From Patescibacteria group bacterium (GTDB lineage: Bacteria; Patescibacteriota; Minisyncoccia; Phycocordibacterales; PALSA-1337), in contig JAZKDJ010000001.1 in the NCBI GenBank assembly GCA_040387635.1, positions 115,851 through 179,850 on the forward strand: a DNA stretch of 64,000 bases, read 5' to 3'. Made by a program: the position numbers and the translations under genes. The notes beneath the pieces were generated by a model. The model was not told the origin of the DNA, ran no database searches, and worked only from the letters and a program-made list of their open reading frames with translations. This document shows positions 1-64,000 of this stretch, in pieces (the first letter of the stretch is position 1; each line of letters starts with the position of its first letter).

Positions 1-42
1 TAAACAAGATGAACAGAGCTATGAAAATAATTTGAAATTTGG

Positions 43-567
43 TCATGAACGTTTAAATACTATCCCGTAGTGATGATCGCCAGCGTCGAAATCCTTCTCG
101 TATGTGAAGCCTACTTTCTCAAAAAGAGACCTCACCGTGCTTTTTGGTACAACAGTCTTTGGTCCAAGCACACTAACCTCGCTCCAATCTACAATAAGAA
201 TCTTGCCTCCTGGTTTTGTAATACGCTTCACCTCAAGACAAAAATTGTCGCGATCCTTGTCTTCAACCTGGAACAACACATTTGACACAATAACTCTATC
301 AGCAACACCTTCACGTAATTTGGTTCCTCCGATCTTCTCTGCGTTAGCCCAAATAGCCTCCACGTTGTGAAGGCCTTCGGCCATAGCATTGCTTTTAATC
401 TTGTCGACAAGTACTCGCTGAACTTCGATAGCATACACGAAGCCTGCATTTCCAACTTTGCGTGCAGCAGCGAACGTATAGAAACCCGCTCCGGCACCAA
501 GGTCCGCGACCTTCATACCCTCTCCTAATCCTAATTCTGATAAGTTCTGGTCGGGATTTGAAAACAT
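43..567 (-). CDS. class I SAM-dependent methyltransferase
   Basis: 174-aa ORF; SAM-binding motif I (VADLGAGAGFYT); TATACT box 7 nt upstream of ATG. Confidence 0.8.
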   Translation of the reverse strand: MFSNPDQNLSELGLGEGMKVADLGAGAGFYTFAAARKVGNAGFVYAIEVQRVLVDKIKSNAMAEGLHNVEAIWANAEKIGGTKLREGVADRVIVSNVLFQVEDKDRDNFCLEVKRITKPGGKILIVDWSEVSVLGPKTVVPKSTVRSLFEKVGFTYEKDFDAGDHHYGIVFKRS

Positions 568-585
568 ATACCTAAGTATACCCTG

Positions 586-3093
586 TTATATGCAGATGAG
601 TGAAGCCAAGGAATCCCCATCTCGTAGCTTCATGATGCGCACGCCCTGAGTCTGTCGTCCTAGTTTTGGAATTTCTTTGATATCAACTCTGATAACTTGG
701 CTCTTTTTTGACATAGCAACCACCTCTTCTTCTTCTGGAGTAACTACCCGAGCAGCAATAAGTTCGCCAGTCTTGTCAGTAACGTTTGCAGTTAGGATAC
801 CGCTTCCTCCTCGGTTCTGAATTTTGTATTCCTCAAGTGCTGTTTTCTTTCCGTAACCATTCTTCGACATAACAAACAGACACGTATCCGTTGCATCCTT
901 CTTGATGATGTCTGCGCTGATAACCTTGTCTTTTGCTTTCTCATCCAATCGAACAACACGAACACCAGCTGCTGAACGTCCCATTTCTCGAACATCTGAT
1001 TCCTTGAATCTAATAGACTGTCCTTCTTTGGTTACGATAAGTACATCTTCTCCCTTTCCTACGAAAGCAGCAGAAATGAGTTCATCGCCGGCATTGAGGC
1101 TTATAGAAATAAGGCCTGATCGTCGTACGTCATGGAAGCTCTTTGCGGCCACCTTTTTACCTACACCTTCTCGAGTGATCATCATGAGTGAAAGATCAGC
1201 TTCTTCCTTCTTTGTTTTTGGCATCGCAAGAATAGAGCTTACCTTCTCCCCTTCTGAAAGTGAGAGGAAGTTCATGATTGACTTACCTCGTGTAGCTCGC
1301 TTTCCTTCTGGAATCTCAAACATTTTTATCTTGTAAGCCTTACCTCTGTCTGTGAAAAATAGAAGTTCGCTATGAGTGCTTGTATAGAGAAGGTGCGTAA
1401 TGAAATCTTCCTCTTTGGTATCGAGATCAACAACACCAACGCCACCGCGCTTCTGCTTGCGGTATTCAGAAGGCTCTGTTCTCTTGATATAGCCTCCAGC
1501 TGTTAGAACAAGCACGCTCTCCTGGTCAGGAATGAGGTCCTCATCAGAAAGTTCCTTGATGCCCTGTCGGACAATTCTGGTTCGGCGCTCGTTGCCATAT
1601 CGTGCCTTGATCTCCTTGAGCTCATCTTTGATGATGCCGAGGATCTTCTTGCTGCTGCCGAGGATTTCTTTGAGAGCTTCGATAAGAGCCTGTACTTCCT
1701 TCAACTCATCAAGAACCTTCTTTCGCTCGAGACCTGCAAGTTTCTGCAATCGCATTTCGAGAATAGCTGTAGTCTGCTTGTCTGAGAATTTGAACTTCTT
1801 CATCAAGTTCGCATGAGCTTCAGTAGCGTCCTTAGAGCTTCGAATGAGCGTGATGATTTCGTCGATATGATCAAGAGCCTTCTTGAGACCTAAGAGAATG
1901 TGCTCCCTGTCTTCTGCCTTATTGAGGTCGAACTGCGTCCTTCGGCGAACAATAGTAACTCGGTGTGTGATGAATTCCTCAAGAATAGACTTGAGTGCGA
2001 GTGTCTGAGGAACACCGTTTACAAGTGCCACAGTGTTCACATGGAACGTATCTTCGAGCTGTGTATGTTTATACAAATAGTTAAGAACCTTCTCTGGATG
2101 AGCACCCTGTTTGAGCTCGATCACAACACGGATATCCTTGTCAGATTCATCTCGAAGTCCCCTGATACCTTCGATAGCTTTGTCGCGCACAAGGTCAGCA
2201 ATCTTGATGATGAGTTCCGCCTTGTTAACTCGATATGGGATAGAAGAAATAATGATCTGGTACTGACCTTTCTTGTCTTCGATTATTTCCGCTTCACCTC
2301 GCACAGTAATACCTCCTCGTCCTGTGGAATATGCATGATGGATATCTTTCTCGCCGTACATAATGGCGCCTGTTGGAAAGTCTGGACCCTTGATGAATTG
2401 CAAAAGGTCTTCAGTAGCTGCTGAAGGGTTTTCAATGAGGTGAACTGTCGCGTCTACAACCTCGCCGAGGTTATGAGGTGCAATGTTAGTTGCCATACCG
2501 ACGGCAATACCAAGCGTACCGTTGAGAAGTAGGTTCGGAACAGCAGTTGGCATAACAGTTGGTTCCTTGCGGGTACCGTCATAGTTTGGTCGAAAATCAA
2601 CAGTGTCCTTCTCAATATCTCGAAGGAGTTCAGCAGCGATTCTGGACATCTTTGCTTCGGTATATCGCATAGCAGCCTGAGGGTCGCCGTCGATGTTTCC
2701 GTAGTTTCCCTGTCCCCACACGAGCGGGTATCTCATTGAGAAATCCTGAGCCATCTTCACCATAGAGTCGTATACGGCCACGTCACCGTGCGGGTGATAG
2801 TTACCGAGCACGTCTCCTACCACCACGGCTGACTTACGGAATTTAGCGCTGGCTGTCAGTCCCTTCTCATGCATAGCAAACAAAATTCTGCGGTGCACAG
2901 GCTTCAATCCATCTCTTACGTCTGGGAGCGCACGCGATGTAATAACCGACATGGCGTAATCGAGATACGATTCGCGCATTTCTGTCGTAATGCTTCTTGC
3001 GACAATTCCCTGATGAGCCACGGCAACTCCAGTCCCCGCATTCGGCTCTTCTTTTTTGTCTCCCTTTTTATCTTTATTCTGATCTTTTGCCAT
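586..3093 (-). CDS. gyrA: DNA gyrase subunit A
   Basis: 835-aa ORF; GyrA signature [26 protein letters not shown] active-site Tyr region, repeated C-terminal blades. Confidence 0.97.
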
Positions 3094-3125
3094 AAATTCT
3101 TATTGGAATTATCTGTTGGTCATTG

Positions 3126-3422
3126 TTATCTTCGCGGACTCGTAACGATTATATTGTTCTCTGGCGCTTCATAGGATCGCTCTCCTCTACCATCAAAAAG
3201 ATCCTTAATGCTTCCAAAACCGTCAGAAACCGCAGCGCCGATCACATTAAAAGGACTAGATTCCTTATGCTCCGCGTATGTTCCTCCTGAGGAAGTGCTG
3301 ACTCCGAATGTTCCCATCCAGAAAACGAAGATTATTGCTGTGATGCAAAACGAAACGCCTAGGGCATAAAATTGTCGCACATGCGCAGGCTTTGACCTTA
3401 CGTTTTCGAGATATTTTCTCAT
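3126..3422 (-). CDS. hypothetical small membrane protein
   Basis: 98-aa ORF with one hydrophobic helix (FYALGVSFCITAIIFVFWMGTF); co-oriented between gyrA and the MBL-fold gene. Confidence 0.45.
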   Translation of the reverse strand: MRKYLENVRSKPAHVRQFYALGVSFCITAIIFVFWMGTFGVSTSSGGTYAEHKESSPFNVIGAAVSDGFGSIKDLFDGRGERSYEAPENNIIVTSPRR

Positions 3423-3426
3423 AACA

Positions 3427-4065
3427 TTATTCGTTGCTTGACTCTAAGACTACCACATCAGCCTCCTTTCCTTCCAGGTCCTTCTTCTTGAGTGTGAGCT
3501 TGTCCATAGGTGTCGGGTTCTCACCAACCTCCTTAAGGAAATGCTTGAGGGAGTCCTTGTCGCCAATATCACCATAGTGAATTGGGATGATAATCTTTGG
3601 TTCCAATGAGACAGCAAGCTTGTATGCCTTCTCAGGTGTGAGTACTCCATCACCTCCGATTGGTACGAATAGAATATCAATCTCATCAAGTGCCTCAACA
3701 GTCTCCTCCTTGAGCTCCATATCTCCAATGGCACCCAAGTAACAGATGTTCATTGACTCGAGATTCACTGTATAAATAGTATTGATAAGAGTCTTGCCTC
3801 CATATGATGTCGTCGAAGGAAGTCCTTTTATGAAAACGCTTTTGACTTCATATTCTCCAGGTCCATCGATAACGAAAGGCTTCCGTTCTCCGTGAGTTAC
3901 CTGCTCTACTCCATTAAAATCTTCGTGATTCGCTGTTATGAAAACAATGTCCGCACCAAACCTTGTTTGCTTGATACTCGATGCTTTTGATACTGGGTTA
4001 AACGCCAAAACGATGTCTCCAAACTGTATTTTGGTAAACTCTCCGCCGTGCTGGGTGATGATCAT
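3427..4065 (-). CDS. MBL-fold (UPF0173-like) hydrolase homolog, metal motif degenerate
   Basis: 212-aa ORF with beta-lactamase-fold layout; expected HxHxDH position reads ITANHEDF; TATACT 9 nt upstream of ATG. Confidence 0.65.
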   Translation of the reverse strand: MIITQHGGEFTKIQFGDIVLAFNPVSKASSIKQTRFGADIVFITANHEDFNGVEQVTHGERKPFVIDGPGEYEVKSVFIKGLPSTTSYGGKTLINTIYTVNLESMNICYLGAIGDMELKEETVEALDEIDILFVPIGGDGVLTPEKAYKLAVSLEPKIIIPIHYGDIGDKDSLKHFLKEVGENPTPMDKLTLKKKDLEGKEADVVVLESSNE

Positions 4066-4161
4066 AGTAAATTCAGTATAACAAAATAAAGGCTAATAGT
4101 CACTAGATATTTACCACAATTTTACAATTGACACGGCTAAAATATGCTAGGATACAAGCAT

Positions 4162-4746
4162 ATGGAAACAAGCGAACTGTCGATTGAATCGGCAAACGAA
4201 ACCCTCAAAGAGACTGTCGAAAACGAGCTCAAAACTTGGGAGACTGACGATTTACACCATCTAAGAAGCAGCATTAATTTCATAAATAAAGCCCACACAT
4301 ATTCCACACTCGTGGATTGCATTGATGCGGGACAGTCTTTCTATGATGCTGATCGCCTGGATATGCAGCGCACGCTAAGTATGGCAAAAGCAAAATCAGA
4401 ATTCTTTGACATCCCCCTAGACGAATTCATGGAGACCCTTGACCAAGAATTGAAGGATAGGAGGCTTAAAAGCTATTTAAAGGACACACATACTGATGCT
4501 TTAGAGAAAATTGAAAGAATATTTAAAGAGGCTCACAGATATATTCAATCACCCACACTTAAGACTGCGACAGAGGCTGCACATCCAGGACTAGGAACCA
4601 TGCTCGCTGAAAAAATGTACTATATTGCCACGCATAATGGCGCAGAACTGGCTGACGTTCCCCTTCCCAGATTTTTAAAGATCATAAGGAAAGTAATCGA
4701 CGAACAGAATGAAGCGCGCACCGTTGATAACGGCGAAGGAATCTAA
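4162..4746 (+). CDS. hypothetical protein
   Basis: ORF track starts at 4144, but that ATG lies inside the TGCTAGGAT -10 box; ATG at 4162 is 8 nt after it; no family recognised. Confidence 0.5.
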   Translation: METSELSIESANETLKETVENELKTWETDDLHHLRSSINFINKAHTYSTLVDCIDAGQSFYDADRLDMQRTLSMAKAKSEFFDIPLDEFMETLDQELKDRRLKSYLKDTHTDALEKIERIFKEAHRYIQSPTLKTATEAAHPGLGTMLAEKMYYIATHNGAELADVPLPRFLKIIRKVIDEQNEARTVDNGEGI

Positions 4747-4748
4747 CC

Positions 4749-5435
4749 ATGGCGCAAAAGAACGTTTGGGACAATGAATATAAAAAGAATCTCCTCGTCA
4801 CGCTAGGAAACGAACCCCAGGCATCTGTTAAGGAGTTTTTGCGTTTCCTTAGAAAAAATCATCCGCTTCCAGAAAACGCATATATCATAGATTTGGGAAG
4901 CGGTACGGGAAGGAATGCCATCCACTTGGCCGAGCTCGGATATAAAGCTGTTGGAATTGAAATTTCGCCTGCCGCTGTGGCCATGGCAAAAGAAAGGTCA
5001 AAGAATCTCCCTCCAAGCCAAGTCACGTTCACTGAAGAATCAATCGGAGGTACTTTGAATTTTCCTGACAATGCATTCGATCTAGCCCTTGATGTAACTT
5101 CATCCAACTCACTCAACGAAGCTGAGAGAGCTGTTTTCCTCAAAGAAACTCACAGAATACTTAAGCCTGGAGCCTTTTTCTTCGTTCGAGCCCTCTGTAA
5201 AGACGGTGACAAAAACGCACAAACCCTCATGAAAGACTTCCCTGGTCCTGAAAAAGACACCTACGTCATGCCCGAGACTAATATAATAGAGCGTGCATTC
5301 TCCAAAAAAGACTTCGAAGAGCTGTATTCCCCGTTTTTTGAGATTCTATATATAGACAAGGAGACACACTACACAAAGATGAATAATCGGTCGTATAAGC
5401 GCAATTTCTGGATTGCATACCTCAAGAAACGATAA
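4749..5435 (+). CDS. class I SAM-dependent methyltransferase
   Basis: 228-aa ORF; motif I IIDLGSGTGRNAIHLAELGY; TAATG stop/start overlap with next gene. Confidence 0.8.
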   Translation: MAQKNVWDNEYKKNLLVTLGNEPQASVKEFLRFLRKNHPLPENAYIIDLGSGTGRNAIHLAELGYKAVGIEISPAAVAMAKERSKNLPPSQVTFTEESIGGTLNFPDNAFDLALDVTSSNSLNEAERAVFLKETHRILKPGAFFFVRALCKDGDKNAQTLMKDFPGPEKDTYVMPETNIIERAFSKKDFEELYSPFFEILYIDKETHYTKMNNRSYKRNFWIAYLKKR

Positions 5436-6217
5436 TGTTGGCTTTCTCAAAAGAATTTCTTATCTTTGGCATCAAACAGGCACGGGCATCAATTTTTGCC
5501 GGGTCATTCTTCGTTTTACTTTTTCTTTCGAATCACATTCCCCTTTTTGGTCTTCCTCGCTATGACTTTCTTTTTATTGCAGCGGTCTTAATACAAGTCC
5601 TTCTCTATATATTCAAATTCGAAACCAAAGACGAGGTGAAAGTGATATTCCTATTTCATATAATCGGCTTCATGCTTGAAGTTTTTAAAACTCATCCAGC
5701 AATTGGATCATGGAGCTATCCAGAAGAAGGTTTCTTTAAAATCATGGGTGTACCTCTCTATAGCGGATTCATGTATGCAGCAGTTGGAAGTTACATTAGC
5801 CAAGCTTACAAGATCTTCAAGATGAGATTCTCAAACTACACTCGATATGGATGGAGTGTCGTTCTGTGTGTTTTGATTTATGCTAACTTTTTCACACATC
5901 ATTATTTCTATGACATCCGATGGTTTCTGATCTTGGCTATATTCATATTTTTCTTCCGTTCCAAGGCTCATTTTACGGTCTTAACCAAAGAACGATGGAT
6001 GCCTCTCAACCTTTCTTTCGTACTTATCGCATTTTTCATATGGGTAGCCGAAAACATATCCACGTACTTCGGTGCATGGAAGTATCCCGACCAAATTCAT
6101 GAGTGGCATGTCGTATCAGCCAACAAGGTGACATCCTGGTTCCTTATGGTCATTATAAGCTTCATTATTGTGGCTTATCTTAAGCATTTTAAGAAAGACC
6201 TGCTCCATAAGGGCTAA
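5435..6217 (+). CDS. polytopic membrane protein, DUF817-like
   Basis: 260-aa ORF with many TM helices; family assignment from memory of DUF817 length and N-terminal pattern. Confidence 0.55.
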   Translation: MLAFSKEFLIFGIKQARASIFAGSFFVLLFLSNHIPLFGLPRYDFLFIAAVLIQVLLYIFKFETKDEVKVIFLFHIIGFMLEVFKTHPAIGSWSYPEEGFFKIMGVPLYSGFMYAAVGSYISQAYKIFKMRFSNYTRYGWSVVLCVLIYANFFTHHYFYDIRWFLILAIFIFFFRSKAHFTVLTKERWMPLNLSFVLIAFFIWVAENISTYFGAWKYPDQIHEWHVVSANKVTSWFLMVIISFIIVAYLKHFKKDLLHKG

Positions 6218-6363
6218 TTTTCAAGCCTTCTCGACAAATTCATCTCCATCTGATAATCTCAACTACCTAGGTGGCAACACCTTTTATTCATTTGACAGGA
6301 CGTGTTAACCCCGCAACTTTAATTTTATCAATCTAAAAAGCGGGCCACGAACCTACTACCCAT

Positions 6364-7572
6364 ATGTTAAAGAAACTAAAAGAAAAGATTCTTCACCTTA
6401 CAGAGGACAAAGATAAGGCGGAAGAAAAGGAAGTTAAGGAACCTAAGCCATCAAAGGCGAAGGCTTCAGAGGACAAGGAAGACAAGGCTGCAGTAGCCAA
6501 GAAGGATAGCTTCATGGCACGACAGCTCGCTGATATTCCAAACCCTCCAATCGTAGGAGACGTTGTTGAAGGACCGGTAATCGGAATCGACAAGTCAGCA
6601 GTTTACATAGACCTCGCCCCATTTGGCACAGGTATCATTTACGGCCGAGAATACATCGCGGCACGAGATATCATCAAGAAGATCAACATTGGCGACAATA
6701 TTGCCGCTAAGGTTGTTGATAATGCTCACAAAGAAGGTTACCTCGAGCTCTCTCTCAAGGAAGCACGACAGGCACTTATCTGGAGCGAAGCAGAAGAAGC
6801 TATCAAGAACAAGACAATCCTCGAACTTCCAGTTATGGAAGCAAACAAAGGAGGTCTTATCATCCAGTGGCAAGGTATCTCAGGATTCCTTCCTGCTTCA
6901 CAGCTCAAGGCTGAGCACTATCCTCGAGTAGCTGACGGAGACAAGGACAAGATCCTTGAAGAACTCAAGAAGCTCGTTGGAAAGAAAATTTCAGTTGCTA
7001 TCATTTCTGCTATTCCAAAGGAAGGCAAGCTCATCTTCTCAGAGAAGAGCCCAGAGACTAAGGACAAAGAGAAGATCATCGGAAAATACAAAGTTGAGGA
7101 TGAGGTTACAGGAACAGTCACAGGTATCGTCGACTTCGGCGTATTCGTCAAGGTTGAGGAAGGACTTGAAGGATTGGTTCACATCTCAGAGATCGACTGG
7201 TCACTCGTTGAGGACCCTCGAGCCCTCTTTAAGGTAGGACAGAAGGTCAAGGTGAAGATCATCGAGATCAAGGACGGCAAGATTTCCCTTTCTATCAAGG
7301 CTCTCAAGGAAAACCCTTGGGTTGAAGCCTCAAAGAAGTACAAGAAGGACCAGATTGTTGAAGGTGTTATCATCAAATTCAACAAGCATGGTGCTCTCGC
7401 TTCAGTAGAAGAAGGAATTGCTGGACTCGTCCATATTTCAGAGTTTGGTTCAGAGGAAAAGCTCCGAAAGACTCTCGAACTTGGAAAGTCATACAGCTTC
7501 AAGATTACATTGTTCGATGCAAAGGACCAGAAAATGGCTCTTTCATTCATCAACAAGGAGAAGAAGGCTTAA
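6364..7572 (+). CDS. rpsA: 30S ribosomal protein S1 (short, about 4 S1 domains)
   Basis: 402-aa ORF; repeated S1 OB-fold motifs (GxVxG..DFGVFVKV..GLVHISE); Lys/Glu-rich N-terminus. Confidence 0.9.
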   Translation: MLKKLKEKILHLTEDKDKAEEKEVKEPKPSKAKASEDKEDKAAVAKKDSFMARQLADIPNPPIVGDVVEGPVIGIDKSAVYIDLAPFGTGIIYGREYIAARDIIKKINIGDNIAAKVVDNAHKEGYLELSLKEARQALIWSEAEEAIKNKTILELPVMEANKGGLIIQWQGISGFLPASQLKAEHYPRVADGDKDKILEELKKLVGKKISVAIISAIPKEGKLIFSEKSPETKDKEKIIGKYKVEDEVTGTVTGIVDFGVFVKVEEGLEGLVHISEIDWSLVEDPRALFKVGQKVKVKIIEIKDGKISLSIKALKENPWVEASKKYKKDQIVEGVIIKFNKHGALASVEEGIAGLVHISEFGSEEKLRKTLELGKSYSFKITLFDAKDQKMALSFINKEKKA

Positions 7573-7590
7573 TACTCTCTTATCTAAGAA

Positions 7591-7626
7591 AACAAAAACA
7601 TCCCTTTTGGGGATGTTTTTGTTTTA
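7591..7626. terminator. bidirectional rho-independent terminator (rpsA / pth)
   Basis: CATCCC/GGGATG stem flanked by an A-run and a T-run between convergent genes. Confidence 0.8.
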
Positions 7627-7647
7627 CTTATTATTACAGAAAAGAAA

Positions 7648-8244
7648 TTAATTCGAAGAGTTAATCGCACCCATTGCCCGCTCTCTTCCCTCTTTGATTG
7701 TAAGAACAACAGCTTCAATAGCTTTCTTGGAAATTTTCTTAAGCACTGCAAGTTCTTCCTTTTTGAATTCTCCAAGGATAAATTTCTCAACTTTGTCACC
7801 ACTGATTACTTTAGTTTTACCTGCAGCTGATGAAGGAGCAACACCGATTCGGATACGTACGAAACCTTCAGTCTTAATCGCTTTGATTATTGATTCGAGT
7901 CCATTGTGACCTCCAGAGCTTCTGTTAAATGAGACCTTGATTGTGCCGAGAGGAAGATGGAAATCATCATAGACGACAATAAGTTTCTCAGCTTTCTTGG
8001 GATTTGTAATGAGAGTCTTGAGGGCGTTACCGGACTTGTTCATGAATGTCTCGGGCATCATCAGGAGAATATCTTCCTTGCCAAGTTTTGCATCCGCAGT
8101 GAGCGAACTTAATTTTTTATTCATCTCAAAATCGGATGATGTAAGCTCGGAAGCTATAGCTTTGAGCACTATCCTACCGGCATTGTGACGAGTTGTTTCG
8201 TATTCTTCCCCTGGATTTCCCAGCCCTGCGATTATATATGCCAT
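7648..8244 (-). CDS. pth: peptidyl-tRNA hydrolase
   Basis: MAYIIAGLGNPGEEYETTRHNAG N-terminus; start moved from 8364 to ATG 8244, which lies 6 nt after a TATAGT box. Confidence 0.93.
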   Translation of the reverse strand: MAYIIAGLGNPGEEYETTRHNAGRIVLKAIASELTSSDFEMNKKLSSLTADAKLGKEDILLMMPETFMNKSGNALKTLITNPKKAEKLIVVYDDFHLPLGTIKVSFNRSSGGHNGLESIIKAIKTEGFVRIRIGVAPSSAAGKTKVISGDKVEKFILGEFKKEELAVLKKISKKAIEAVVLTIKEGRERAMGAINSSN

Positions 8245-8307
8245 GGCAATACTATACATAATATTAAAAGCTTGTGTCAAACGAGCAATAGAGATACAAT
8301 TACACAC

Positions 8308-8910
8308 ATGAATCCTCAAGAGAACCTCCAAAATACCACGAAAGATCAAGCTTCTACTCATCATTCATCACTCAAGGAAATCGTGCGTTTCATAGTTGTG
8401 GCAGCAATCGTCGTTGCCGGAGTCAGGGCATTCATTGCTCAGCCTTTCATCGTGAATGGCGCTTCCATGGATCCTACATTCGATTCTGGACAATATCTCA
8501 TTGTTGACCAACTTACCTATCACTTCGACAATCCTGAGCGAGGCGAAGTTGTTATTTTTAAATACCCAAAAGATCCTAAGACATTTTTTATCAAGCGCGT
8601 CATTGGTCTACCTGGAGATACCGTCAAAATTGAACGAGGTGAAGTAACTATTTTTAACGAAACTAATCCAGATGGAATCAGGCTCGACGAGCCGTACGTT
8701 GCTCAGTATCACATGAGCGACGACAGCTTCAAGGTAACCCTCAGCCCTACCGAATACTTCGTTATGGGCGATAACAGAGCACAAAGCTCTGACTCGAGAT
8801 CATGGGGACCACTCGAGAGAGATTACATTGTCGGCAGACCAATACTTCGTCTGTTCCCCCCAAATGAGGCGACCGTGTTTCCAGGAGAGTTCAAACAAAA
8901 CAATAAATAA
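8308..8910 (+). CDS. lepB: signal peptidase I
   Basis: TM anchor plus SPase I boxes (NGASMDPT, IKRVIGLPGD, GDNRAQSSDSR); start moved to ATG 8308, 7 nt after TACAAT. Confidence 0.9.
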   Translation: MNPQENLQNTTKDQASTHHSSLKEIVRFIVVAAIVVAGVRAFIAQPFIVNGASMDPTFDSGQYLIVDQLTYHFDNPERGEVVIFKYPKDPKTFFIKRVIGLPGDTVKIERGEVTIFNETNPDGIRLDEPYVAQYHMSDDSFKVTLSPTEYFVMGDNRAQSSDSRSWGPLERDYIVGRPILRLFPPNEATVFPGEFKQNNK

Positions 8911-8922
8911 GAAGAAAGAAAT

Positions 8923-10152
8923 ATGACAAAGAAATCTTCCCGTAAAGCAGCTCCAGATTCAAAATTTGTAAGCTATAAACATTTAGACAAGATCGGTGAG
9001 ATTGCCATTTACTACGGGTTTATTCCTGATGAAAGTCCTGAAATCAAGAAAGCTGATTTCGAAAACGCTAAAGGACTCATCGAAGGCGACTTTATCGACG
9101 ATCATAAGGAATCAAGTGAGCGTGTACCGCTGCATGTCGAAGAAAAAATTGCCCTTCTTCGAATGTTCCAGGAGAAAGAAATGAATACTCAGCCCCTCCC
9201 TATCCTTCTCTATTTCAAAGAACCATTTCGAGGACAAAAGAAGAGCGCAGCATATCATCGATATTGCGATCTTGAGATACTTGGCACAACAAAGAGTGTT
9301 GCTGAAGCAACCCTCATTCAGACTGCTCGAGCAATGCTTACGGAAGAAGGCTTTAACGATACATGCATTGAGATCAACAGCATTGGAGACAAGGAATCAA
9401 TGGCGAGATATACACGAGAGCTCACCAACTATTACCGAAAGCACCTTGGTGACATGCACCCTGAATGCAGACAGCTCTTCAAGAAAGATCCATTCGAGCT
9501 ACTAAGCTCAAGGAACCCGCATGCTCAGGAATTGAATGAGCATGCTCCAAAGTCACTCAGCTACCTCTCTGAACAAAGCAGAGCGCATTTCAAGGAAATT
9601 CTTGAATACATGGAAGCACTTGGCATTCCTTATCAGATCAACAACTACATTCTTGGCAACAGAAAATACTGCTGCGAGACTATCTTCGAAATTGTCGACA
9701 CCAGCGCTGACAAGAAGAACAAGAGCGCTACCCTAGCAGTAGGAGTTCGCTATGACGGTCTTTCAAAGCGCCTTGGAACCAAGAGAGAGATCCCTGGAGT
9801 TGGACTATCACTCCTCATCAAGGGCAACCATGCAGACCTCCGCAAAGAGATCACCAAGACCAAGAAGCCTATCATCTCCTTCATTCAGCTCGGATTCGAG
9901 GCTAAGCTTCTCTCACTCAAGGTAATCGAAGCCCTACGACAAGCAAAGATCCCTGTACACCAAGCACTCTCCAAAGACAAACTTGGAGCTCAGGTTACCA
10001 ATGCGGAGAAATTCAACACTCCGTACACCATAATCATGGGTAAAAAAGAAGCTATGGAACAGAGCGTCATTCTCAGAGAGACTCTGACCCGGTCGCAGCA
10101 GACAGTCTACATCAAGGATCTCCCTACTCATATGAAGAAGCTTGACCTATAG
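8923..10152 (+). CDS. histidyl-tRNA synthetase-like protein (class II aaRS, HisS/HisZ family), possibly non-canonical
   Basis: 409-aa ORF collinear with HisRS, including RYDGL motif 3 and a C-terminal anticodon-binding-like domain; HisA/HisB-type motifs look degenerate. Confidence 0.7.
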   Translation: MTKKSSRKAAPDSKFVSYKHLDKIGEIAIYYGFIPDESPEIKKADFENAKGLIEGDFIDDHKESSERVPLHVEEKIALLRMFQEKEMNTQPLPILLYFKEPFRGQKKSAAYHRYCDLEILGTTKSVAEATLIQTARAMLTEEGFNDTCIEINSIGDKESMARYTRELTNYYRKHLGDMHPECRQLFKKDPFELLSSRNPHAQELNEHAPKSLSYLSEQSRAHFKEILEYMEALGIPYQINNYILGNRKYCCETIFEIVDTSADKKNKSATLAVGVRYDGLSKRLGTKREIPGVGLSLLIKGNHADLRKEITKTKKPIISFIQLGFEAKLLSLKVIEALRQAKIPVHQALSKDKLGAQVTNAEKFNTPYTIIMGKKEAMEQSVILRETLTRSQQTVYIKDLPTHMKKLDL

Positions 10153-10179
10153 GTTTCTTGTGATAGTATTGTTTTCACC

Positions 10180-10428
10180 ATGGCTACAAACGTAGAAGTA
10201 ACAAGAAATGCGAACGAGAGCACAATGAGCCTGCTCCGACGCTTTACAAAGAAAGTTCAGGGCTCAGGCGTACTCCCAAAGGTGAGAAGCCTCCGATACA
10301 GTCAGCGAGTTTTGTCTTCATACAAGACAAAGCAGAAGACTCTCAAGTCAATCCGACGAAAGGCTGAGATTCAGGAGCTCATCAAGATGGGCAAAATGGC
10401 GGAGAAATCTTCTCGATACAGCAAATAA
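10180..10428 (+). CDS. rpsU: 30S ribosomal protein S21
   Basis: 82-aa basic ORF; S21 pattern NES..SLLRRF.KKV..SGVL..VR. Confidence 0.85.
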   Translation: MATNVEVTRNANESTMSLLRRFTKKVQGSGVLPKVRSLRYSQRVLSSYKTKQKTLKSIRRKAEIQELIKMGKMAEKSSRYSK

Positions 10429-10823
10429 TGCCCGTAAAGAAAGCATCGAATTTCAGACTAGCAAATTCAACAAAAGCCAAGCTCCCTAGCTTGGCTTTTG
10501 CCGCGATGAAGGAAGCAGTGCTTGGCAAAGAATACGATCTCACACTACAAATCGTAAGTCTCGAAGAAATTCACATTCTCAACTGGCAATACAGGAAGAT
10601 CGACAAGCCGACTGATATCCTAAGCTTTCCCTACTCCAAAACTGAAGGAGAAATGTTTATTAATATTGAAGAAACTAAAAAAGAAGCCCTAAAATTCGGC
10701 CGTACATTTCCAAATTTTCTCGCTTTCCTATTTATCCACGGTTTGGTTCATTTGGCGGGACACGACCATAGTAGTACAATGGAGCGCATAGAAGCTCGTT
10801 TTCGCAAGCAGTTCAAAGTATAG
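10428..10823 (+). CDS. ybeY: rRNA maturation endoribonuclease YbeY
   Basis: 131-aa ORF; zinc motif HGLVHLAGHDH; TAATG overlap with rpsU. Confidence 0.9.
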   Translation: MPVKKASNFRLANSTKAKLPSLAFAAMKEAVLGKEYDLTLQIVSLEEIHILNWQYRKIDKPTDILSFPYSKTEGEMFINIEETKKEALKFGRTFPNFLAFLFIHGLVHLAGHDHSSTMERIEARFRKQFKV

Positions 10824-10853
10824 GCCTCAAGCTGCGGCCGAGCTCTTCACATT

Positions 10854-12029
10854 ATGGCAAGGCCAATCGTCACAGGAATAGATATCGGTACTTATGAAAT
10901 AAGGGTTGTCATTTGCGAACACGATGGGTTCGGCAGCCTTCATGTAATAGGAACAGGAACCGCGGAATCACGTGGTATACGACATGGCTATGTGACGCAT
11001 CCTAACGAAGTTAGCACCAGCATCGCACTCGCGGTAGCTCGAGCAGAAGAGAAAGCAAAAATAAAGATCAAGCGAGCATTCGTTGCTATTGGCGGAATTG
11101 GCCTAGGCAGCGTTGTTGTACAGAGCTCTGTCATTGTTTCTCGCGCTGACTCCGAAGTAACTCCCCTAGACCTTAAGAAAGTACACGAACAATGCGAGAA
11201 AGATATTCCTGGTGCTGCATCTCTCAATCGAAAAATACTTCACAGTGTTCCTTTGCATTACAAAGTCGACGGTAAAATCGTCCTCGGTAAGCCTGAAGGA
11301 ATGAAAGCACACAAGCTTGAAGTTAAGATGCTTTTTATTACATGCCTTGAGCACCATCTAAACGACGTATTGCAGGCAGTTGAAGAAAGCGGCGTTGCAG
11401 TAGAAGACGTGATGGCCTCACCTATCGCAGCAAGCCTCGTTGTTCTCTCTAAGTCTCAAAAGATTGCAGGCTGTATTCTTGCAAACATTGGAGCCGAGAC
11501 GGTTTCCATTGCAGTCTTCGAAAACAACATGCCTGTATCGCTCGAAGTTTTCCCAATCGGTTCAACGGACATTACGAACGACATTGCTCTTGGACTCAAG
11601 GTTCCTCTCGAAGAAGCTGAGCAGATCAAAATTGGTTCACTCACAGGAAACTCTTTCCCAAGAAGAAAGCTCGAAGAGATCATCGAGGCGCGTCTATCCG
11701 ATATATTCGAATTGATTGAAGCGCATCTTAAGAAAATTGGAAGGAACGGACTTCTTCCTGCTGGAATCATAATCACTGGAGGAGGATCCAATCTAAACGC
11801 TATCGAAGACATGGCGAAGATTGCCCTACGACTTCCTTCACGACGAGGCGCAATCATCATCAACCCTGGCGAACGCAGCACGTTCAAGGATTCTACATGG
11901 GCTGTAGCATTCGGTCTTTGTATCTTCGGAACACACGCCGACGAAGCTCCAGCGATCAACACTGGAATGCGAATCATACGCTCTACCAAGAATTCCGTCA
12001 TTGAATGGTTCAAACAATTCCTGCCTTAA
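10854..12029 (+). CDS. ftsA: cell division protein FtsA
   Basis: 391-aa actin-fold ORF (GIDIGTYEIRVV, IITGGGSNL), directly upstream of ftsZ. Confidence 0.92.
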   Translation: MARPIVTGIDIGTYEIRVVICEHDGFGSLHVIGTGTAESRGIRHGYVTHPNEVSTSIALAVARAEEKAKIKIKRAFVAIGGIGLGSVVVQSSVIVSRADSEVTPLDLKKVHEQCEKDIPGAASLNRKILHSVPLHYKVDGKIVLGKPEGMKAHKLEVKMLFITCLEHHLNDVLQAVEESGVAVEDVMASPIAASLVVLSKSQKIAGCILANIGAETVSIAVFENNMPVSLEVFPIGSTDITNDIALGLKVPLEEAEQIKIGSLTGNSFPRRKLEEIIEARLSDIFELIEAHLKKIGRNGLLPAGIIITGGGSNLNAIEDMAKIALRLPSRRGAIIINPGERSTFKDSTWAVAFGLCIFGTHADEAPAINTGMRIIRSTKNSVIEWFKQFLP

Positions 12030-12068
12030 TTTAAGCCCGCTTTACCCCTTGTTTTACCTCAGCTTTAA

Positions 12069-12095
12069 GCCTCAAGATTCGTCTTGAGGCCTTTT
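12069..12095 (+). terminator. intercistronic hairpin/terminator after ftsA
   Basis: GCCTCAAGA-ttcg-TCTTGAGGC followed by CTTTT. Confidence 0.6.
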
Positions 12096-12148
12096 AGGTT
12101 AGGCAACGAATTTTCATGGTTTTAGGCTTCACATTTATAGTTCTTTTC

Positions 12149-12157
12149 TGGTATGAT
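12149..12157 (+). promoter_or_regulatory. extended -10 box (TGGTATGAT) upstream of ftsZ
   Basis: TGnTATGAT match 30 nt upstream of the ftsZ ATG. Confidence 0.5.
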
Positions 12158-12187
12158 GTGTGAACTAACCCAGTTAGACCCAAACAC

Positions 12188-13438
12188 ATGCCCAACATTA
12201 CACCAGAAATAGAAGCATTCGCTCGCATCAAAGTACTCGGAATAGGAGGTTCCGGAGGCAACGCCATCAACCACATGATCAACTGTAAGGTCAAAGGGGT
12301 AGATTTTATCGGAATAAACACTGACTCTCAGGACCTACATCACTCTCTAGCAAAAAAAAGAATACACATCGGCAAAAGCCTCACTCGAGGTTTGGGTACA
12401 GGTATGAATCCTGAAATGGGACGACGGGCAGCTGAAGAGACTAAAGAAGACCTCCAGGAGGCTATCAAAGGGGCTGATATGGTGTTTGTGGCATGTGGAC
12501 TCGGAGGTGGTACAGGAAGCGGTGCCAGCCCTCTTGTAGCGCGTACAGCGAAAGAACTGGGAGCACTCACAGTTGGTGTTGTTACACGACCATTTTTCTT
12601 CGAAGGCCAGCAGCGATCAAAGATTGCTGAGGCCGCTTTAGAAGATCTCAAGAAAGAAGTTGATGCAATCATCGTTATCCCTAACGACCGACTCCTCTCA
12701 ACTATCGATAGAACAACCACAGTCAAGAATGCATTCGCTATGTGTGACGAGGTTCTCCGACAAGCAGTCGAAGGTATCTCAGATTTGATTACTACTCCAG
12801 GTATCATCAACATCGACTTCGCAGACATTCGAGCAGTTATGGAAAATGCCGGCTCAGCGCTCATGGGTATCGGAAGCGCGTCAGGTGAAAACCGAGCAAT
12901 TGAAGCAGCGAAGATGGCAATCAATTCCCCTCTCCTCGACCTTTCAATTACAGGCGCAAAGGGCGTGCTCTTCTCAGTAGCTGGAGGCGAAGATCTAACA
13001 ATGTTCGAAGTTCAGGACGCAGCCAAAGTCATTACAGAATCAATCGACCCACAGGCCAAGGTTATCTTCGGTACAGTTCGAGACGACAAGCTCAAGAAGA
13101 ACGAAGTACGCATCACAGTTATCGCTGCAGGCTTCCCTCAGGAACAGATCGACGCACAGCGATCACAGCCTCTTACCTTCCAAAACAATCCTTCAGAACC
13201 AAAGCAACCTGAGGAACGAAAGAAGCTTTTTGGTACTATCGGCCGAAGCGACAGAAACGAGCGAGTGCAGCCACAAGAAGCAGCGACTCACGCTTCCCAT
13301 CAGGCACCTGTCTCACCTCAGCCTCTCATGAAAGAACCTAAGGCTGAAGAAAAGAAAGAAATCCCTGTTGCCTCAAACGATGACGATGATGATTGGGGTG
13401 CAGTTCCAGCCTTCCTACGACGATCGAAGCTAAAATAA
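12188..13438 (+). CDS. ftsZ: cell division protein FtsZ
   Basis: 416-aa ORF; tubulin signature GGGTGSGA, disordered linker, C-terminal peptide DDDWGAVPAFLRR. Confidence 0.97.
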   Translation: MPNITPEIEAFARIKVLGIGGSGGNAINHMINCKVKGVDFIGINTDSQDLHHSLAKKRIHIGKSLTRGLGTGMNPEMGRRAAEETKEDLQEAIKGADMVFVACGLGGGTGSGASPLVARTAKELGALTVGVVTRPFFFEGQQRSKIAEAALEDLKKEVDAIIVIPNDRLLSTIDRTTTVKNAFAMCDEVLRQAVEGISDLITTPGIINIDFADIRAVMENAGSALMGIGSASGENRAIEAAKMAINSPLLDLSITGAKGVLFSVAGGEDLTMFEVQDAAKVITESIDPQAKVIFGTVRDDKLKKNEVRITVIAAGFPQEQIDAQRSQPLTFQNNPSEPKQPEERKKLFGTIGRSDRNERVQPQEAATHASHQAPVSPQPLMKEPKAEEKKEIPVASNDDDDDWGAVPAFLRRSKLK

Positions 13439-13454
13439 TTTAATTACAAACAAA

Positions 13455-13490
13455 AGAAAACAGCAGAGACCTCTCTGCTGTTTTTCGTTT
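13455..13490. terminator. bidirectional terminator (ftsZ / HD gene)
   Basis: CAGCAGAG-acct-CTCTGCTG stem with flanking A-run and T-run. Confidence 0.8.
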
Positions 13491-13500
13491 AAGCCAACCC

Positions 13501-14553
13501 TCACCAATCAAGGTCGAGGGCAGTCATGTCCACGTTTTTAAGAACTTCGCGCGGGGTTTTGAAAATAACCCCGCCCAAACCAGTAGCCATGATGTCACGC
13601 TTAGTAAGCGTTCGCTTCAGCGCCGCCAAGTCGTAAACTTCCTCATCCGTAAGGAGCGCTATTCCTAGTGCCGGTGGAATACATTTATTCCGTTCCAAAA
13701 CATCATAGATCGGATCAAGGTACTCAGACACGTTTTGTTCTGCGATTTTAACGTACTCGCGATACATGAGATTGCGAAACCGATCGAAATGAGCTGCAAT
13801 GAGAGAGGCTTTGAAAGAAACTCGCCTCTCATCACTCGATTCCTCGCACAATCCAACAATGGTACGAAATGTTCGTTCGCGATGATTGCGCCCGAACATG
13901 TCCGCAAGATCGTACAGCTCTGGATCGCACTCGAGTCTCAAGCGCTGGAAATCGTCGTAATCCGCAAAATTGTAAGTGATCTTATCTGTCCACCTTACAA
14001 CCCACGATTCTTGCGTCATTGTGCTGACAACATTTTTTCCGGAATGGCGAAACATTCCATCGAGGACGGCGTGGGTAAGGTTCAAGCCTTCACCATGTCG
14101 TTCGACGTGCTGTGCAACTATCACGCTCATTTTTTCGTGACTGAAGGTAGGACCAAGGCCCCTTACCCGAAGATACTTTTCGCCCTGATGTCCAAACGGC
14201 ACATGACCAATGTCGTGACCGGCGGCAATAGCAAGCGTCAAATAAGTATTAAGTCCCAGATGCTCTGCTATTCTCAGCGAATTACCCATGACTTCACATG
14301 TGTGAGAGTCGCGATCACGCACACGCGATATCAAAGGCGATGCGATCTGTTTTTTTCCAGCCATCCGTCTCCATGCCCTGGAGAGCATAATGGCTGAGAA
14401 ATCCCGCACAAACGGGTCTCCAATGGAGTGGAAATCCACCGGTCGCGAATGCCGACGGTGGCTCGTTTCAGTCCTGAGTTCCCTAAGGCATCCTTGAGTG
14501 GCCAGGAAGCACTTATGGAGCTCTTCCTCTGGCAATCTCTTCAATGGTTCCAT
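13501..14553 (-). CDS. dGTPase-like HD-domain phosphohydrolase
   Basis: 350-aa ORF; Dgt-family pattern (SRAWRRM..K.Q, DSHTCEVM, AAGHDIGHVPFGHQGE); G+C above flanks. Confidence 0.8.
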   Translation of the reverse strand: MEPLKRLPEEELHKCFLATQGCLRELRTETSHRRHSRPVDFHSIGDPFVRDFSAIMLSRAWRRMAGKKQIASPLISRVRDRDSHTCEVMGNSLRIAEHLGLNTYLTLAIAAGHDIGHVPFGHQGEKYLRVRGLGPTFSHEKMSVIVAQHVERHGEGLNLTHAVLDGMFRHSGKNVVSTMTQESWVVRWTDKITYNFADYDDFQRLRLECDPELYDLADMFGRNHRERTFRTIVGLCEESSDERRVSFKASLIAAHFDRFRNLMYREYVKIAEQNVSEYLDPIYDVLERNKCIPPALGIALLTDEEVYDLAALKRTLTKRDIMATGLGGVIFKTPREVLKNVDMTALDLDW

Positions 14554-14659
14554 ACCGGATCTATTAAATGCTTTCTGAAGCCACTATAAACATAATTTCT
14601 TCAAACATCAATGATGCCGGGCTATGAGCTTCATGATATGATATGAGTCACCATTTATT

Positions 14660-15598
14660 TTGCAAAGCATGAGCCAAACATACGATCTCGCAATCATCGG
14701 AGGAGGACCTGCAGGAGTAGCAGCAGGAGTGTACGCATCACGAAAGCGTCTGAAGACAATTTTCATTACAAAGGATTTCAATGGCCAAAGCTCAGTATCT
14801 GACGGCATTGAAAACTGGATTGGTACTGTGAAGATCTCAGGCAACGATCTCTCAAAGGCTCTCAAAGCCCATCTTCACGCATACGCCCAAGACATCATTG
14901 ATCTCCACGAAGGAGAAGGATGCGAGAGCGTTACCAAGAAGGACGATATCTTCGTTATAAAGACCAACAAAGGCTCATATGAGGCCAAAGCAGTACTCGT
15001 AACCACAGGCAGCAACAGGAAGCGTTTAAACGTTCCTGGAGCCGATCAATTCGAACATAAGGGTCTTACTTACTGTGCAACCTGCGATGGACCAATATTT
15101 GCAGATCAGGATGCAGTTGTTATCGGCGGAGGAAACGCCGCATTCGAAAGTGCTGCTCAGCTTCTTGCGTATTGCAAAAGCGTTACCCTTCTCAACCGCA
15201 GCGGTGAATACCGAGCCGATCCAGTAACCGTCAAAAGAGTGCTGGCTCATCCAAAGATGAAAGCCATCATCAATGCAGTTCCCAAAGAAGTTAAGGGCGA
15301 CAAATTTGTTTCTTCTATTATCTACACAGATACAAAAACTGGTACAGATATCGAACTTAAAGCGTCTGGTATTTTTGTTGAAATTGGTTCAACCCCTACA
15401 ACGTTCTTCGTAAAAGACATCGTCGAACTCAACTCAAATGGCAACGTTGTAACAGATCCAAGAACACAGAGAACTTCCACTCTCGGTATCTGGGCAGCTG
15501 GTGATTGCACAGACGGACTCTACCATCAAAACAACATTGCTGCAGGAGACGCAGTAAAGGCTCTCGAGGACATCTATATGTACCTTCATACGCAGTAA
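14660..15598 (+). CDS. trxB: thioredoxin-disulfide reductase
   Basis: 312-aa ORF; FAD motif IIGGGPAGVAAG, redox-active CATCDG, NADPH motif VIGGGNAA. Confidence 0.9.
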   Translation: MQSMSQTYDLAIIGGGPAGVAAGVYASRKRLKTIFITKDFNGQSSVSDGIENWIGTVKISGNDLSKALKAHLHAYAQDIIDLHEGEGCESVTKKDDIFVIKTNKGSYEAKAVLVTTGSNRKRLNVPGADQFEHKGLTYCATCDGPIFADQDAVVIGGGNAAFESAAQLLAYCKSVTLLNRSGEYRADPVTVKRVLAHPKMKAIINAVPKEVKGDKFVSSIIYTDTKTGTDIELKASGIFVEIGSTPTTFFVKDIVELNSNGNVVTDPRTQRTSTLGIWAAGDCTDGLYHQNNIAAGDAVKALEDIYMYLHTQ

Positions 15599-15602
15599 AA
15601 AC

Positions 15603-15633
15603 AAAAAAACCGATCACTAGGATCGGTTTTTTT
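15603..15633. terminator. bidirectional terminator (trxB / nucleotidyltransferase)
   Basis: CCGATC-actag-GATCGG stem with an A7 run and a T7 run. Confidence 0.85.
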
Positions 15634-15634
15634 G

Positions 15635-16420
15635 TTATCTTACAAACATATTCTCAACGACAATCAATTGCTCTGGGCTGTTAACTCCCAATGCTTCCTT
15701 AGGAGGAATATCTACAGCAACAATTGGATGACCTTCCTCGAATGCGATACCTACGATGTCTGTGAGATAGTATTCTCCTTGGACATTGTTAGTCGTTACC
15801 TTATCAAGACTGTTCCAAAGCCAATCCGCATCAACGCAATAATACGCAACATTCACTTCTCTGATTCCTTCTCTCTGATCATCTGTAGCGTCTTTCTTTT
15901 CGATAATACCTACAACATTTCCCTTTTCGTTTCTTACAATCCTACCGAAATCATAGAATGGTTTCTGCCATCCATCATATGCATCAACAATAGTTGTAGC
16001 GATGGTGATCGGGCTGTCATGGTTCTCATGAGCCTCAAATATTTTCTGCAGTGTATCTGTTTTTACAAGAGGTTGATCACCGTAGAGAATGAGAATGGAG
16101 CCTTTCTCTCGAAGAGCTTCCCTGCGAGCACTCATAACTGCGTGACCGGTTCCTTTCTGTTCTAGTTGATGAGAGAATCTTGAGTGATTGCTGAGTCTGT
16201 CTTTGACCTGATCTCCCTTGTAGCCAACAACGATAATCGGTTCGGATTCTAGTCCGAGCTTGTTTACCTGCTCAACCACGTGTGTAATGAGAGGACGTCC
16301 AGCGACTTCGGTAAGCACCTTCGGGAATTCTGTTTTCATTCTAGTTCCCTTACCTCCTGCCAAAATGATCACCTCACGGCGACCCCCTCCATTTCCTTTT
16401 TTGTTATGTTCCTGAGCCAT
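15635..16420 (-). CDS. sugar-1-phosphate nucleotidyltransferase (GlmU N-terminal domain type, no acetyltransferase domain)
   Basis: 261-aa ORF; ILAGGKGTRM, GTGHAV and YGDQPL motifs; ends before any left-handed beta-helix domain. Confidence 0.8.
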   Translation of the reverse strand: MAQEHNKKGNGGGRREVIILAGGKGTRMKTEFPKVLTEVAGRPLITHVVEQVNKLGLESEPIIVVGYKGDQVKDRLSNHSRFSHQLEQKGTGHAVMSARREALREKGSILILYGDQPLVKTDTLQKIFEAHENHDSPITIATTIVDAYDGWQKPFYDFGRIVRNEKGNVVGIIEKKDATDDQREGIREVNVAYYCVDADWLWNSLDKVTTNNVQGEYYLTDIVGIAFEEGHPIVAVDIPPKEALGVNSPEQLIVVENMFVR

Positions 16421-16488
16421 ATCCGAAGATATATTAATAGAAATATTAAATAATCAGACTTGTATAATAGCAATATTTTGAAAACGTG

Positions 16489-17079
16489 CTAGTGCCTTTT
16501 GCCGTCGCACGTGGCCGGGTTCCAAAGGCCCTTATTCGCGATCTGCGCGCTTACCTGAGCCATCCTAAATTCTTCCTGGCGACCATATGGCTTCTCATAG
16601 GTATACTCGTAAGCATAGCCTTCGAGAATGAGAATTTTGTTAACGTCCACTCCCTCCTCAGTACTTACATACGCGAGGAGACGATCGTATCTATCAACTT
16701 TTGACTGTGTTGGATCAAATTCGAGCTTCACACTCTTACCAGTGAGGATGCTCTTAGCGAAATCAGACGCCTCTCTGCCGAAGCATTCCACTTCCCTGCG
16801 TGGATCAACTGTCTCAGGAGTATTCACACCAATGAGACGCACTGTAGCTACAGCTCCATCTACTTCGATCGATACTGTATCGCCATCAACAACCTTATAG
16901 ACCTTATAAAACTGATCCTGATTGATGGAATCCAGCGCACTTGCCCCAAGATTTTCTTTGGTTGGTTTCTTGTCTGTATTGAAAAAAGTTCCGCTATCGC
17001 CATAAAAAACGAAGCCTGCCAGAGCAACAAGCAGCGTAACTCCTGTCCTTATCAAAATTTTCTTTTGCTTCGATGTCAT
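16489..17079 (-). CDS. membrane-anchored thermonuclease (SNase family)
   Basis: 196-aa ORF; N-terminal TM anchor; SNase core VVDGDT..VRLIGVNTPE..DRYDRLLAYV; TGCTATACT 10 nt upstream of ATG. Confidence 0.85.
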   Translation of the reverse strand: MTSKQKKILIRTGVTLLVALAGFVFYGDSGTFFNTDKKPTKENLGASALDSINQDQFYKVYKVVDGDTVSIEVDGAVATVRLIGVNTPETVDPRREVECFGREASDFAKSILTGKSVKLEFDPTQSKVDRYDRLLAYVSTEEGVDVNKILILEGYAYEYTYEKPYGRQEEFRMAQVSAQIANKGLWNPATCDGKRH

Positions 17080-17193
17080 TTCAAAGTTTAGTATAGCAGA
17101 CTGAGATAAAGTTTTAATAAAAATCCATCAAGCATTGTATATATCCAAATCTATGTTAACTTTGATTCAGAAACAATCCGAAGAAGATGTCTT

Positions 17194-17424
17194 ATGTCTC
17201 CTGAAGAAATTGAAAAACGACGGCGACGGCTCAAAGCCTCGCATGCCCGTCTCAAGAGAATGCACGCACGTTGGCCGAAGCACCCTTCCAGCATGAGATT
17301 TTCGCGTCTAGCCACTGAGCGTCAGCTTCTCTGGAATCTGGCGGGTACAATCTACACAAGCGAATTCACCATACAATGGCGGGATGCTGTGAACGCCGAA
17401 TATTCAGCACGAATGGCATACTGA
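17194..17424 (+). CDS. hypothetical basic protein (G+C-rich orphan)
   Basis: 76-aa ORF; 38/60 G+C in line 17221-17280; followed by a strong terminator; no family recognised. Confidence 0.3.
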   Translation: MSPEEIEKRRRRLKASHARLKRMHARWPKHPSSMRFSRLATERQLLWNLAGTIYTSEFTIQWRDAVNAEYSARMAY

Positions 17425-17443
17425 GGTGAACACCCTCGCATGC

Positions 17444-17481
17444 AAAAAGTGCAGACCTAGCGGAAGGTCTGCACTTTTTTA
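17444..17481. terminator. bidirectional terminator (orphan ORF / pilin)
   Basis: GTGCAGACCT-agcgga-AGGTCTGCAC with A5 and T6 flanks. Confidence 0.85.
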
Positions 17482-17501
17482 TTATCCTATCTTCTAGTGA
17501 A

Positions 17502-18077
17502 TTAATGATCACTAGCTGCCGTTGGTGGAAGCACAAAATCTGTACAGAGGTTATAGACTATATCAGTATACGCATGAGAAACTTGATTGGTCTTCTTCTC
17601 GCAAGAATTCCTATGTCCAGGCAGTTCATAATTGTAGGTAAGGTCATAATCTGACCCTGTTGAAGATACGGCGTATGTATAGACGTGAGCGGTAGGTGAC
17701 ATCCCAAAGATGAAGTCATACGTGCTCTGTAGTGTGGGAGTATTGAGCGGATCAACAGGAAGACGAGCAATATATTTTGGAACTAAAGCACTAAAAAAAG
17801 GATTGGCTGTATTCCATGTCGGATTTCCCAGCTCGTCATGCCCTGAGTTTATTATAAAATCAGTAGTACCTGGATATTTTCCATTGTTATCTGAGGCATA
17901 CGATGCAAGTGCGTTTCGTAATTGCGTAATATCCTGCTGACGCTTAGCGTCTCGGGACTTCATTCTGGATTTACCTGTACTCGTAAGTACTACGCTCGAT
18001 AACAATGAAATGATGGCGATTACAACGAGCAACTCGATGAGAGTGAATCCTGATTTTTTGTTTGAATAAAATTTCAT
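17502..18077 (-). CDS. type IV pilin-like protein (prepilin N-terminal cleavage/methylation domain)
   Basis: 191-aa ORF; leader MKFYSNKKSG then FTLIELLVVIAIISLL class III signal. Confidence 0.85.
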   Translation of the reverse strand: MKFYSNKKSGFTLIELLVVIAIISLLSSVVLTSTGKSRMKSRDAKRQQDITQLRNALASYASDNNGKYPGTTDFIINSGHDELGNPTWNTANPFFSALVPKYIARLPVDPLNTPTLQSTYDFIFGMSPTAHVYTYAVSSTGSDYDLTYNYELPGHRNSCEKKTNQVSHAYTDIVYNLCTDFVLPPTAASDH

Positions 18078-18098
18078 AAAATAAAGTTAATACGCTGA

Positions 18099-18431
18099 CT
18101 ATTTCTCAAAACTAGAAATGATTTTATTTCTAAGTTCAGTAGACATGCTCTTTGGTATCTTTTTCTCTGCCTGCTCACGTGTAAGAGGCCTATCTGAAAA
18201 TGAGCCTTTAAAGAAAGATGAGTACACAAGCCATCCTGATATGACAATACAGATCAGCGCTACACCTACCAAATAGTGCCCTGCCGTCTTCTCATCCTTG
18301 GCTATGCCCTTGCGAGCAAGCCATGCTACAACCCCAGGTGTTACTGGAGCCCCTAATATTTGCTTAGACTTATACGATCCGTATCTACTCTGTCCGCTAT
18401 CCTCATCGAACTGTACAGGTTGTGGAGGCAT
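18099..18431 (-). CDS. hypothetical membrane protein
   Basis: 110-aa ORF with one TM helix (YLVGVALICIVISGWLVYSSFF); co-oriented upstream of the pilin. Confidence 0.5.
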   Translation of the reverse strand: MPPQPVQFDEDSGQSRYGSYKSKQILGAPVTPGVVAWLARKGIAKDEKTAGHYLVGVALICIVISGWLVYSSFFKGSFSDRPLTREQAEKKIPKSMSTELRNKIISSFEK

Positions 18432-18515
18432 TTGAAATATCGATATTTAAGTAAACTTAATTACCCATTGATTATATACCAGAAAACAGCCCTAAAAGTA
18501 TGGGTGTGTATAAGA

Positions 18516-20033
18516 CTACAGCTTATAAATCTCAGTATACTTTTCTTCTAGATACTCAGTAAAATACTTACTGTTAAGTTCTTCACCTGTCACCTTTTTG
18601 GCTAGATTCTTTGCGGTGTGAGTTTTTCCTGTGGCGTGAATGTTCTTTCGAAGCCATTCTCTGACTTCTGTAAACTGTCCTTTCTCTATTTTCTTAGAAA
18701 TGTCAGGAATGTCCTTTTCCATCGCATGATAAAATTGCGCTGAATATAGATTGCCGAACGTATATGTAGGAAAATATCCAATACCTCCAAATGACCAATG
18801 AACATCCTGGAGTACTCCTTGTGAATCAGTTGCGGGCTCTATTCCGAAATATTCCTTCATCTTTAGATTCCAAATCTTTGGAAGGTCCTTTAAATCAATC
18901 GTACCTTCCATCATTCCCTTTTCGATTTCAAAACGAAGAATGATATGCAAGTTATAGGTAACTTCGTCAGATTCAGTTCTTATAAAAGACGGACGCACAT
19001 TATTGAGTGTTTTGTAGAAGTCCTCGATAGCAATCTTTGAAAAAGGTTGAGGAAATTCTTTCTTGAGCAATGGATAAAAATGCTTCCAGAACGGTAAGCT
19101 TTTTCCCACCATGTTTTCCCATAGCCTTGATTGCGACTCGTGAATACCAAGAGATACTGATTCAGCGAGCGGCGTACCAAAATGCTCCACAGGTAATCCT
19201 TGTTCATACAATGCGTGCCCTGCTTCGTGTATTGTAGATGAAATCGAATAGAAAATATCGGTCGTTGAATATCGACTCGTTATGCGAACATCGTGAGGAT
19301 GAAGTCCTGTAGCAAATGGGTGTGTGGAAACATCAATTCTACCTGCTTGAAAATCGAAACCAATTTTCTCCAATAACTTCTTATTAAAATCGATTTGCTT
19401 GTCGATTGGAAATTTTCCATTGAAAGCCTTCGTTGGTATCTTCTGCCCTGATTCCTTTATGCGTTTCAAGAATGGCACCAAAAACAATTTCAGATCATTC
19501 AAAATCTTCGATGCCTCGGCCGTAGTCATACCTGCTTCGTATTGGTCAATCAACGCATCATAAGGAGATTCTTTGTATCCTACGTAGACAGCTTCTTTTC
19601 TTTTTAGATTTACAATCTTAGTAAGCCATGGAAGAAAAAGCTTGAAATCATTATTCTTTCGAGCCTGTGCCCAAGTAATCTGGGCCTTAGAACCTATTTC
19701 AGCCATTTCTCGCACGAATGCTTCAGGAAGCTTTCTCTCCCTATCATATTGTCTCCATGTCTCATTTACGATAACAGCATCCTTCCCTTTGATATTACCT
19801 CCGTCAGTTTCTTTTTTGAGCTTTGAAAGCAACCCGTCGGTATCGAGGCCTAGTAATTTCGAATGGATAATAGCACTCAATTCAGAAATTGATGCTGCTC
19901 GATAATCGGAAGCCTTCGGAGGAAGGTTTGTTTCCTGATCCCAACCCAAAAGACCATTAATTGACGCAAGATGAGATATCTCGAGCAATCGCTTCTTGAG
20001 CTCTTTGATGGGAGTAATCTTTGTAACCTTCAC
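18516..20033 (-). CDS. M32 family (Taq-type) carboxypeptidase
   Basis: 505-aa ORF; zinc motif HEAGHALYEQG and M32-wide collinearity; GTG start 4 nt after tRNA-Glu. Confidence 0.9.
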   Translation of the reverse strand: MKVTKITPIKELKKRLLEISHLASINGLLGWDQETNLPPKASDYRAASISELSAIIHSKLLGLDTDGLLSKLKKETDGGNIKGKDAVIVNETWRQYDRERKLPEAFVREMAEIGSKAQITWAQARKNNDFKLFLPWLTKIVNLKRKEAVYVGYKESPYDALIDQYEAGMTTAEASKILNDLKLFLVPFLKRIKESGQKIPTKAFNGKFPIDKQIDFNKKLLEKIGFDFQAGRIDVSTHPFATGLHPHDVRITSRYSTTDIFYSISSTIHEAGHALYEQGLPVEHFGTPLAESVSLGIHESQSRLWENMVGKSLPFWKHFYPLLKKEFPQPFSKIAIEDFYKTLNNVRPSFIRTESDEVTYNLHIILRFEIEKGMMEGTIDLKDLPKIWNLKMKEYFGIEPATDSQGVLQDVHWSFGGIGYFPTYTFGNLYSAQFYHAMEKDIPDISKKIEKGQFTEVREWLRKNIHATGKTHTAKNLAKKVTGEELNSKYFTEYLEEKYTEIYKL

Positions 20034-20037
20034 GTTG

Positions 20038-20109
20038 TGACCCTACAGGGAATCGAACCCTGGTTTGAAGCTTGAAAAGCTTCCGTCCTAGCCGTTAGAC
20101 GATAGGGCC
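20038..20109 (-). tRNA. tRNA-Glu (anticodon UUC), no encoded CCA
   Basis: hand-folded cloverleaf: acceptor GGCCCTA/TAGGGTC, anticodon arm GAAGC-TTTTCAA-GCTTC, T arm CAGGG-TTCGATT-CCCTG. Confidence 0.92.
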
Positions 20110-20154
20110 GGCTGACTGGTTCACATAGATTAACATGCGAACCAAGTGCCGAAT

Positions 20155-20163
20155 AATATAGCA
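20155..20163 (-). promoter_or_regulatory. extended -10 box (TGCTATATT) for the tRNA-Glu/carboxypeptidase transcript
   Basis: TGnTATATT on minus strand about 45 nt upstream of the tRNA-Glu 5' end. Confidence 0.55.
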
Positions 20164-20186
20164 TATTTTTGCTAAAAGGCAAAAAA

Positions 20187-20195
20187 TGCTAGGAT
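20187..20195 (+). promoter_or_regulatory. extended -10 box (TGCTAGGAT) for tRNA-Ser
   Basis: ends 11 nt before tRNA-Ser; the identical 11-mer ATGCTAGGATA also occurs at 4144-4154. Confidence 0.55.
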
Positions 20196-20206
20196 AGTCG
20201 TACTCT

Positions 20207-20296
20207 GGAGAGATGGCTGAGTGGTTGAAAGCACCGCTCTCGAAAAGCGGCAGGCCTTAACGGGTCTCGAGGGTTCGAATCCCTCTCTCTCCGCCA
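20207..20296 (+). tRNA. tRNA-Ser (anticodon CGA), CCA encoded
   Basis: acceptor GGAGAGA/TCTCTCC, anticodon arm CCGCT-CTCGAAA-AGCGG, long variable arm, T arm GAGGG-TTCGAAT-CCCTC, terminal GCCA. Confidence 0.92.
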
Positions 20297-20382
20297 AACT
20301 AGCAACCTTTTGTATCGATTAATGCACACTTAACAAAGTATCTGATAAAATAAACTAAATTAATCATTAGACAAAAAACAAC

Positions 20383-20763
20383 ATGGCAAAATATGTAGAC
20401 GGGTTTGTATTTGCAGTTCCTGAAGACAAAGTGCAAGAGTATACAAAGATGGCTACCGAAGGCCGTGATACATGGATGAAGCATGGTGCCCTAGAATATT
20501 ACGAATGTAAGGGCAATGATCTTGAACCCAAAGAAATGGGTGGCATGAAGCATCTAACGTTTCCTGAGCTCGCAAAAGCAAACGCTAATGAAACCGTATG
20601 GATTTCTTTTATTGTATTTAAATCAAAAGAACATCGCGATGAGGTCAACAAAAAAGTGATGGCTGAGATGGACGAAAAATATAAGGATGCAAAGGATGTT
20701 TCTATGCCATTTGATATGCAGCGCATGGCGTACGGAGGTTTTAGTGTGGAAGTGGAGGGTTAA
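20383..20763 (+). CDS. DUF1428 (YbaA-like) protein
   Basis: 126-aa ORF; MAKYVDGFVFAVPEDK...MPFDMQRMAYGGF closely parallels E. coli YbaA as I recall it. Confidence 0.85.
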   Translation: MAKYVDGFVFAVPEDKVQEYTKMATEGRDTWMKHGALEYYECKGNDLEPKEMGGMKHLTFPELAKANANETVWISFIVFKSKEHRDEVNKKVMAEMDEKYKDAKDVSMPFDMQRMAYGGFSVEVEG

Positions 20764-20791
20764 CACCTTCAGGTAATTCCCATATATTACG

Positions 20792-20800
20792 TGATATAAT
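20792..20800 (+). promoter_or_regulatory. extended -10 box (TGATATAAT), 8 nt before ATG 20809
   Basis: TGnTATAAT consensus match. Confidence 0.6.
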
Positions 20801-20808
20801 TCGAAATT

Positions 20809-21273
20809 ATGGAATATATAACAAGTTTGTTCGAAGGACGACTCAGAAGAAAACAATGGATTCTGGGTTTCCTTCTTTTAATAGCAGCATCAATCATTAT
20901 TAGCCTTATCGCCTCAATCATCACAAACTTGAGCTCAATGTTGGGTTCTATAGTTAATTTTGCGGCGATGATTGTTCTTCTTATCGCCCACCTTTCAATA
21001 CATGCAAGGCGATATCATGACACTGGCAAATCAGCATGGTTTGTCATTCTCATGCTCATTCCTGTAGTAAACATTATTGCTTTTATCATTCTTTGCTTCG
21101 ACGCAGGAGACGAAGGTGATAACGCATATGGACCGGTACCTAACCCTGATGAATCAGTTGTAGATGCAGTATTCAAGCGACCAGGATCAGCAGCAGCTGG
21201 AGAGACAATCGTGGAACCTATCAAGAATGACACGACCGCTCCTCCAGGAACATTCACCGGACCGCAATCTTAA
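20809..21273 (+). CDS. DUF805 family membrane protein
   Basis: 154-aa ORF; RRYHDTGKSAWF loop between TM helices is the DUF805 hallmark. Confidence 0.8.
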   Translation: MEYITSLFEGRLRRKQWILGFLLLIAASIIISLIASIITNLSSMLGSIVNFAAMIVLLIAHLSIHARRYHDTGKSAWFVILMLIPVVNIIAFIILCFDAGDEGDNAYGPVPNPDESVVDAVFKRPGSAAAGETIVEPIKNDTTAPPGTFTGPQS

Positions 21274-21275
21274 CT

Positions 21276-21578
21276 ATGAGAAACTTCCTTGAGTTCATAC
21301 GCACCCAGGGCGTCGTGGGTCTTGCAGTTGGTTTTATCCTAGGTGGTTCCATTTCAAGATTGGTATCATCTATAGTAAACGACCTCATTAATCCACTCAT
21401 CGGCCTTGGTTTAGGAAAATACGCAGACCTCAAAGACATCTACATTCCGGTCTTCAACGCCAAGATCGGCTTAGGAAGCTTCTTGGCAGCCGCTATTGAT
21501 TTTCTTATCATAGCTGCTGTAGTATACTTTGGTGTAAAGAAGCTCGGGTTAGACAAGATAGATAAGCCAAAAACTTAA
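21276..21578 (+). CDS. mscL: large-conductance mechanosensitive channel
   Basis: 100-aa ORF; FIRTQGVVGLAVGFILGG TM1 motif; short form. Confidence 0.85.
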   Translation: MRNFLEFIRTQGVVGLAVGFILGGSISRLVSSIVNDLINPLIGLGLGKYADLKDIYIPVFNAKIGLGSFLAAAIDFLIIAAVVYFGVKKLGLDKIDKPKT

Positions 21579-21591
21579 GTTGCTATCAAGT

Positions 21592-21621
21592 TTTTTGTGA
21601 GTTTCTTTGATTAGCACGTGG
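21592..21621 (+). repeat. composite motif TTTTTGTG-N9-GATTAGCACGTGG (copy 1)
   Basis: second copy with N8 spacing at 63524-63552; both copies are intergenic. Confidence 0.4.
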
Positions 21622-21655
21622 CTCTAAGTGCGAAAGTACGGAAGAGTTACGTTGC

Positions 21656-21728
21656 GGGCGGTTAGCTCAGTTGGTAGAGCGCAACATTGACGTTGTTGAT
21701 GTCGGGGGTTCGAATCCCTCACCGCTCA
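21656..21728 (+). tRNA. tRNA-Val (anticodon GAC), no encoded CCA
   Basis: acceptor GGGCGGT/ACCGCTC, D arm GCTC-AGTTGGTA-GAGC, anticodon arm CAACA-TTGACGT-TGTTG, T arm GGGGG-TTCGAAT-CCCTC. Confidence 0.92.
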
Positions 21729-21744
21729 CAGTTACAATCAAAAG

Positions 21745-21781
21745 GAAAAAAGCGCCACTGTACCGATCAGTGGCGCTTTTA
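21745..21781. terminator. bidirectional terminator (tRNA-Val / gmk-like)
   Basis: AGCGCCACTG-taccgat-CAGTGGCGCT with A-run and T-run flanks. Confidence 0.85.
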
Positions 21782-21805
21782 CGTAAATCCTACAAATGAA
21801 GAGCG

Positions 21806-22489
21806 TCAATCTTGCGGGGACGGACATGTCCGGAGGTAGCTGTCGACAATCGACAGCAAACTCGAGACGCCGGCCTCGATGGTCCCTGTGTTCAACACGA
21901 CGTCGGTGCAATACCTACCGAAGATCTCCTTCTCCTGCTGAGCTTCCGCAAGCCGTGCCTTGATATCGTCCTCCGAATCACCGCGCGCCTTGAGTCTCTC
22001 CTCAAGAACGTAGAACGGCGCATCAATGAAAATGGCAGGCGTGCCAGGCATCAAATTGTTGACCTGCTCAATGCCTCCCACTGTTATGTTGAGGACCGGG
22101 ACTTTCCCAAGTGCCCAAACGTTACGCAGGGCCGCAACAGAGACGCCGTAATAGTTTTTGTTTCCGACCGCTCCAAAGAGATCGTACTCGATGAAATCGC
22201 CACCGACAATTCCCTTCTCGAAATTGGGGCGACCGAGAAAGTGGTAGTCAATTGATTCAACCTCACCACTCCGAGGGGGGCGCGTCGTTGTCGTTACTAC
22301 TCGACAGAGACGGTCAGGCCTCTTCGTAAGGAGTGCCTTGATGAGCTCGGTCTTGCCGGCTCCCGAGCAACCGAATATCTTCAACGCTTTCGCCCTTTTG
22401 AGCTCGGCAATGACATCGGGTTGCAACTTAACGCGCAAAGGATGAGTACCCTTGAGCTCCACGGACAGTGCAGGTGCGATTGCAGTCAT
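21806..22489 (-). CDS. guanylate kinase-like P-loop kinase (G+C-rich)
   Basis: P-loop GCSGAGKT plus TTTRPPRSGEVESIDYHF guanylate-kinase motif; the 22546 start in the track is TTG, first ATG is 22489. Confidence 0.75.
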   Translation of the reverse strand: MTAIAPALSVELKGTHPLRVKLQPDVIAELKRAKALKIFGCSGAGKTELIKALLTKRPDRLCRVVTTTTRPPRSGEVESIDYHFLGRPNFEKGIVGGDFIEYDLFGAVGNKNYYGVSVAALRNVWALGKVPVLNITVGGIEQVNNLMPGTPAIFIDAPFYVLEERLKARGDSEDDIKARLAEAQQEKEIFGRYCTDVVLNTGTIEAGVSSLLSIVDSYLRTCPSPQD

Positions 22490-22574
22490 AGGTATGCAGT
22501 TGTAATGGTCTGGCCAAACAGTACCAGAACATTTGATATGTTTCAAGGTAAAACCTTTTCAATTACGTCTTTTC

Positions 22575-22583
22575 TGGTATAGT
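22575..22583 (+). promoter_or_regulatory. extended -10 box (TGGTATAGT), 6 nt before tsaD ATG
   Basis: TGnTATAGT match; supports the start at 22590. Confidence 0.6.
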
Positions 22584-22589
22584 TTTGCC

Positions 22590-23753
22590 ATGATCATCCT
22601 CGGCATCGAAACCAGCTGCGACGAGACGGCGTTGTGTCTTCTTGAAGTAAACGACAAGGAAGAATACAAAGTCCTCGGCAACATCGTCCTGTCTCAAATA
22701 AAAATCCATGAACAGTATGGTGGTGTTTTCCCTATGGTTGCCAAACGAGAGCATGCCAAGCATCTAGTTCCTCTTTTGGAGCAGCTTATGAAGGAGTCCG
22801 ACATTCCAACAACAGATGTAAGCAATCCCAACGCCTCCGAAGTAGTCACGGGGCTCCTGCAGGAATTCGAATCTGACCTCCTTGGAAACCTTCTCTCATC
22901 ATCTTTGGTTTCAAAACAACCCATCATCGATCGTATAGCTGTAACACATGGTCCTGGATTGGAACCGACTCTATGGGTGGGTGTTAACTTCGCAAAGGCT
23001 CTGCACATGACATGGAACGTACCTGTAGTAACCGTCAATCATATGGAAGGTCACATTCTCTCTCCTCTTGTTGAGCCTCGAACAGATCAGAGTATCCATG
23101 AGTTCAAAAAGCTTCCCCAAATTCCCCTTCCAGCGTTAAGTCTTCTCATAAGCGGAGGACATACTGAACTTGTATCAATAGAAGCTGTAGGTTCATATTC
23201 AATCATAGGTTCTACTAGAGATGATGCTGTAGGAGAGGCTTTCGACAAGGTTGCCCGCATGCTAGGTCTTCCATATCCAGGCGGTCCACAAGTAAGTATG
23301 CTCGCTATGAAAGCACGCAAAGAAAATCTTCCTAATGTGATCGACCTTCCCCGCCCTATGATTGCTTCAAAAGATTTTGATTTCTCATTCTCAGGATTAA
23401 AGACTTCTGTGCTCTATGCACTTAAGGAATTACCATCACCACTTCCCGAAGCTTCGATGGCAGCTCTTTGCCGTGAATTTGAAGACGCAGTTACAGATGT
23501 TCTCGTTTCCAAAACAAAAAAAGCCCTCGACAAGCACGTGCCGAAGTCGCTCATTATAGGTGGCGGCGTTATTGCCAATATGCACATTCGCCAATCGTTT
23601 GAGAAGCTTGCGAAAGAGTTTGGTATTCCCCTTTTGCTTCCACACAATCATCTCACGGGAGACAATGCACTCATGATTGCTTTGGCGGGATATTACAGCA
23701 AAGTTGCTACGAATATCTCCGACATCAAAGCAACGGGTAACCTGTCGCTATAA
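22590..23753 (+). CDS. tsaD: tRNA N6-adenosine threonylcarbamoyltransferase
   Basis: MIILGIETSCDETA N-terminus, HMEGH metal site, GGVIAN; start moved from TTG 22533 to ATG 22590. Confidence 0.92.
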   Translation: MIILGIETSCDETALCLLEVNDKEEYKVLGNIVLSQIKIHEQYGGVFPMVAKREHAKHLVPLLEQLMKESDIPTTDVSNPNASEVVTGLLQEFESDLLGNLLSSSLVSKQPIIDRIAVTHGPGLEPTLWVGVNFAKALHMTWNVPVVTVNHMEGHILSPLVEPRTDQSIHEFKKLPQIPLPALSLLISGGHTELVSIEAVGSYSIIGSTRDDAVGEAFDKVARMLGLPYPGGPQVSMLAMKARKENLPNVIDLPRPMIASKDFDFSFSGLKTSVLYALKELPSPLPEASMAALCREFEDAVTDVLVSKTKKALDKHVPKSLIIGGGVIANMHIRQSFEKLAKEFGIPLLLPHNHLTGDNALMIALAGYYSKVATNISDIKATGNLSL

Positions 23754-23763
23754 AATTACAAAA

Positions 23764-23792
23764 AGAAAAACCGCCGTAAGGCGGTTTTTCTT
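23764..23792. terminator. bidirectional terminator (tsaD / secreted protein)
   Basis: CCGCC-gtaa-GGCGG stem with A-run and T-run flanks. Confidence 0.8.
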
Positions 23793-23818
23793 GGATTAGG
23801 ATTCCCTACGAATGCCGC

Positions 23819-24643
23819 TTATCGGCAAATCGGAGCGAAGATTCCGTTCCAGAGATTTTTAAAGAAGTTTGCAACCTTTGTTCCTGCACCAGCTCCGGCA
23901 GCTGCGCCAAGATCATTTGATGCCTTTGGAGCAGAAGTTGATCCTGTAGTAGTTGAACCGTTGTTAAGTGCGAAGACACTTGGAGTCTTTACTCCAGCAA
24001 CTGCTGGCTTAATGAATCCTGTTGATGCACCAAGGATGAGACCATTGATACCAACCGGTGCGTTTGGAGCGACCTTAATTTCGTTTCCAAAGACTACCTG
24101 AGTGCCATCAAGGGCAATTGGTCGGAAGTAATATGTCTGTCCAGGAGCGATAGTAACTGTGAATGCATGTCCAGTTGTACCATTATCAATTGAAGTTCCT
24201 GACTGGTATCCGTAGTTAACTGATCCAGCTGCAGGAGCTGCAACTGCTGTTGTTCCGAAAACAAGTCGTGATGGAGCGCTCTCTGATGTTGAGAACTGTA
24301 CTCGAAGCTTGTTAACGCCAGCTGAGTCAATCATGATGTTTGAAATCACAATCTGCTGATTTGTACCTGAGTTGTTTCCTGAGTTTCTTCGGCCTCCTGA
24401 TCGTCGGCTTGAAGAATCCTCAATACGTGGAGGGTTTGAAGCATCTCCGTCGTCATCTCCGTTTCCAGAGTGTGTAGGTGATTTTGAGTCATCAGATCCA
24501 TTAGACGTCGTCTGTGAAGATCGTGAAGGCTCATCGTCGCCACCATTCTGCGCCTTTGAAACTACCGGAGCGATAATAAACGCTGCAATAGCTGCAAATG
24601 CGATTCCTGCTATAATTTTGTTGATTGTATTCATATTTTTCAT
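23819..24643 (-). CDS. secreted low-complexity protein with FN3-like domain
   Basis: 274-aa ORF; signal/anchor IIAGIAFAAIAAFIIAPVVSKA; Asp/Gly/Ser-rich spacer; FN3-like block (LRVQFSTSE...GQTYYFRPIA). Confidence 0.6.
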   Translation of the reverse strand: MKNMNTINKIIAGIAFAAIAAFIIAPVVSKAQNGGDDEPSRSSQTTSNGSDDSKSPTHSGNGDDDGDASNPPRIEDSSSRRSGGRRNSGNNSGTNQQIVISNIMIDSAGVNKLRVQFSTSESAPSRLVFGTTAVAAPAAGSVNYGYQSGTSIDNGTTGHAFTVTIAPGQTYYFRPIALDGTQVVFGNEIKVAPNAPVGINGLILGASTGFIKPAVAGVKTPSVFALNNGSTTTGSTSAPKASNDLGAAAGAGAGTKVANFFKNLWNGIFAPICR

Positions 24644-24716
24644 CGCTAACTTCTTAAGTAGCTTGGAAAGACACTATCATATACTTGATATGTTGTCAAC
24701 TAAGTGTCATTAGGGT

Positions 24717-24767
24717 AAAAGAAAACTCCGGACCCCCACTGCAAGGTGCAGAAAGGGTGCGGAGTTC
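24717..24767 (-). terminator. G+C-rich compound hairpin terminator of the 372-aa gene
   Basis: minus strand AACTCCG..CTGCA-cct-TGCAG..CGGAGTT followed by TTTCTTTT. Confidence 0.7.
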
Positions 24768-24801
24768 TTTGGTTGTCCCGAGGTTGGCCGGAACAATGAA
24801 G

Positions 24802-25920
24802 TTAAGGTGCGGGTACGAGCCTGAAAAACTTGTTGGTATCAGCGGCAGGTATATTGGTCCAGCCACCGACATCAAACACAGTGTTTCCGAGAAGCGTCCA
24901 TGGGGACGTCACAGTGGGAGCAGCCACCTGAATCTGCGCGCGGAGGCCTTTTTGCCCACCGCGAACTGTCAGTTTGATGTTCCCTCCCATTTTTTCGATG
25001 GCGAGCGACGGCATTGAGGATGACGTAGATGAAACTGAAGACGTCACCGTGTTCGGCCTGCGAATGAGCGAGGCCTTAACCCAATGATTCGAGGCTGGGC
25101 TCGAATTCGTGAACATGCTGCGTGATGCCGCAAGCTCCGCTTCCGAAGACACGTCGCGATATGATGTCGCCCCAAAGTCTAGGAAGTGAGTAGTCGGAAC
25201 CGCTGTTGGCATTTCGCCGGCGGTGTAGATGCTATCATCCCCCACTTCAACCCAGACGTTTTGCGCCCGATCGAAAAAGGATTTATAGACCCCATCTGCG
25301 CCGATGTGTGCACCAACGAAATTCCGGTTATAGGATCGTAGCTGTCCCAATGAGTTCGTTACCACCGCGTAGCGGCCGGTAGGAATACTCGTAGTAGAGC
25401 TAGAGCTTTCGATCAGCAGATCGTAATCAACCGGCGAGCCTGAGCCCACCGAATGAAAACCTAGCCGATGTCCGTATTCACTACCACGGAAATCGCCTGA
25501 TCCCGATGTTGGGGTTCCCATGTAGCTATAGAATGGCGTAGTGATGTAATGCCACCACTGCAACCCATGATATTGGGTGTCCACCCAAGCTGCCGGATCC
25601 GTTGTCGGATCCGTCGGGACATCGTCCCCAGCAAGGCCTGCCATGACATTTGTCCTGACGGCTAGCGTTGAGGGCGATGTAGTCGCCGCGATGCTTTTGA
25701 TGCGCACACCCAGAACGACGTTGCTCATGTAAATCACCGGCGGCGTAACCACCTTGGCGTCGGCCTTTGCGCGTGACTTCCAGACGTCATATTTGACCGT
25801 CTGCGACGTAAAGGAGAGATCATCTCCCTCACCCATTTTGACTTGGGCCGAAGCGGCCAAGGTCAAGGTTAAGCAGCAAAAGATTGCCGCAACAGCTGTA
25901 ATGCATTGTTTCAGTTTCAT
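24802..25920 (-). CDS. secreted hypothetical protein (G+C-rich, probably acquired)
   Basis: start set at ATG 25920 (signal peptide MKLKQCITAVAAIFCCLTLTLAASAQV) with GGAGG 7 nt upstream; sampled lines 53-57% G+C. Confidence 0.65.
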   Translation of the reverse strand: MKLKQCITAVAAIFCCLTLTLAASAQVKMGEGDDLSFTSQTVKYDVWKSRAKADAKVVTPPVIYMSNVVLGVRIKSIAATTSPSTLAVRTNVMAGLAGDDVPTDPTTDPAAWVDTQYHGLQWWHYITTPFYSYMGTPTSGSGDFRGSEYGHRLGFHSVGSGSPVDYDLLIESSSSTTSIPTGRYAVVTNSLGQLRSYNRNFVGAHIGADGVYKSFFDRAQNVWVEVGDDSIYTAGEMPTAVPTTHFLDFGATSYRDVSSEAELAASRSMFTNSSPASNHWVKASLIRRPNTVTSSVSSTSSSMPSLAIEKMGGNIKLTVRGGQKGLRAQIQVAAPTVTSPWTLLGNTVFDVGGWTNIPAADTNKFFRLVPAP

Positions 25921-25927
25921 TTCAATT

Positions 25928-25932
25928 CCTCC
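25928..25932 (-). promoter_or_regulatory. Shine-Dalgarno GGAGG for the 372-aa secreted protein
   Basis: perfect GGAGG 7 nt upstream of ATG 25920; unusual for this window. Confidence 0.7.
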
Positions 25933-26029
25933 GTGTCGGTCGTTGTCTGGTAAGCCGGTTTTTATCCAGCTAAATGACTTAGGTTCAGGCCGCAAGTATG
26001 CGGAATCACCCAAAAATCGTCTGCTTCGC

Positions 26030-26038
26030 ATTATATCA
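26030..26038 (-). promoter_or_regulatory. extended -10 box (TGATATAAT) about 100 nt upstream of ATG 25920
   Basis: consensus match in the AT-rich spacer shared with prsW. Confidence 0.45.
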
Positions 26039-26139
26039 CTTATAGATATAATGTCAATATATGCTTGAAATTGACTCAGGAGTGTGTTTATTCGATGACA
26101 TTCTAGCTACTTATCCAGAGCCTCCAAAATAGGTTCAAA

Positions 26140-26148
26140 TGCTATAAT
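26140..26148 (+). promoter_or_regulatory. extended -10 box (TGCTATAAT), 6 nt before ATG 26155
   Basis: perfect TGnTATAAT. Confidence 0.65.
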
Positions 26149-26154
26149 ACCCGC

Positions 26155-26862
26155 ATGGATTTGACACATATTCTCTATGCCATTTTCTCCGGAATCATCC
26201 CTGCCCTACTCTGGCTTTGGTTCTGGCTTCGAGAAGACAACCTGCATCCTGAACCACGATCTGTGGTCATGAAAGCTTTCATAGGAGGAATGGTTGCAAT
26301 AATTTTCGTCATTCCTCTCCAGTTTATGGCAACTGAATATATCAGCGACCAACGAAGTCTCTATATAGTATGGGCTTTTATTGAGGAAATCATTAAACTT
26401 CTGGCCGCATACGTCTTCGCTCTTCGGACCCGTTTTCTTGATGAACCAATCGATGACCTCATTTACCTTATTACTACTGCCCTTGGTTTTGCGGCAATCG
26501 AAAACACATTTTATATCTTTGGCATCCTCTCCCGAGGAGACTACATTGGCTCAATTGTTACAGGCAACTTGAGATTCATTGGAGCGACATTGGTGCACGT
26601 AGTGGCATCAGCAATCATAGGATATGCAGCAGCAAGAACCTTCTACTATCACAGATTAGTTCGAACTATTGCTATCACAGCTGGAATTTTCATCGCAGGC
26701 GGATTGCATGCTCTCTTCAACTTGAATATAATGAATGCTAATACCGCAGGAAAGCTGAAAGTATTCGGAGTGGTCTGGATATGCACAATTATAATCATGC
26801 TTCTTTTTGAAAGGATTAAGAAACTCTCGTACAAAAAGGAGTCGGTCCAAAAAACGACATAA
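26155..26862 (+). CDS. PrsW-family intramembrane protease
   Basis: 235-aa polytopic ORF; FIEEIIKLL (EExxK) and HALFN motifs. Confidence 0.8.
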   Translation: MDLTHILYAIFSGIIPALLWLWFWLREDNLHPEPRSVVMKAFIGGMVAIIFVIPLQFMATEYISDQRSLYIVWAFIEEIIKLLAAYVFALRTRFLDEPIDDLIYLITTALGFAAIENTFYIFGILSRGDYIGSIVTGNLRFIGATLVHVVASAIIGYAAARTFYYHRLVRTIAITAGIFIAGGLHALFNLNIMNANTAGKLKVFGVVWICTIIIMLLFERIKKLSYKKESVQKTT

Positions 26863-26871
26863 CAAATAACA

Positions 26872-27345
26872 ATGGCAAAAGAAAAAAGATCATTTTTTGA
26901 GAAACTTACAGGAAGCGTCAAAGTTGACCCTCACCTTTCAAGATCCCAGCACACTCCGGGTTCGATTTACGAATACCAACCTGAAGAACAGATCAGCCAG
27001 GAAATAGTGAATGAGGATGCTGAGCTTACTGTTGATGTTTTCCAAACGGCCGACTCCATCATCATCAAAACTATGGCAGCAGGTGTTAATCCGGATGATC
27101 TCGAGATAGACATCACACGAGACATGGTTACCATTCGAGGTACAAGACAGGAAGACAAGCAGGATGAACATGCCGACCATTTTATCCAAGAGCTCTATTG
27201 GGGATCATTCTCACGAAGCATCACTCTCCCAGAAGAAATCGAGGTTGAAGAAGCTAGAGCGGAAGAAAAGCACGGCCTCCTCACCATCACTCTCCCAAAA
27301 ATCGACAAGCACAAGAAGACCAAGCTCAAGATCAGAAGCAACTAA
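26872..27345 (+). CDS. Hsp20/alpha-crystallin small heat-shock protein
   Basis: 157-aa ORF; alpha-crystallin domain (LTVDVFQT..., FSRSITLPEEI, HGLLTITLPK). Confidence 0.9.
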   Translation: MAKEKRSFFEKLTGSVKVDPHLSRSQHTPGSIYEYQPEEQISQEIVNEDAELTVDVFQTADSIIIKTMAAGVNPDDLEIDITRDMVTIRGTRQEDKQDEHADHFIQELYWGSFSRSITLPEEIEVEEARAEEKHGLLTITLPKIDKHKKTKLKIRSN

Positions 27346-27362
27346 GCAAAATACTGACACAA

Positions 27363-27400
27363 GAAAACGCCGCTCCTCTACAGAGCGGCGTTTACGTTTC
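27363..27400. terminator. bidirectional terminator (hsp20 / 127-aa gene)
   Basis: CGCCGCTC-ctctaca-GAGCGGCG with flanking A/T runs. Confidence 0.8.
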
Positions 27401-27423
27401 AAATTAGTTGTTGGCTACCAAGG

Positions 27424-27807
27424 TTACTTGATGCCTGCTGGAAGGTGCCGACCAAAATGCTCTTTGATCGCAGCCTTGAACTGATCCTGATGCCCACCAA
27501 TTTTGACGAGCGCCTCAAAAGGTCCTCGAAACTGAGCACCCGCCAAGCAGATGCAAACAAGCTGTGCATTCACCTCACGGAAGCTCTTAGCGATGGTTGC
27601 CGTATCTTCAGGAGTACCGACTAATCCCATAACCATAAGCTGCGGCGTTTCTTCCTTCACACAATCGCGAATGGCCAACGGACTAGTGTGAGCAAAATAG
27701 TGTCTTCCTTTCATAAGACCCATCTCCTCCAGAAGACCCACGATATGCTCGAGGGCCGAAACTGACGAAGCGATTGCAAAAATATTTGGCTGCATAGAGA
27801 GCTCCAT
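27424..27807 (-). CDS. hypothetical protein (G+C-rich island)
   Basis: 127-aa ORF with alternating beta/alpha pattern loosely like a receiver/flavodoxin fold; no family recognised. Confidence 0.45.
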   Translation of the reverse strand: MELSMQPNIFAIASSVSALEHIVGLLEEMGLMKGRHYFAHTSPLAIRDCVKEETPQLMVMGLVGTPEDTATIAKSFREVNAQLVCICLAGAQFRGPFEALVKIGGHQDQFKAAIKEHFGRHLPAGIK

Positions 27808-27822
27808 GTTCGATAATCGAAC
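27808..27822. promoter_or_regulatory. perfect palindrome GTTCGA-TAA-TCGAAC abutting ATG 27807
   Basis: 6+6 bp inverted repeat between a TAAAAT box and the start codon of the 127-aa gene. Confidence 0.4.
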
Positions 27823-27954
27823 AAATTTTATCTAAAAAAAGATTACCATCTCAGGATTCGAAGCGCAATATTCAGTAAATAGATATCCCCCTTAGTTACC
27901 TTGCGTACCAACAATCTCCATGGTAAAAATCAGGAAGACCCTCTTTGAAGCCTT

Positions 27955-28332
27955 ATGTACCATCACATGGAACAGCCAAAGAAACAGCGCAAAATTCGTC
28001 GCGACAAATTTCATTACATGAAACGCGCCGATCATGCTCGCATCTGCCAAATGGCAGTGCTTGATGGCTACGATCCCAGACACAAGATCGCCAACAAAAA
28101 CAGCGTGCTCCATGTCAAAGGAGTTACACATTCGGTGCGTAAAAAACCCGCACATATCGTGTGGCCAGTGCCACCTCAGCCGCTCCAGCAACCAAATGTC
28201 ACGCCTCTCGTTCTGCCGCAGGCTCCGACGGAGGACACTCAGGCCATGGCGGCGACCACAGGACCCATCGCGCCGAAAAAGCGTGCCCGGCCTACAGGCT
28301 CACGAAAAAAACCAACACGGTTAGCTGCTTAG
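27955..28332 (+). CDS. hypothetical basic, Pro-rich protein (G+C-rich island)
   Basis: 125-aa ORF; all three + frames are open here, but this frame ends just before a terminator hairpin. Confidence 0.35.
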   Translation: MYHHMEQPKKQRKIRRDKFHYMKRADHARICQMAVLDGYDPRHKIANKNSVLHVKGVTHSVRKKPAHIVWPVPPQPLQQPNVTPLVLPQAPTEDTQAMAATTGPIAPKKRARPTGSRKKPTRLAA

Positions 28333-28354
28333 CTTATGCTGCGCACATACCTTC

Positions 28355-28399
28355 AAATACCTCGGAGTAACGGACTTCGGGGTATTGTCATTTTTGTTT
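28355..28399 (+). terminator. rho-independent terminator after the 125-aa ORF
   Basis: AATACCTCGG...CTTCGGGGTATT hairpin, then GTCATTTTTGTTT. Confidence 0.6.
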
Positions 28400-28440
28400 C
28401 TTCCCTTTTACTTCCTTTTGCCTAAAGCTTCTATCTAATG

Positions 28441-28513
28441 TGCCAAGGACCGGGGTCGAACCGGTGACCCTTCCCTCTTCAGGGGAATGCTCTACCAACT
28501 GAGCTACCTTGGC
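28441..28513 (-). tRNA. tRNA-Phe (anticodon GAA), no encoded CCA
   Basis: acceptor GCCAAGG/CCTTGGC, D arm GCTC-AGTTGGTA-GAGC, anticodon arm TTCCC-CTGAAGA-GGGAA, T arm ACCGG-TTCGACC-CCGGT. Confidence 0.93.
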
Positions 28514-28538
28514 ATTTTCAACTCTAGCCTTTCACACC

Positions 28539-28862
28539 TTATCTTGAATTCTCAAGATTATTTGGATCAACTGGCTTGCTTCCCCATCCCGAAAAATTGA
28601 AGCCACCCAATCTCTCCATCGCACTTGGACTATCACTGTTCGCATCTCCGCCCTGAATGCCTCGATAGACATCCATGAGCTGATTCAGATACGGCATGAT
28701 GGCATAATACGAGACAACCGTAAATATCGCAATGATCAACCAGTACGCAATCTTCGTCGCACGACCCCAGCGCTGTGCGCGCCTCATGCCTCGGAGAATC
28801 TCGTTATTCTCCTCGGTAAGCTTATATGTGCGCTCTAAAAGGTTCTTTTCCTCCGGAGTCAT
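28539..28862 (-). CDS. hypothetical membrane protein
   Basis: start moved to ATG 28862 (TATACT 6 nt upstream); one TM helix (IAYWLIIAIFTVVSYYAIM). Confidence 0.5.
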   Translation of the reverse strand: MTPEEKNLLERTYKLTEENNEILRGMRRAQRWGRATKIAYWLIIAIFTVVSYYAIMPYLNQLMDVYRGIQGGDANSDSPSAMERLGGFNFSGWGSKPVDPNNLENSR

Positions 28863-28913
28863 GCGGAGAGTATAGCAGAAAGGCAAAAAAAACTAAAGCC
28901 GAATTAGAGCCGT

Positions 28914-29237
28914 TTACTGCCAGGTCCTTTTCTTGTTGATTTCCTCTTTTTCACGGAAAGCTTTTTCCAAATCTATATTGAAATGGTTGCAGATATCCAA
29001 AAGATACACAAAAACATCAGCGATCTCATGATCAAGGTGATACTCTTTCGAATTCTTGTCAGTGTGGATCTTCTGAGATTTTCTAGCAGCTTTCGCCATC
29101 TCACCGCACTCCTCGATCATAAGCATGAACATTTCTGGAACGGTTTCCTTCCCAAAACCACGCTCTATGACCATCTCGGCAATGTATTTTTGATAATCCT
29201 TCAGAGTGGGATTTTTCTTGAGAGAAAGTTTGCTCAT
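28914..29237 (-). CDS. MazG-like nucleoside triphosphate pyrophosphohydrolase (small, single domain)
   Basis: 107-aa ORF; EECGEMAKA and EIADVFVYLLDICNHFNIDLEKAF helices typical of the MazG/all-alpha NTP-PPase fold. Confidence 0.8.
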   Translation of the reverse strand: MSKLSLKKNPTLKDYQKYIAEMVIERGFGKETVPEMFMLMIEECGEMAKAARKSQKIHTDKNSKEYHLDHEIADVFVYLLDICNHFNIDLEKAFREKEEINKKRTWQ

Positions 29238-29253
29238 GAGTTGTTTTAATTAA

Positions 29254-29328
29254 TGGTGCCCCCACCAGGAATCGAACCTGGATTTTCTCCTTAGGACGGA
29301 ATTGTTCTATCCATTGAACTACAGGGGC
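29254..29328 (-). tRNA. tRNA-Arg (anticodon CCU), CCA encoded
   Basis: acceptor GCCCCTG/TGGGGGC, D arm GTTC-AATGGATA-GAAC, anticodon loop GTCCTAA on a weak 4-bp stem, T arm CCAGG-TTCGATT-CCTGG, ACCA end. Confidence 0.8.
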
Positions 29329-29374
29329 GTACTTTTTACTCAACAAATGTAGCACATCCAGTGGTAATTTAAAA

Positions 29375-29424
29375 CAAAAAGCCGCTGCCCCGGTGTTATA
29401 TTGGGGCAGCGGCTTTTTGTTTTA
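29375..29424. terminator. bidirectional terminator after glutaredoxin-like gene
   Basis: GCCGCTGCCCC-loop-GGGGCAGCGGC, 11-bp stem with A-run and T-run flanks. Confidence 0.85.
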
Positions 29425-29425
29425 G

Positions 29426-29659
29426 TTAAACCGCCAAAAGCTCCTTAAGGCGCTCTTCGTCATATCCAACCATAATATCTCCTTCGATATCCAATACAGG
29501 AACACCCATCTGACCTGTAAGATCAATCATTTCTTTTCTCTTCACAGGATCCGCAGCAACATCGATCTCAGTGTATGCAATACCCTGTGATTTCATGAAT
29601 TCCTTGGCCAAGTTGCAGTACGTGCAGGATGGTGTTGAATAGATTTTTACGTGTTTCAT
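29426..29659 (-). CDS. glutaredoxin/NrdH-like small redoxin
   Basis: 77-aa ORF; YSTPSCTYCNLAK CxxC motif, thioredoxin-fold length, GVPVL motif. Confidence 0.8.
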   Translation of the reverse strand: MKHVKIYSTPSCTYCNLAKEFMKSQGIAYTEIDVAADPVKRKEMIDLTGQMGVPVLDIEGDIMVGYDEERLKELLAV

Positions 29660-29724
29660 GTCGTTATTTGAATTATATAGTCATCATATCAGATATCAGT
29701 ACGGGTAGCGAGAATCAAACCACC

Positions 29725-30102
29725 TTATTTTTTGAGCCATTCAAGAAACCGCGCCCAAGCTCCCTTTTTCTGCTGTGCTTTAGGAATTTCCGTTGCCGAT
29801 TCATCAATTATGACCGCCACACCCTCACCCTCTCGTACCAAACGGTATTTAGTACGGAGTTCAGCATCAACGCCCTGATCAGTCTTGAGGAATGTTACCT
29901 CGTCTTTGACCGCTTCGTATTTACCATTAAGTTCAGCGGCTTCGGTTTGAGCTCTTACCAAATGTTCCTGGCTTATTCGTGCCTTCTCCTTCGCAGCGAA
30001 CACGGCTTTGATCATAAAACCAACTAGTATGATAAGTACTATTAGAGTAATAGGTGCATACAGGAGGCGTTTATTTTTTCGTTTCTTCTCTAGCTCTCGC
30101 AT
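29725..30102 (-). CDS. septum formation initiator (FtsB/DivIC-like) protein
   Basis: 125-aa ORF; N-terminal TM helix, coiled coil, then TKYRLVREGEGVAVI resembling the DivIC C-terminal motif. Confidence 0.6.
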   Translation of the reverse strand: MRELEKKRKNKRLLYAPITLIVLIILVGFMIKAVFAAKEKARISQEHLVRAQTEAAELNGKYEAVKDEVTFLKTDQGVDAELRTKYRLVREGEGVAVIIDESATEIPKAQQKKGAWARFLEWLKK

Positions 30103-30125
30103 AATAGATATAGTATACTACAGCC

Positions 30126-30245
30126 ATGTTTTATAACCCAAAGACACGAAAAAAAGCAGGGCTTGCCTTCGTTATAGTAGGACTCCTCGTCGTAGCGAGC
30201 ATGATTCTTCTGTATCTACCAGGAGTTGTAGGAATGGGATACTAA
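30126..30245 (+). CDS. candidate 39-aa single-TM micro-protein
   Basis: ATG..TAA ORF below the track cutoff: MFYNPKTRKKAGLAFVIVGLLVVASMILLYLPGVVGMGY; basic N-terminus plus one TM helix. Confidence 0.25.
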   Translation: MFYNPKTRKKAGLAFVIVGLLVVASMILLYLPGVVGMGY

Positions 30246-30252
30246 ATCCCCT

Positions 30253-32055
30253 TTAGTCCGCACGCATCATTTTAAGGAAAACTTCCTGAGGGATGTTTAC
30301 TTTTCCTTTACCGAGTTCGGCCATCTTCTTCTTTCCCTTCTTCTGCTTCTCACGGAGCTTCATTTTTCGTGTAATATCTCCTCCGTACATATGCTGAGTA
30401 ACGTCTTTTTTCATACCTGAGAGCGTTTCAGATGAGATAATTCTTCCCAAAGCTTTGGCCTGGATCTTCATAGTAAACATTTGGCGTGGAAGTACATTGT
30501 GAAGTTTCTCAACTGACTTCTTGCCATCTTCTTCTACTCGCCTTCTAGAAACAACTCTGGAGAATGCTGGAACAACCTCATCTGCAACCACAAGATCCAT
30601 TCGCACCACGTCAGCAACCCGCAGTTCACCGAGTTCATATGATATTGAAGCGTATCCAGAAGATATGCTTTTTATTTCATCAAAAAAGTTTCGCATAAGC
30701 TCTCGAAGTGGCATCACAAGCGTAATCGCTGTTCTGTTGTCACCGAAGTTTTCAGTCAAAGAAACCTCACCTTCGTGATCGAAGAGAGCCTGCATCACTG
30801 CTCCCAAATATGTTGGAGGCGTAATAATTTTCATATTCACCAACGGCTCTCGCACTTCTTTGATCTCGTGATCATCAGGGAAAAATGATGGCGAGTATAC
30901 GATCTTAGTCGTACCATTCTTCAAATCAACATGGTAAGTAATGCTTGGTAGTGTAACCACAAGGTTGAGCTGGAATTCACGCTTCAAGCGCTCAGTAATG
31001 ATTTCAAGATGGAGCATACCAAGGAAACCACATCGGAATCCTCGTCCAAGAGCTCCTGAAGATTCTTCTTCATGCGTAAACGAAGAGTCAGAGAGGCGAA
31101 GTCTTCCTAGAGCCATTTTGAGAATATCGAAATCGTCCTGGCTTTCAGGATAAATAGATGCCCAAACCACAGGTCGCGGGCTCATGTAACCAGGAAGCGG
31201 CGGTAACCTATCAGTCATAGATGAGACAGTGTCTCCAACTGATGCGATACCTGGCTGCTTGATACCTGTAACAATGTAGCCAATCTCTCCTGCGCTAATA
31301 GTGTCCTGAGGTCTTTCGTCCGGTGAGAAAGTTCCCACCTCGAGAGCGTGGAATTTCTCATCAGCGATTTTGAATTTGAGATTGGTAAGTCTTGAGACTG
31401 AACCGTTCATAACACGGACATACACAACCACTCCTTTGTGGTTAGAATATCTAAAGTCGAAAACAAGCGCTCTGAATTCATCAGTTACATCAGGCTGTGA
31501 TGGTGGCGGTACACGTTCAATCACAGCTTCAAGAAGCTCTTTGACTCCCTCTCCAGTTTTACCAGATACCTTGAGCACTTCTGATTCATCGCAATCAAGA
31601 AGCTCACACATTTCTTGTACTACTTCAGGAACTCGTGCCAAAGGAGAGTCGATTTTGCTGACGACTGGAATGATCTTGAGGCCCGTATCGCGCGCCATAC
31701 CAAGTGTTGTAAGTGTCTGAGCCTGAACGCCCTGAGTAGCATCCACAAGCAAGATAGAGCCTTCTACGGCCTTGAGAGCACGGGATACTTCGTATGAGAA
31801 GTCTATATGTCCCGGGGTATCGATAAGGTTAAGGATGTAGTCTTTGCCTCCTTTAGCAAAATTCATGCGCACCGGCTGCATCTTGATGGTAATACCCTTC
31901 TCACGCTCAAGTTCCATGCTGTCGAGCACCTGCGCCTGCATCTTGCGCTTCTCTATAGTATTAGTTATCTCAAGCATACGATCGGCCAAGGTTGATTTGC
32001 CGTGGTCAATGTGAGCGATGATGCTGAAGTTTCGTATAAGATTTGGTTCAATCAT
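30253..32055 (-). CDS. lepA: translation elongation factor 4
   Basis: 600-aa ORF; IRNFSIIAHIDHGKSTLADR G1 motif, DTPGHIDF, LepA-specific C-terminal domain. Confidence 0.97.
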   Translation of the reverse strand: MIEPNLIRNFSIIAHIDHGKSTLADRMLEITNTIEKRKMQAQVLDSMELEREKGITIKMQPVRMNFAKGGKDYILNLIDTPGHIDFSYEVSRALKAVEGSILLVDATQGVQAQTLTTLGMARDTGLKIIPVVSKIDSPLARVPEVVQEMCELLDCDESEVLKVSGKTGEGVKELLEAVIERVPPPSQPDVTDEFRALVFDFRYSNHKGVVVYVRVMNGSVSRLTNLKFKIADEKFHALEVGTFSPDERPQDTISAGEIGYIVTGIKQPGIASVGDTVSSMTDRLPPLPGYMSPRPVVWASIYPESQDDFDILKMALGRLRLSDSSFTHEEESSGALGRGFRCGFLGMLHLEIITERLKREFQLNLVVTLPSITYHVDLKNGTTKIVYSPSFFPDDHEIKEVREPLVNMKIITPPTYLGAVMQALFDHEGEVSLTENFGDNRTAITLVMPLRELMRNFFDEIKSISSGYASISYELGELRVADVVRMDLVVADEVVPAFSRVVSRRRVEEDGKKSVEKLHNVLPRQMFTMKIQAKALGRIISSETLSGMKKDVTQHMYGGDITRKMKLREKQKKGKKKMAELGKGKVNIPQEVFLKMMRAD

Positions 32056-32128
32056 ATGGAGGAATGGTAGATGCTATAGTAGCAGAAAAAGGCTCTAGAG
32101 CAAACTTGATGCGATTTTATAAGGCTCA

Positions 32129-33802
32129 TTACGTAGGAAGCTGGTCTGAAGGGCCAACATTCGCCTTCCAAACTTTTGCATGGAGCGTCCTCCAAATTTC
32201 CATCAATTCCTCGTTCTTTAGTGCACTCAACACGAGTATACCGACGATGATACCGCAAACACCAGCACTCAAACCTTGGAGAAATATTCCAGCGATGGTG
32301 CGCGTACCAAAGATCTCAGCAAATGGCCTGAGCATGCCGTATGCGACATACGCTGCGATAATAGAAGCGCCCAATGAGTGAACTCCTGAACGCCAGATGT
32401 TGGCAGTAAAGCCTTTGTAGTCTTTCTCGAACGCTATCCAATGAAGGAAGGTATTGAAAAGCACGCCGATGGTGTACGCGAGCGGCAACATCAGCACGGC
32501 TCCGTTTTCTCCAATCCTCATGAGGTTTTCGATAAAATATCTCCAGACAATTGATGTCTCATAAAGTTTAATCAATGCAAAGGCAAGAACGATAATAAGA
32601 AGTGCTGAAATAATATTCATGATGAGCGGACGGCTGGTTTTACCCTCTGCATAATAAGCTCTAACGAATATGAGCATAAGTCCCTGCCCTACAGCCGATA
32701 TGATAAAAAGAGCCAAGGCCGCTGCTGTAAGACGAGTGTCTGACCAGTCGAACTTACCAGCACCAAGAATTGTTCTTACAATCTGTGCACGAAGCACGAT
32801 ACATATAGCCGAGATCGGAATAGACCAAAAAATAATATGCTTTACTGTCGTGGCTACATGGCTGACAAATTTCTCAATATTCTTCTCCGAGAAAAACTTG
32901 GCGAGCGCTGGAAAAACCGCAGACGAATAGCTTGCCCCTACGACTGCAAGCGGTAATGACTGGAGGTTAAGGGCGAATGTGAAAATAGAAATGGAACCAG
33001 CAGTCATTCCCGAAGCGAAAGCAATGAGGAAGAATGTTGATATTTGATGAGCAGACAACGTTATAGTTCGAGGAAGCGCAGTCCTCACAATTCCCTTCAC
33101 AGCCTTCCAATCAATCGTGAAGCTGAACTTTGGGAAAAGGCCGTGCTTGATGACATATGGAACATGGACAAGGCAGTGCAGGAGTGCACCAATTACCACA
33201 CCGTAGGCGAGTCCGTCTAAGCCGAAATATGGATACAGCACTGCTATTCCCAAAATAATTCCCAAGTTATAGAGAACTGGACTCATAGCATACAAGAGAA
33301 ATCTATTCTGCATCTGAGTGATGCTTGAGAAGAAGTTCGAGAAGCCAAAGAAAATCGGTTGGAGCAACAGGATACGTGTCAGTGATACGAGATGATCGAA
33401 GGTGCCAGGGTCTGCTAATCCAGGAAGCGTAAGTGGAATGAGTTTAGGAACGAATATATAGACAATAATGCTTACCCCCACCATCACGATTGAGAACAGA
33501 CTGAATGTTGAGTCGATTATCTTTTTACCCTGTTCCTTTCCTTCCGACTGCTTCTGCATAAAGAACGGAACGAGAATAGAAGCCGCTACCATCGATGCGA
33601 GAGAAGCGAACAAGATGTCGGGAATTCTGAACGCGGCGTAATAGAGGTCGAGTGTATGTCCTGCACCAAAAGAAAAGGCCAGGAGCTTGTCACGAACGAG
33701 AGCGAGTATCTGTGAGAGAAACGTAAATATAGCAAGAAGATACGCAGCCTCGTGGAGGCCGCGTATCTCTCTTGTGAAAAGTGCCAAGATTCGTTTCACC
33801 AT
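32129..33802 (-). CDS. murJ: lipid II flippase MurJ
   Basis: 557-aa ORF with about 14 TM helices; MviN/MurJ N-terminal pattern (LSQILALVRDKLLAFSFGAGHTLDLYYAAFRIPD). Confidence 0.9.
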   Translation of the reverse strand: MVKRILALFTREIRGLHEAAYLLAIFTFLSQILALVRDKLLAFSFGAGHTLDLYYAAFRIPDILFASLASMVAASILVPFFMQKQSEGKEQGKKIIDSTFSLFSIVMVGVSIIVYIFVPKLIPLTLPGLADPGTFDHLVSLTRILLLQPIFFGFSNFFSSITQMQNRFLLYAMSPVLYNLGIILGIAVLYPYFGLDGLAYGVVIGALLHCLVHVPYVIKHGLFPKFSFTIDWKAVKGIVRTALPRTITLSAHQISTFFLIAFASGMTAGSISIFTFALNLQSLPLAVVGASYSSAVFPALAKFFSEKNIEKFVSHVATTVKHIIFWSIPISAICIVLRAQIVRTILGAGKFDWSDTRLTAAALALFIISAVGQGLMLIFVRAYYAEGKTSRPLIMNIISALLIIVLAFALIKLYETSIVWRYFIENLMRIGENGAVLMLPLAYTIGVLFNTFLHWIAFEKDYKGFTANIWRSGVHSLGASIIAAYVAYGMLRPFAEIFGTRTIAGIFLQGLSAGVCGIIVGILVLSALKNEELMEIWRTLHAKVWKANVGPSDQLPT

Positions 33803-33808
33803 ATAAGG

Positions 33809-36232
33809 CTATCGGCCGGTGCTGGTAGCTGTCGAAGTCGGACTTTTCTTGGTTGAAATAGTTTCTTCAGGAACCTCCTTGAGTGCTGGTGTAGATTCTC
33901 CATCAGCGATTCCTGTAAGAGGAGCCCTTCCTGCTCTGAGGTTCTTGAGGATGCTCTTTACCTGATCATTGTCTGGGTTAAGCTGTTCAATAATCTCGAA
34001 CTGACGTGTTGCCTCGGCCACCTTACCTAACTTAGAGAGGCTGAGTCCTGCGAAGTATCGTGCGTCTGAATACTGCTCATCTAATTCAATAGCCTTAGCT
34101 AGTATCTGTAGAGCTGCATTGTAATCCTTGGTTAAGTACGCAATTCTTCCGAGCTCGAAGTAGAGGAAAGGATTTGTCGGTGTCATGTTAATTGCCGCTG
34201 ACAAAGCTTCCGCCGCACCCTTCGTGTCTCCTTCGCTCAAAGAAATCTGAGAATAATAGTATGCCGCTTCTGTGTAATTATTCTTCATCTGAAGAGCTGC
34301 TGTAAGAAGACTCTTAGCGTCCTTTGCGTTTCCTATATTAGCTTCGAACTGCGCAAGTTCCAAGAGAACTCCTGGATTTGATGGGTTCTGTTTGATTGCT
34401 TCGCTGTATGCCCTCTCTGCGTTTTCCCTGCTGTTAGGAATCTGAAGTGGAACTAAGCTTGCTGAAATTCTAGCTTCTGTAATGTGGTTATAGTAGTTTG
34501 TTGGGTCTTTCTCAACTGCGGCTTTTGCCATGTTAACAGCGTCTGTAAGATCCTGACGGATAGCATCAACCAACGTTGCATCAGGCTTATCAGTAGAACC
34601 GAACTTCGCTCGAGCCTTCATGAGAGCGGTCTGAGCAAGTGCCTGATAATAAATATCATAGTAATCACCGTACCAGAGAGCCTTGTTGAACTTAGCGTGA
34701 GCTGAATCCACATTGTTGACCTTGAGGTCCTCAACACCACTCTGGAAGTAGACTGCACCTACGTATTTCTTTGTAGTCCAGAGACCTGCGACGACAAAGA
34801 CCAAGACAACGACGGCTGCTACTCCATTAATAATAGAGCCGAATGTCTTTGAACCTGCCATAACAACCCCTGCTGCTGACTGTGTTACTGCAGCGAGAAC
34901 TCCAAGCATTACGAAAGAAACAAAGATCATCGGATAAGCCGGAGTAAAGATCACCATTGAGACCCAGAGAAGAATGTTAGCAGTTGCTACTGTTGTGAGA
35001 ATAACTTTTCTCTCAGGAGTGCTATCACCTATCATTCGGAATGCCTTGATTATAAGGAGAAGAACACCTACGAGAAGAACAAGCCACGCTATAGTACCGA
35101 GAGCACCTTGCGTAAGCATCACTGTAGGAACATATCCGTATCCTGATGTGAACTCAATTCCCCACTGAGGCGTAGTGTTTACTGACGCTGGCTTATGAAG
35201 AAGGAATTCGTATGTGAATCGGTTTGGACCAGGACCAAATACAGGATCTGCCTTGTATACCGCAGGAGCCATCTCCAACGTCATCTGCCAAGGAAGTCTG
35301 ATTGCATTTCTGTTAACTGAGATTTCTTCAGGAGCAAAGTTGAAAAGATTCGTAGTGATCGGTCGAGTGATCGTAGTTCCTATAACTGAGAAGACGACAG
35401 CCACAACAAGTACAAGAAGCGGCCAGAAGATTGAGCCTGACAAAACCCTAGCTACAATTCCCTTTTCGGAAGGCACATCAGATGAGATGTTTGCAGCTGC
35501 GTCGCTTTTTTTGATTCTTGAAGAAACCAAAAGAACAATCAAAGAAATGAGAATAAGTGCATACCAGATAAATGGAGCATTTATGATGGCAAGGAAGAGC
35601 AATGAGACTACAAAAACAATTTTGTGGAATATTGTCTTTCGAGCTGAAGGAAGAACTAGAGAAACTAACGTTATTACAAGCGACAAAGCAAAGAAGATGC
35701 CTAGGTCATACCACGAACCGAGGACCCCTGATGTTGGATGACCGAAGAATGTACCAGCGATAAGATTTGGGAAAACAAGACGAAGAGTCTGGAATATCGC
35801 GACTACTACCCATGATGCTAGAAGCGCTTTCATGAGACCAACTGCCTGGCTATCTTTTCGAATTACAGTAAGTGTCGCATATGCCGCTGCAACAAAGACT
35901 ACGATCGCAAGTACAGTAGTTGATTCGAAGCCTTGTCCAATGAAAGACTTGTATACTGTCGGACTTACGAAACCTGAAATGATGGCTGAAAGTACAACTC
36001 CCAGCGCACCATAGAAGATAAGTCCTCTTGGGCGGACGAACCAGCCTCCTTTAAGGAAAGAAATTCCAACGCAGACAACAATCGCCGCGACTGCCAGGAT
36101 GGCTATGAGACTTTTCGTGAAATCAAACTGGAAAAGTACGGAAGGTATCCAAATAAACGGAATAATAAATACGGCTGCTGCCAAGATGCGATATGCAAAA
36201 AGAAGTAGCCGCGATGGTTGGGTGGTATCCAT
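33809..36232 (-). CDS. polytopic membrane protein with C-terminal TPR repeats (O-antigen ligase/polymerase-like)
   Basis: 807-aa ORF; more than 10 TM helices in the first ~480 aa, then about 6 TPR-like repeats; family call tentative. Confidence 0.7.
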   Translation of the reverse strand: MDTTQPSRLLLFAYRILAAAVFIIPFIWIPSVLFQFDFTKSLIAILAVAAIVVCVGISFLKGGWFVRPRGLIFYGALGVVLSAIISGFVSPTVYKSFIGQGFESTTVLAIVVFVAAAYATLTVIRKDSQAVGLMKALLASWVVVAIFQTLRLVFPNLIAGTFFGHPTSGVLGSWYDLGIFFALSLVITLVSLVLPSARKTIFHKIVFVVSLLFLAIINAPFIWYALILISLIVLLVSSRIKKSDAAANISSDVPSEKGIVARVLSGSIFWPLLVLVVAVVFSVIGTTITRPITTNLFNFAPEEISVNRNAIRLPWQMTLEMAPAVYKADPVFGPGPNRFTYEFLLHKPASVNTTPQWGIEFTSGYGYVPTVMLTQGALGTIAWLVLLVGVLLLIIKAFRMIGDSTPERKVILTTVATANILLWVSMVIFTPAYPMIFVSFVMLGVLAAVTQSAAGVVMAGSKTFGSIINGVAAVVVLVFVVAGLWTTKKYVGAVYFQSGVEDLKVNNVDSAHAKFNKALWYGDYYDIYYQALAQTALMKARAKFGSTDKPDATLVDAIRQDLTDAVNMAKAAVEKDPTNYYNHITEARISASLVPLQIPNSRENAERAYSEAIKQNPSNPGVLLELAQFEANIGNAKDAKSLLTAALQMKNNYTEAAYYYSQISLSEGDTKGAAEALSAAINMTPTNPFLYFELGRIAYLTKDYNAALQILAKAIELDEQYSDARYFAGLSLSKLGKVAEATRQFEIIEQLNPDNDQVKSILKNLRAGRAPLTGIADGESTPALKEVPEETISTKKSPTSTATSTGR

Positions 36233-36268
36233 TGTGTAATATGCTTATTAATCTACTATATAGGCAAT

Positions 36269-36277
36269 ATTATAGCA
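36269..36277 (-). promoter_or_regulatory. extended -10 box (TGCTATAAT) for the TPR membrane protein / murJ unit
   Basis: perfect TGnTATAAT 36 nt upstream of ATG 36232. Confidence 0.55.
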
Positions 36278-36288
36278 TGCAGTAAAGC

Positions 36289-36317
36289 AAAATCTCCCCA
36301 TATTCTGGGGAGATTTT
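36289..36317 (-). terminator. terminator of RNase P RNA
   Basis: ATCTCCCCA-gaata-TGGGGAGAT followed by TTTT on the minus strand. Confidence 0.8.
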
Positions 36318-36708
36318 GATGTAATTACGCCTATAAGCCGAATTCTGTATCCTTCCGATCAAGCTTGCACCTGTCGGAAGGACGACAACCATTAATCTGG
36401 GCCGGAAGTTGCCTTCCGGCTCAAGCGGCACTCCTACTTGCGTAGGCACGGCCTTGCACAGAGGTAAGGATTTAGCGCGTTGCACTCTTCCTGTTACCAG
36501 GAGACTCATCCGGATTTGCACCCGGATGCCCTCGCCTTTCGGCATGATCAGCCTTGCGACCAATCGGGCGTCTCTGTTCGCACCTCGCAGATTGCTCTGG
36601 ACGGGCGTTACCCGCTACCCTGCTGCCGCACATCTTGCGATATACAGCCTGTGTTCGGACTTTCCTCTATTCGAGCTTTCGCTCGCATAGCAGTTGTCTA
36701 ACGTAACA
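36318..36708 (-). ncRNA. rnpB: RNase P RNA, bacterial type A
   Basis: minus strand carries GAGGAAAGTCCGAACAC (P4 5' half), GGGTAACGCCCG, GCCGCTTGAGCC, CCAGATTAATGG and ACAGAATTCGGCTTATAGG (P4 3' half); ends approximate. Confidence 0.9.
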
Positions 36709-36713
36709 ATATA

Positions 36714-36719
36714 ATTATA
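36714..36719 (-). promoter_or_regulatory. -10 box (TATAAT) for rnpB
   Basis: consensus hexamer just upstream of the predicted P1 helix. Confidence 0.5.
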
Positions 36720-36723
36720 CATC

Positions 36724-36756
36724 AAAAAACATGCACTGACAAGTACATGTTTTTTG
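36724..36756 (-). terminator. terminator of nrdB
   Basis: A6-CATGTAC...GTGCATG-T6 hairpin (one mismatch) directly after the nrdB stop. Confidence 0.7.
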
Positions 36757-36777
36757 ATTATCCCTAAAATTAGATCC

Positions 36778-37806
36778 TTATTCCGCTACTACTGGTGCAG
36801 GTTCAGCTTCCTTCTTCTTTTCTCCGTGTCCTGATGCGTTACCGTCCACTTCGTAGCTTGTGTTCTGTGCTTCGAAGAAGTTAACGAGTTCGAATACGTC
36901 GGTAGCTGTGCTCATCCACTTCGCAGGGTTTCGCACGTTATAGTGCTTAGCAAGGCCGAGCTCCTCCAATCGTCGGTCGGCTACATACTGTACGTACTGG
37001 TTCACGTAGTCAGCATTGAGTCCGAGAATTCCTCGAGGGAAAAGATCCTTGTTATAGCTAACTTCGAGATCAACTCCTTCAATGATGATATCCCTAATCT
37101 CATTCGCAAATTCTGGAGTAACGAGTGCAGCGTTCTCTTCAAGGATGGTGTGAATCATGTTGATACCGAACTTGAGGTGGAGGCTCTCGTCTCGAAGCAC
37201 CCAGTTGATCATTGAACCGAAGTTTCGAAGTTGATTTCGCTGTCGGAATGAAAGCGCAACCATGAATCCGCTATAAAACCACACTCCTTCCATAACAATG
37301 TTTGTTGCAACGAGGTTTCGGATGAAGTTTCGTTTGCCATCTGTACTCTCGATATCAAGCTTCTGATCCATCATTCGGCTCATGTACTTGCCGATATAAG
37401 CTTCCTTTGCCTGCATTGAAGGCTTGTCGAGGTGAAGGCTGAAGATCTGGCTTCTGTCGAATGGGAATGTATGCAAAACATATTCGAATGCAACACAGTG
37501 GTTTGCTTCTTCCCACATTTGCTTAGCGAGATAGAGATGAGCCTCTGGTGCCTTGATATATGGATAAACTCCGAGAGCAAGAGATTTGTTAACAATAAGC
37601 TCTGCTGGGTTGAAGAATGCCATCAAGAACTTCACTGCGTGACGTTCGTCTTCGGTCATCTTGACCCAGTCTTCCAAGTCTTCCTTGAGAGCGATCTCGT
37701 GCGGGAACCAAGTGTTTCGAACGGCCTGCTGATACAGGTCGTACGCCCACTGGTAACGTATCGGGTGTAGGTTTACATCTTCTGGGGCTGCTTTACCGAT
37801 CATCAT
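36778..37806 (-). CDS. nrdB: ribonucleotide reductase small subunit, class Ic-like (R2c)
   Basis: 342-aa ORF collinear with Chlamydia trachomatis R2 as I recall it; WEEANHCVAFEY has Phe at His+4; first metal ligand is Glu (FFNPAEL). Confidence 0.9.
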   Translation of the reverse strand: MMIGKAAPEDVNLHPIRYQWAYDLYQQAVRNTWFPHEIALKEDLEDWVKMTEDERHAVKFLMAFFNPAELIVNKSLALGVYPYIKAPEAHLYLAKQMWEEANHCVAFEYVLHTFPFDRSQIFSLHLDKPSMQAKEAYIGKYMSRMMDQKLDIESTDGKRNFIRNLVATNIVMEGVWFYSGFMVALSFRQRNQLRNFGSMINWVLRDESLHLKFGINMIHTILEENAALVTPEFANEIRDIIIEGVDLEVSYNKDLFPRGILGLNADYVNQYVQYVADRRLEELGLAKHYNVRNPAKWMSTATDVFELVNFFEAQNTSYEVDGNASGHGEKKKEAEPAPVVAE

Positions 37807-37924
37807 ATGATTAATGAAGTTAAATTAGATTAATAGAGGGGATAATTTTTAATCTAGTCAGCGAGGGCAAAACGACTAGTTGAACAAGTATACCGTATCT
37901 TGGTATGACGAACTATTGCGCTTT

Positions 37925-40756
37925 CTACTGGCAGCTGTCGCACTGTGCGCGCTCCGCAGGGTCAGTAGGACAAACTTTACCGGCCATTACGATCTTTGGT
38001 CTCTGAACTACTGCAGCAGGAGCATGTCCATGATTAGAAGAAGTTTCTGGTGCATGATTCTGCGCTTCCGTCTTCATATGAAGACTCTGTTGTTGTACTG
38101 CACCGAATCCTCGAGCAGGAGCTGCTGGCTGTTGTGCTACATGGTGCTGTGCTTGATATGGAACCTGATGTTGTACAGGCTGTGCAGTTGGTGCGTGATG
38201 AATCTGAGCAGAATGACTTACAGATGCGAAGCCTCCTACTGCCTTAGGTGCTGCCTGAGCTACTGGCTCTTCTACATATGTAGCAGGATTAAATGGAGAT
38301 GCTTCGAGTGGAAGTGGCTGAGACATAATATCGAGAACTGGAACTTCTTCCACCTTCTCTTCTGCGACTGGTGCACTCATTACCCCACCGAATCCTCGGC
38401 GTCCCATCTTCTCTGACTTGTTAACTCGCACTGTGCTTTGTTCAGCAGAGTGTCGCGGCTTCATGTGGAGATAGTACGTAGACTTGAGACCCTTTTCCCA
38501 TGCTGTGCTATAGATCTTCATTGTCTCGTCGATATCTCGAGTCTCAAGATACATGTTTCGAGAAAGTGCCTGGTCCACCCACTTCTGTGCGCGAGCGGCA
38601 ATTTCAATAAAGGCGTACGGAGAAGTTGTGAATGATGTCTTATAGATATCCTTGATGTGCTGAGGAATACCTGGGATCTCTGAGATATCTCCCTGCATCT
38701 CAACAATCTGTTCCTTAACTGAATCCCAAATACCCATGTTCTTAAGATCCTTTACGAGGTTATGGTTGAGGTCGAGATATTTTCCTGAAATCTTGTTTCG
38801 TGAGAACACCTGCGCAAATCGAGGATCGATACCAGGAGTTGTTCCTGCGACGAGTCCGATGTTTGCGTTTGGAGCAACTGCCATAAGCGTCGCGTTTCTC
38901 ATTCCGCTCTTCACCTTCTCTCGGAGAATGTCCCAGTTAACTCCCTTGTGCTTGCTCTCCTTTGAAACAGCAACCTTGATGCCTCGCTCTTGTTCGACAA
39001 ACTTAATGGTGTCGATAGGAACCATTCCCTGTGACCATCGTGAACCTTCGAAGTGAGTATAGCTACCTCGCTCTCGTGCGAGATCTGCGCTGGCATCAAT
39101 CGCCATATAGCTTACGAATTCAAATATTCTGTCGGCAAAATCCCATGCATGAGGGCTGTCGTATGACATACCGAGTTGTTCAAGAGCATCTGATAGCCCC
39201 ATGACACCAAGACCAATTGCGCGATTCTCCCTGTCTGATTTGACCGCTTCTGGAATTGGAAGAACGTTGATATCAATAAGGTTATCAAGCTGTCGTATAG
39301 CAAGTCGAACTGATTCTTCAAGTCGTCCCCAGTTAACTTCCTTGTTATTGATATGAGCAGCAAGGTTGAGAGAAGCTAGGTTACATACAGCAACGTTGTC
39401 CTTGTCCTGTGGAAGACAGATCTCTGTACAGAGGTTGGACATATGGATAGTACCAGTGTTGTTGTTGAGCGCTCGGAGGTTGATGGAATCCTTCCAAACC
39501 AGCCATGGATGAGACGTAGACTGCATTGAAATGAGGATGTGTCGATACTGTTCCTGTGCAGGCACCTTCTTGAAAACTCGAAGCTTGCCCTGCTCTGCCA
39601 TCTCTGCGTATTGAGCATATCGTTCACTAAAGGCCTGACCATAAAGCTCATTCAAATCCGGAACTTCGACTGGATCGAACATATACCAGTCCTTTCCTTC
39701 TCTTACTCGCTTCATAAATTCATCTGAGAGGAATACTGCTGTGTTAGCAGTTCGCATTCTCATATAGTCATCTCCAGCATTGTGCTTCCAGTCAATATAT
39801 TCTGGGAAATCAAGATGCCAGTTCTCCATGTAGAAGCAAAGAGCTCCTTTTTTCTTACCTCCTCGCTGAATAGCTCGGATAGCCGTGTCGATAACCTTCG
39901 CAAACGGAGTAGGACCTGTAGAAGTACCGTTGTTTGACTTAAGAGGAGAACCTGCAGCTCGAAGCTTAGTAAGAGATGCACCGATTCCTCCAGAACCCTT
40001 AGAGAGAAGCATTACGTCTGCTACAGACTTCGCAATATGGTTCATGTCATCCTGAATTTCAAGAAGGAAGCAGTTTGAGAGCGCAGGCTTAGGCATTCCA
40101 GCTGCAAGGTTGGTAGAACCTCCAGCGATGTACTCAAGCTTAGACATCTTATGATAAAACTTCTTAGCCATTTCAGTAGGATTCTTCTCATTGAATGACA
40201 ATCCCATGGCAATTCGCATGAACATATATTGAGGAGTCTCACGAGGCGTGTCTCCATCTCGCTTCAAAGCATATCGGTGTAGCAATCCAGAGAGACCTGC
40301 ATACTGGAAAAGCTCATCTCTTTCTATCTTGAGAGTATCGGCAAGAACTTGAAGGTTGAATTTCTCCTTCATTCGAGGATCAAGTCGGCCATCAGTAAGG
40401 CCATTTTCGATGTATTGGAGAAACATCTCGCGGTGCTTTTGTTCAAGATCATCCGCATTATCAATATCATAGTCACCCACAACCTTCCTATATACAGTCT
40501 TTAGGAGAAGACGTGTAGCAACTCTATCGTATTCGATATCTTCTTTGATGTTCTGCACAGCCGCGTTGATGGTCGCCTGATCCATCTCGTCGGTTGTGAT
40601 TCCATCATAGAGCGTAAGCTGAGTCTCAGTCGCAATCTGAGTAACCATTGCGATTGGATCAGTAAGTCCTCTACTTGCACGTTCAATAGACCGGTTGATC
40701 TTGTCCGCATTAAAGGGCGCCTTACTACCGTCACGTCGTGTGATTGATATATTCAT
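37925..40756 (-). CDS. nrdA: ribonucleotide reductase large subunit, class I, with ATP-cone and long C-terminal tail
   Basis: 943-aa ORF; ATP-cone (ITRRDGSKAPFNADKI), SNCFLL, SNLCTEI, STYYLH, terminal CDSCQ. Confidence 0.95.
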   Translation of the reverse strand: MNISITRRDGSKAPFNADKINRSIERASRGLTDPIAMVTQIATETQLTLYDGITTDEMDQATINAAVQNIKEDIEYDRVATRLLLKTVYRKVVGDYDIDNADDLEQKHREMFLQYIENGLTDGRLDPRMKEKFNLQVLADTLKIERDELFQYAGLSGLLHRYALKRDGDTPRETPQYMFMRIAMGLSFNEKNPTEMAKKFYHKMSKLEYIAGGSTNLAAGMPKPALSNCFLLEIQDDMNHIAKSVADVMLLSKGSGGIGASLTKLRAAGSPLKSNNGTSTGPTPFAKVIDTAIRAIQRGGKKKGALCFYMENWHLDFPEYIDWKHNAGDDYMRMRTANTAVFLSDEFMKRVREGKDWYMFDPVEVPDLNELYGQAFSERYAQYAEMAEQGKLRVFKKVPAQEQYRHILISMQSTSHPWLVWKDSINLRALNNNTGTIHMSNLCTEICLPQDKDNVAVCNLASLNLAAHINNKEVNWGRLEESVRLAIRQLDNLIDINVLPIPEAVKSDRENRAIGLGVMGLSDALEQLGMSYDSPHAWDFADRIFEFVSYMAIDASADLARERGSYTHFEGSRWSQGMVPIDTIKFVEQERGIKVAVSKESKHKGVNWDILREKVKSGMRNATLMAVAPNANIGLVAGTTPGIDPRFAQVFSRNKISGKYLDLNHNLVKDLKNMGIWDSVKEQIVEMQGDISEIPGIPQHIKDIYKTSFTTSPYAFIEIAARAQKWVDQALSRNMYLETRDIDETMKIYSTAWEKGLKSTYYLHMKPRHSAEQSTVRVNKSEKMGRRGFGGVMSAPVAEEKVEEVPVLDIMSQPLPLEASPFNPATYVEEPVAQAAPKAVGGFASVSHSAQIHHAPTAQPVQHQVPYQAQHHVAQQPAAPARGFGAVQQQSLHMKTEAQNHAPETSSNHGHAPAAVVQRPKIVMAGKVCPTDPAERAQCDSCQ

Positions 40757-41035
40757 TGGGATAGCACAAACTTAGAGCACGCAATCTGATAATGTTCAGG
40801 TTCTTGCCTCAGAAACCTTTGTCCTACTATTTTACTCTAAAAAATATTTATCAACAGGCTTTTTTGATCAAATCCATATGAAAAACACATCGTACCCATG
40901 CTGTAAACTATTTGATTTTAATGAAGTTAAAAAACGAGAGCACACAAAGGTTCTTCAAGGTTTTGTGTCTGTCGTAAAATTAGTTTTGGATTAAGGGAGG
41001 AAAAAGGTTCCAGCAGATACAGCTGGTTTAAAAGA

Positions 41036-41536
41036 TTATTCAGAGTTATCCACACCCCCTATTCGTACTTTTGTTCCAATAGAAATTCCATGTTGCTCAG
41101 CAACGCCCGCGTTTAATTCAATAACGTAGAGACTTGGAGCGCTCGGAGCGAAAGAATCTGGATATGTCGAGGGACTAACATTGGTTTTTATATCTACAAC
41201 TACAAAATTTTCATCCAACCAAATTATATCTATCGGAAAATTCATATCTTTCATCCAAAAAGAATACTTCGATGGAGAATCGAATACAAAAAGCATACCA
41301 GTTCCAGGTGCCAGGCTTTCTTTGTCACTCAAACCCTTCTGTCGAAGTGCGGGAGTATCGACGATTTCAAATTTAATTGCACTAAGGTCTACTGTTTTCT
41401 CTTCGACAACAGAAGGTAGTGGAGTATTCGTGAGATAAGACTCTCTGTGTTCCTTAGTTTTGTTCAAAATACCAAAGAGAATCAGGATTATTGCCAGAAG
41501 CAGAACCAAAACGATAACCCTTGATTTAATCGCCAT
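41036..41536 (-). CDS. DUF192 domain protein, membrane-anchored
   Basis: 166-aa ORF; GLSDKESLAPGTGMLFVF...FWMKDMNFPIDIIWLD matches the DUF192 core; TGGTATATT 10 nt upstream of ATG. Confidence 0.8.
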   Translation of the reverse strand: MAIKSRVIVLVLLLAIILILFGILNKTKEHRESYLTNTPLPSVVEEKTVDLSAIKFEIVDTPALRQKGLSDKESLAPGTGMLFVFDSPSKYSFWMKDMNFPIDIIWLDENFVVVDIKTNVSPSTYPDSFAPSAPSLYVIELNAGVAEQHGISIGTKVRIGGVDNSE

Positions 41537-41581
41537 GTTATGTACTAATATACCACATACTCATTAATTAACCGAAGTATT

Positions 41582-41992
41582 ATGCTTTGCAATGTAAACA
41601 TTTGGGCAGTGATAGTTTCAGCGGTGGTAGCTATGATAATCGGAGCTCTTTGGTATTCAAAGGTATTATTCGGCAGCACATGGATGGCGCTTACTGGATG
41701 GACAGGCGTTCTCAGCACTGAGGAGAAGAAGAGCATCTGGAAGTCATACTTGATCCAGTTCATCGGAACGATTGTAATGATCTTCATCCTTGCTCGACTC
41801 CTCTTCCTCTCAGGAACACAGGGAGTTATGTACTCAATGATCATGGCATTCTGGCTATGGCTTGGATTCACAGCAACATTCGCCCTTGGAGCAGTCCTCT
41901 GGGAGAAGAAGCCTCTCAAGCTTGCAGCAATCAACACAGGATCAACACTTGTTTCCCTCCTTGTTGCAGCAATCATTCTCGCAGTTTGGTAA
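41582..41992 (+). CDS. DUF1761 family membrane protein
   Basis: 136-aa ORF; GALWYSKVLFGSTWM motif and 4 TM helices. Confidence 0.75.
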   Translation: MLCNVNIWAVIVSAVVAMIIGALWYSKVLFGSTWMALTGWTGVLSTEEKKSIWKSYLIQFIGTIVMIFILARLLFLSGTQGVMYSMIMAFWLWLGFTATFALGAVLWEKKPLKLAAINTGSTLVSLLVAAIILAVW

Positions 41993-42011
41993 TCTAAGCT
42001 GAATTTTAGAG

Positions 42012-42058
42012 AAAAAGAAAAACCACTCGGAAATAAATTCCGAGTGGTTTTTCTTTTT
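42012..42058. terminator. bidirectional terminator (DUF1761 / MBL)
   Basis: ACCACTCGGA-aataaat-TCCGAGTGGT with A-rich and T-rich flanks. Confidence 0.85.
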
Positions 42059-42059
42059 C

Positions 42060-42698
42060 TTAGAAATCAGTTTCTTTGCCTAATTCAAGCGCAATGAATT
42101 GTATGCCAGATTTTGGAAGATAAAGCTCAGGTAATCTCTTGGTAATACCAGTCTGTCGAACCAGGTTGCCGTCATGTACAGAGAACGCCACTCTCGGTTT
42201 AACATCGAGAACATAATCCATGGCTTCTGTAAGGTTGCACCATGGTGCTGTTACAGGAAAAGCCAATATATCGATAGGCATGCCAGGATTATGGAAAGCA
42301 TCGCCAGGATAATAGAATCTCTTATCGAAGAAGTAGCCTGTATTCTCAACCTGCTCGTAGTCTCTATATATTAGATGGTGCTTGAGACCATGTCCTGAGA
42401 TAGTAACTCCATTAACCTCCGTCTCTTCCCCATCCGCAATCTTAGTGAACGCTATTCCTTTCGTTTCAAGGATTTTACCTACAGAAGCATTGCAGATAAC
42501 CGTTGCTTTCGGATTGTTCTTGAGAACAGCCTCCAGGGACTCAATATGTAGATGATCAGTATGTTCATGCGAGATCACAACACAATCAATGTCCTTCACA
42601 TCATTCTGAGCAGTGGTGTAATTGCCAGGATCCGTTAGGAAACGAGTTCCATTAACTTCGATAATCAGACAGCAATGTCCAAGTTTGGTGATTTTCAT
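42060..42698 (-). CDS. MBL-fold metallo-hydrolase
   Basis: 212-aa ORF; canonical VVISHEHTDHLH motif; TAAAAT 6 nt upstream of ATG. Confidence 0.8.
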   Translation of the reverse strand: MKITKLGHCCLIIEVNGTRFLTDPGNYTTAQNDVKDIDCVVISHEHTDHLHIESLEAVLKNNPKATVICNASVGKILETKGIAFTKIADGEETEVNGVTISGHGLKHHLIYRDYEQVENTGYFFDKRFYYPGDAFHNPGMPIDILAFPVTAPWCNLTEAMDYVLDVKPRVAFSVHDGNLVRQTGITKRLPELYLPKSGIQFIALELGKETDF

Positions 42699-42751
42699 AC
42701 GTTGATTTTAACGCATAATGATGAAAATATTAATAACCTGGACTTGAAACT

Positions 42752-43837
42752 TTAATTCTCAAACGGAATCTTTCCGTCTTTTATCGTCACTATTTTCACT
42801 TCAGGCTTACGTACACCAACATTGTCGAATTCGATTTTGCCACTTACTCCAGTAAAATTAGCGTTCTTAACATTTTCAATCCATTTCTCGCCATCTTTAT
42901 CAGAAGTAGCTATGAGTAAATTAACCGCATCATATCCGAGGTCTGAGAAAAACCCAGGCTCTGTACCGAATCGTTTCTTATATGCATCCTTAAATTCCTG
43001 AGTGACACTAGACGAAACTACTGCAATTAATGCGCCGTCTAGAATTTTGCCTCCATTTAAGATTCGTTGATAGTCAGAAATTCCTGACTGAGCATTAGCA
43101 TCAAATGCTAATTGCGGTAACTTTCCTTTTAGATTTGCATACTGCTTCACAAACTGTGCACCAGATTCTGGGAACATAAGCACAATTACTATATCTGGGT
43201 TCGATTCAGAAGCCTTCAATACTGACGACCTAAAATCCTTTTCGTCGGCGTTGATGGTGTATTCTTTCATTGCCGTACCATAACCTTCTACCATGGCATT
43301 TTTGAAGCGAATCATAGTGTCGTTATTAGTAAATACAACAACTGGATTCTTATATCCTTTCTCCTTTATATAGGCACCAAGCTGCTTCTCAAGTTCGATA
43401 TTTCCCGGAAGAATCTGGAATACGTTATCTGATGTAGGCTGAACAGGCTGCTCTCCACCTTGGATCACTGGAATATCCGTCTTTGTTACAAGGTCATAAA
43501 TAGCTCCGATACTTGGAGTTGAGACGTTGATCAAAGCGTCTATATGATCAATGCCTACCAACTTCTGATATGCACTTAGCGCTTTCTTTGAATCAAAGCC
43601 ATCATCTTCTGGTATGAATTCAATCTTTGAATCAGGATGCGCTCGATTATATTCCTCAGTTGCTAATAGAGCGCCGTTTCGAAGATTTTCTCCGACTACG
43701 GAGTATTCTCCACTTAAGATGGATATCATTCCAATCTTAAGCGTCTCAGGCTTAGATTCCTTTGTATTAGCGGCCCATATACCACCTACGATTACAAGAG
43801 CTATGATTGCTGCAATAATCTTTGTTTGTATTTTCAT
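42752..43837 (-). CDS. ABC-type substrate-binding protein (LivK/Peripla_BP_6-like)
   Basis: 361-aa ORF; signal anchor, LKIGMISILSGEYSVVGENLRNGALLA pattern; no permease or ATPase nearby. Confidence 0.8.
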   Translation of the reverse strand: MKIQTKIIAAIIALVIVGGIWAANTKESKPETLKIGMISILSGEYSVVGENLRNGALLATEEYNRAHPDSKIEFIPEDDGFDSKKALSAYQKLVGIDHIDALINVSTPSIGAIYDLVTKTDIPVIQGGEQPVQPTSDNVFQILPGNIELEKQLGAYIKEKGYKNPVVVFTNNDTMIRFKNAMVEGYGTAMKEYTINADEKDFRSSVLKASESNPDIVIVLMFPESGAQFVKQYANLKGKLPQLAFDANAQSGISDYQRILNGGKILDGALIAVVSSSVTQEFKDAYKKRFGTEPGFFSDLGYDAVNLLIATSDKDGEKWIENVKNANFTGVSGKIEFDNVGVRKPEVKIVTIKDGKIPFEN

Positions 43838-43950
43838 ATAATTTTTGAGTGACTATACTATCCCACAAAATACATACTTCGTAAATTATCCCTTTCAAAA
43901 AGCAGAACTCTCCAGAAACCCCATACATTGCTTAGTATTTTGTAATATTA

Positions 43951-43992
43951 ATATGTCAGGAAAGTTGACATATTTGATTGAATACATATACT
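43951..43992 (+). promoter_or_regulatory. promoter TTGACA-N16-TATACT overlapped by palindrome ATATGTCA-N7-TGACATAT (candidate autoregulatory operator)
   Basis: perfect 8+8 bp inverted repeat 43951-43973 covers the -35 box (43965-43970); -10 at 43987-43992, 6 nt before ATG 43999. Confidence 0.6.
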
Positions 43993-43998
43993 TATTGA

Positions 43999-44817
43999 AT
44001 GAAAACGGGAAAACAAGCCTCTAACGATCTACTCCTACTTACTCCCAATGAAATTGAGGTACTTCATTACCTACAAGGCCAAAAGGCATCTACCCCAGTT
44101 ACACTAGCCCAAGCTAGTGGCATCCCCCGCCCCACCGTATACATCACGTTGGATAAGCTTCAAAAAAGAGGCTTAGTGGAATCAAGGAAAGTAGGCCGTA
44201 AAAAGACATGGATAAAGATTAGTACTGAAAAGTTACTCAAGGACATTGAGCGACTCAAAAGCACCCTAATAGCTGACGATGCGGACTATCGACATATCAA
44301 TCTCACCGAAAACACTGATCTCGCTATCTATCAGGGAGAAAAAACAATCATAAAGCTTTTTTATAAGCTGATTGAGAAACATGGCAAGAGCCGACTTATG
44401 GGAATACAGGGGGACTATGCCGGTGACGCATGGAAAGACACCTTTTCAGTTGAAGCGATCAATGCAGTAAATGCAAAAATTAAAAAAGTCGGACTCATCA
44501 CTGAGATAATTACCTCAAAGGATTGGTTTGAGCGCCAAATCAAAACATTCGGAAGAAGCTGGGCTGAAAACTTCGGAGGAAGGGCTGCGCTTGTACATTT
44601 TATCGACAAAAAGTATTTGGACTACGAAAGCCAAATTTTTATCTTTGAAAACCAGCTCTACCTAGTGTCCATGAAAGAAAAGCTTTTTATAGAGATCAAA
44701 AACCAACAAATAGCAAAACTTATTATTTCGCTTCTCAAATTTGTAGAAGACCACTCCCCTTCAGTAGACATCAATAAACAACTTGAAAGTTTACTGAGCA
44801 AGCATTCGTCCAAATAA
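43999..44817 (+). CDS. TrmB-like winged-helix transcriptional regulator
   Basis: 272-aa ORF; N-terminal HTH LTPNEIEVLHYLQGQKASTPVTLAQASGIPRPTVYITLDKLQKRGLVE. Confidence 0.7.
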   Translation: MKTGKQASNDLLLLTPNEIEVLHYLQGQKASTPVTLAQASGIPRPTVYITLDKLQKRGLVESRKVGRKKTWIKISTEKLLKDIERLKSTLIADDADYRHINLTENTDLAIYQGEKTIIKLFYKLIEKHGKSRLMGIQGDYAGDAWKDTFSVEAINAVNAKIKKVGLITEIITSKDWFERQIKTFGRSWAENFGGRAALVHFIDKKYLDYESQIFIFENQLYLVSMKEKLFIEIKNQQIAKLIISLLKFVEDHSPSVDINKQLESLLSKHSSK

Positions 44818-44818
44818 A

Positions 44819-45070
44819 TTAGAACACCTCCTGAGTTGGCACCGTACAGTTTCTCTTTACCCAACCTGCGTCATAGTCTGAGATCTCTCGCCTCTCACCA
44901 TTCTTTATATAGTACGAAGACTGAGGGCTTGTACCTGGCATTTTGTTTACAATCATCTCATCAGGACATTCGTGGAGCTTGGAATCATTACCTAGAGCAA
45001 AGTAAATATATGCGTAATATGCTGCTGCTATTACGATGATGATACCGATTATTGTGAGTGCCTTTTTCAT
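44819..45070 (-). CDS. hypothetical small membrane-anchored protein
   Basis: 83-aa ORF; N-terminal TM helix, two Cys in the exposed part. Confidence 0.45.
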   Translation of the reverse strand: MKKALTIIGIIIVIAAAYYAYIYFALGNDSKLHECPDEMIVNKMPGTSPQSSYYIKNGERREISDYDAGWVKRNCTVPTQEVF

Positions 45071-45087
45071 AAGATCATTATATCACT

Positions 45088-45477
45088 TTAGATATCTAAT
45101 TTATTATCCTCCTGCCCTTCCTGTTCAATTATAAATTCATTCCCATCAAGGTCAGCGATAATCGCTTCCTTCCATCCCCAAGGCTTTGTTTCAATATCTT
45201 TAATTATTTTTGCTCCCAATGATTCAGCCTGCTTGAGAAAATTCTCAAGATTGTCAGTCTCAAATGAAACCTGCTTCCTACCACCAATATATAGCTCTGC
45301 CCAGTCAGAAGAACGATACGAAGCATTCTCCTCAATATTAAATTCAATTCCATCCAAAACAGCTGATGCAAATGGAGGTCGAAATTCTTCAAATTTCATT
45401 CCAAAAACATTTTCATAAAACGGACGAGCCTTGTTCAAATCTGAAACTCCGATCAATATTGAAGAAACTTTTAACAT
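45088..45477 (-). CDS. VOC (glyoxalase/bleomycin-resistance) family protein
   Basis: 129-aa ORF; paired beta-alpha-beta-beta-beta pattern, FYENVFGMKF and ADLDGNEFII motifs. Confidence 0.8.
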   Translation of the reverse strand: MLKVSSILIGVSDLNKARPFYENVFGMKFEEFRPPFASAVLDGIEFNIEENASYRSSDWAELYIGGRKQVSFETDNLENFLKQAESLGAKIIKDIETKPWGWKEAIIADLDGNEFIIEQEGQEDNKLDI

Positions 45478-45508
45478 TGTTAATAATTATTATTTAATAA
45501 TGGACTCT

Positions 45509-48500
45509 TTAAATCCCCTTCACTATCCCCCTAGTCTTTGGTCCAAAATATCCCGCTGCTGGAGTTATACCTTTTGCTTGCTGGAATTTAATGAGTGCTG
45601 CTTTGGTAGCAGGACCAAACGTAGTCGATTCATTTCCCTTTGATCCGAATCCTGTCACAGAGACAGTGTAACCATTGTTGTTCAAGAATACTTGAAGAGC
45701 TCTCACGTCTTCTCCTACAGATCCCATTTGGAGATCTCGAGTGAAAATAGCTACAGATGTTCTTACCGGAGAAACCACAGTTCCCGTAGGCGTTACAGAT
45801 ATTATAGGTGCTGCAGTTACGCCTGAATTGTTATTAATTTTTCCTCGAGTAATAGGTCCGAAATATCCTGTGGCCGGAGTGATGCCGTGAGCGAGCTGAT
45901 ACTTAATGAGCGCTTGTTGAGTGAAGGTTTCAAAAAGTCCTGTAACATACGCAGAAGCTAGGTATCCGCTTTTCACGAGGAATTTCTGAAGGTAGATAAC
46001 ATCGACACCCTTTGAATTGATAGTCAGATCTCGAGTAAACGTATACCCAGCTGATATGCCACCGCCCGAAGGTGCTGAATATGTTAATGGAGCAGCTGAT
46101 GAAGTAACTACAACTGGAGCAACTACTGACGCAGTTGAAGTAGTCGCAACAGTCGGTGCTCTAGGAGTTATTCTTGATCCGCCGCCACCACCTCCTCCTC
46201 CTGACGATCTTGTCGTAAACGTCTCATCTGACGAAGTACTTGTCATACCATCCACATCAGTCGATACTACTTGGAAATGATATGTCGTCCTTTTTAAAAG
46301 ACCTGTAATCTCAACTTCATGATTGAGCACCCTGTCTGCATCTAATGACGTAACGCTGCCATATGACGAAGTTAATCCATAATATATTTGGCTGTCTGCC
46401 GCCTCGTCAGTCCTCCAAGTTATAGAAGTGCTCGTTTGTCCGGGATTAGCATCTACGGAAGAAATCACAGGAGCAACCGGCGCTGCAACGGCTGTGGTGG
46501 TAAATGTTTTATCAGTTGAATTCGCCACATTACCTGAAGAGTCAGCAACATTAATACGGAAGTGATACACCGTTGAAGGTGTAAGTCCTGAAAGATTGTA
46601 TACATGTGAAGTTGCAGAAGTATTTGAGGAAGAAGCCGTACCATAGCTTGTGGTCAATCCATAATCAACAGTCGATGTCGCTGATTCACTTGTATTCCAT
46701 GTAATCCTTGCTGTTGTTGCAGCAGTAGTTGAAGCAATAGATGTAATGGAAGGTGCTGTCGTATCCGTTTGTCCAGGATCTAGTCCGTTAACATATCTAT
46801 ATCCGGCGGGAATATCTTCAACAGATACAGTAGGATCAGACGGATCAAAAGGAGGCCAATTAAGGTTATTAAAATATGACGGCTTACTTGATCGGAAAAG
46901 TGAACTCGGCATCGTCTCACCGTTCGCAAGTTCCTCAAAAGAACTTATTCCTCCATCAACATAGTTATTTTTCTTAAGCGCAGTAAGATTCACTTCCATA
47001 TCAAGTTCCTGGAATCCTTCAGAACGTGGCCAGATCGCAGCTGCAGTTCCGGAATCAGGAAGAGCTGCACCAACTGAGTACGTCACCGCAAGCTCAATTG
47101 TATCTGTATTAAGGTTTAGAGTTTTTATGTAACTAAATCTATATTTATTATCATCTTTGCCGAGTCCCCAATCCAAACCTATTGGGTGGGCACATCCAGA
47201 AAGAACAGTAGCGCTCGTGCTGCCGCAGCCAAGTATGAGCATGTAGCTATAAAGACGTACAGCGTCCACATGTGAATTAAGCACTAAACTTCCCTCTGTA
47301 CTTGAAGCCTTGGTGAATATGCCGGCAATCGTAGGACCGACAGTCGGATTCCAATCTTTCCAATAAACACCTTGGCTCGGCAAAGCAAAGCCATCACTGT
47401 TGCCGTTGCCGATGTTTGGCTGGCCAAAGCTGTAGCCTGAGGCAATATTTCCTATGTAATTAAAATACCTTGAAAATCTCTTACCCACAAAAAATCCTGT
47501 CACATAGTTTCGGAAATACGTCGCATTTCCTTCACCTCCATAGTATCCATCAGACTTAAATTCATCAGCATAGTTTCCTTCATAAAGGTTATAGTCGCTA
47601 TACGCGCCGTGATTAGTATTGCTGTTTCCCTTCATATAATTAAAGGCAAATACGTTTCCTGTCGATGCGTTGATTTCAATTACAGGGAATGCATCAATGA
47701 ACGCGTTATCTTCGACAAGACAGTTATACATACCTCCTGACAAAAGTCCGGCTTTGTTTGAACCAGCACTTGAAAACTGTATCTCACTGTGCCGGATTTC
47801 ACATCCCAATGATTGTGAGACTCGGATACCGTAGTTGGTAATGCCGGTGACTTTGACATTTTTTACCCACGTATTGTATACACCGTCCAAAGCAATACCG
47901 AGCTGAACCAAAGAATTCGATCCATCAAGCGTAAAGTCCTCCAATCCAACGTTCGAGACAACCTGCGCCCCTGGCACGGCATAGACAGTAGTACTTGCTG
48001 CATCGATATCTGCTGTTACGGCAGGAAAAATAGAAACTGTATTATTCAATGTCGAAACAGCGGTAACTCGGGTTATCTGGTAGCGAATCCTGTTTCCTCC
48101 AGTCGGAGCAATGACAGGAATAGTATCGTCATTACGCGTATTGATGACAGCCAAGTCGCCTACTTGAAACAAAGATGCGTCGGCAACAGTAAGCTCTGTA
48201 CTGCCTTTGACTGCTCCTGACAATACATTCGAAATCGGATAACTGAGCTCCACACCAACGCCTCGCAACGAAATTCCGTTTAACCTAACATCAAACACGG
48301 TTTCATCTCTTCCGGCTCCGCGCAATGTGACATTACTTTTGTTTTGAAGATAAATTCCACCATTAAGGATATATGTTCCGGCAGGAATGTATATAACGTC
48401 ACCGCTGGCTGCTGCGTTAACAGCAGCTTGAATTCCTGGCGAAGCGTCATGAGCAAATTCAACCAGGCTTGATGTTGCATACGTGATTGACGCAGCAAGT

Positions 48501-50362
48501 GTAATAGTGTTTCCGTTTATGGCTGTAATAGTAGTACTTAAGCCGGTATTGTAAGCTAGTCCATGCTGAACATATACCGCCTGCCCCACAGAAAAGTTTG
48601 CGGCCGATCCTACTACCACATCACTTGATTGATTTGTAATAGCAGCAGTCGTAATGACACCTGAAGTATCAACGAGATACGGTGACGCTGTTACGTCAAC
48701 AATGTTAGTTCTTCCGGTAATATACTGGTCAATTCCACCTACAACTCCCACAGAAACACCCGGCGTCCAATCTGTTCTGCGCTCTTCTGGTAATAATGTA
48801 CCTAGAGATCCTGCTGTAGTAGTGGCGTACACAGTCGCAGATTGAGGAGAATCATAGCCAGCAGAATCATGCGCGATAATGTAATAACTATATGTAGTAG
48901 CCGGACTCACACCTCTATCCTGATAATAATTTACGCTCGTATCTTCATATGGAGAAATGTAATCAACAGGATCAACTGTATCAATTAATACTCCGTTTCT
49001 ATAAATCTTGTATCCAGTCACAGTGCCGTCATTATCTGTCGACTGCCGCCATACAAGGTTAATGTGGTCTGGAGCAATACCTTTTGCCGAAACATACAAA
49101 GGAATTGTTGGGCCCGGCGTAGTGGTTATAAACGTCGCATCAGTAGATGTACCAAGCACGTCAGTACCGTTCCTTGAGCGGACATTGTAATGATATGTTG
49201 TTCCACTCGAAAGTCCCGTAATAGTAACTCTATGAGATGTAGTAGCGGTCGTTACAAGCGTTGTAGATGCTGTATAAGAAGATGTTGGACCATATTCTAC
49301 CTGAGTATCTGACAAGTCATCAGTAGTCCACGTAATCGTTGCTGCTGTGTTTGTGGTTGATGTAACAATTGATGAAATAACCGGCGCCGTAAGATCAGGT
49401 GTTGCAGTTGTAAATGTTCGATCGGATGACGTAGCTAGATTCCCAGCTGAATCTGACGATGAAATTTGGAAATGGTACACCGTACTAGGAGTGAGGCCCG
49501 TCAATGTAACACTATGAACAGTATTAAAACCAGCAGTGCTTGAGGCAGAACCATATGCCGTAGTAGCACCATAATTTATAGTTGAAGAAGCTGCTTCTAC
49601 GGTAGTCCATGTAATCGTTGCTGTCGTATTTGTAGTTGACGTAGCAATTGATGAAAGTACAGGCGGAGCAACATCGGCCCCTTCGTTGTTATAGAGTTGT
49701 AAAATATCAGCGTCAGACAATGCTCGAGAATATATACGAACATCATCTATATCTCCTGTAAAAGCAGTATATCGGCCTGAACCGATACTTATACCACCAA
49801 CAAAAACTCCACCGCCATAAGATTCCACACCAGCACCTACAGGACTTCCATTCAGATAATATTCTCCAGTAGTTGCGTCTATTATTACAGAGCACACATG
49901 CTGCCATGTATCTACAGTAAGACTAATTGCATTGGAACCGCCAAAACCGCCAAGAGTCTCCGTGTATAGACTCTGATTTATTCCATCGGATTGAATATAT
50001 AAACCATTAGCAATAGCAGGTATGATTCCCGTTATGCCAGAAATAATAGTTGTCGGCTTAATCCAAGCACATTCTGTAACTGGCCATGAGGTAAAGTTAA
50101 GTGGTGCAGTAACTTGTCCATCGACTCCATCAAACCTTAAAGCATAACTATTTATCCTTCCTGTTGTATATGTAGCGCCTCCGCTTATTGTTCCAGTATT
50201 CCCTGATGAAGATGAGTCGTTCGCTGTTGTACCAGAGCCTTCTTCAAAATTAAATTGATCGATAAGTCCTGTCGAGATATCAGCACGCGCGTACCCTGTA
50301 AAACTTAAAAAAATGAATACCGGGAGTGCGATTACTATAAAAAAATTTCTAAGACACTTCAT
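45509..50362 (-). CDS. giant secreted protein: LamG - 3x FN3 - right-handed beta-helix - 2x FN3 - Gly7 linker - 2x peptidoglycan-binding domain
   Basis: 1617-aa ORF; signal peptide; LamG_3 end motif GDIDDVRIYSRALSDADILQLY; GLTPSTVYHF FN3 repeats; beta-helix entry AAASGDVIYIPAGTYILNG; C-terminal PG_binding_1 repeats. Confidence 0.85.
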   Translation of the reverse strand: MKCLRNFFIVIALPVFIFLSFTGYARADISTGLIDQFNFEEGSGTTANDSSSSGNTGTISGGATYTTGRINSYALRFDGVDGQVTAPLNFTSWPVTECAWIKPTTIISGITGIIPAIANGLYIQSDGINQSLYTETLGGFGGSNAISLTVDTWQHVCSVIIDATTGEYYLNGSPVGAGVESYGGGVFVGGISIGSGRYTAFTGDIDDVRIYSRALSDADILQLYNNEGADVAPPVLSSIATSTTNTTATITWTTVEAASSTINYGATTAYGSASSTAGFNTVHSVTLTGLTPSTVYHFQISSSDSAGNLATSSDRTFTTATPDLTAPVISSIVTSTTNTAATITWTTDDLSDTQVEYGPTSSYTASTTLVTTATTSHRVTITGLSSGTTYHYNVRSRNGTDVLGTSTDATFITTTPGPTIPLYVSAKGIAPDHINLVWRQSTDNDGTVTGYKIYRNGVLIDTVDPVDYISPYEDTSVNYYQDRGVSPATTYSYYIIAHDSAGYDSPQSATVYATTTAGSLGTLLPEERRTDWTPGVSVGVVGGIDQYITGRTNIVDVTASPYLVDTSGVITTAAITNQSSDVVVGSAANFSVGQAVYVQHGLAYNTGLSTTITAINGNTITLAASITYATSSLVEFAHDASPGIQAAVNAAASGDVIYIPAGTYILNGGIYLQNKSNVTLRGAGRDETVFDVRLNGISLRGVGVELSYPISNVLSGAVKGSTELTVADASLFQVGDLAVINTRNDDTIPVIAPTGGNRIRYQITRVTAVSTLNNTVSIFPAVTADIDAASTTVYAVPGAQVVSNVGLEDFTLDGSNSLVQLGIALDGVYNTWVKNVKVTGITNYGIRVSQSLGCEIRHSEIQFSSAGSNKAGLLSGGMYNCLVEDNAFIDAFPVIEINASTGNVFAFNYMKGNSNTNHGAYSDYNLYEGNYADEFKSDGYYGGEGNATYFRNYVTGFFVGKRFSRYFNYIGNIASGYSFGQPNIGNGNSDGFALPSQGVYWKDWNPTVGPTIAGIFTKASSTEGSLVLNSHVDAVRLYSYMLILGCGSTSATVLSGCAHPIGLDWGLGKDDNKYRFSYIKTLNLNTDTIELAVTYSVGAALPDSGTAAAIWPRSEGFQELDMEVNLTALKKNNYVDGGISSFEELANGETMPSSLFRSSKPSYFNNLNWPPFDPSDPTVSVEDIPAGYRYVNGLDPGQTDTTAPSITSIASTTAATTARITWNTSESATSTVDYGLTTSYGTASSSNTSATSHVYNLSGLTPSTVYHFRINVADSSGNVANSTDKTFTTTAVAAPVAPVISSVDANPGQTSTSITWRTDEAADSQIYYGLTSSYGSVTSLDADRVLNHEVEITGLLKRTTYHFQVVSTDVDGMTSTSSDETFTTRSSGGGGGGGGSRITPRAPTVATTSTASVVAPVVVTSSAAPLTYSAPSGGGISAGYTFTRDLTINSKGVDVIYLQKFLVKSGYLASAYVTGLFETFTQQALIKYQLAHGITPATGYFGPITRGKINNNSGVTAAPIISVTPTGTVVSPVRTSVAIFTRDLQMGSVGEDVRALQVFLNNNGYTVSVTGFGSKGNESTTFGPATKAALIKFQQAKGITPAAGYFGPKTRGIVKGI

Positions 50363-50391
50363 TCATAAAAGTATATCATAGACACTCACTG

Positions 50392-50478
50392 CGGAGAGAG
50401 AGGGATTCGAACCCTCGATACCCTTTCGGATATACTACCTTTCCAGGGTAGCCCATTCGACCGCTCTGGCATCTCTCC
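50392..50478 (-). tRNA. tRNA-Ser (anticodon GGA), no encoded CCA
   Basis: acceptor GGAGAGA/TCTCTCC, anticodon arm CTACC-CTGGAAA-GGTAG, long variable arm, T arm GAGGG-TTCGAAT-CCCTC. Confidence 0.92.
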
Positions 50479-50511
50479 AATATTTTATTTTATAATCTCA
50501 AACAATTAGAG

Positions 50512-51420
50512 TTACCAATTTCCACTTGAGCCTCCTCCTCCAGAACTGCCGCCGCCAAAGCCGCCGAAGCCTCCACTGTGAGATCCGCCTCCCAATCCTC
50601 CACCTCCAATCCACCATGGTGGACGAGTACCTGAAGTAACACTCCTGCCGTATGCGGATGATACTATAAAATCAAAGATAAAGCCCAAGATCGCGAGTCC
50701 GACAATTGCGATGATGCCTGTATAGACGAAACCAGCGATAACTCCAATTATGATTCCGATCACACCACCAACCACTCCTCCAGCCCACCAAGATTTAGAT
50801 CGAGCGAGAGCACTTGAAAGCCAGATAAGGACAAAGCCAATTACGTAGATGTAATTACCTAAATTTATATTTTTCCTGTTGGAATTTTCTTCAGGAATTA
50901 CTCCAACTTCCCCTCCTCCAACTGCAGTCTTCACCTGAACAAGTCCAGCTGAGATTCCTTCGTAATATCTCTCTTGCTGGAATTGAGGAGTAATAGTATT
51001 TCGAATGATGGAACTTGCAACGCTGTCTGGCAGATCTCCCTCAGATCCATAACCCACCTCCAAACGAAGCTGTCTGTCTTGGATTGCAATCAGGAGGAGT
51101 ACGCCCTTATCAGTTTCTTTGTCACCGATTCCCCACTCTCTATATAGAGTGTTGGAGTAGTCTTCTATAGCATCGCCACTAAGAGTTGGAATCGTTGCGA
51201 GGACTACTGAAGTTTTTGTCTGATCATAGAAAGCCGTGAGATCATCAGCCAGAGTCGCTTCCTGTTCGGCAGTCAGTATATTCGCGAAATCATTAACCGG
51301 TCCCGACTGCTTACCTGGGCTTACGTATGCAGAGACGATTGAAGCTGCACAAAGAAAAACTGCCATGGAAAGGATCTTCCATGAAGACTTCAGGGAAATC
51401 CGTGGCAGTATTCTTTTCAT
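50512..51420 (-). CDS. TPM-domain (YgcG-like) membrane protein with Gly-rich tail
   Basis: 302-aa ORF; signal, TPM core (VNDFANILT...VVLATIPTL...GVLLLIAIQDRQLRLEVGYG), TM helices, GGGSSGGGGSSGNW tail. Confidence 0.85.
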   Translation of the reverse strand: MKRILPRISLKSSWKILSMAVFLCAASIVSAYVSPGKQSGPVNDFANILTAEQEATLADDLTAFYDQTKTSVVLATIPTLSGDAIEDYSNTLYREWGIGDKETDKGVLLLIAIQDRQLRLEVGYGSEGDLPDSVASSIIRNTITPQFQQERYYEGISAGLVQVKTAVGGGEVGVIPEENSNRKNINLGNYIYVIGFVLIWLSSALARSKSWWAGGVVGGVIGIIIGVIAGFVYTGIIAIVGLAILGFIFDFIVSSAYGRSVTSGTRPPWWIGGGGLGGGSHSGGFGGFGGGSSGGGGSSGNW

Positions 51421-51425
51421 TGATG

Positions 51426-51983
51426 TTATTGCAATTCAACCTTAGGAGCTAGTTCAGTACCAGGAGCAGCCTCGAAGTATGGGCGTTCGCTATAGCCAAA
51501 CATTGAAGCTACGAGAGAGCTTGGAAATCTTCGTGTCGCAAGGTTGTACGTATTTACAGTCTGGTTGAAATCCCTTCGGGCAATCGCGATACGATTCTCA
51601 GTTCCAGCAAGCTCAGCAATGAGTGACTGAACATTCTCTGATGACTTGAGGATAGGATAGTTCTCTGTGATAACAAGCAATCGTGACAAAGCGCTATCGA
51701 GCTGACCTGCGGCTCGAACCTTATCATCAACAGTCGCTGCGCCTGCGTATCGAGAACGAGCATCTGCAATCTCAAGAAATATTGTCTGCTCCTGAACCAT
51801 GGCACCCTTTACGGCGTTCACGATGTTAGGAATAAGATCAAATCTTCGCTGATACTGGACTTCTACCTGCTGCCAGTCAGCAGTCACCTTCTCATCAAGG
51901 GAGATGATCCTATTGTATGTTCCAAACGCATAGAATGCGACAAGGAGAGCAACTACTATGACGATAATCCAGGTTTTTTTCAT
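51426..51983 (-). CDS. LemA family protein
   Basis: 185-aa ORF; N-terminal TM; LemA motifs (QVEVQYQRRFDLIPN, ENRIAIARRDFN..V..YN). Confidence 0.9.
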   Translation of the reverse strand: MKKTWIIVIVVALLVAFYAFGTYNRIISLDEKVTADWQQVEVQYQRRFDLIPNIVNAVKGAMVQEQTIFLEIADARSRYAGAATVDDKVRAAGQLDSALSRLLVITENYPILKSSENVQSLIAELAGTENRIAIARRDFNQTVNTYNLATRRFPSSLVASMFGYSERPYFEAAPGTELAPKVELQ

Positions 51984-52022
51984 AAAATTTTATAAGTTCT
52001 CTATTATTTCTTAAGGTCTAAT

Positions 52023-52667
52023 TTAACTGATCTTTACTCCCGATTTAACCGGTTCAATAATGACTGTATTCCTACATCTTACAATCAAGAAGGCAGCTAA
52101 CGCAACAATGGCACCTAATGTATCAGCAAGCATGTCCTTCTGCGCGTCCCAAATATCTCCCTGACTGCCAAGTACTTCGATGCCTGCAGCAGGATCGGCC
52201 ATCACTGCATACCACCATTCGAATATTTCATAGCCAGCAGCTACAGCCATGATTGAGAAAAGAGCAAAACAAATGATCACCCACTTTTTTCTCGCGAGAC
52301 TGTACACGTGAAGTAATTCAGCAATGGCGAATGCGTACAACCCAACACTGAAATGTCCCATGCGGTCATAATTATTTCTTTCAAATCCAAAAAATTCACT
52401 CACCGCTCCGAATGGAACTCTGGCAAACGTGTAATGTCCACCGATAGTATGAATGAATATAAGGAAGCTCATTAGAATGTATGACGTAGTAGAAAACCTA
52501 ATGCCCTTTATATAGAGTCCTGCAAGAATAAGAACAATTGGAATGATCGTCAGGTTCTCAGCCCACCACACATCACGCGCGTAGGGATTGATCGCAAGAA
52601 TAATGAATACAACCCAATACAGAATGAACAAACCAATGGCAACTTTGTTGTGGTTGGTCGGCTTCAT
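52023..52667 (-). CDS. DUF2238 (YjdF-like) membrane protein
   Basis: 214-aa ORF; GGHYTFARVPFG...ERNNYDRMGHF motif; TAATG overlap with upstream gene. Confidence 0.7.
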   Translation of the reverse strand: MKPTNHNKVAIGLFILYWVVFIILAINPYARDVWWAENLTIIPIVLILAGLYIKGIRFSTTSYILMSFLIFIHTIGGHYTFARVPFGAVSEFFGFERNNYDRMGHFSVGLYAFAIAELLHVYSLARKKWVIICFALFSIMAVAAGYEIFEWWYAVMADPAAGIEVLGSQGDIWDAQKDMLADTLGAIVALAAFLIVRCRNTVIIEPVKSGVKIS

Positions 52668-53353
52668 TATTTTGTAAATTTAAACGTCGCAAGCATTCCT
52701 TTGAGAACCATGTATACAGGATCAGCTTCTTCGTCCAAATTTGGATTTGTCCAATCTACACCATGTGAGACTGAGTCAAAGCGATAGATGCCATATTTTT
52801 CGCTGGCATAGTAGCACGAGAAACTAAGGATGCCCTCGAACCTGCCTGTTCTTATACAGTAGTATGTCTTGTCGCCTATTTTCTTTTCTTTAAACTCAGT
52901 CCATCTCTGTGGATGTTCACCACTTGCACCTAACACGACATTCTCCATGATTTGCTGCTGCCAGCTGTTTGCTGTGTACGGACGCTTTGCTGCAATAAAT
53001 TTCATCTCTATGGAATCAGGTCTGTCAGCGGTTTTCTTTGGGTCTGCATACTCAAATTTTACAATGCGATCTAGCGCACCGCCTTTGTTCTCATAGTACG
53101 ATGGATATTTTATTTCGAAATTGTTGGCAGCATTAGTATATGTCTTCCATGCGGTTGAGGTAGTTCCTGTGGTGGTGGTTGTCGTTGTAGTCGTAGTTGT
53201 GGTTACGGGGACAGTACCTGTACTTACAGTTACAGGCGGTGCAGGAGGATATAACCACTTTCCTATCCTTCCCTTATAAGCAAAAAGTACACCAGCGATA
53301 ATTATTAAAATAATGACCAAACCAATTGTTGAAAATCCACGATTTTGTTTCAT
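52667..53353 (-). CDS. membrane-anchored hypothetical protein with poly-Thr linker
   Basis: 228-aa ORF; TM anchor, PPAPPVTVSTGTVPVTTTTTTTTTTTTGTTST linker, globular C-terminal domain. Confidence 0.55.
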   Translation of the reverse strand: MKQNRGFSTIGLVIILIIIAGVLFAYKGRIGKWLYPPAPPVTVSTGTVPVTTTTTTTTTTTTGTTSTAWKTYTNAANNFEIKYPSYYENKGGALDRIVKFEYADPKKTADRPDSIEMKFIAAKRPYTANSWQQQIMENVVLGASGEHPQRWTEFKEKKIGDKTYYCIRTGRFEGILSFSCYYASEKYGIYRFDSVSHGVDWTNPNLDEEADPVYMVLKGMLATFKFTK

Positions 53354-53446
53354 ACTTTTAATAATAACACTTTAAATGAAGTGAAGATTAATATTTGACA
53401 TATACTAATTTGTATTATATTTTAATTAAAGAATTTAGCGTTTGTC

Positions 53447-53938
53447 ATGAATCGACCTTACAACCACCGCACGTTTAGTCCCCAAGGAAAACTCGTTTTG
53501 TTGGGGTTTGCAATATGCTTCCTATCTGCATGGATATGGACAGTGTTCGCCCAAGCCAACGCAGCCAAATCTGTTCGGAACACTCTTCCTCCAGTCACTC
53601 CCTCAAACTGGGTACTCTGGCTGGAGAAATTCGAACCAGGGATCTACGAAGTCCAGGGCACGTGGTGGATGGGCGACAGCTTGGATACGAACATGATCCA
53701 ACTAGTCCTACTTAATGGACCAGTAAAAATTGAGCTCGATCACGAACGCCGAGAAGTGAGTTCCATCGCTCAACACAACTCGCAACCCAAGCTCGTGAGC
53801 CTTCGAAGGCAGCCCTATTTCTACGGCGCCGACGAGGCTTCAGGAACAAACATCTTCACAGGTTTCGCGGAAGTCGTAGTGGGAAAAGACGGCACAAACC
53901 ACCTGAAAACCTTCAGACCTTTCGAACCCAAAAAATAG
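53447..53938 (+). CDS. hypothetical signal-anchored protein (G+C-rich orphan)
   Basis: 163-aa ORF; TM/signal LVLLGFAICFLSAWIWTVFAQANA; 32/60 G+C in line 53581-53640; own terminator. Confidence 0.45.
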   Translation: MNRPYNHRTFSPQGKLVLLGFAICFLSAWIWTVFAQANAAKSVRNTLPPVTPSNWVLWLEKFEPGIYEVQGTWWMGDSLDTNMIQLVLLNGPVKIELDHERREVSSIAQHNSQPKLVSLRRQPYFYGADEASGTNIFTGFAEVVVGKDGTNHLKTFRPFEPKK

Positions 53939-53954
53939 CTGGCACAGCCAAACG

Positions 53955-53990
53955 AAAACACCGAGAAGAAATTCTCGGTGTTTTAATTTT
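53955..53990. terminator. bidirectional terminator (orphan ORF / groEL)
   Basis: ACACCGAGA-agaaat-TCTCGGTGT with A-run and T-run flanks. Confidence 0.85.
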
Positions 53991-54003
53991 TATTAAGCGT
54001 TCT

Positions 54004-55988
<1,985 letters not shown>

Positions 55989-56107
55989 GTCTTGTTTGAA
56001 TTATTGGCTAATAATATGATGTTTTAAATGCGTCTGTGTTTACAAAGTATATACAAAAAGTAGAGGTTTTCAATAGCAGCTTGAGACCTCTGTTTTCCAC
56101 CACTATG

Positions 56108-56136
56108 TTGCCAGACCTTCTTACCTATGCTAGTAT
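56108..56136 (+). promoter_or_regulatory. promoter TTGCCA-N17-(TGC)TAGTAT for secG
   Basis: -35/-10 pair with 17-nt spacer; -10 ends 7 nt before ATG 56144. Confidence 0.6.
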
Positions 56137-56143
56137 CACTCCA

Positions 56144-56377
56144 ATGACTACTATTTCCACTGTAATCTCATACGCGCAGATTATTTTGTCCGTACTCCTC
56201 GTAATAGCTATCCTTCTTCAACGAACAGGGGCTCAGCTTGGGGGTGCATTCGGCGGCGGAGATAATTTTAGTTCAGTATTCCATACACGACGCGGAGCTG
56301 AGAAAACACTCTTTACCACAACCATTGTCATTGCGATTCTATTCGCGATCACAGCTCTTCTTGCTCTCGTGTACTAA
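56144..56377 (+). CDS. secG: preprotein translocase subunit SecG
   Basis: 77-aa ORF from the internal ATG; two TM helices with LLQRTGAQLGGAFGGG loop; the 56036 start would run through the promoter. Confidence 0.8.
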   Translation: MTTISTVISYAQIILSVLLVIAILLQRTGAQLGGAFGGGDNFSSVFHTRRGAEKTLFTTTIVIAILFAITALLALVY

Positions 56378-56397
56378 CCGTACATCTATCATTTATC

Positions 56398-58155
56398 GTG
56401 AAAACACCTTTTGCGTTCGATTCATCTAAAGAATTACGCGTGCCTCGTGGAGAACAGCTCCTCAATTTATTGCGTAAATTTTCCGCTACAGAACGGGTTC
56501 TTTTCGGCTTTTTTGCCATTATAGCCATAGTGACTGCCCTTACTATGGGATACCAGGCCCATAGTCTCTTTGTTACTCCAGTTGCCTCAAAAGGAGGTTC
56601 TCTTACTGAGGGTGTTGTCGGTATTCCGCGATTCATCAACCCAGTTATTGCTGTTAGCGATGTAGAGCGAGACCTTTCAGCCCTTATCTACGCAGGTCTT
56701 ATGAAGTACGACAATGGCAAGCTTGTAGGAAACCTTGCAGAAAGCTATGAAATTTCTGAAGACGGCCTTACATATACATTCACACTAAAGCCTGATATTA
56801 AATTCCACGACAAGACGCCTGTAACTGCAGATGACGTTGAATTCACTATCCAAAAAATACAAGACGCAGCCGTCAAAAGCCCTCGCCGAGCAGACTGGGC
56901 TGATATTACCGTCAACAAAATCGACGCTACTACTATTCAGTTTGTCTTGAAGCAGGCATATTCGCCTTTCATCGAGAACACTACGCTTGGAATTATTCCA
57001 AAGCATATTTGGAAAAACGTAGGCTCTGAACAATTTAACTTTAGCCAATACAATATTGAACCAATCGGCGCAGGACCATACGCAGTTGATTCTATTGAAC
57101 GCGACAGTGGAGGACTTCCATTGAGCTACGAACTCGAATCTTGGAATGGATACAGCGACCAGGCTGCATATATAGACAACCTCAGCATCAAATTCTTCCC
57201 AAGCAGCAAGGCTCTTGTGGAGGCTTACAATGAAGGAGTGGTGGAAAGCATGTATGGCGTTACAGCTCAAGACATCGGCCTTATCATAAGCGACGATGAC
57301 AACGAAGCGCAGGTCATTCGCTCTCCTCTCCCTATCCTTATCGGTATTTTCCTAAACCAAAACCAAGCACCCGTACTCGCCTACAAAGAAGTTCGACAAG
57401 CGCTTGATATGGCAGTGCCTCGAGAACGACTCGTAGAAGAAGTACTTGGAGGCTACGGTGTGATCGCACAGAGCCCACTTCCTCGAACATACTATGACCG
57501 AAGCACTTCAACACCTTCATATGACTCACAGCAGTCTGTGAACAATGCTCTGGCTCTACTTGAGAAAGCAGGCTGGACGCTCGGACCTGAAGGCATTCTT
57601 GAAAGAAAAACCAAGAGCGGAGCAACTGAGATCCTTAGCTTTTCTATAACAACAACAGCTTCAACACCAGGTCTCAAGCAGGCTGCGGAGATCGTAGCTA
57701 TGGCCTGGAAAGAAATCGGCGTTCACGCTGACGTCAGAGTATTCGACGGAGACCTTAGCCAGAACGTGATTCGCCCTCGTAAATACGATGCTCTCCTGTT
57801 TGGAGAAGTGATCGGAAGCGATATAGACCTATATCCTTTCTGGCATTCCTCACAGAGGACGGGCTTTGGCCTCAATATTTCTCAGTACGTGAATTCCAAG
57901 ACAGACAAACTTTTGGAAGACGCACGAGCAACTTCTGATACCGCCAGCCGTGATGAGAAGTATCGAGCATTTGAAAAAATCATCCAGGAGGATATTCCGG
58001 CGATTTTCCTTTATTCACCCGAGTTTACATATATTGTACCCAAGGCAGTTCAAGGTATTGAGCTTAAGACCATGACCACCCCGGCAGATAGATGGAACGA
58101 TATAGAGCATTGGTACGTAAGCACGGATAAAGTTTGGAACATTTTCGTAAAGTAA
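56398..58155 (+). CDS. ABC-type substrate-binding protein, family 5 (peptide/nickel type)
   Basis: 585-aa ORF, GTG start; N-terminal TM anchor; SBP_bac_5-like core; no permease or ATPase nearby. Confidence 0.85.
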   Translation: MKTPFAFDSSKELRVPRGEQLLNLLRKFSATERVLFGFFAIIAIVTALTMGYQAHSLFVTPVASKGGSLTEGVVGIPRFINPVIAVSDVERDLSALIYAGLMKYDNGKLVGNLAESYEISEDGLTYTFTLKPDIKFHDKTPVTADDVEFTIQKIQDAAVKSPRRADWADITVNKIDATTIQFVLKQAYSPFIENTTLGIIPKHIWKNVGSEQFNFSQYNIEPIGAGPYAVDSIERDSGGLPLSYELESWNGYSDQAAYIDNLSIKFFPSSKALVEAYNEGVVESMYGVTAQDIGLIISDDDNEAQVIRSPLPILIGIFLNQNQAPVLAYKEVRQALDMAVPRERLVEEVLGGYGVIAQSPLPRTYYDRSTSTPSYDSQQSVNNALALLEKAGWTLGPEGILERKTKSGATEILSFSITTTASTPGLKQAAEIVAMAWKEIGVHADVRVFDGDLSQNVIRPRKYDALLFGEVIGSDIDLYPFWHSSQRTGFGLNISQYVNSKTDKLLEDARATSDTASRDEKYRAFEKIIQEDIPAIFLYSPEFTYIVPKAVQGIELKTMTTPADRWNDIEHWYVSTDKVWNIFVK

Positions 58156-58193
58156 ACAATTAAAATTAACAACTAACATTAACAATAAATAAT

Positions 58194-60158
58194 ATGACAC
58201 CAGAATCAAAGCCTGAACCGAAAGCTCCAGCTCCAAGAACAGCAGCGCCTGCACCAGCAGGAGGAGTACCACGACCGTTCAACAGAAATAGCAGGCACGG
58301 TGCAGGAGGTCCTCGAAGATCAGGAGGAGGAATGCGCGGTGGAGGAAGAGGTGGACGCGACCGACGAGGCTTCCGAGACAAGGATGCTTCGCCTCGGATG
58401 AGCCACGTCGCTCCCCGCCCAAGCACTCCCCAGACAGACGCCAACGGCCAGCGAAAGGTTGATGACGTCGTACCAGCTCTCGGAGCGGACAACATTCGAA
58501 TCATTCCTCTTGGAGGAGTTGAGGAGATCGGTAAGAACATGACAGCCATCGAGTATGGTAATGACATTGTTGTTATCGACATCGGTTTCCAGTTCAAGGA
58601 TGAAAACACTCCTGGAATCGACTATATCTTGCCGAACACAAAATACCTCGAAGAGCGAGTTCAGAAAGTAAAGGCAGTGATCGTAACACACGGTCACCTC
58701 GACCACATCGGAGGTATCCCTTACGTTATGCCACGAATCGGCAACCCGCCTTTGTATACAAGAAACCTCACATCAGTGATGGTCAAAAAGCGCCAGGAAG
58801 AATTTCCACATCTTCCACCTTTGGATATCCGAATCGTTGAGAAGGATCAGACAATTACCCTTGGCGACATGAAGATCAAGTTCTTCGCCGTAACTCACAC
58901 CATTCCAGACGCTATGGGTGTTATCGTGCAGACACCTCACGGATCTATTGTTCACACAGGAGACCTCAAGCTCGATCACGACAACGGTATCCCTACAGAA
59001 CAGGAAGAGAAAGAATTCGAGAAGTTCAAACATGAAAAGGTTCTTCTTTTGATGGCTGACTCTACGAACGTAGAGAACCCAGGTTTCTCAATGCCTGAAA
59101 AGACAGTTCACAAGAATATCGAAGAGATCATCAAGAACGTTAAGGGTCGCCTCATTATTGCCACCTTTGCCTCCCTCTTGGAACGAATGCTTAAGATCAT
59201 CGAATTCTCCGAGAAGTATGGAAAGAAGGTCGTCGTAGAAGGACGAAGCATGAAGACGAACATCGAGATCTGTATGAAGCTCGGTCTTCTTCAGCCTAAG
59301 AAAGATACTCTTATTACAGTTGAAGAGATGGATATGTTCCCACCTGAACGAATCGTTATCCTCGCTACAGGAGCTCAGGGCGATGAATTCGCAGCCATGA
59401 TGAGAATGTCTAACAAGACGCACAAGTACATCAAGATCAACAAGCGAGACACCATCCTTCTCTCATCTTCGATTGTTCCAGGAAACGAACGAGCAGTGCA
59501 GAAGCTCAAGGACAACCTTTCACGACAAGGTGCCTACATCATCCACTACCGAATCGCCGACGTTCACTCGTCAGGTCACGCAAACAGAGATGAGACAGCA
59601 TGGATCCATAAGAAGATTAATCCTAAATTCTTCGTTCCTGTTCACGGATATCACTACATGCTCCGTGTTCACGGTGAGATCGCCAAGGAAGCAAACAACC
59701 TTACTGAGGACGAAGTGATCATTCCAGACAACGGTATGGTGATCGAAATTCAGGAAAAAGGAACCAAGATCGTGAAGCTCAAGGAGAAGGCTCCTTCGAA
59801 CATGGTCATGGTTGATGGATTCTCTATTGGAGACGTCCAGGAAGTAGTTATCCGAGACAGGCAGATGCTAGCTGAAGACGGTATTTTCATCATCTTCGCT
59901 ATCGTTAACGCCCAGACAGGAAAACTCAAGAAGTCTCCCGATATCATTTCACGAGGATTCGTTTATCTTCGAGAGTCACAGGAACTTCTTCACCAGGCTC
60001 GAATCGTAATCAAGCAAACAATTGAAGATTCAACCAAGGGTATGAATCCAATCAACGTGGATTATGTTAAAGGAAATCTTTCAGACGACGTAAGCAAATT
60101 CCTTTTCCAGAAAACTGCGAAGAAGCCGATTGTGATTCCGGTACTTCTCACGATATAA
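58194..60158 (+). CDS. rnj: ribonuclease J with Arg/Gly/Pro-rich N-terminal extension
   Basis: 654-aa ORF; IIPLGGVEEIGKNM, THGHLDHIGG, beta-CASP and C-terminal domain; about 98 aa of RGG-type low complexity precede the core. Confidence 0.93.
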   Translation: MTPESKPEPKAPAPRTAAPAPAGGVPRPFNRNSRHGAGGPRRSGGGMRGGGRGGRDRRGFRDKDASPRMSHVAPRPSTPQTDANGQRKVDDVVPALGADNIRIIPLGGVEEIGKNMTAIEYGNDIVVIDIGFQFKDENTPGIDYILPNTKYLEERVQKVKAVIVTHGHLDHIGGIPYVMPRIGNPPLYTRNLTSVMVKKRQEEFPHLPPLDIRIVEKDQTITLGDMKIKFFAVTHTIPDAMGVIVQTPHGSIVHTGDLKLDHDNGIPTEQEEKEFEKFKHEKVLLLMADSTNVENPGFSMPEKTVHKNIEEIIKNVKGRLIIATFASLLERMLKIIEFSEKYGKKVVVEGRSMKTNIEICMKLGLLQPKKDTLITVEEMDMFPPERIVILATGAQGDEFAAMMRMSNKTHKYIKINKRDTILLSSSIVPGNERAVQKLKDNLSRQGAYIIHYRIADVHSSGHANRDETAWIHKKINPKFFVPVHGYHYMLRVHGEIAKEANNLTEDEVIIPDNGMVIEIQEKGTKIVKLKEKAPSNMVMVDGFSIGDVQEVVIRDRQMLAEDGIFIIFAIVNAQTGKLKKSPDIISRGFVYLRESQELLHQARIVIKQTIEDSTKGMNPINVDYVKGNLSDDVSKFLFQKTAKKPIVIPVLLTI

Positions 60159-60168
60159 TAGGTGCCAT

Positions 60169-61344
60169 ATGCGGCATCGACATCATATCGGTCATTACCA
60201 CACTCTCTATACGCTATGTATCGTCGGGTTTATATTTGCCCTTCACTACACGCTTCCTTCCTACATCAACTCGTCCTTTCTTGAGACGATAACTACAGAG
60301 AAAACAGTTAGCCTACTTTATATGATCGCTTCAATAGCGAGTATAGTAGGCTATTTGTTTTTTCATAAGATCATAAGGATATTCAAAACATATCCGACAA
60401 TGATCGTACTGACGATCGTACAGATCGGCGTATTGTACGGCCTTACAGTTACCAAAGATCCACTCATCATTGGAGCGCTGTTCATTGGAAACCTGCTGTT
60501 AGTTAGTCTAATTGGATTCATTGTAGATATCCTCGTTGAGTCTTGTTCCACTCATTCAAACACAGGCAGGATGTGGGGCTTCTATTACACCGCGTTCAAC
60601 TTCGGTTGGATACTTGGACCACTCATAGGATCATCACTCATCAGTAATGGTAATGACTACCAGTACATCTATATCGCAGCAGCTGGAATTCTTGTTCCAC
60701 TTGTCTATATAATCCATAAGAATTTCAAAAACTTCCATGACGTCAGATACTCTTCGCTATCATTCAAGGATACATGGACGAGAATCATTGCGAACAAGGA
60801 TCTGCGAAAGATTTTTGTCATCAACGTTTTCCTCAACACATTCTACGCATGGATGATCATCTATACGCCACCTTACCTTCACAAGACCTTAGGATTCAGC
60901 TGGGATGATATAGGTCTTATGTTTACAGTAATGCTCACGCCTTTCATCTTGCTTGAGATCCCTCTCGGTAGACTCGCTGACAGAAAATGGGGTGAGAAGG
61001 AATTGATGATAGGAGGATTCGTCATCATGGCGCTCTCAACGGCAGCTCTAGCCTTCATACCGCAGCACAGTCTCGTTTGGTGGGCATTCATGCTCTTCAT
61101 GACCCGAGTTGGAGCAGCTACGGCTGAATTGATGATTGAGACATACTTCTTCAAACACATACGCCAAAAAGACGCCAACATGCTCTCCATGTTCCGTGTC
61201 ACAAGACCACTTTCAACCTTCATTGCTCCACTCATCATGACAACAGCGCTCATGTTCGTATCACATCAGCTAAGCTTCGTGGTTCTTGGAGTACTCCTCG
61301 TATTCTCCCTCATCTTCTGCGTACGCATCAAAGACACCAACTAA
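60169..61344 (+). CDS. MFS transporter
   Basis: 391-aa ORF, about 12 TM helices, loop motif PLGRLADRKWGEK between TM8 and TM9. Confidence 0.8.
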   Translation: MRHRHHIGHYHTLYTLCIVGFIFALHYTLPSYINSSFLETITTEKTVSLLYMIASIASIVGYLFFHKIIRIFKTYPTMIVLTIVQIGVLYGLTVTKDPLIIGALFIGNLLLVSLIGFIVDILVESCSTHSNTGRMWGFYYTAFNFGWILGPLIGSSLISNGNDYQYIYIAAAGILVPLVYIIHKNFKNFHDVRYSSLSFKDTWTRIIANKDLRKIFVINVFLNTFYAWMIIYTPPYLHKTLGFSWDDIGLMFTVMLTPFILLEIPLGRLADRKWGEKELMIGGFVIMALSTAALAFIPQHSLVWWAFMLFMTRVGAATAELMIETYFFKHIRQKDANMLSMFRVTRPLSTFIAPLIMTTALMFVSHQLSFVVLGVLLVFSLIFCVRIKDTN

Positions 61345-61583
61345 ATCATTCCCCTTTGCCTGAGATAAGCTTGGAGTTGTTCCTTGTCTGTATCCACTAA
61401 CATCTCACCGTCGATATCCAAAGTCGGTGTTTTTGTTTCTCCTGACTTCGCAATCAATTCATCCATATAACTTGGATTGAAATACACTTCCCGTTCTTCA
61501 TACGGTATGTTTTTCTCCCTCAGGAAAATCGTTACCCTCTCGCACCAGGAGCAGCTTCTTTTTGTATATACAATTACGTCCAT
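61341..61583 (-). CDS. glutaredoxin/NrdH-like small redoxin
   Basis: start moved to ATG 61583 (TATACT 6 nt upstream); MDVIVYTKRSCSWCERV CxxC motif; TPTL motif. Confidence 0.75.
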   Translation of the reverse strand: MDVIVYTKRSCSWCERVTIFLREKNIPYEEREVYFNPSYMDELIAKSGETKTPTLDIDGEMLVDTDKEQLQAYLRQRGMI

Positions 61584-61630
61584 GCGTTCAGTATATATGA
61601 GCACATATTAACGCGCGATGAGATCTGTAT

Positions 61631-61664
61631 AAAAAATGCTGCCGCTCTGGAATGCAGAGCGGCA
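61631..61664 (-). terminator. terminator of the 76-aa G+C-rich ORF
   Basis: TGCCGCTCTG-loop-CAGAGCGGCA; a T-run follows only on the minus strand. Confidence 0.7.
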
Positions 61665-61700
61665 GAAAATGTGTTACTAAAACTGTTATTTAAACTCGGG

Positions 61701-61931
61701 CTACATGGCCTGCAGTCCCCAGTCTCTCGGGACATAGACTGCGACGAGGTGGGTCAAAGCCGACATGCTCGGATTGATCTTCAGCGGCCTGCACACGGCT
61801 TGACGCGTGGCGAAGGCCATATTTTGCAAGTGAGCCTTAACGACATCACCTCGACAACGGACAACTTGTCCGCTCTCGCCAACTGAAACTGCGTCTTCCA
61901 CATGATTCAAATCTTTGATTTCACGAGCCAT
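61701..61931 (-). CDS. hypothetical protein (G+C-rich orphan)
   Basis: 76 aa from ATG 61931; the minus-oriented terminator downstream favours this strand over the overlapping + ORF; 37/60 G+C in line 61741-61800. Confidence 0.35.
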   Translation of the reverse strand: MAREIKDLNHVEDAVSVGESGQVVRCRGDVVKAHLQNMAFATRQAVCRPLKINPSMSALTHLVAVYVPRDWGLQAM

Positions 61932-62013
61932 AAAACGCCTTACAAATGTTCTAATAAAAAGTCTACTCCGTATGCGCAAAATGTCAACGTTTCCTTTTCT
62001 TGTAAATATCTAA

Positions 62014-63351
<1,338 letters not shown>

Positions 63352-63379
63352 GTACATCTAATCTAAATAGTACGAATTC

Positions 63380-63407
63380 AAAAGGACCCCATATGGGGTC
63401 CTTTTGG
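63380..63407 (+). terminator. terminator of eno
   Basis: AAAGGACCCC-atat-GGGGTCCTTT hairpin followed by TGG. Confidence 0.8.
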
Positions 63408-63523
63408 CGTGCTTTGTATTGTATAGGCTGCGAATTGTATCTTCCTAACCTTTTATCTACTGCCTTACTTACTGCTTAGGCTGCTTTGGATTTGGGTTCG
63501 GATTTGGATTCTGAGTATTCATA

Positions 63524-63552
63524 TTTTTGTGCGACCACGGATTAGCACGTGG
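63524..63552 (+). repeat. composite motif TTTTTGTG-N8-GATTAGCACGTGG (copy 2)
   Basis: matches 21592-21621; here embedded in an imperfect hairpin GCGACCACG...CGTGGTCACGC upstream of a TATAAT (63566-63571). Confidence 0.4.
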
Positions 63553-63779
63553 TCACGCTATCTATTATAATCCTCAGGCAAGTTCCCTACCGATTTTGTC
63601 ATTTCCTTGACGGAGCGTCAAAACCTATGCTGGAAAAAAGGCTTGGTTGAGAGGCTAAAAAACGTGGTGTAATGAGGCATAAGATAGCACCACACCCAAG
63701 AACTTTTTTCAATGCTTTTCTACCGGTATCCGTATTACAATTGTCCCATACTAATTTTATCGAGTTCACTAACATATCC

Positions 63780-64000
63780 ATGTCTCAGAACAGCAAGCAA
63801 GTAGCGTTAATTATCCTCGACGGATGGGGTTACCGCGAAGACGCGACTCATAACGCCGTAGCACAGGCAAAAACTCCTAACTTTGATAAATACTGGCAGA
63901 CCTTCCCCCACTCCCTGCTTGAAGCAAGCGGTGAACACGTTGGCCTTCCTGAAGGACAAATGGGAAATAGCGAAATCGGCCATACTACTATTGGTGCAGG
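63780..64000 (+). CDS. gpmI: 2,3-bisphosphoglycerate-independent phosphoglycerate mutase, 5' part (runs off the window)
   Basis: absent from the ORF track (no stop); [27 protein letters not shown]...[19 protein letters not shown] is the iPGM N-terminus. Confidence 0.9.

Follow-up and report, generated by a model that had tools for sequence, protein, structure and literature searches.

In an ultra-small, Saccharibacteria-like bacterium, the gene for an M32 carboxypeptidase begins four nucleotides after a tRNA-Glu(UUC) gene on the same strand, and we consider it plausible that this junction is an instance of bacterial tRNA punctuation, in which excision of the tRNA would create the 5' end of the mRNA. 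The M32 gene appears to lack a usable promoter of its own and is probably co-transcribed with the tRNA, because the only good promoter near it is that of the tRNA. The steps that would follow, cleavage at the junction and translation of the released fragment, stand overall at about even chances. The locus lies in a stretch of 64,000 nucleotides that was analysed as a whole (the window), and the feature is read on its minus strand.

The tRNA-Glu(UUC) gene and the start of the M32 reading frame

The tRNA-Glu(UUC) gene (20038..20109, minus strand) was detected with the Rfam model RF00005 over 20109-20038 at 62.7 bits, above the gathering threshold. ARAGORN assigned the anticodon UUC to a span of 20109-20037, the extra base relative to Rfam being C74. 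This is the sole copy with a UUC anticodon in the assembly. All seven of the seven acceptor-stem pairs are formed, and the cloverleaf was retained in the minimum free energy (MFE) fold of the precursor (ViennaRNA, 20148-19960, minus strand). Along the minus strand, the discriminator A at 20038 is followed by the spacer CAAC (20034..20037, minus strand), whose first C is position 74, and then by the GTG at 20033-20031, so that the tRNA directly abuts the coding sequence on the same strand, as in punctuation of the mitochondrial type. An earlier reading of the sequence by itself (the sequence-only reading) had placed the discriminator, the 4-nt gap and the GTG at these same positions, in agreement with the sequence, ARAGORN and Rfam, and was also correct that CCA is not encoded, the bases after the discriminator being CAAC. 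Every one of the genome's 31 tRNA genes has a C at position 74, and A75 is encoded in 20 of the 31. A tRNA-Glu(CUC) gene elsewhere in the genome has a 3' end identical to that of tRNA-Glu(UUC), with no gene behind it.

The gene behind tRNA-Glu(UUC) (18516..20033, minus strand; 505 aa, GTG start) was assigned to the Taq-type M32 carboxypeptidases from Pfam, its open reading frame and an N-terminal alignment. It encodes a full-length Peptidase_M32 (PF02074, E 1.7e-182; profile positions 2-489 of 489 on residues 12-499) with an intact HEXXH zinc motif (HEAGH, at residue 269); the NCBIfam models searched gave no match to it. An earlier start is excluded by a TAG stop codon that lies in frame within the tRNA (20045-20043). 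No ATG is present between the GTG and the conserved WDQ, and the remaining candidates for a start codon are TTG (codons 16 and 29) and, as rare starts, ATT (codon 6) and ATC (codon 9). Among 139 homologous loci with aligned N-termini, 135 have a canonical start that precedes the Trp of WDQ by 21-32 codons. The GTG lies 30 codons before this Trp, as do the starts of 17 of the 139 loci. We rejected TTG codon 16 as the start, since it stands only 15 codons before the Trp, where just two of the 139 loci have their nearest start (15-16 codons), and since the Pfam profile alignment already begins at residue 12. The lack of another canonical start is likewise a point on which the sequence-only reading is supported.

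Leaderless genes and transcription through the tRNA

The genome is available as a single contig of 566 kb, in an assembly that is 80.6% complete. For a genome-wide analysis of starts we used 556 ORFs from a crude ORF caller, and among these no Shine-Dalgarno (SD) peak (GGAG/GAGG/AGGA) was found before the starts. TANNNT occurred 12 nt before the start in 71 of the 556 ORFs and 13 nt before it in 39, the background being approximately 18 per position. Counts of TATA[AC]T at -12, -13 and -15 were 25, 15 and 9, over a background of about 1, and 110 sites located 12-13 nt before the start codon gave the consensus TGnTAtAaT. These peaks at -12 and -13 indicate that leaderless mRNAs, with leaders of 0-3 nt, look normal in this genome, and the leaderless pattern previously seen in the window holds genome-wide. 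At the level of the genome, the host thus appears to initiate on leaderless or nearly leaderless mRNA without an SD sequence. An SD sequence within the 3' end of the tRNA (AGGG) was considered for M32 and dropped, as there is no SD usage genome-wide; no SSU rRNA was found in the assembly, and the 16S 3' end was thus unreadable. Start codons at strong leaderless-type promoters were ATG in 90 of 94 cases and GTG in only 3 of 94, and the scarcity of GTG was counted against the proposed explanation.

Upstream of the tRNA, a consensus scan detected a -35-like hexamer, TTGCCT (20177..20182, minus strand), followed after 16 nt by TATATT, with TG before this -10 element. The extended -10 box TGCTATATT (20155..20163, minus strand) scored 12.4 with a position weight matrix (PWM), which places it at the 85th percentile among 110 leaderless-type promoter sites in the same genome. 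No other good promoter lies upstream of M32, and the promoter suspected here by the sequence-only reading is real by the genome's own standard. From the usual 7-nt spacing, transcription is predicted to start near 20149-20147, about 40 nt upstream of the tRNA, and the MFE fold of the precursor (20148-19960) predicts a 12-bp hairpin in its 5' leader (20116..20145, minus strand). Transcription from TGCTATATT would run through the tRNA into M32, since four nucleotides leave no space for a terminator, and M32 would be expressed as a passenger in the transcription unit of this single-copy tRNA gene. A scan of 18300-20900 gave no terminator-like site. When sequencing runs were searched for the stretch, it was found in one DNA run, perhaps the source of the assembly, and hardly at all in two sister runs, and no RNA run containing it was listed.

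Processing of the transcript and competing explanations

In the explanation that we propose, the 5' side of the tRNA would be cut by RNase P, the RNA component of which (bacterial class A) was detected in the window at 36318-36709 (minus strand, 116.9 bits). The 3' side would be freed by an endonuclease other than RNase Z, at or just after position 73/74, and the downstream fragment would start 3-4 nt before the GUG. This cut mRNA would be translated independently of an SD sequence and in a manner dependent on its 5' end, as would the leaderless genes of the genome. Because tRNA-Glu(UUC) is single-copy in the assembly, its 3' end should have to be freed efficiently from whatever follows it.

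RNase Z makes the tRNA 3' cut in mitochondria and in Bacillus, and cleavage of this type had been assumed for the junction in the sequence-only reading. Gene content does not agree with this assumption. In this genome (80.6% complete), the best match to the RNase Z model TIGR02651 reached 21.3 bits and lay inside RNase J, and none of the 41 genomes of the order (this genome and 40 relatives, 35 of which are at least 90% complete) had a match above the cut-off. RNase Z was rejected as the cutting enzyme on gene content, and its absence was counted against a cut at the junction. Other proteins with the MBL fold were RNase J, ComEC-like proteins, small Lactamase_B_3 proteins or a beta-CASP protein, none of them RNase Z, and RNase E was not found in this genome. 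Candidate 3' endonucleases would be RNase Y, RNase J and a conserved CPSF-like beta-CASP nuclease, all three of which are present; the last is a CPSF73/aCPSF1-like protein of 474 aa, found in 37 of the 40 relatives. RNase J can degrade RNA from a 5'-monophosphate end by its 5' exonuclease activity, and the exposure of a cut M32 mRNA to this activity was also counted against the explanation.

There is a small but appreciable chance that the two genes are co-transcribed and no clean cut is made. The 3' end of the tRNA would then be matured exonucleolytically, by RNase R and PNPase, after cuts further downstream, and M32 would be made from a tRNA-mRNA chimera. From a given precursor, only one product would survive: the tRNA, at the cost of the mRNA, or an mRNA with the tRNA still attached to its 5' end. 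Translation of M32 would probably be weak, and the tRNA could serve as a 5' stabiliser against RNase J, which is present. Exonucleolytic trimming of tRNA 3' ends is known from Mycoplasma genitalium. The lack of RNase Z over the cut-off in 41 genomes favours this account, as does the occurrence of RNase R (RNB) in 21 of the 25 genomes searched (this assembly not among the 21) and of PNPase here. The encoded C74 (31/31) and A75 (20/31) are suggestive of an exonuclease whose ragged stopping is tolerated, the ends being restored afterwards by the CCA-adding enzyme, which is present. RNase R, PNPase and the invariant C74 fit a trimming that would consume the mRNA, and were for this reason counted against the junction cut. 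However, the 15 nt that precede the GUG are 77% paired, within the tRNA arms, when the precursor is folded uncut with ViennaRNA, and have no SD sequence; their G+C content is 50%, compared to a genome median of 30%. As modelled, this region is poor ground for SD-less internal initiation. Trimming a 1.5 kb mRNA for each copy of an essential single-copy tRNA would moreover seem wasteful, and RNB was not found in this assembly (80.6% complete).

A broader form of the proposed cut would extend it to the whole order. Without RNase Z and RNase E/G, the order might free all its tRNA 3' ends with another endonuclease that reads C74(-A75), the 474-aa beta-CASP protein being the best candidate, and the cut would double as a source of near-leaderless mRNAs wherever a gene lies flush against a tRNA. 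We regard this extension as speculative and rather unlikely; if true, order-wide cutting at C74(-A75) would be a form of tRNA punctuation in bacteria that depends on a novel nuclease for tRNA 3' ends.

The layout is rare but recurrent: a long, family-supported ORF starts no more than 5 nt after 2 of the 31 tRNA genes of the genome, and among 43 tRNAs at the tRNA-Glu loci of relatives one has such a start within 8 nt and another at 9 nt. In the second case in this genome, which was counted in favour of the explanation, tRNA-Gln(CUG) is followed by CAAAC and the ATG of a 256-aa SAM methyltransferase. Position -12 here holds CCCGCA and no TANNNT, and a good promoter is present only upstream of the tRNA. 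The methyltransferase ortholog in a relative (G012) is without a tRNA upstream, which was counted against the explanation. The adjacency and spacing of tRNA-Glu and M32, whose conservation had been put forward earlier as a check, proved thinly conserved. A search with this M32 as query detected the gene in 2 of 40 relatives, and tRNA-Glu stands upstream of M32 in one of 148 M32 loci, that of the closest relative (L079, 77% identity), where the spacer is 45 nt and not 4 and contains a promoter of its own (TTGTGA-17-TAAGAT-6-ATG, PWM 6.84). Conserved synteny was accordingly set aside as weak support, and it was counted against the explanation that L079 alone shares the neighbourhood, with this spacer and promoter. 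In three Anaerolineae-type loci (L043, L116 and L118), tRNA-Gly and tRNA-Cys are located about 75-100 nt upstream of M32, a spacing that leaves room for ordinary signals.

When the window was aligned with L079, the alignment was gapped across just the stretch of the L079 spacer. A deletion may have removed the spacer, the promoter and the original ATG, leaving M32 as a recent orphan that is silent or expressed at noise level and awaits decay. M32 would also be dispensable in the order, given its presence in 2 of 40 relatives by this query. We consider this history improbable, since the 505-codon frame is intact with all its motifs and M32 is under purifying selection, with a dN of 0.154 and saturated synonymous sites in comparison to L079. 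An in-frame GTG at a distance typical of the family would be a lucky accident, and a second gene abuts a tRNA in the same genome.

The statement of the sequence-only reading that a 4-nt gap has no room for a promoter overlooks a possible promoter inside the tRNA gene. TAGGGT (20040..20045, minus strand), in the 3' strand of the acceptor stem, holds the in-frame TAG and is a TANNNT at exactly -12 to -7 of the GTG, the modal position in this genome (71/556 ORFs, background about 18). TTCAAA lies 18 nt upstream of it and matches TTGACA at 4 of 6 positions. With TAGGGT (20045-20040) as a -10 element, transcription would start at the G of GTG and give a truly leaderless primary transcript. This is very unlikely. 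With a PWM score of -1.87, TAGGGT ranks last among the 110 sites (mean 9.0, sd 3.4), although TAGGGT itself was in the training set, and this score is equalled or exceeded by 86% of the 16,860 TANNNT hexamers in the genome. M32 thus has no TGnTANNNT that scores like the members of the leaderless class; the hexamer is in register, and the TG is one base out of it. TAGGGT also carries GGG in the melting core and was not reported by the consensus scan, and the tRNA-Gln case has CCCGCA at the corresponding position. Because tRNA-Glu(CUC) ends identically with no gene behind it, TAGGGT would seem to be dictated by tRNA identity.

Also very unlikely is a translation start further in, at ATT (codon 6) or ATC (codon 9), with a leader of 19-28 nt instead of 4: these codons lie 25 and 22 codons before the Trp, within the family range of 21-32, the M32 of L079 begins 26 codons before it, and ATT can initiate in mycobacterial leadered reporters according to the accessible text of PMC4633059, but the GTG also fits (30 codons, 17/139 loci) and is canonical, the MK beginning that it gives matches L004 (MKTIT) and L002 (MKKKP), no SD sequence precedes ATT-6 or ATC-9, and such a start alters the length of the leader while leaving the dependence on the tRNA transcript.

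Significance and comparison with known systems

If the proposed punctuation is correct, a tRNA gene provides a bacterial mRNA not only with its transcription but also with a 5' end that can be translated. This tRNA-dependent mRNA logic is known in mitochondria, and as far as the literature was searched, no description was found for free-living or epibiotic bacteria. Our search, which took in literature outside the subscription journals, returned nothing on tRNA-made leaderless mRNAs of bacteria, nor on leaderless usage or RNase Z in Saccharibacteria. Ultra-small genomes that do without SD sequences could, if the explanation holds, express a newly arrived promoterless gene, any RNA 5' end beside a start codon being sufficient. 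The locus also sharpens the question of which enzyme matures CCA-less tRNAs in a lineage that lacks RNase Z. Such genes may be dropped or given a wrong start by annotation software that looks for a ribosome-binding site or a promoter. The weight of the case is modest, as it concerns one locus read from its DNA.

The transcripts of animal mitochondria are punctuated by tRNAs, as Ojala, Montoya and Attardi reportedly described in 1981. As in that system, the tRNA here abuts a coding sequence with a gap of zero to a few nucleotides that has neither a promoter nor a ribosome-binding site, and excision of the tRNA would leave a leaderless or nearly leaderless mRNA in a system that routinely translates such mRNAs. 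Unlike in animal mitochondria, the arrangement affects 2 of 31 tRNAs and not the whole genome, and the start is a GUG with a 3-4-nt leader; the mitochondrial RNase Z, ELAC2, has no detectable counterpart here. M32 shares with the leaderless genes of its own genome the lack of an SD sequence and a start codon 0-3 nt from the predicted 5' end, and in L079 the M32 gene appears in the leaderless class with its own promoter (TAAGAT at -12, PWM 6.84). It differs from this class in having only TAGGGT at -12 and a GTG, compared to ATG in 90 of 94 strong cases, and its 5' end would come from processing (5'-monophosphate) rather than from initiation (5'-triphosphate).

The thrU-tyrU-glyT-thrT-tufB operon of E. 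coli places a protein gene behind tRNA genes under a single promoter, with tRNA processing splitting off the mRNA. In that operon the gene is set apart from the last tRNA by a long spacer with an SD site, whereas tRNA-Glu and M32 have 4 nt and no SD sequence between them. In the t-elements of plant mitochondria, a tRNA-like fold directs processing by RNase Z and so fixes where the adjacent RNA ends. Dicistronic tRNA-snoRNA precursors are described in the accessible part of PMC4247193. The junction at M32 resembles both in that a tRNA fold would act as the processing signal for the end of a neighbouring RNA; unlike here, they use RNase Z, and the neighbour is an organellar mRNA or a snoRNA and not a bacterial mRNA.

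Propionibacterium acnes is comparable in having no obvious tRNase Z and in having leaderless mRNAs; in the portion of the report available to us, its tRNA 3' ends, whether CCA is encoded or not, arise through the action of an endonuclease that the authors did not identify (Lin et al., 2013; PMC3848588). It differs in belonging to another phylum and in possessing RNase E, and mRNA 5' ends made by tRNA cutting are not described in that portion (PMC3848588). The leaderless mRNAs of P. acnes are, by the same partial text, many, 29% of them with GUG (PMC3848588), and in mycobacteria a 5'-terminal GTG is, according to the accessible text, sufficient for leaderless translation (PMC4633059).

Layout of the tRNA-Glu/M32 junction and gene starts across the genome

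On the minus strand, a -35-like TTGCCT (20182-20177) is followed after 16 nt by the extended -10 box TG-C-TATATT (20163-20155, hexamer TATATT at 20160-20155), a leader of ~40 nt and tRNA-Glu(UUC) (20109-20038). The tRNA was called by ARAGORN and Rfam, its acceptor stem is paired at 7 of 7 positions, and its discriminator is the A at 20038; the ARAGORN call ends at 20037, with C74 included. The spacer CAAC then leads to the GTG (20033-20031) of a 505-codon M32 carboxypeptidase frame that ends at 18516 and holds a complete Peptidase_M32 (E 1.7e-182) with HEAGH intact. The tRNA calls and the profile match confirmed the arrangement of tRNA-Glu, 4-nt gap and GTG described in the sequence-only reading. 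The promoter of the divergent plus-strand tRNA-Ser(CGA) (TTAACA-16-AATAAT, 20130-20157) overlaps that of tRNA-Glu back to back in one A/T-rich stretch (20116-20163), and a 12-bp hairpin was predicted in the tRNA-Glu leader (20145-20116).

The genome is a single 566-kb contig of 44% G+C, 80.6% complete and with no SSU rRNA in the assembly; the closest relatives of its M32 are labelled Candidatus Saccharibacteria. Gene starts were surveyed in 556 ORFs from a crude caller of our own (longest start, hexamer score), which is not a validated annotation. No Shine-Dalgarno (SD) peak precedes these ORFs, GGAG, GAGG, AGGA and AAGG occurring 0-7 times per position from -40 to -4. A TATAAT-like A/T-rich pattern is seen at -12 to -6: 71 ORFs have a TANNNT starting at -12 and 39 have one starting at -13 (background ~18), and TATA[AC]T was found at -12, -13 and -15 in 25, 15 and 9 ORFs, respectively (background ~1). 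Alignment of the 110 sites gave the consensus TGnTAtA(a/c)T, preceded by a weak TTG ~17 nt upstream, and strong sites precede ATG (90), GTG (3) or TTG (1). This register is the signature of putative leaderless or 1-3-nt-leader transcripts, and leaderless first genes appear to coexist in this genome with internal genes that lack an SD. The leaderless pattern noted earlier was correct, and extends genome-wide. A mode of this kind was not found for Saccharibacteria in the literature searched, most subscription journals being outside its scope. Boxes of the TGnTATA type in the window include those at 20155-20163 and 29340-29348, both on the minus strand.

Transcription and translation of M32

A weight matrix built from the 110 sites scored the tRNA-Glu promoter hexamer at 12.4. 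This places it at the 85th percentile of real sites and bears out the promoter-like element previously marked upstream of the tRNA. No terminator-like site was found within 18300-20900. Transcription of M32 from the tRNA-Glu promoter is the most economical reading and, in our judgement, likely; dependence of M32 on the tRNA transcription unit has good sequence support.

The predicted precursor fold retains the tRNA cloverleaf, with 77% of the 15 nt ahead of the GUG paired. The 20 nt upstream of the GUG have a G+C content of 50%; the genome median is 30%, and no more than 9% of ORFs attain 50%. Being paired and G+C-rich, and in the absence of an SD, this sequence would be poor ground for internal initiation. 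A cut leaving the 5' end 3-4 nt ahead of the GUG would yield a message resembling the native near-leaderless class, and it is plausible, with a roughly even chance of being right, that tRNA 3' processing creates the 5' end of the M32 mRNA. Translation of M32 from a chimeric tRNA-mRNA, the tRNA being matured exonucleolytically, is unlikely given the pairing ahead of the GUG in a genome that lacks SD motifs. It is improbable that M32 is a recently orphaned, barely expressed gene; against metagenome contig L079, the closest relative, its dN is 0.154 and synonymous sites are saturated, which shows that M32 has been under constraint.

The statement that the gap leaves no room for a promoter overlooked a TANNNT hexamer inside the tRNA: TAGGGT, on the 3' strand of the acceptor stem, stands exactly at -12 of the GTG. 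Despite this position, a weak internal promoter driving M32 is very unlikely. At -1.87, TAGGGT ranks last among the 110 sites despite belonging to the training set, and 86% of the 16,860 TANNNT hexamers genome-wide score at least as high. Moreover, tRNA-Glu(CUC), elsewhere in the genome, ends in the same ten bases with no gene behind it.

An in-frame TAG (20045-20043) within the tRNA acceptor strand precludes an M32 start further upstream, and codons 16 and 29, both TTG, are the next canonical starts after the GTG. We compared 148 homologous loci, drawn from public genomes and metagenomes; the N-terminus could be aligned in 139, and in 135 of the 139 a canonical start lies 21-32 codons ahead of the WDQ Trp (mode 26; 30 in 17 loci). 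The GTG chosen in the sequence-only reading lies 30 codons ahead and fits this range. Because this distance is typical of the family, and from the N-termini of the three nearest relatives (MDGRLKEL in L079, MKTITVKEL in locus L004 and MKKKPIDEL in locus L002; MKVTKITPIKEL in the window), the GTG is the best candidate start; ATT at codon 6 is a minor alternative, and a non-canonical start further in is very unlikely overall.

History of the locus and other genes abutting tRNAs

The divergent tRNA-Ser(CGA)/tRNA-Glu(UUC) pair is common to many relatives, which suggests a long-standing tRNA at this position and a later arrival of M32. With the window query, M32 was found in 2 of 40 relatives. In L004 (64% identity, best segment) M32 comes after a guanylate-kinase-like ORF, named by eye, from which 1 nt separates it. 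The window's guanylate-kinase-like gene (22546-21806, minus strand) lies 1.8 kb from M32 (region 20207-22546); between the two are tRNA-Val(GAC), mscL, DUF805, DUF1428 and tRNA-Ser(CGA), on the other strand, and tRNA-Glu. Since the tRNA-Val/Ser/Glu cluster is common to relatives, M32 seems to have been placed beside an old tRNA cluster.

L079 (77% identity), alone among the 148 M32 loci, has a tRNA-Glu (anticodon UUC) ahead of M32, with both genes oriented as in the window. The neighbourhood is shared with this one relative, but the spacing is not: the spacer there is 45 nt and carries a moderate leaderless-type promoter of its own (TTGTGA-17-TAAGAT-6-ATG, score 6.84), and in the alignment the window is gapped over just this spacer-promoter stretch. 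Either the window lineage would have lost promoter and ATG and now uses the in-frame GTG by the tRNA, or L079 would have gained them; two sequences cannot polarise the change. In other phyla, tRNA-Glu(UUC) follows the M32 stop by ~75 nt on a Nitrospirota contig (L005:3107-3184), and tRNA-Gly and tRNA-Cys precede the M32 start by roughly 75-100 nt in Anaerolineae-type loci (L043:31-211, L116:907-1087, L118:2224-2404); such proximity may be coincidence.

The tRNA-flush gene at M32 is not a one-off. Outside the window, a gene for a class I SAM methyltransferase of 256 aa has its ATG behind tRNA-Gln(CUG) (233524-233595), with CAAAC, a spacer like the CAAC of M32, in between (L159:325-403 = G000:C1:233524-233602 in this genome). 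The hexamer at -12 is CCCGCA, with no -10-like hexamer in register, which excludes an internal promoter; the only good box nearby is upstream of tRNA-Gln (TATTTT, score 10.3). The ortholog in a relative's genome (G012, 61% identity) is not preceded by a tRNA. Within the window, tRNA-Arg(CCU) (29328-29254, minus strand; CCA encoded) is followed by 16 A-rich nt (TTAATTAAAACAACTC) and the ATG (29237) of a 107-aa ORF (28914-29237), MazG-like by eye only. No TANNNT in register was seen by eye ahead of this ORF, possibly a third gene that draws on the promoter of a tRNA. Behind tRNA-Ser(GCU) and tRNA-Ser(UGA) there is a complete TGnTATACT box, with a start codon 12-13 nt later. At 29 tRNA-Glu loci of relatives, a long ORF starts within 8 nt of 1 of 43 tRNAs (L190) and at 9 nt of another (L204). 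Several of these loci have a terminator-looking hairpin, read by eye and not scored, after tRNA-Glu(UUC). We found no description of a tRNA-abutting layout in bacteria, again in literature that largely excluded subscription journals.

Nucleases and tRNA 3' ends

The identity of the nuclease is the weak point of the tRNA-processing reading. RNase Z was not found in this 80.6% complete assembly, where the best TIGR02651 match (21.3 bits) lies inside RNase J, and across 41 genomes of the order even the best match, at 32.8 bits, stayed below the cut-off. The look-alikes are ComEC-like, small Lactamase_B_3 proteins, or one 310-aa protein (G027, a relative's genome) with only N-terminal resemblance at 31 bits. 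The proposal of RNase Z-type cleavage is therefore not sustained. RNase E/G and RNB were also not found in this assembly, one of four without an RNB match among 25 genomes searched (present in 21). RNase P RNA, RNase J (window ~58494-60146), RNase Y, PNPase and the CCA-adding enzyme are present.

Outside the window we found a 474-aa MBL/beta-CASP/RMMBL protein (L173:775-2199, minus strand; G000:C1:329207-330628), which resembles archaeal aCPSF1 (E 2e-87) and Cas14, both below cut-offs, and is conserved (49-59% identity) in 37 of 40 relatives. This protein, RNase J and RNase Y are candidates for an endonuclease acting on RNA 3' ends, in an order that appears to lack RNase Z and RNase E/G. Position 74 is C in all 31 tRNA genes of the genome (for example at 20037, 21729 and 28440 in the window) and position 75 is A in 20 of 31, with CCA encoded in only 4-5 (4 under the script register, which is shifted for tRNA-Ser(CGA), whose ARAGORN call ends in CCA). 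At relatives' loci, 38 of 43 tRNAs have a C immediately behind the discriminator as set by the script. This unusual 'CA instead of CCA' signature, in a lineage where RNase Z was not detected, points to a 3' pathway specific to the lineage, though not to any particular one.

What stands of the original proposal is the dependence of M32 on the tRNA transcription unit; RNase Z as the cutter has to give way to another endonuclease, through which tRNA 3' processing would make the mRNA 5' end. An RNase Z-independent cut has a precedent in P. acnes, for which Lin et al. (2013; PMC3848588) report that, despite the lack of tRNase Z, the 3' ends of tRNAs are cut endonucleolytically by an enzyme yet to be named. 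As to the resulting message, Shell et al. (2015; PMC4633059) report that a 5'-terminal GTG, while not sufficient for leaderless translation in E. coli, is sufficient in mycobacteria.
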